A stretch of DNA of 28,203 bases from a virus (Duplodnaviria; Caudoviricetes), in IMG/VR virus record IMGVR_UViG_3300024996_000028, positions 1-28,203 of that record. One strand, 5' to 3'. Below the pieces are notes generated by a model. The model was not told the origin of the DNA and ran no database searches. It saw only the letters and a program-made list of their open reading frames with translations. This document shows positions 1 through 28,203 of this stretch, piece by piece. Made by a program: the position numbers and the translations under genes. Numbering within the stretch: the first letter of the stretch is position 1; every line of letters begins with the position of its first letter.

Positions 1-148
1 GGGGTCGGATGCGAGGATGTCATCGGGGTCGGCTCCGCTCGGGCGTCGGCTGGTTTGGCTGCCGCCATCGTCCCGCTCGGGCCGGCCCCCGTCTACCCGC
101 TCACGCACGAAATACCCGAAAGTGCAGTTTCCTTGCCATACGGGTAAC

Positions 149-173
149 AAAAAACCCCGCTCGCTGGCGGGGT
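149..173 (-). terminator. Rho-independent terminator downstream of the 276-902 gene
   Basis: Stem ACCCCGC (154-160)/GCGGGGT (167-173) with an A-tract at 149-154, which is a U-tract on the minus strand. Confidence 0.65.
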
Positions 174-275
174 GAAAAAACGCTTCGGAAACCAGATTCC
201 GGGCGCGACAAATCGTCTTTGCAAAATCAATTTACGTCGAATTTATGAAATCCGCAAGTGTTTAGTGTGGAAACC

Positions 276-902
276 TTATGCCAGCCGTGCCTGCCCGGCT
301 TCCTGGTTGATCTCCACCATCGCCTTAACCACCTTCTCGAACGCTTCGATAAAGGTAGCCTGGTTGCCCTGAAACGCCGCGAGGTGCCTGGCCTTGGGGC
401 GACTCGCCACGATGCTGTCCATGGCGTCCAGATCATCCTTCTCGACCCGGTGGATGAGCTTGCTGTAGCGGTCCTCCTTGGTCCACGCCTCGGTACCGTC
501 GCTCCCCGCGTCCCCTGACCTCGTCGGGTCGAGGCGGGACAGGAAGGCCGCCCGCCAGTCGCGGTAAAGGCTCGCGTGATGCTCCGCCCCCTGATCCAGG
601 AGCTCCAGCGAGATCGCGAGCAACAGGATGGACTGGTTCTTGAGGCCCGCCCCGATGATGACGCCGTGCTTGATCCGAACCCATGCGCTGCCGGACTCGA
701 AGACGCCGTCGGCTCGGGGGATGGCGATGCCGTGGCGCTCGGCCCAGCCCGCGGGGACAGAATCGTCCTCGCGGCTGGCATAGCTCACGGCCGCCGGTTT
801 GCCCGCCAGGCGCAGGAGCCTGCAGACGGACTCACGGAGGCGGTCGACTTCTGCGATGATCTTCTCCCTGGGAACGTCGTTCCACTCGTCTTTCGGCTGC
901 AT
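276..902 (-). CDS. Hypothetical phage protein, possibly a late-transcription regulator (by position only)
   Basis: 208-aa ORF with normal composition, lying downstream of the replication module and followed by a terminator. Confidence 0.7.
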   Translation of the reverse strand: MQPKDEWNDVPREKIIAEVDRLRESVCRLLRLAGKPAAVSYASREDDSVPAGWAERHGIAIPRADGVFESGSAWVRIKHGVIIGAGLKNQSILLLAISLELLDQGAEHHASLYRDWRAAFLSRLDPTRSGDAGSDGTEAWTKEDRYSKLIHRVEKDDLDAMDSIVASRPKARHLAAFQGNQATFIEAFEKVVKAMVEINQEAGQARLA

Positions 903-1000
903 CCGCTACCCCTAGCTGGTTGGGGGTATCGTGCCACAGGATGTAGTGGTGCGCAAGCCGTGATTCACAGAGGGATACGTCTCATGGCTGTCTAGGGGGG

Positions 1001-1292
1001 GATAAATCGCAGGGAGAATTAATCGCTGAGATTTATCTTTTCCTGGTAGCCCCTTGTTTCGACGCTTTAATACCAGCCCGGATGACTGCTTCACGAGATA
1101 AATCGCAGCAGTATGCCCGTAAGCACACCCCCGACAAGAGGAGGCGAGGCAAATAGAGTATGCGATTAATGTGATTAATTTATATTTTATATTAATATTA
1201 AAAAAATTAATATTAAAAAACAATAGAGTCGCCCTGCCGAAAAAATCGCGGGCGACCCCGCGACCAATCGTGCCTTTTTGCGATTTATCTCG
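1001..1292. repeat. Putative replication origin: iteron-like repeats around an AT-rich unwinding element
   Basis: GATAAATCGCAG at 1001 and 1097; inverted copies at 1026-1037 (1 mismatch) and 1279-1292 (14-bp exact match to 1094-1107); AATCGC-core variants near 1019, 1161 and 1243. Perfect tandem ATTAATATTAAAAAA x2 at 1191-1220 inside a nearly pure AT stretch. Confidence 0.65.
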
Positions 1293-2694
1293 AAGGCGTC
1301 TCCTGAGCGCCACTTCGGCGCCCGATCTCGGCGTCGACCCGCCCCTTCGCTTCCTCCAGCGCCTCGGCGGGAGAGGGATACCAGCCCCGCGCAAGTAGGT
1401 GGCAACGGGGCGTGGTCCCGGCCTGGCATTCGGACAATGAACGGTAAAGCCCCTCGAAGGCCTGAGCCCCCCAATCGTTATCCACGACGTCGCGGGCGAC
1501 CATGATGGTCCAGCCTCGATAGTGGGCGAGGTGATGATCGACGTTGGTCATCACCTGACCGCCGACCGGCACGAGTTGACCTTCGGGGAACTCGGGAAGG
1601 CGCGGGCGCTTGAACGTGTCGGAGGGTTGCGGCGCGCGGGCATGCCCCGCGGTCCCACCCGGCGGCAGGAACCCCCGACTAACCCGGCTGATCAGGAAAC
1701 CGTCGGGAGCCATCGCCAGGTATTTTCCGGTCGATGGATCGAAGCTGTGCAGCGCAGCCCCGCGCTCGACCAGCCAACCCGGATCCAGTGGCCGAGCCGC
1801 CAGGGGATTGAGGCAGACCTGAAGGCCGTCGAGCAGTGTCTCACGGTAGACGGGCCGCGGGAGCCGGATCACGTAGGGCTTGAGGCCGTCCGCGTTGTAC
1901 CTTTCAGCGAAGAAGACGACCGGATACGGCCCGGCGGCGGCGAGGGCCTGGGCCTTGGAGAAGGTGGCCGTGGTGCTGAAGATGACGGCGCTCACGTCCT
2001 CCATGCCGGAACGCGTGAAGAGGCCCAGCTGCACCTGGGTCCCGTTATCCTTCGTAACGCTTTCTCGGGTCGTCTCCCCGAAGACCGTGCGCGTCCCCGT
2101 CGCTTCATCGTCGCTGTAGATGTGCTGGTCAAAGCCGTACAGCACCCTCCTGATCGCGAGGTTGTTCTGCCTGAAGAAATAGGGCTGCTCGAACGGGGCG
2201 ACGCAAATAACGTAGGGCTTGCCGGCGACATGCGGCAGGGTCGAGTAGGACTCGGTGTACTTGCGGTGCTTCGCCGTGATCGCATTGGCCAGCCGGATGC
2301 TGGCAAGGGTCACAATCTCCTCCCGGCTGATCCCCAGAACGGTCTCGGGATCGGCCGAACGCTCCCACTCCGGGGCGTAACCATCCGGGTGCGAGGCAAT
2401 CGTCGCCTCCGCGATCAGCTTACCCCCTGGGGAGTCGAGGACGAAGTCGGGCGAGGAGTGCTGCTGGTCGATCTGGCAGCCGAGCTCCGAGAACGCGGCG
2501 AACAGGTAGAGTTCCCAGAAGCTCGAATTGTAGGTCGTCTGAAATTCCTTGGCGAATTTCCCGTCCCGGTCCCGGAAGCCGTCCGCCCAGCTCTGAAGCA
2601 CGGCCTGCTCCGGGCCGGAGAGTTCGAAGCTCGAGAGGAGCCGGAAGTTGGGGTGTTGCCGCTCAACTGGGACGACGGGGGTGAGGATATCCAC
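1285..2694 (-). CDS. Putative PD-(D/E)XK-like nuclease (family often annotated 'glycosaminoglycan attachment protein'); candidate defence cargo
   Basis: 469 aa. Motifs WADGFRDRDGKFAKEFQTTYNSSFWELYL and SPDF..IAEAT (PD...ExT-like). GTG start. Confidence 0.7.
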   Translation of the reverse strand: MDILTPVVPVERQHPNFRLLSSFELSGPEQAVLQSWADGFRDRDGKFAKEFQTTYNSSFWELYLFAAFSELGCQIDQQHSSPDFVLDSPGGKLIAEATIASHPDGYAPEWERSADPETVLGISREEIVTLASIRLANAITAKHRKYTESYSTLPHVAGKPYVICVAPFEQPYFFRQNNLAIRRVLYGFDQHIYSDDEATGTRTVFGETTRESVTKDNGTQVQLGLFTRSGMEDVSAVIFSTTATFSKAQALAAAGPYPVVFFAERYNADGLKPYVIRLPRPVYRETLLDGLQVCLNPLAARPLDPGWLVERGAALHSFDPSTGKYLAMAPDGFLISRVSRGFLPPGGTAGHARAPQPSDTFKRPRLPEFPEGQLVPVGGQVMTNVDHHLAHYRGWTIMVARDVVDNDWGAQAFEGLYRSLSECQAGTTPRCHLLARGWYPSPAEALEEAKGRVDAEIGRRSGAQETPSR

Positions 2695-2795
2695 GGGGCT
2701 TCCCTCTTCGTGGCCTGGACGAAAGGCTTATAGCCGACACGCCACCGCCCCCATTGGTTCGCCGGAATCCCCAATCAGCGGCGCGACTCCGGGGG

Positions 2796-4976
2796 TTATC
2801 GTACCGCGCGGTACCGGTAGGATGGCTTGGTCTTGCTCTCGACCTCGTCACGCTCGATTTCGCCCATCTCGACCAGCCCGGCAATTATCTCGTTGCGGTC
2901 CCTGAACTTAAGGTTGCGCGTCCGCAGGAGCAGAGCCCTGTTCTCCACCCATTGTCCCTTCGCGTCGCGGATGACCTGGAGAACGCGGTTCATATTCCGT
3001 TCGTAGTCGCTCTCGGCGACGTTTTGCTTGACCGCCTCGGCCATGTAGGCCCCGCAATGGTCCGCGACGGCGATACCCCACCGCATGGCCTCCACGCCGA
3101 TCGTGTCGCCCTCGTGCGCGGCCAGAGCCAGCTTGATGGCGTGCTCGGCAGAGCGGGCGTAGATGGCCGACAGGCCGGTCCGGTTCTCCGATTCCTCGGC
3201 GGCACGGCGGCGCATCGCCTCGGCGTAGGAGGCAATCAGCTGCTCGGCCTCGGACTCGTAGCTGACCACCATCGGGCTGATCCGCAAGACCCCGTCGATA
3301 TTCCCCCTCGGGTCGTAATTGCTCGGCGCGTCCTTCCACCGGCGCAGCTCGGCCAACAGATCCTCGGGCGGATCGTTCACGTCCCCCGCCGGCGTCGCGG
3401 GCTTCAGGGTATAGTCCCTCGACTCGAACACCATCCAGCGAGCCAGGAAGCCGTCGATCGCATCGTCCGAGGTCAGGGTCTGGAAGAACCGCTCCGGGAC
3501 GGTCGTGGCGTAGACGGACAGGCAGGGCTGCTCGATGGGGGTGCGCTTCATCTTGCCGTCGTGGTTCGCGTACTGGACCCCGGCGTACATGCTCTTGGCC
3601 GAGGAGAACAGCTCGACCAGGTAGGTCAGGATGTCCCGCTGGTGGCTGCCGGCGTTCTTGTGCGTGAGGTTCTTGAGCACGCGGCCGAACTCGTCCCAGA
3701 GCACGAGGCACTTGCCGCCGCCCTCCCTGAGGGCGGTCAGCATGCCCGCCCCGCTGGCCGGCGTGCCGCCGATCAGCCCATCGAGGCCCGACCTGCAAAG
3801 AAGCGTCGTGACGCAATCGCGGGCGTGATCTTTCCCGGCGCCGCTGGGGGCGAGACCCATGGCGTAGAAGTTCGTACGCAACCTGGTCGGCGATTGGATC
3901 TTGTGGCTCATGGCGGCACCGGCTGCCGTGATCGCTGCCGCGACCGCCAGCATCGGCTGCGGATAGATCGACGTCGCGTTGATCCAACGGGCGATCTTAC
4001 CGACCAGGCCCGGAGGGTTCAGGATGATGGCCGCGGGATCGGGCGATGAATCCACGCGGCCCGCTACGAAAGGGCGAAGATTGCCGCCTTCCTCGATCTC
4101 GACCTGCGGCAGAGCGGAGCGGTCGGGGACCCGCCGGGGATGGATGTAGCCGTGGTCCATCGCCGTGTAGAAGAGGCTGGCGATGGTGATGTCCCCCCGG
4201 TTGAAGCTCCTCCACCGTTTCGGGATCTCGCGGGAGTCGTATTTGGAGCTGGTCGCCGACCACTGGTCCCAGAGCTCCATGCCCCGGTCGCCGAGGTGCT
4301 GGCGCAGCGCCATGCCCATCCTGATCCAGACGTCGTAGTCGTCGGCGGGGATGCAGCGCAGGGCCTCGGCGATGTCCGCCAGATCGGTCTCGCGGTACGG
4401 ATCGTGAAAACTCTGCCGCTGAGCGGGCTTTACCGGCTCCGGGCGGAAAAGCGAGGCGATCACCTGCATGGACGCGGCCGGGATCTCAGGGAGATCGCCG
4501 GGGGCGATGTCGGCCAGAGTCAGCGGTGTGATCCACTCATAGGCCCCGCCGGACGGGTGCAGGGAAGGCGGCAAGACGGTTTGACGGCCCTCGGAAAGGA
4601 CGTCGAGCACGCGGGTCCCCCGGACGCTGTAGCCGTGGCTGCGCTGGCCGGAATAGCGGTAAAAGGCCGTGAAACCCTTCGCGCCCCGCTTCTTGACCGG
4701 GGAATCCGGGATCACGGCGATGATGCTGGCGTGGAGCTTGTCGATGTCGTCGTCGAAATCCAGGGCGATGACGCCGCTGGCCGAGCCGAGGCACAGCCCG
4801 ACGTTAGACGCTACCCAGCCAAGCCAGCGGCCGTGCTCCTCGTTGGAGGGGAGGCGTGAGCAGAACTCCGACCAGCGCTCGATGGTCGGGTATTTCTGGG
4901 TCGGCGCAAGCGGGATGACGGAATATCCGCGTGAGCGCAGGTCAGGCGCCGCGATCTGGAAGGGGCTGCGGGTCAT
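2796..4976 (-). CDS. Bifunctional DNA primase/polymerase (Prim-Pol) with PriCT-2 and C-terminal DUF3987-like P-loop helicase domain
   Basis: N-terminal GYSVIPL..NVGL..IALDFD..PPSLHPSG; PriCT-2 YDVWIRMGMAL..WDQWSATSSKY; Walker A APSGAGKD; LWDEFG; GFLARW. Confidence 0.9.
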   Translation of the reverse strand: MTRSPFQIAAPDLRSRGYSVIPLAPTQKYPTIERWSEFCSRLPSNEEHGRWLGWVASNVGLCLGSASGVIALDFDDDIDKLHASIIAVIPDSPVKKRGAKGFTAFYRYSGQRSHGYSVRGTRVLDVLSEGRQTVLPPSLHPSGGAYEWITPLTLADIAPGDLPEIPAASMQVIASLFRPEPVKPAQRQSFHDPYRETDLADIAEALRCIPADDYDVWIRMGMALRQHLGDRGMELWDQWSATSSKYDSREIPKRWRSFNRGDITIASLFYTAMDHGYIHPRRVPDRSALPQVEIEEGGNLRPFVAGRVDSSPDPAAIILNPPGLVGKIARWINATSIYPQPMLAVAAAITAAGAAMSHKIQSPTRLRTNFYAMGLAPSGAGKDHARDCVTTLLCRSGLDGLIGGTPASGAGMLTALREGGGKCLVLWDEFGRVLKNLTHKNAGSHQRDILTYLVELFSSAKSMYAGVQYANHDGKMKRTPIEQPCLSVYATTVPERFFQTLTSDDAIDGFLARWMVFESRDYTLKPATPAGDVNDPPEDLLAELRRWKDAPSNYDPRGNIDGVLRISPMVVSYESEAEQLIASYAEAMRRRAAEESENRTGLSAIYARSAEHAIKLALAAHEGDTIGVEAMRWGIAVADHCGAYMAEAVKQNVAESDYERNMNRVLQVIRDAKGQWVENRALLLRTRNLKFRDRNEIIAGLVEMGEIERDEVESKTKPSYRYRAVR

Positions 4977-5182
4977 ACAGGCTTACCGGCGTCCGGGGCC
5001 GATGCAGGGCTGGAGACCTGGTTTTCCAGTACCCAACGCTCAACCTCGGAACGAACGAATCGCTTGCGAGCGCCGACCACGATATAGGGCGGATGGGGCA
5101 GACCCTCGCCGATTATTCGCCAGAGCTGGGAGTATGTAAGACCCAAAAACCTGGCTGTCTGCTTAGCGTTCCATAGCTCCAT
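4973..5182 (-). CDS. AlpA/excisionase-like helix-turn-helix protein
   Basis: 69 aa, MELWNAKQTARFLGLTYSQLWR..PPYIVVGARKRFVRSEVERW. GAGG RBS upstream; ATGA overlap with the primase. Confidence 0.8.
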   Translation of the reverse strand: MELWNAKQTARFLGLTYSQLWRIIGEGLPHPPYIVVGARKRFVRSEVERWVLENQVSSPASAPDAGKPV

Positions 5183-5202
5183 AATACCTCGCATAATATT
5201 GC

Positions 5203-5231
5203 TTGACATTGCATTTCGTTGCATCTAATGT
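5203..5231 (+). promoter_or_regulatory. Sigma70-type promoter for the recombination/replication operon
   Basis: TTGACA-17 bp-TAATGT in an AT-rich divergent intergenic region; TTGCAT direct repeat in the spacer. Confidence 0.6.
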
Positions 5232-5283
5232 CCGTCTTACTACGAATTATCTATTTATGCAACAACCAACTTACGGAGCCTTT

Positions 5284-5679
5284 ATGGAAGATAGCACCAA
5301 ACAGCAACTCGCCCTTCTCACCGATGCGTGGAAGATCGAAAAGCAAAAAGAAAACGAAGCGAACGCCCGCCGCATTGCCATCGAGTCGCAGATCTACGAA
5401 CTGGTCCATGCCGATCTGCCCGAGAAGGGCACGCACACGCTGCCCACGGGCATGAAGATCGCCACCGGATTCAGCGAGGAATGGTCGCAGGAGCAGCTCA
5501 ACGCCGCGTATGAGGGTTGGGACGCATCGGTGCCGTTCCCGTTCACCGGCATCTGGAAGCCGGACGGCAAGGCCATCAACTACCTGCGCGATAACCTGCC
5601 GGACGCCTACAAGCAGATCCAGCCCGCTCTCACGCTGAAGCCGAAGAAGCCCGCGTTCAGCGTGAAAGACGCCGCATAG
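5284..5679 (+). CDS. Conserved phage hypothetical protein, first gene of the Sak4-type module
   Basis: 131 aa from ATG 5284 with GGAG RBS; coiled-coil N-terminus; C-terminal ALTLKPKKPAFSVK is typical of genes preceding AAA_24 ATPases. Confidence 0.75.
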   Translation: MEDSTKQQLALLTDAWKIEKQKENEANARRIAIESQIYELVHADLPEKGTHTLPTGMKIATGFSEEWSQEQLNAAYEGWDASVPFPFTGIWKPDGKAINYLRDNLPDAYKQIQPALTLKPKKPAFSVKDAA

Positions 5680-5764
5680 CTCCATGACCGGGGTGCGTCA
5701 CACTTCACCGGGGTTGACGACCCCGGCCCCGGTCGCCACCCCATAGCAACGAAAGGAACTCCCA

Positions 5765-6553
5765 ATGCCCATTAACCTTGCAGAAATCAAAGCCTCCCGC
5801 GTCATCCTCCCCCCGCGCATCGTGCTCTACGGTCCCCCGAAGATCGGCAAGACCACGTTCGCCGCCGATATCGAAGGCGCCATCATCCTCGACATCGAGG
5901 GTGGGTCCGGTGCTCTGAACGTCGCGCGCATCGCCAAGGACAAACTTGCGTCCTACGGCGACGTGATCGGTTCGGTCGAGGCCCTCTACACCCAGGACCA
6001 CCCGTTCTCCACGGTCATCATAGACTCGGCCGACTGGCTCGAGGCCCTCATCTTCCAGCAGGTAGCTGCGGAAGCCGGCAAGAAGTCCATCGAGGACATC
6101 GGCTATGGGGCGGGTTACGTCGCGGCGGTCAACCTCTGGAAGCAGCTGTTCGACGGACTCACCGCCCTGCGTAACGACAAGGGCATGGCCGTCGTGCTGA
6201 TCGCTCACGACCAGGTGAAGCGTTACGACAACCCGCTCACCGACTCCTACGACCGGCACCAGCTCAAGCTGCACGCGAAGTCCGCCGCCATCCTCACGGA
6301 GTGGTCGGACTGCCTGCTGTTCGCGAATCAGGACGTCTACATCGACGCGAAGGATGTGGGCTTCAAGAAGAAAGTCACCAAAGGCCGGGCCGGTGACCGT
6401 GTGCTCCACACGGTCGAAAGCCCTGCCTTTATGGCTGGCAATCGGTACGGTCTCCCCGCCGAGCTGCCGTTTTCCTGGGGAGCGTTCAATGAGGCGATGG
6501 CAGCCGCGCTGTCTGAGCCTCCGGCTTCCGAGGCGAGCGCCGAGGCGGCTTGA
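5765..6553 (+). CDS. AAA_24 / Sak4-like phage ATPase (recombination)
   Basis: Walker A YGPPKIGKTT, Walker B VIIDSADWLE, GYGAGY, LIAH, AGNRYGLP. Confidence 0.88.
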   Translation: MPINLAEIKASRVILPPRIVLYGPPKIGKTTFAADIEGAIILDIEGGSGALNVARIAKDKLASYGDVIGSVEALYTQDHPFSTVIIDSADWLEALIFQQVAAEAGKKSIEDIGYGAGYVAAVNLWKQLFDGLTALRNDKGMAVVLIAHDQVKRYDNPLTDSYDRHQLKLHAKSAAILTEWSDCLLFANQDVYIDAKDVGFKKKVTKGRAGDRVLHTVESPAFMAGNRYGLPAELPFSWGAFNEAMAAALSEPPASEASAEAA

Positions 6554-6583
6554 TAACCTATCAACTTACGAAAGGAACTACCA

Positions 6584-7099
6584 ATGGCATTTTTAGGACA
6601 AGAATTTAACGCGGAAGCCGTCGAGCCCTCGAAACCTCGCGAGGTCATCCCGCCGGGCTGGTATAAGGCGATCATCGAGGCCAGCGACGTGAAGCCGACC
6701 AAGAAGGCGGCCGAAGCGCAGCAATACGGCTCCGAAGGAGCTAACGACCGTCTTCTCGCCATGACCTTTAAGGTGATCGAGGGGACCTTCGACGGCGCTT
6801 TGATCTTCAACAACCTCAACCTGGTCAATAGCAACCCGGTCGCACAGGAGATCGCCCAGAAGGATTTCTCGGCGATCTGCCACGCGATCGGCAAGCTGCG
6901 CGTTAAGGACTCGAACGAGTTGCATAACCGCCCGCTGATGATCAAGGTCGACGTTGAGAAGAAGGAAGGCTACAACCCCCGCAACATCATCAAGGGCTAC
7001 GAAGCCGTTGGTGAACGTGCGGCTGCCACGGCTTCGGCCTCGGCCGGCACGGGTGCTCCTGCTGCCGCCAAGGCCGCCCCGGCCTGGGCGAAGAAGTAG
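6584..7099 (+). CDS. DUF669-type phage single-stranded DNA-binding protein
   Basis: IPPGWYKAII..SDVKPTK..NLNLVNSNP..AQEIA..DSNELHNRP; Ala-rich tail ending PAWAKK; lies after the AAA_24 gene. Confidence 0.8.
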   Translation: MAFLGQEFNAEAVEPSKPREVIPPGWYKAIIEASDVKPTKKAAEAQQYGSEGANDRLLAMTFKVIEGTFDGALIFNNLNLVNSNPVAQEIAQKDFSAICHAIGKLRVKDSNELHNRPLMIKVDVEKKEGYNPRNIIKGYEAVGERAAATASASAGTGAPAAAKAAPAWAKK

Positions 7100-7102
7100 C
7101 CT

Positions 7103-7843
7103 ATGGCCCTGATCCCCGAAGTGGTTGACCCCACTCTCGCGGCGATCGACCGGGAGTTGGAGCGGAGAGCGGCGTTGGAGCCGCGCCGCTCCTACCTCGG
7201 GGCGTCCGCGATCGGCGATGAGTGCGAGCGGAAGCTCTGGTACTCGATACGGCAGGAAGTCCCGCGCAAGCCGTTCGACGCGGCCAGCCTCAAGCGTTTC
7301 GAGGACGGCCACCGCGGCGAGGCGGTCATGGCCGAGCGACTGCGGATGGTTCCGGGCGTCGAGTTGTGGACGGTGGACGAACAGACGGGCGGCCAGATCG
7401 GCGGCACGCTCTTCGACGGCCGGTTCGGCTGGCACGTCGATGGCGTCATCAGGGGGCTTCTGCAGGCTCCGCTTACTCCCCATGTCTGGGAGCACAAGCA
7501 GGTCGGCCAGAAAAAATACGACGAGTTGCGGAAGCTGAAGTCCACGGTGGGCGAGAAGGCGGCGCTGGCCGCATGGGACCCGGTGTACTACGCGCAGGGC
7601 GTCCTTTATATGGAACTGATGGACCTTACCCGGCATTACCTGACCGTGAGCACGCCAGGAGGGCGGGAGTTCGATTCGTGCCGGACCGAGCCCAACCCGG
7701 TGATGGCGAAGGCGCTCCTGGCCAAAGCCAAGCGAATCCTCTCCGCGGGAGAGGCCCCGGCCCGATTGAGCGAGAGACCCGAGTTCTTTAAATGCAAATG
7801 GTGCGACTTCCGCGGAGCGTGCCATGGGATAGCAGCGTTCTGA
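7103..7843 (+). CDS. Cas4-like PD-(D/E)XK phage exonuclease
   Basis: YLGASAIGDECERKLWY, GHRGE, HVDG, WEHK, YYAQ, C-terminal CKWCDFRGAC (Fe-S ligands). Confidence 0.88.
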   Translation: MALIPEVVDPTLAAIDRELERRAALEPRRSYLGASAIGDECERKLWYSIRQEVPRKPFDAASLKRFEDGHRGEAVMAERLRMVPGVELWTVDEQTGGQIGGTLFDGRFGWHVDGVIRGLLQAPLTPHVWEHKQVGQKKYDELRKLKSTVGEKAALAAWDPVYYAQGVLYMELMDLTRHYLTVSTPGGREFDSCRTEPNPVMAKALLAKAKRILSAGEAPARLSERPEFFKCKWCDFRGACHGIAAF

Positions 7844-7845
7844 TT

Positions 7846-9534
7846 ATGCAGCTTCGTGACTACCAGCAGGGGGCTATTGACGGGCTGTTCCAGTATTTCG
7901 AGCACCATTCGGGCAACCCCTTGCTTGTTTTGCCGACCGGCAGCGGGAAAAGCGTGATCATCGGGGCCCTGTGCAAGACCATCCTCACTTCCTGGCCGGA
8001 CCAGCGGCTGATGGTCGTTTCGCACGTCAAAGAATTGCTCGAACAGAACTTCGGGAAGATCACGGCCTTCTGGCCCGATGCCCCGGCGGGGCTATACAGC
8101 GCAGGCCTCGGTCAGAAGCGCAGCCGCGACCCGATCACCGTCGCCGGCATCCAGTCGGTGTTCCGCAAGCCGCACATCTTCGGCTGGCGAGACCTGGTGC
8201 TGATCGACGAATGCCATCTCCTGTCCCCGGACTCTGACGGGATGTACCGCCGGTTCATCGCCGGCCTCCGCGAGGTCAACCCGCGTCTGAAAGTCATCGG
8301 GCTAACCGCCACCGCCTACAGGCTGCGGACCGGGATGCTGCACGAGGGGAGCGACCGGCTGTTCACCGACATCGCCGCTGAGGTCAGCCTGACCGAGCTG
8401 CTCGAGGCCGGGCACATCTGTCCGCTGAAGAGCCGCCCTTCCGAAATCCAGGCTGATCTGTCCGGCGTGGGGATCGTAGGCGGCGAGCTCAACAGCCGTG
8501 AGCAGGAAGCGGCGGTCGACAAGGAGGAGTTAACCCGTGCCGCTCTCGACGAGGTGTTCGCGCTGGCTTCCGACCGGAAGTCGTGGCTGGTATTCGTGGC
8601 CGGTCGGACGCACGGGGAGCATGTCGAAACCGCCTTGAGGGAGCGAGGCATCACCGCCAAGTTCGTCCACGGTGAAACGCCGGACGCTGAGAGGGATGCC
8701 GCCCATGACGACTTCAAGTCGGGCCGCCTTAGGGCGCTGGTGTCGCTTGGGGTCCATACGACCGGGTTTGACGCCCCGAACATCGACCTGCTGGTTCTGC
8801 TGCGAAAGACCCTCTCCCCGGGGCTGTATTACCAGATCCTCGGCCGAGGGATGCGGCTGCACCCCGGGAAGGCGAACTGCCTGGTGCTCGACTATGCCGG
8901 AAACATCGACTACCACGGGCCGATCGCGCACCTCAAACCGCCTAAGGCGGCGGGTACGCGCGGGAAGCGCGAGGCACACGAGCGATCCTGCCTGATTTGC
9001 CCAGATTGCCGCATGGCCTCGCCACTTGGCGCCCTCGAATGTGCCGATTGCGGTCGGCAGTTCACCCCACCCGAGCGGGTCAACCATGGTACGACGGCGA
9101 GCACGGGCGAAGTGATGGCGCTGGGAGATCTCCCGGCGCCAAGCCTCGGCGAATGGGTCTTGGTCCACTCGGTCAGCTACCACAAACACCAGAAGTCCGA
9201 CAAGATTCCGACGATGCGTGTCGAGTACCACTGCGGTATCAATACCTATCGGGAGTGGATCTGCCTCGAACACCCGCCGGGATTCGCCCGGGGTAAGGCG
9301 GTCGACTGGTGGAAACGGCGCACTCCGTTCGAGCCGCCGGACTGCATCGCGTTGGCGATCGAATATTCAGACTCATTGACCAAACCGGTGGCGATCCGGG
9401 TGAAACAGGGAGAGAGATTTTGGGAGATAACCGGATATGACCTTACAGGATTTACCGTTGCTGCAGCCGCAGAAAAAGAAAGAGCTGATTCAGAGCCTTC
9501 GGAACCTATTGACTTTCTTGGAGAGTCTTTCTGA
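7846..9534 (+). CDS. SF2 DEAD/DEAH-box helicase with C-terminal Zn ribbon (RadD/YejH-like phage helicase)
   Basis: MQLRDYQ Q-motif, LPTGSGKS, DECH, LTAT, TTGFDAP, QILGRGMR, CPDC..CADC. Confidence 0.92.
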   Translation: MQLRDYQQGAIDGLFQYFEHHSGNPLLVLPTGSGKSVIIGALCKTILTSWPDQRLMVVSHVKELLEQNFGKITAFWPDAPAGLYSAGLGQKRSRDPITVAGIQSVFRKPHIFGWRDLVLIDECHLLSPDSDGMYRRFIAGLREVNPRLKVIGLTATAYRLRTGMLHEGSDRLFTDIAAEVSLTELLEAGHICPLKSRPSEIQADLSGVGIVGGELNSREQEAAVDKEELTRAALDEVFALASDRKSWLVFVAGRTHGEHVETALRERGITAKFVHGETPDAERDAAHDDFKSGRLRALVSLGVHTTGFDAPNIDLLVLLRKTLSPGLYYQILGRGMRLHPGKANCLVLDYAGNIDYHGPIAHLKPPKAAGTRGKREAHERSCLICPDCRMASPLGALECADCGRQFTPPERVNHGTTASTGEVMALGDLPAPSLGEWVLVHSVSYHKHQKSDKIPTMRVEYHCGINTYREWICLEHPPGFARGKAVDWWKRRTPFEPPDCIALAIEYSDSLTKPVAIRVKQGERFWEITGYDLTGFTVAAAAEKERADSEPSEPIDFLGESF

Positions 9535-16814: not shown

Positions 16815-19583
16815 ATGCCCTTGCTGCGTACCCACTGGCTGACCAGCCCAGCAGCTGCGAAAGCCTATTACAAGTCCGCGGATTACTATGCCGCCACCCC
16901 CGGCGAGTGGCTGGGACGCGGTGCCGAGATGCTCGGACTCCAAGGCCCCGCGAACTACGCCGATTTCGAAAAGCTCTGCGACAACATCGACCCCCGCACG
17001 GGCGAGTTGCTCCGGCCTCATGCCCGCGACGACGGCCGCGTCGGGATGGACCTGACGTTCAACAGCACGAAGAGCGTGGGCCTTGCCCGCGAGCTGGCCG
17101 GGGCCGGTAACGCCGGAGATCCCCGGATCGAGGAAGCCCACCGGGATGCGGTCCGCTATGCCATGTCCTTCGTCGAGGCCGACATGCAGGGCCGCGTGCG
17201 CGTCGGAGGCAAGAACGAGGACCGCACGACCGGCAACATCGTCGCCTGCCACTTCACGCACCGGGACACGAGAATCTCGGCCGAGGACCAGCGCCCCGAT
17301 ATGTCGCTTCACTCCCACGTGTTCGTGCTGAACACGACCCACGACCCTGTCGAGGGAAAGTGGAAGGCCGCCCAGATGGGGCAGATCAAGCACGACGCGC
17401 CGTACTACGAGGCGATCTACCACAACCGCCTGGCCGCGAACCTCCGAGAGCTCGGCTACGGCATCCGCCGGAAGGACAAGGCCTTCGAGATCGAGGGCAT
17501 CTCCGACGACCTGGTGAAGAAGTTCAGCCGCCGCCGGGAGTACATCAAGGCGGTGGCCGCGAAGCTCGGCATCACGACGCCGGAGGGTATGGACAAGCTC
17601 GGGGCGACCACGCGGCTGGGCAAGACCAAGGAGCTGGCGGACGACCTCAACGGCTACTATGTCAGCCGACTCACTGGCAAGGAGCGTCAGGAGCTTGCCA
17701 GCCTCAAGGGGCGGCCGTCGTACCAGAGCAGCGAGCCGGAGGCAGTCCGGTACGCGATCGGCCACCTGTTCGAGCGGAAGAGCGTCGTCGAGGAGAGGCG
17801 GCTCTACGAGACGGCGATCCGGCAGGGCATCGGCTCGGTGACGCCGGAGGGCGTCAAGGCCGAGGCGAAGCGGCAGGGGCTGCTGGTGAAGACCGGCGAG
17901 GCGACCACGCGGGAGGTGCTGGCCGAGGAGGATCGGGTCGTCGCGTTCGCCCGCGAGGGCCGTGGGACGTGCAGGCCGATGGGGTGCGCACGGTCAGAGC
18001 CGCAGAAATCCTCGCTTCCTGACCCAAATCAGGGCGAAATCCGCGCACGCGGCGCACACGGTTCCGCGCCAGCTCAACATCGGCTCTCAGCCTCGCTTTC
18101 CGGCGAAAGCCGCAATTCCTGCGCGCCGACGGCGACACTCTCCCCCGAGCAGGCCGCCATTGCCCGCCACGTCTGGGACTCGCCCGACCGGGTCATCCTG
18201 ATCCGCGGGGCCGCTGGCACGGGCAAGACGCACACGATGAAGGCGACCATCGCCGGGATCGACCGCCCGGTCGTCGTCCTCGCCCCCTCGGCGGACGCCA
18301 GCCGGGGAGTGCTCCGCAAGGAGGGCTTCGAGGAGGCCGATACCGTTGCCCGGTTCCTGATCGACGAGAAATACCGCGAGCAGGCCCGGGGCGGCGTCAT
18401 CTGGGTGGACGAGGCCGGGCTGCTGGGCATCCGGCAGGTCCGGGCCGTCTTCGACGCGGCCGAGGAGCTGGGGGCCCGCGTCGTGCTCCAGGGCGACCGG
18501 AAACAGCACGGTTCGGTCGAGCGTGGGGCGACGCTCCGTGTCCTCGAGCAGTTCGCCGGGCTCCCCGTGGCCGAACTCAAAGACATCCGCCGCCAGCGGG
18601 GTCGCTACAAGGACGCCGTGGCTTCGCTCGCCAAGGGTGACATTCTGGCTGGCTATGATACCCTCGCCTCGCTGGGCTGGGTGAAGGAAGCCCGGGACAG
18701 CAAGCCGCTGGTCGACGAGTACATGGCGGCGCTTGACGCCGGCCGGTCGGTCCTCGTCGTGGCGCCGACGCACGCCGAGGGCGACGGGATCACGAAGGAG
18801 ATCAGGTCGCGGCTCAAGGAACGGGGGATCGTGGGGGAGGATGAGAGGGCTTTTAAGACGCTGGTTCCGCTGCACTGGACGGACGCTGAGAAGGGCGACC
18901 TCGAACGCTTCGACGGGACCGAGACCCTCCAGTTCCACCGCAACTCCGGCACCTTCAAGGCCGGGGACCGGGTCCGGATCGCCAGCTTCAAACGTGGCGA
19001 CTCGTACAAAAGCCCTTCGCACTTCTCTGTCTACCAGGAAGGATGCTGCGCGCTCGCGGTGGGAGACACTATCCGAATCACCGCCAACGGAAAAACCGCC
19101 GACGGCAAGCACAAGCTCAACAACGGGAGCGTCTATTCTGTCGCAGGCTTCACTGAGCAGGGCGACATTCTGCTCGGCAACGGCTGGACCGTGGGCAAGG
19201 ATTACGGGCATCTGGCATGGGGCTACGTTACGACCTCCCATGCTTCGCAAGGCAAGACCGTGGACAGAGTGCTTATAGCGATGGGGCAGCAGTCGCGTCC
19301 CGCCATTTCGGCGGAGCAGTTCTACGTCAGTGTTTCCAGAGGGCGGGAACGGGCGACGATCTACACCGATGCCTCGAGAGATGAGTTGCGAGCCGACATC
19401 CAGAGGTCCGATCCGAGAAAGTCCGCCACGGAGCTGCTGGGGAGGTCGAAGCCGAAGCCCCGGAAGCGAAACCGATTGGTCACCTTCACCGAGCGCGTGA
19501 AGTCTGCGTTCCGCCAGTTGCGCGAAAAGGCCGTCGATGTTATGGGAAACGTGCGAGAGAAGGAGCATTCGCATGCAAGGTAG
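16815..19583 (+). CDS. mobF: MobF (TrwC/TraI-like) conjugative relaxase-helicase
   Basis: N-terminal YY..DYY, GEWLGRGA, DLTFNSTKSV, HUH motif H..TR..PDMSLHSH; helicase GAAGTGKT, DEAG, GDRKQH, TSHASQGKT, YVSVSRGR. Confidence 0.95.
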   Translation: MPLLRTHWLTSPAAAKAYYKSADYYAATPGEWLGRGAEMLGLQGPANYADFEKLCDNIDPRTGELLRPHARDDGRVGMDLTFNSTKSVGLARELAGAGNAGDPRIEEAHRDAVRYAMSFVEADMQGRVRVGGKNEDRTTGNIVACHFTHRDTRISAEDQRPDMSLHSHVFVLNTTHDPVEGKWKAAQMGQIKHDAPYYEAIYHNRLAANLRELGYGIRRKDKAFEIEGISDDLVKKFSRRREYIKAVAAKLGITTPEGMDKLGATTRLGKTKELADDLNGYYVSRLTGKERQELASLKGRPSYQSSEPEAVRYAIGHLFERKSVVEERRLYETAIRQGIGSVTPEGVKAEAKRQGLLVKTGEATTREVLAEEDRVVAFAREGRGTCRPMGCARSEPQKSSLPDPNQGEIRARGAHGSAPAQHRLSASLSGESRNSCAPTATLSPEQAAIARHVWDSPDRVILIRGAAGTGKTHTMKATIAGIDRPVVVLAPSADASRGVLRKEGFEEADTVARFLIDEKYREQARGGVIWVDEAGLLGIRQVRAVFDAAEELGARVVLQGDRKQHGSVERGATLRVLEQFAGLPVAELKDIRRQRGRYKDAVASLAKGDILAGYDTLASLGWVKEARDSKPLVDEYMAALDAGRSVLVVAPTHAEGDGITKEIRSRLKERGIVGEDERAFKTLVPLHWTDAEKGDLERFDGTETLQFHRNSGTFKAGDRVRIASFKRGDSYKSPSHFSVYQEGCCALAVGDTIRITANGKTADGKHKLNNGSVYSVAGFTEQGDILLGNGWTVGKDYGHLAWGYVTTSHASQGKTVDRVLIAMGQQSRPAISAEQFYVSVSRGRERATIYTDASRDELRADIQRSDPRKSATELLGRSKPKPRKRNRLVTFTERVKSAFRQLREKAVDVMGNVREKEHSHAR

Positions 19584-20010
19584 CAGCTTTCTGGACGATC
19601 TCCTCAAGACGAGCGGGCCCAAGCCCGCTACCGGGGCCGATCCAGACGACGGCGAGCTGCCCGACCCGAAAGGGCCGTATCAGGCCCATGCGAGGCCGCT
19701 GGCCAAGGCGGTCTACTCGTTCCACTGCCTGAAAGGAGCCGAGGGCATCGTCAGCTTCCAGTACGTGAACCTCGACAGCCACAGCCAGTTCCAGGCCGGG
19801 GAGCACGGCCAGGTCATCACGCTCCGATTTGCGGGGACTCAGATCTGGCAGGTGACGATCGCTGGCCTGAACCTGTCCCAGCTCTACGACGGCATCCACC
19901 GGCACGTCATCCCGTGGGTGAGGAAGTCCGACCGGGGCTTTTCTGCCTCGGCGGACAAGGAGCCGCTCATCATGGGGATTGATGTCAAAGTGATCCCGAG
20001 GGAAGAGTAG
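19573..20010 (+). CDS. Hypothetical relaxase-associated protein
   Basis: 145 aa from MQGSSFL with AAGGAG RBS, overlapping the relaxase stop. Confidence 0.75.
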   Translation: MQGSSFLDDLLKTSGPKPATGADPDDGELPDPKGPYQAHARPLAKAVYSFHCLKGAEGIVSFQYVNLDSHSQFQAGEHGQVITLRFAGTQIWQVTIAGLNLSQLYDGIHRHVIPWVRKSDRGFSASADKEPLIMGIDVKVIPREE

Positions 20011-20300
20011 GCGGGGAGGGTTCAGCCGATTTTCCCTCACATATCCGCTGGAACGAGTGGCGGATGATGTTCTCGATTCCGCCCCGCTTCAGGTTGCTGA
20101 TCCAGTTGATCTGAACGTCTTCGAGCAGGTCCTTCTCACCGACCCAGAAGACTGCAAAAGCAAGCGGCTCAGGTGCCGCCTTAACCTCTGCGATCAATTG
20201 GCCCAGGCATCGCATGGTTCGCCTGGTCCTCCCGCAGGTTGCTGAGCGAACGGATCACCTCATCCACGTCGCGCTGCGTGAATTCCAAATCGTCGCTCAT
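19985..20300 (-). pseudogene. Hypothetical gene probably split by a 1-bp frameshift (or two tiny ORFs)
   Basis: MSDDLEFTQ..EDQA (from 20300) continues into MRCLGQLIAEV (from 20215) if one base near 20216 is removed. Confidence 0.4.
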
Positions 20301-20650
20301 GCTGCCTCGCTTTCTGGCCAGTGGAAGGCGACGCCGTTGCGCTGGATGATGCGCCCGCCACGCTGGATGATGTGGGGTCCGGTCTGGGCGGCGCGCTCGT
20401 CCGAAATCAGTTCCTCGACGCTGATGCCGTCCTTTATTTTGGAATAGAGCACGTCCCCCACCTGCGGCTCCAGCAGGTGCAGGCTGTCGGGGTGGATGTA
20501 GAACCCGCCGCCATTCGACATGTCCCGGCCATACATTCCGACCGCCTCGCATGCAGAGCGGAGCGAGTCGCCGTTGGCGAACTTGATTTCATGGTGCTTC
20601 GCCATCCACGCGGCGGCAAGCGGGTCGCGGTAGAAGTAGCGCCCGGTCAT
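20297..20650 (-). CDS. Hypothetical phage protein
   Basis: 117 aa, MTGRYFYRDPLAAAWMAKH..YIHPDSLHLLEPQVGD..IIQRNGVAFHWPESEAA. Confidence 0.7.
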   Translation of the reverse strand: MTGRYFYRDPLAAAWMAKHHEIKFANGDSLRSACEAVGMYGRDMSNGGGFYIHPDSLHLLEPQVGDVLYSKIKDGISVEELISDERAAQTGPHIIQRGGRIIQRNGVAFHWPESEAA

Positions 20651-21429
20651 GCGGCCTCGCTCTTCGGCTGGCTTTCGACCAGCCTGAAAAGCCTCTCCGC
20701 CGTTTCCAGCTCGGGATAGTCGAGCAGGCACGGGTCGGAGAGCCCATAAGGGTTGATCTCGATCAGCATGGGCGTCTCGCCGAGCCAGACGTCGACCACG
20801 ATGTCCTGGACGTGCAGCTTCGGCAGGATCGATTCGAGGAACGCGAAGCATCGTGCGGCAACCGCGCCCCGGGCAGCGACCAGTTCCGGGAAGAAATCGC
20901 GGTACTGATACTGCGAAACCCCTGCGATCCGGCCCTCGCGGATGAAGCAACGAAACTCCTCGTGCGCCGGGATGGGCTGGAACTCGCGGAGCAGCAGATA
21001 GCAGGCCGCATCGGCGTACCGGTATTCCGTCAGGTCGTCGAGGATTCGCTCGCTGTTCATGAACGCACCGAGGACGTCGTCTCCGGTCTGGAATCGCGGC
21101 ACATCGGGAAAGAACGTATCCTTCGGGCTGCGCGAACTAAGTTTTACGAAGCAGCCGTCAGGGTCAATCCGCGCTATTGCGGCTGTGATCCGCTGGGCCA
21201 AAGCATTCAGTGCCGTTTCGTTGGGTTTCTCGTCGTACAGGCCGCGGAGAGTTTCCTGATCCGTAGCTGTCAGTTCCAGCAGATCAGATCGGAAGGACAT
21301 CGCCTTCAGGGCCTCCGGCCAGTTCTCGTACAGGCAGGGGCCTACTCGCTTTAGCCATGCGGCCGAGGCCGCCCGGTGCTCTTCGAGCGTGGGCATCCGG
21401 AGTTCGGGTATTTTGAATTTCGTAGTCAT
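20647..21429 (-). CDS. Cdc123/D123-like (R2K clade) ATP-grasp protein
   Basis: FVKLSSRSPKD, SERILDDL, LLLREF, EFRCF, GVSQY, VVDV, LIEINP. Confidence 0.85.
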   Translation of the reverse strand: MTTKFKIPELRMPTLEEHRAASAAWLKRVGPCLYENWPEALKAMSFRSDLLELTATDQETLRGLYDEKPNETALNALAQRITAAIARIDPDGCFVKLSSRSPKDTFFPDVPRFQTGDDVLGAFMNSERILDDLTEYRYADAACYLLLREFQPIPAHEEFRCFIREGRIAGVSQYQYRDFFPELVAARGAVAARCFAFLESILPKLHVQDIVVDVWLGETPMLIEINPYGLSDPCLLDYPELETAERLFRLVESQPKSEAA

Positions 21430-21731
21430 AATCTTCCTCCAATTCGTTTAGTCATTTCGTCGTTCTTGCCTTCGAGCCACATGAACCGATCGCACGGCCA
21501 GTCGCCGGACTTCGACTTCCGCCACGCGAATCCCCGGCTCTGGCTGATCCCGAACACAGTCCAGCCCTTCTCCCGCCGGACGCGCTCGACCAGGGCCAGC
21601 TCCGCCTCGGTGATCGGCTTCCCGCCCTGCTCAGGCGGGCGGTCCTCGACGTGGATCCGGTCGCCTTCGACCCAGAGGTCGCGGGCGTTGCTCAGGCTGG
21701 CGTGGTAGGTGATGATCGACGGGGAGGTCAT
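21426..21731 (-). CDS. Hypothetical protein
   Basis: 101 aa, ATGA overlaps. Confidence 0.65.
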   Translation of the reverse strand: MTSPSIITYHASLSNARDLWVEGDRIHVEDRPPEQGGKPITEAELALVERVRREKGWTVFGISQSRGFAWRKSKSGDWPCDRFMWLEGKNDEMTKRIGGRL

Positions 21732-21940
21732 AGAATCCCCGCCTTTGCCTTCAGAGCGGCGATCTGCTGTTCGAGCCTCTCTAACTCGTCAGCGATGGGC
21801 TCGTACTTGTCGACCACCGACTGAAGGTGCTCGAAGAGGAACTGCGACAGGCTCTTCTTCTCGTACGCTTCGATGAAGCGTTCCGCCTTGCGCCACGTTT
21901 CGGCGTTCTCATCCTTGATGTAAATGGTCTTGGTGGTCAT
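21728..21940 (-). CDS. Small RHH-like/coiled-coil protein
   Basis: KTIYIKDENAETWRKAE..KKSLSQFL pattern. Confidence 0.6.
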   Translation of the reverse strand: MTTKTIYIKDENAETWRKAERFIEAYEKKSLSQFLFEHLQSVVDKYEPIADELERLEQQIAALKAKAGIL

Positions 21941-22455
21941 GCCGCCCTCCCTGTTGCCTCTGCGATGGCGTCGGTGATCGCGTCCAGGTCGTCGTTCGCG
22001 TACTCGCTAGATGCAATCTCGTCGAGCAGCTCCTGAGCTCCTGAGGGATTGTCCAGCATGACCAGATTCGCGGCCTTCTCCGCGAGATCGCGAGCCCAGA
22101 GCAATCGCGAGTGGGCCTTCTCGATGGTCTCGAGCAACCTGTGGCTCGCGTGCATCACGCGCAGCCGGGCCTCCACCTCCTCGTGCGAGCCGAACGGTAT
22201 CCCGGTGATCCGCTGGAAGGCTTCCTCGGCTCCCTCGCGGGTGGCGAAATCGCCGATGGCCATGACGCCCTCGCCGGGGATGTGGCCGTATAGGGTCCAG
22301 ACGTGGGCCTCGTGGGGTTCGCAGACCTCGAAGCTCAGGCCGTTCGGGTCGGGTTCGCCAGCGTCGTTGAGGCGGCGGCAGGGGCAGATCTCGTAGTTGT
22401 GATATACCTTCACCTGTACAGGCTCCAGGTTTCTCGTTTCAACGGGCGAGCTCAT
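21937..22455 (-). CDS. Hypothetical protein whose native N-terminus (23610-23624) is displaced by the TnpB element; new start supplied by the element's right end
   Basis: ATG 22455 overlaps the TnpB stop; NYEICPCRR.. begins immediately after the TCAC right end. Confidence 0.7.
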   Translation of the reverse strand: MSSPVETRNLEPVQVKVYHNYEICPCRRLNDAGEPDPNGLSFEVCEPHEAHVWTLYGHIPGEGVMAIGDFATREGAEEAFQRITGIPFGSHEEVEARLRVMHASHRLLETIEKAHSRLLWARDLAEKAANLVMLDNPSGAQELLDEIASSEYANDDLDAITDAIAEATGRAA

Positions 22456-22520
22456 GCTACATCCCTCCACGAAGGCCGTATCCCAGCCCGTTTAATGTTT
22501 TTCGCGGCATTCGTGTCCCG
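22379..22520 (-). ncRNA. Putative TnpB omega-RNA (reRNA) scaffold plus flank-derived guide
   Basis: The tnpB 3' end runs into ...GAAACGAGAAACCTGGAGCCTGTACAGGTGAAGGTATATCAC (hairpin ending TCAC), followed by the predicted guide AACTACGAGATCTGCCCCTG. The 5' boundary is approximate. Confidence 0.6.
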
Positions 22521-23609
22521 GCAATCCACGTACCCGCAGTGCGGGCAGACATGGGTCCGGACGCTCAACGCCTTCTGGACGATCTCGCCGCACGACGAAC
22601 ATTTCTGGCTCGTATATTGCGGCGGCACTGCGATCACAAGACGACCAGCTTTCTCGGCTTTATCTTCCATGAATTGACGCAGCATTCCCCAAGAGGAATC
22701 CGATATCGCCCTCGCCAGATGGCTGTTCTTGACCATGTTGGACGGGCGCAAATCCTCGATGACGATGGTGCCGTAGGCATTGACATAATGCCGAGCAGCC
22801 TTGTGCAGATAGTCTTTCCGCTGGTTGGCGATCTTCTCGTGGATACGCGCAACCATCTTCGCGGCCTTCCGGCGGCGGTTACTTCCCTTCTTGCGGCGAG
22901 ATAGGCGTCGTTGCGCCTTCGCTAGACGCCTGAGGCTTCGCTTAAGGTGCTGCGGGTTGGCGACCTTATTGCCTTCCGAGTCCGCGATCAGATGCGTGAT
23001 GCCGAAGTCCAGGCCGATAGCGTTGTCGTTCGCAGGCAGCGGCTGGGGCTCATCCTCGCAGACCGCTTGCAAGTACCACCCCGAAGGACGCTTCACGATT
23101 CGGCAGAATTTCAGCTTACCTTCAATCTCGCGGTGCTTAACGAAGCGGATGCGACCGCCGAGCATCTTGCCTGCTTTGAAATAACAGCTATCGATATTGT
23201 TAGCCACCGCATCGCGGAACTGGAGGGTATGCCAACGGTTCGCCGACTTGAAGCGAGGGAAGCCAACTTTACGGCCCTCTTTGATGCCCGCAAAGAAGTT
23301 TGCAAATGAACGATGCAACCGCCTGAGCGTAGTATCTACGAACCACGATGGCATATCGGGGTGTTGAGTCTTGCCATGCTGTTTGTCATGGGAAAAATAA
23401 TTAAGGTGCTTCCCAGTGGAGCGGTAATGGTCGATCAGTTCTTGCAGTCCTTGATTATAGATATCACGTGTCAGCCGCAGATTCTTCACGAGCAATGACT
23501 TCTGCGCTTTTGTCGGGTTCAGTATATATTCATAGGTGATCATCAAATTGACTATAGTCGAAACCTTGCGGAAGTAAAGCAAAATGGTGCGGCATTTAGG
23601 GGCCGCAAA
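22399..23609 (-). mobile_element. Non-autonomous IS200/IS605-family (IS1341-like, TnpB-only) element
   Basis: Left-end hairpin TGCGGC/GCCGCA (23588-23607) just after TTTAT; right end at TCAC (22399); no tnpA; lower GC than the flanks. Confidence 0.8.
22452..23543 (-). CDS. tnpB: RNA-guided endonuclease TnpB
   Basis: HTH MITYEYILNPT; GFPRFKS; RuvC IGLDFG, IEDL, RDTNAAKNI; Zn finger CSSC/CPHC. All three catalytic residues are present. Confidence 0.95.
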   Translation of the reverse strand: MITYEYILNPTKAQKSLLVKNLRLTRDIYNQGLQELIDHYRSTGKHLNYFSHDKQHGKTQHPDMPSWFVDTTLRRLHRSFANFFAGIKEGRKVGFPRFKSANRWHTLQFRDAVANNIDSCYFKAGKMLGGRIRFVKHREIEGKLKFCRIVKRPSGWYLQAVCEDEPQPLPANDNAIGLDFGITHLIADSEGNKVANPQHLKRSLRRLAKAQRRLSRRKKGSNRRRKAAKMVARIHEKIANQRKDYLHKAARHYVNAYGTIVIEDLRPSNMVKNSHLARAISDSSWGMLRQFMEDKAEKAGRLVIAVPPQYTSQKCSSCGEIVQKALSVRTHVCPHCGYVDCRDTNAAKNIKRAGIRPSWRDVA

Positions 23610-23676
23610 ATAAAATCCATTCATGGGGAATCCCCTTCCAGTTGATGGGCGGCCCGTCTCCGAGCCGCCCGGTTGA

Positions 23677-23949
23677 TTACTTCGCCGTCACGTTGTCGCG
23701 TTCCTTCGCGGCCTTGGCGTCGGACCGCTTCTGCATCTTGATCCACGCGTAGGCTTCGCGGAGCAGTTCGGCCATCGGCAGCATGTCGTCGGCATTCAGT
23801 TCCTTGGACTCTTTCCAGGTATCGTCGCCGGCCTTATAGGACCGCTGGGGAGTGGCGGAGTAGTAGGTTTTGCCCTCGGTGTTCGTGTTCCGCCAGATGA
23901 CGACGGAGAGGCAACCGTCGCGGAGTTTGTGGGCAGGTGCGTTAGACAT
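23677..23949 (-). CDS. Small putative ssDNA-binding beta protein of mobile elements
   Basis: PAHKLRDGCLSVVIWRN..YYS..RSYK..WKES; AAAGGA RBS; GC hairpin 23647-23670 downstream. Confidence 0.75.
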   Translation of the reverse strand: MSNAPAHKLRDGCLSVVIWRNTNTEGKTYYSATPQRSYKAGDDTWKESKELNADDMLPMAELLREAYAWIKMQKRSDAKAAKERDNVTAK

Positions 23950-23983
23950 ATCGTGTTCCTTTCTTCTCTAAGAACGCTTCATT

Positions 23984-24110
23984 GCGTCCTTGTAGGATGC
24001 GCCCGCATCAGCCTCAGCGGAGGCAAAGCGCACGGGTCAACCTGAATTGCGGAGGGTCCCGAAGGGAAACCGTCATTCTGGTTTACCCGCTCCGCGGCTG
24101 ATGCAGCTTC
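23984..24110. promoter_or_regulatory. Frpo-like single-stranded-DNA promoter hairpin upstream of the 23677-23949 gene
   Basis: Nested stem GCATCAGCC/GGCTGATGC, GCGGAG/CTCCGC, CGGGTCAACC/GGTTTACCCG, GAAT/ATTC, CCC-GAA-GGG. The 3' arm reads TTTACC-16-CAGCTT; the 5' arm is complementary to TTGACC. Confidence 0.6.
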
Positions 24111-24233
24111 CGTCATCAAGGCCGACTTGAAGCGTCCGCCAAGTTCGAAGGGACACGCTGCCGTAACCGCCAGCCCTGAACTCTTGAGGGCTGCCCTGTC
24201 GGCGGGATGAGGGGGATACGGGGCGGCCATGGC

Positions 24234-24359
24234 CTAGCGCTCCCCATTCAGCCGCGCCAGTTCATCCTCAGCCGTGGCGGGAGTTCCGTAATCGAGAGCA
24301 TCCCAGTCCGTGCTGCGGCGGCGGAACAGGCGGGAGAGGAGCGAGCGGAGCCAGCTCAT
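24234..24359 (-). CDS. Small protein with amphipathic N-terminus
   Basis: MSWLRSLLSRLFRRRSTDWDALDY.. (41 aa); ATGA overlap. Confidence 0.5.
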   Translation of the reverse strand: MSWLRSLLSRLFRRRSTDWDALDYGTPATAEDELARLNGER

Positions 24360-24703
24360 GGCTCCGGCTCCAGCCGGGCGAGGAGATGCCGCAGCTCCAC
24401 CTCAACGTCCACGTTCCGATTCGACCTGGTGCCGCCCCGGCCATCGTGTTCGCTGATATCCCCGCGCTCCCATGCGTCACGAAGCTCCAAGACGTGCGAA
24501 TGCGCCGCCTTCAATGCCTTCATCATCGCCTCGGCCTCGCAGGCGGCGAGGGCGGTCTTGGCCTCCGGTTGGTACTCGCCCCAGTGGCGGGACGCATAGG
24601 TATCCGCGTCGTTGTAATCTCCGCGACGTTTCTGTCTGTAGTCCTCGGCGGCGAGTGTGCGAGCGACGATCTCCACCAGCGGGCTGTTCGGGGCGGCGGT
24701 CAT
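24356..24703 (-). CDS. Hypothetical phage protein
   Basis: 115 aa from MTAAPNS; ATGA overlap. Confidence 0.65.
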   Translation of the reverse strand: MTAAPNSPLVEIVARTLAAEDYRQKRRGDYNDADTYASRHWGEYQPEAKTALAACEAEAMMKALKAAHSHVLELRDAWERGDISEHDGRGGTRSNRNVDVEVELRHLLARLEPEP

Positions 24704-25215
24704 GGCTCGCACCCCTTGCCGATGTTCCCGCTGTCGACGTCGCCGACGAAGTCTCGCCAGTGGACCCAGCCTCGCGGGCAATGGAAGCCCCACTCGCGGA
24801 TCTTCGGGCCGGTGATGAACAGCGTCCAAGCAGGAAGGGGCTGCTCGAGCTCATTGGGGTCGCTCCACCAGAATCGACGTCGCAGCAACTCGATCCGATG
24901 GGCGTGCTTGGCCCGCCGGAAGACGATGCTGCCCGCTCCCCTGCGTCTGACCGCGTTGGCCGTGTGCTCGATGTAGCCACCTCGAAGGATGATGCTCAAG
25001 CTGAGCCACGGGTGGTCATGGAGCGCGCGGTCATCGTCGTCCCGGAGGAACTTGTGCAGGTAGACGTTGAAGAAGCGGTTGCGGGGGATGACCCACCAAC
25101 GGAGCAGGTACGGATTCTCCTTGCCGCCGATGTAGAAATCGGGCTCGCGCCAGAAGGGGCGGGCGAGCCGTTTCGCAATCCGCTTCACGAGCGGGATCTT
25201 GGCGGCGACGGTCAT
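24700..25215 (-). CDS. Cupin-like phage protein
   Basis: YLLRWW..NVYLHKF..ALHDHPW..GGYIE..HAHRI..WTLFITGP..WGF. Confidence 0.8.
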   Translation of the reverse strand: MTVAAKIPLVKRIAKRLARPFWREPDFYIGGKENPYLLRWWVIPRNRFFNVYLHKFLRDDDDRALHDHPWLSLSIILRGGYIEHTANAVRRRGAGSIVFRRAKHAHRIELLRRRFWWSDPNELEQPLPAWTLFITGPKIREWGFHCPRGWVHWRDFVGDVDSGNIGKGCEP

Positions 25216-25568
25216 ACCGCCTCGCCCGCGAGGCTCCGTACCAGCAGGCGGACGCCCATCTTCTGGTTCGGCTTCAGCCGCTCGAACCGCTTCACCAGCT
25301 CGAGCGTCTCGCGGTTGGGTACGACCGCAGGACGCGCCGGCTCGTCACCCATGGCGGCGGCCACCAGCTCTGTGACGCTGATGCCCAGAGCGGCGGCGAT
25401 CTCCACGAGGCGGGGAAACGCGACCTGATTCTTGCCCCTCTCGTACTTCTGGACCTGCTGGAAGGTGATCCCGAGCTTCTTGCCGAGGGCGTCCTGCGAC
25501 ATGCCGAGGAGGGTTCGCTTCTGGCGGATGACCGCGCCGAGGCGGGCGTTGAGTTCGTCCGGGGTCAT
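25212..25568 (-). CDS. XRE-family HTH transcriptional regulator
   Basis: IRQKRTLLGMSQDALGKKLGITFQQVQKYERGKN (118 aa from ATG 25568). Confidence 0.9.
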   Translation of the reverse strand: MTPDELNARLGAVIRQKRTLLGMSQDALGKKLGITFQQVQKYERGKNQVAFPRLVEIAAALGISVTELVAAAMGDEPARPAVVPNRETLELVKRFERLKPNQKMGVRLLVRSLAGEAV

Positions 25569-25924
25569 TCTGCACCCCGCTCTTTGAAGTCCTCGGACGG
25601 GTCGAACCAGTCGTCCTTCACGATGTGGCCGATGGCCAGAATCCGTCCGCCCAAACCGCCCTTGTCCAGTTTCACGCGGATGGTCTTCCCGGCCATCTTT
25701 TCCCACGAGGAGACATCGGCGATCTCCATGCAACGCCAGATAAAGTGACCGGCATGGCTCAGCAACCTGTGGTGGCTGAAGCTCTTCGGCAAGTAGAGGG
25801 CATAGCCGCCAAACCCTTGGCCAGACCCGCCGTAGTCCAGATGGAGCCAAGCCGTCAACAGCCCACGTTCCGAGTCATTGATGCTCGCGCTTTGAATGAT
25901 TGCGTTCCTGATCTCTATTGTCAC
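25565..25924 (-). CDS. Conserved phage hypothetical protein
   Basis: RNAIIQS..LDYGGSGQGFGGYAL..IGHIVKDDWFDP. Confidence 0.75.
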   Translation of the reverse strand: MTIEIRNAIIQSASINDSERGLLTAWLHLDYGGSGQGFGGYALYLPKSFSHHRLLSHAGHFIWRCMEIADVSSWEKMAGKTIRVKLDKGGLGGRILAIGHIVKDDWFDPSEDFKERGAE

Positions 25925-25957
25925 TTCACCTCACTTTCCGCCCCTCGGGGCATTGCG

Positions 25958-26344
25958 TTACTCAGCTATATCCATGGGCTTGCCGTTCTCCTCGCCCCAG
26001 ATGTTCTCGTTGTGCCACTTGGCGAACGCCCTGATGAAGTCGAGGGCGGCTCCGGCCGCCTGGTCGATCATGGCGTCCAGCGGCGTCCGGCCGGGTCGCC
26101 ACTGGTTGCCGGTCTCTTTCCGGAAGGCAGCCACGACATCCTCGCGGGTCAGGGCGTACCGGACGCTGCCGATCCAAGCCGAGGCCATGAAGTCGCTCTT
26201 GGGCATGAGGTCGGCGACAGGCGATTCGGGCTCGTCGTCCTGAGCCTGCTCCATCAGCTTCCGCCGCTTGTCCGGCAAGACCTTAGCGTGCATGCGCGTC
26301 ACGGCCTTGGCGATGGGGTTGCGGGTCTTCGGAGGGCGGGTCAT
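25958..26344 (-). CDS. Hypothetical protein
   Basis: 128 aa from MTRPPKTRNPIAK; ATGA overlap. Confidence 0.65.
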   Translation of the reverse strand: MTRPPKTRNPIAKAVTRMHAKVLPDKRRKLMEQAQDDEPESPVADLMPKSDFMASAWIGSVRYALTREDVVAAFRKETGNQWRPGRTPLDAMIDQAAGAALDFIRAFAKWHNENIWGEENGKPMDIAE

Positions 26345-26505
26345 GGCTGCCGCTCGCTGAAATGGTCGCACCTCTCCTCGGTACGCGGGCTCTCGACGAA
26401 CCAAGACTGGCGATATTCGTTAGGCTGTGTGCCGCTGGCGGGGTTCCGGTAGCATTTCGGGGCCAATGGACAGGTCTTGTCATCGCACATCGTTATGTCG
26501 GGCAT
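26341..26505 (-). CDS. Small Cys-rich phage protein
   Basis: MPDITMC..CP..CYR..YRQSWF..CDHF (54 aa); AAGG RBS. Confidence 0.7.
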   Translation of the reverse strand: MPDITMCDDKTCPLAPKCYRNPASGTQPNEYRQSWFVESPRTEERCDHFSERQP

Positions 26506-26536
26506 AATGTTTTCCTTGCCTTTCGTCGGTTGCTTC

Positions 26537-26677
26537 TTACCAATCTCCGATGATTTTGCCGCAATCCGAGCAGAAGCCGCGGTCGTCAAAATCGCACTTG
26601 TGGCGCGTTGCCTCCAGGTAAGCCTGCCAGGCGCGCTTGATGTAGCCTGCTGCGGCCTTGAATCGTAACTTTCTCAT
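26537..26677 (-). CDS. Small Zn-binding-type protein
   Basis: MRKLRFK..HKCDF..CSDCG (46 aa); ATGA overlap. Confidence 0.5.
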   Translation of the reverse strand: MRKLRFKAAAGYIKRAWQAYLEATRHKCDFDDRGFCSDCGKIIGDW

Positions 26678-27132
26678 ACCGCCCCCGTCGTTGGTATGGC
26701 CTTGGTGACGGCTTCAGCTGCTCGGAGGAAGTGCACCGGGACGACCGATGAAGCGAAATGCTCTCGGGCGTTTCCGCCGCCCCAAGCCTGATAGGCCTTG
26801 GCGAACGGCATCAGAGCCGTCAACAGTTGCTTCACGACCGCTTGAAGTCGCTCGACTTCGTTATCCGCCGCTCGTTCTCCGCGCTCGGTGGCTTCGAGCC
26901 GATCTTGCAGCTCCTTCACCAGCCCGCTTTCGGCGCGGTTCAGGAAGTCGAGGATCTGGGTAGCCACATCGTCGGCGTCGGCCTCGGTCGCCGTGGACAC
27001 GCGATTGATATCCACCCTGACCGTGAGGCGGTTCTGGAACGTCTCGTTGCCCTTGTCCCAGCCTGCGTGTTCGAGCGTGTAGAGCAGGTTGCCGTCGCGC
27101 AGCCACTCCTCTTTTTTCTGTCCTTCAGCCAT
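26674..27132 (-). CDS. Hypothetical coiled-coil phage protein
   Basis: 152 aa from MAEGQKKEEW. Confidence 0.65.
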   Translation of the reverse strand: MAEGQKKEEWLRDGNLLYTLEHAGWDKGNETFQNRLTVRVDINRVSTATEADADDVATQILDFLNRAESGLVKELQDRLEATERGERAADNEVERLQAVVKQLLTALMPFAKAYQAWGGGNAREHFASSVVPVHFLRAAEAVTKAIPTTGAV

Positions 27133-27134
27133 AG

Positions 27135-27311
27135 CTAACCTTTCTTCTTGCTCTGTTTCATTTCCTTCTTTCGCTTGGCGATCCATGCCTTGCGGTAAGC
27201 CCGCTGGTACTCGCGGCTGCACGGGATACAGGCACCAGCGGCGTTCCGCTCCGCCCCCCCGCACTTTTTGCAGGGGGAGCGGGGGCGACCGGGTTTGGGG
27301 GCTTCCGTCAT
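27135..27311 (-). CDS. Small C4 zinc-finger protein with basic tail
   Basis: PCKKCG..CIPC..RKAWIAKRKKEMKQSKKKG (58 aa); ATGA overlap. Confidence 0.6.
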   Translation of the reverse strand: MTEAPKPGRPRSPCKKCGGAERNAAGACIPCSREYQRAYRKAWIAKRKKEMKQSKKKG

Positions 27312-27631
27312 GCGGCTTTGCCCGTGGCTTCGGCGATCAGTCGACGTTTCTCGGGCGACAGGAGCGCCAGAGCCATTGCCTCTGCTTCGGCTGGAGCAAG
27401 GGTCAGATGGCCGTGCGTCTTATAAGAGCGGCGATTCGCACCCTTGATTTCGTCGATCCAGATTTCGACTTGGGTGTGCTCGCCGCGGTCGGGGCGGTCT
27501 TCCGCCGAGACGTGCCGGATCTTCAGCTCATTAATGCGGGTGTAGTTGTGGCGGGTTCCGCTATCGATTTGCGTGAACGTATCGTAAGCGCCTTTGCTCC
27601 CGTCATTCCGCGTGTGCTCTGCTTTCGTCAT
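27308..27631 (-). CDS. Hypothetical protein, first gene after an AT-rich promoter region (27640-27716)
   Basis: 107 aa, GGAGG RBS. Confidence 0.7.
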   Translation of the reverse strand: MTKAEHTRNDGSKGAYDTFTQIDSGTRHNYTRINELKIRHVSAEDRPDRGEHTQVEIWIDEIKGANRRSYKTHGHLTLAPAEAEAMALALLSPEKRRLIAEATGKAA

Positions 27632-27716
27632 TGGTGTAGCCTCCGTGCTATTGTTGTATTTTTGTTTTACATTTTATTTTTGCCTCATGCAACAACTATT
27701 TTGCATACGACAAATC

Positions 27717-27741
27717 AAAATACCCCGCCATCAGGCGGGGT
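27717..27741 (-). terminator. Rho-independent terminator
   Basis: ACCCCGCC/GGCGGGGT stem with a U-tract on the minus strand, downstream of the 27766 gene. Confidence 0.65.
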
Positions 27742-27765
27742 CGGTTCATCGGGCTTTCCGGCAGG

Positions 27766-28029
27766 TCAATCCCCGCAGGCGAAGCTGTGGCCTCGTGCGA
27801 CTTCGCCCGGCCACAACTCCAGATTCGGCTCGTTCCGCCCCGTCTCGGGGTCCGCTCGAGGCACGACGCGGGCGACCAGCCGCTCGCGCTCGAACACGGC
27901 GACGGAGCCGATCCAGTTGTCGTCATACCACAGCAGCCGGTACTCCTCGAACGCCGCCGCGAGCGTCGTGGCGTCGATGACCAGGTCGAAGGCGGCGGTG
28001 TCGGTGGCTGGGTACAGGAAGCGGTACAT
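27766..28029 (-). CDS. Hypothetical protein
   Basis: 87 aa, GGAGG RBS. Confidence 0.65.
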   Translation of the reverse strand: MYRFLYPATDTAAFDLVIDATTLAAAFEEYRLLWYDDNWIGSVAVFERERLVARVVPRADPETGRNEPNLELWPGEVARGHSFACGD

Positions 28030-28203
28030 TCACGGCCCTCCCGTGGGTGGCGGGATCTCGAACAGGATCGCCTCGAAGTCGCGTTTCACGAAGTTGTAGC
28101 GGGGGAGGATCTGGGCCACGAGGAACTGGTATTCCCACACGGCGATGGCGGGCTCGATGTCGGAATCCCAATGCTCGGCCACGTATTCGGCGAAGGCAGC
28201 CTG
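28030..28203 (-). CDS. Hypothetical protein (5' truncated by the window edge), paralog of 27766-28029
   Basis: ..AAFAEYVAEHWDSDIEPAIAVWEYQFLVAQILPRY..*. Confidence 0.6.
   Translation of the reverse strand, partial: QAAFAEYVAEHWDSDIEPAIAVWEYQFLVAQILPRYNFVKRDFEAILFEIPPPTGGP

What the first reader, a model, noticed from the sequence alone, without database searches (positions are those of the whole stretch)
21937..23624. TnpB-only transposon inserted so that the interrupted gene stays translatable: host start feeds TnpB, and the omega-RNA region encodes a replacement start
Seen: deleting 22399-23609 gives an in-frame gene ATG AAT GGA TTT TAT|AAC TAC GAG ATC (MNGFY-NYEICPCRR...). This places TTTAT at the left flank (a TAM-type motif) and TCAC at the right end. 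With the element present, the host ATG and RBS read in frame through the left end into TnpB (the 390-aa ORF). The TnpB stop overlaps a new ATG (ATGA, 22452-22455) whose 19 codons run through the right end/omega-RNA in frame into the rest of the host gene. Established: TnpB uses a right-end RNA with a flank-derived guide to cut the empty site, and IStrons reduce insertion damage by splicing. Inference: this element may avoid inactivating its target through translational coupling instead of splicing, so the same ~55 nt act as transposon end, guide scaffold and coding sequence.
Basis: partly seen in the sequence, partly recalled or inferred. Interest (0 to 1): 0.8.

Follow-up and report, generated by a model that had tools for sequence, protein, structure and literature searches.

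The report
Transposon end restarts the split gene
A small TnpB-carrying jumping gene sits between codons 5 and 6 of a conserved gene, and its far end carries a ribosome-binding site and an in-frame start codon inside its own guide-RNA sequence, which likely keeps the interrupted gene translated without any splicing.

Summary
The layout is as described. A 1,211-bp tnpB-only IS200/IS605-type element (23609-22399, minus strand) splits a conserved, functionally unknown gene after codon 5. The right end TCAC is real: it lies at the relatives' distance from the omega-RNA motif, and the pseudoknot covaries (97.8% of cells paired). A second start, GTG 22413, would give a native-length N-terminus resembling the family consensus. 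Two parts of the reading fail or stay open. tnpB has its own leaderless-type promoter and starts at 23543 in relatives, so the host-start fusion (13% by chance) is probably incidental. TTTAT is unverified: relatives with a readable left end use TGAC or CTAC, and no empty allele was found. A restart is not enriched family-wide (6 of 41 versus 23% shuffled), but one phage relative (L008) shows the same arrangement. This scan noted right-end restarts before on other DNA; my paper searches found no description. No expression data.

The parts
23647..23670 (-). GC-rich hairpin upstream of the host gene (host sequence, not element)
   Evidence: Seen in the sequence; intact relative L031 has a hairpin at the same place before its RBS and ATG
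23634..23639 (-). Native Shine-Dalgarno (GGAAGG) of the host gene
   Evidence: -7.2 kcal/mol with a generic anti-SD motif; same word upstream of the L031 start
23610..23624 (-). Stranded 5' stub of the host gene, codons 1-5, ending in TTTAT (putative target motif, unverified)
   Evidence: resemblance to the family start P about 0.005-0.007; 10 of 15 bases match L031
23544..23609 (-). Short left segment of the element (66 nt): hairpin 23607-23588, -35-like TTTACT 23578-23573, -10-like TATAGT 23556-23551; open in the tnpB frame
   Evidence: 10 of 11 relatives with a readable left end have 96-126 nt; left boundary inferred from the host frame only
22452..23543 (-). tnpB, 363 aa from its likely native ATG; RuvC D179, E263, D343 and both CxxC motifs present
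   Evidence: third-position GC 0.66 against 0.76-0.85 in four neighbouring coding stretches
22474..22488 (-). omega-RNA first stem-loop inside the tnpB 3' end; loop GATA (22482-22479) pairs with TATC (22404-22401) as a pseudoknot
   Evidence: 98.4% and 97.8% of cells paired, 0 of 500 shuffles, slid controls 29-44%
22464..22468 (-). Shine-Dalgarno GGAGG within the omega-RNA, 8 nt before the restart ATG
   Evidence: -9.8 kcal/mol; 0.7% of 3000 random minus-strand positions are as strong
22399..22455 (-). Element-encoded 19 codons from ATG 22455 (overlapping the tnpB TGA) through the right end, in frame with the host gene
   Evidence: omega-RNA motif at 22443-22431 shared with relatives
22399..22426 (-). 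Second possible restart: GGAG (22426-22423), 9 nt, GTG 22413, then K-V-Y-H; would give a native-length start (family consensus M-K-V/P-Y/F-D)
   Evidence: -5.6 kcal/mol, reached by 13% of random positions; lies inside the terminal hairpin
22399..22402 (-). Right-end cleavage word TCAC
   Evidence: 28 nt after GAGAA, as in L036-L043; pseudoknot strand adjacent
22383..22398 (-). Predicted guide (flank-derived; 16 nt assumed)
   Evidence: Inference from the TnpB model; no second exact match in G000; 14 of 16 match to intact relative L031
21937..22398 (-). Intact remainder of the host gene (153 codons, unknown function); its stop overlaps the next gene's ATG
   Evidence: no Pfam, PHROG or PDB fold match

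Best explanation
A tnpB-only IS200/IS605-type element sits between codons 5 and 6 of a conserved gene, and the gene is likely still translated from the element's own Shine-Dalgarno and ATG (22455), which lie in the omega-RNA and overlap the tnpB stop. tnpB is probably made as a 363-aa protein from its own leaderless-type promoter. Ribosomes ending tnpB would melt the hairpin that holds the ATG and re-initiate, giving the host protein a 19-residue element-derived start in place of its 5-residue one, ahead of the first beta-strand, and would keep the stop-start-coupled genes downstream supplied. The Shine-Dalgarno and ATG appear to be built-in features of the omega-RNA in a few related elements. 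This insertion probably survived because its phase happened to fit (a survivor filter), not because the whole family has evolved a restart. Shown: sequence layout, right end, pseudoknot covariation, intact gene. Inferred: translation, coupling, TnpB activity.
For: Shine-Dalgarno -9.8 kcal/mol, second strongest of 8 window starts tested and in the top 0.7% of random positions. The downstream gene keeps 37 of 38 columns conserved in at least 90% of homologs, the one loss being the junction residue. Its first flank start is codon 46, past three predicted beta-strands; beta-1 begins at the first residue after the junction (mean pLDDT 92). The next two gene pairs are also joined by ATGA overlaps. 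The same omega-RNA position carries Shine-Dalgarno plus ATG 55-56 nt from the end in L006, L008 and L011. In L008 (56% identical TnpB, phage contig) that ATG is in frame with an intact 256-codon gene whose 10 relative loci (9 distinct ones printed) start about at the junction, and whose first flank start would cut the conserved N-terminal strand. A TTGAC word upstream in 15 of 17 relatives and no Shine-Dalgarno before tnpB in 17 of 17; L005 shares the GACTATAGTCAA box.
Against: No expression data. Shine-Dalgarno plus start with a frame open to the end occurs in only 6 of 41 relatives, below 23% of shuffles; some start codon is available in 63 of 123 frames, so a fit can be luck. An intact gene is also expected if the insertion is recent, and 42 of 68 homologs retain conserved columns at least as well. 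The ATG and part of the Shine-Dalgarno lie in a predicted hairpin. L006 has the same start but runs into a stop one codon into the flank, and L058 interrupts a gene with no in-frame start. The host gene's function and need are unknown. The 41 ends include near-duplicates.
Confidence: 0.55

Rival explanations
1. Chance fit in a recent, gene-inactivating insertion: the Shine-Dalgarno-like word and ATG are by-products of omega-RNA sequence, and the dispensable host gene has not yet decayed.
For: No family-wide enrichment; starts are common in right ends; single copy; the ATG is hairpin-bound; tnpB third-position GC is still unlike its neighbours.
Against: The stub carries two residues rare or absent in the family (Gly3 in 2 of 110, Tyr5 in 0 of 110) and the left end looks shortened, which suggests time has passed while the downstream gene stayed intact; strong Shine-Dalgarno, stop-start overlap and correct phase occur together; L008 repeats the pattern.
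Confidence: 0.25
2. The right end was remodelled after insertion (point changes or a short conversion tract from an intact allele) to copy the native start, and GTG 22413 gives a native-length protein while the omega-RNA fold is kept.
For: The last 15 bases read start-K-V-Y-H, 10.6 bits against the family profile at positions 2-4 versus 3.2 for the true stub; 11 of 15 bases match L031; none of the right ends printed reads so; 41 of 41 have GAG at -12..-5 and the window does not; P = 0.015 for a K-V-level score with GG fixed, 0.0007 with a start codon too.
Against: Y-H is fixed by the pseudoknot and cleavage word; GGTA-NN-TCAC/TCAA ends occur in 10 of 28 more distant elements; a start codon at -15 occurs in 7 of 41; the Shine-Dalgarno is weak and hairpin-bound; the test was made after seeing the match; DNA of the 77-78% identical relatives could not be obtained.
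Confidence: 0.12
3. One reading: the host ribosome-binding site drives a 390-aa TnpB fusion, which is needed for coupling into the restart, as an evolved alternative to splicing.
For: The frame is open from 23624, the native Shine-Dalgarno is intact, and translation across the terminator-like hairpin at 23607-23588 could reduce polarity. Some fusion protein may well be made.
Against: Chance 13%; the left segment is open in the tnpB frame in only 2 of 11 relatives; 75 of 84 anchored homologs have no extension over 8 residues, and the 9 extensions look unrelated to one another; tnpB has its own promoter-like site.
Confidence: 0.08

Closest known systems
tnpB-only IS200/IS605 elements (IS1341 type; ISDra2 and ISGst paradigms; PMC10055086, passages read)
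   Same: TnpB with three Pfam domains, similarity to solved ISDra2 TnpB (E 9e-56), omega-RNA overlapping the tnpB 3' end, right-end word TCAC, no target duplication, no tnpA; TTTAT is a published TAM for ISGst2.
   Different: Left segment short and without a recognisable guide-hairpin; the word 5' of the terminal hairpin is GAAA, not the GAAG that goes with TCAC in relatives; the right end supplies a Shine-Dalgarno and in-frame start.
IStrons (10.1101/2023.11.20.567912, passages read; PMC4227781, search listing only)
   Same: TnpB element inside a gene whose right end does double duty; the omega-RNA pseudoknot with the scaffold 3' end is described there.
   Different: No group I intron (no Rfam match; only 66 nt before tnpB); rescue would be by re-initiation, changes the N-terminus, and works only near a start and in one phase.
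Phage Aeh1 nrdA split by mobE (PMC3045599, abstract read)
   Same: A mobile nuclease fragments a gene without splicing, and insertion-derived sequence becomes protein tails.
   Different: There both halves are large and assemble as proteins; here only five codons are stranded, and the nuclease is RNA-guided.
[quoted passage not shown]
   Same: The element integrates at a gene's 5' end (PMC4344509, passages read); that it supplies a replacement 5' end is recalled, not seen in those passages.
   Different: Site-specific integrase with a dedicated attP copy of one target; here there is no integrase and no demonstrated site specificity.

Membership tests
IS200/IS605, tnpB-only (IS1341 type) | TnpB with HTH, OrfB_IS605 and zinc-ribbon domains and RuvC triad | tested here: met
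IS200/IS605, tnpB-only (IS1341 type) | omega-RNA scaffold at the right end with pseudoknot and terminal TCAN | tested here: met
   Rfam has no matching model
IS200/IS605, tnpB-only (IS1341 type) | Right-end guide word matching the cleavage word (GAAG with TCAC; rule recalled from IS608) | tested here: not met
   Window has GAAA; nearly all relatives' ends follow the rule (several were picked with a regex that favours it; L005 also departs)
IS200/IS605, tnpB-only (IS1341 type) | Left-end hairpin with guide word matching the target motif | tested here: inconclusive
   A hairpin exists, but no AA-A word; one CAAG without a following hairpin
IS200/IS605, tnpB-only (IS1341 type) | Insertion 3' of a 4-5 nt motif without duplication, shown by an empty allele | tested here: inconclusive
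   No empty allele found; junction inferred from the host protein family
IS200/IS605, tnpB-only (IS1341 type) | No tnpA in the element; mobilised in trans | tested here: met
   No room for tnpA in the element; no Y1 transposase found in G000, 94% complete; present mobility not shown
IS200/IS605, tnpB-only (IS1341 type) | RNA-guided, TAM-dependent cleavage | not testable with these tools
   Needs a cleavage assay
IStron | Group I intron at the left end | tested here: not met
   No Rfam match at E up to 1 in 21500-24200; left segment only 66 nt
TldR (nuclease-dead TnpB repressors) | Loss of RuvC catalytic residues | tested here: not met
   D179, E263 and D343 present

The most novel reading that the evidence does not exclude
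A subgroup of phage- and plasmid-borne tnpB elements carries a Shine-Dalgarno and ATG built into the omega-RNA as a splicing-free way to occupy gene starts, and in this copy the terminal hairpin has further been reshaped to spell the host's own N-terminus (start-K-V-Y), so one 57-base stretch works as transposon end, nuclease guide scaffold and coding sequence while TnpB cuts intact alleles of the same gene on competing mobile elements.
Probability: 0.2. Interest if true: 0.75.

Novelty: new variant of a known kind. Interest (0 to 1): 0.48.

Why it matters
If translation from the right end is real, IS200/IS605 elements have a second, splicing-free route to sit in needed genes. Gene starts become safe landing sites, and the omega-RNA faces a coding constraint much as IStron ends face a splicing one. 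It also affects annotation: callers give TnpB a false 27-residue leader and the host protein an element-derived start (both are in the protein collection as P0121 and P0001). The test is cheap. This locus alone is one copy in a gene of unknown function, so it supports the idea without establishing it.

Tried and rejected
Empty allele: none in viral contigs (3 distant intact relatives), 40 related genomes, 400 genomes of the phylum, phage or plasmid records. No joint in 4 of 6 listed runs laid (contigs drop rare variants, one run may be the source). No RNA holder listed. Close element copies: single copy in G000; best DNA relative 68% (L005); a pattern for the window-type right end found 0 viral stretches and 1 metagenome stretch, the window's own contig. 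P0122 and P0123 (77-78%) are protein-only here. Considered that TCAC is host sequence because the last 15 bases resemble the host start: rejected by distance and pseudoknot covariation. Considered GGTA as unique to the window: true against the first 41 ends, not against 28 more distant ones (about three of those calls look spurious). Three of five relatives with a start plus long flank frame (L018, L025, L047) look like spurious or antisense frames by eye, and L017 has its own ATG; L077 and L132 were not followed. Mapping TAM-contact residues onto ISDra2 TnpB was ambiguous because of a gap in that region. Host function: no Pfam, PHROG or PDB match; the viral fold library was not searched. Folding z-score of the right end alone was weak (-0.96). 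Paper searches without a description of the restart: (listings only); PMC13565253 had no 'start codon' passage. The library lacks most subscription papers, and no supplements were read.

Full report
Observation. On the minus strand, removing 22399-23609 (1,211 bp) leaves one open 158-codon gene, and shifting the cut by one base breaks it. The ORF 23624-22452 is TnpB by three Pfam domains, the first starting at residue 29. Its TGA overlaps ATG 22455, from which 19 codons run into the host gene. The element is lower in GC than its surroundings, single-copy, and no Y1 transposase was found in the 94% complete genome. The contig has the lowest GC of the 176 contigs over 10 kb and carries a TrwC relaxase, a primase-polymerase and a helicase, so the setting is a mobile or prophage region; its true host is uncertain.

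The host gene. It has 130 homologs at E up to 0.001, 120 listed including itself. Of 119, 110 could be anchored; 87 start exactly five residues before the anchor, with consensus M-K-P/V-F/Y-D and Asp in 108. The intact relative L031 shows the same hairpin, GGAAGG and ATG layout as the window's left flank. ATG 23624 is therefore the native start, and the insertion lies after codon 5. The stub resembles the family start more than chance (P 0.005-0.007) but has Gly3 (2 of 110) and Tyr5 (0 of 110). The remainder is intact: 37 of 38 conserved columns, the loss being the junction residue. A confident model (mean pLDDT 92) puts the first beta-strand at residue 6, right after the junction. The first start codon in the flank is codon 46. 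Without an element-supplied start the gene would lose three strands. No family or fold match gives its function.

The right end is real. Relatives at 54-62% TnpB identity carry the same GTTGAA-N-CGAGAA motif with TCAC 28 bases later, as in the window. In a 23-sequence alignment the loop of the first stem-loop pairs with the bases before the end in 97.8% of cells, three of four pairs change on both sides, no shuffle of 500 reaches this, and slid controls give 29-44%. I named the structure from these sequences, so the controls lean in its favour; the double-sided changes are the evidence. The window keeps the pairing with its own letters (GATA with TATC). This pseudoknot is described for TnpB omega-RNAs (10.1101/2023.11.20.567912, passages).

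The left end is not verified. In 8 relatives (TnpB 40-62% identical) TGAC lies 12-19 bases before a CAAG guide, and in 3 CTAC lies at a similar place; I saw these by eye and then located them by script; the pairing rule is recalled from IS608. Ten of these 11 left ends are 96-126 bases long; the window has 66 and no such layout. The family's codons 4-5 (F/Y-D) would often spell TGAC or TGAT exactly at this junction, so the original target may have been that, with the stub changing later (inference). TTTAT is still possible: it is a published TAM (PMC10055086, passages), and this TnpB differs from its relatives at residues 66-68, though I could not map these to TAM contacts.

Does the host start feed TnpB? 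The frame is open and the native Shine-Dalgarno is intact, so some fusion may be made. But homologs align from the residue-28 methionine; 75 of 84 anchored homologs have no extension over 8 residues. The window has a -35/-10 match ending 7 bases before ATG 23543 (3 sites found, 1.0 expected), with no Shine-Dalgarno. Of 17 relatives, 15 show TTGAC upstream and none has a Shine-Dalgarno stronger than -2.8 kcal/mol; L005 shares the same -10 box. An open in-frame join has a 13% chance, and 2 of 11 relatives' left ends are open in the tnpB frame. I read tnpB as leaderless and the fusion as incidental.

The restart. ATG 22455 has GGAGG eight bases upstream, -9.8 kcal/mol, matched by 0.7% of random positions. 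It overlaps the tnpB stop, as the next genes of the operon overlap each other. It sits in a predicted hairpin loop, which ribosomes ending tnpB would open (inference). A second start, GTG 22413 with a weaker GGAG, would give exactly five residues before the junction, reading start-K-V-Y-H. This scores 10.6 bits against the family profile, more than the true stub, and the window lacks the GAG seen in 41 of 41 relatives. Much of the match is built in, however: Y-H is set by the pseudoknot and cleavage word, GGTA ends occur in 10 of 28 more distant elements, and 7 of 41 have a start at -15. A residue of about 1 in 100 to 1 in 1,000 remains, tested after the fact.

Generality. From 59 loci I read 41 right ends; 18 had none recognisable or were cut, and several of the 41 are near-duplicates. 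A start with an open frame to the end exists in 63 of 123 frames. With a Shine-Dalgarno required, 6 of 41 qualify against 23% of shuffles: no family-wide enrichment. Yet L006, L008 and L011 have Shine-Dalgarno plus ATG 55-56 bases from the end, as the window has at 57. In L008 that ATG is in frame with an intact 256-codon phage gene; its relatives start about at the junction and its first flank start would cut the conserved first strand. L006 meets a stop at once, and L058 interrupts a gene with no restart. This fits a built-in start in some elements plus survival of the insertions whose phase fits.

Comparison and novelty. The element works like a tnpB-only IS200/IS605 element and meets the protein and omega-RNA tests, fails the right-end guide-word test, and has an unresolved left end, so it may no longer be mobile. 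It is not an IStron or a TldR. Analogues are the mobE-split nrdA (PMC3045599, abstract) and SXT in prfC (integration site seen; replacement of the 5' end recalled). Five paper searches found no description of a right-end restart. Earlier notes of this scan report the same idea on other DNA at least seven times; they are unchecked AI notes that I did not test, and none matches this TnpB by sequence.

Verdict. Functional restart about 0.67 in either form (0.55 ATG, 0.12 GTG mimic), 0.75 with the full relay; chance 0.25. New variant of a known kind; interest 0.48.

Noticed in passing
L017:2612-2632: The right end stops one base before the ATG of a ParB-domain gene, and the end's GGAG lies nine bases before that ATG, so the element may supply the Shine-Dalgarno.
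   Followed up: partly
L008:2585-3412: Second case of an omega-RNA Shine-Dalgarno and ATG in frame with an intact phage gene; its left junction and original start could not be fixed.
   Followed up: partly
window 16815-24200: A TrwC relaxase-helicase gene and a run of small minus-strand genes, including a D123/ATP-grasp protein (20647-21429), look like a mobilisable element inside a prophage-like region; L031 also has a relaxase-like ORF beside the host-gene homolog (by eye).
   Followed up: no
window 15264-16072: IS5/IS4-type transposase (DUF4096) in two overlapping frames, suggesting a programmed frameshift or a broken gene.
   Followed up: no
window 23547-23560; L005, L039, L040, L042: A palindrome around GACTATAGTC overlaps the -10 box here and in L005 but the -35 box in L039, L040 and L042; a possible operator that has shifted position.
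   Followed up: no
L002 (G000:C190, about 17895-18340): A second homolog of the host gene in the same assembly, fused behind an N-terminal domain; P0107 has a similar layout with DUF6900.
   Followed up: no
L003, L005, L007: Phage-borne relatives also lack a recognisable left-end hairpin while keeping the promoter-like site; L005 keeps the omega-RNA.
   Followed up: partly
G000:C342: 62% GC against about 70% for the assembly, and host-gene homologs with names are from Planctomycetes while 0 of 400 genomes of G000's phylum have one; the contig may be mis-binned.
   Followed up: no
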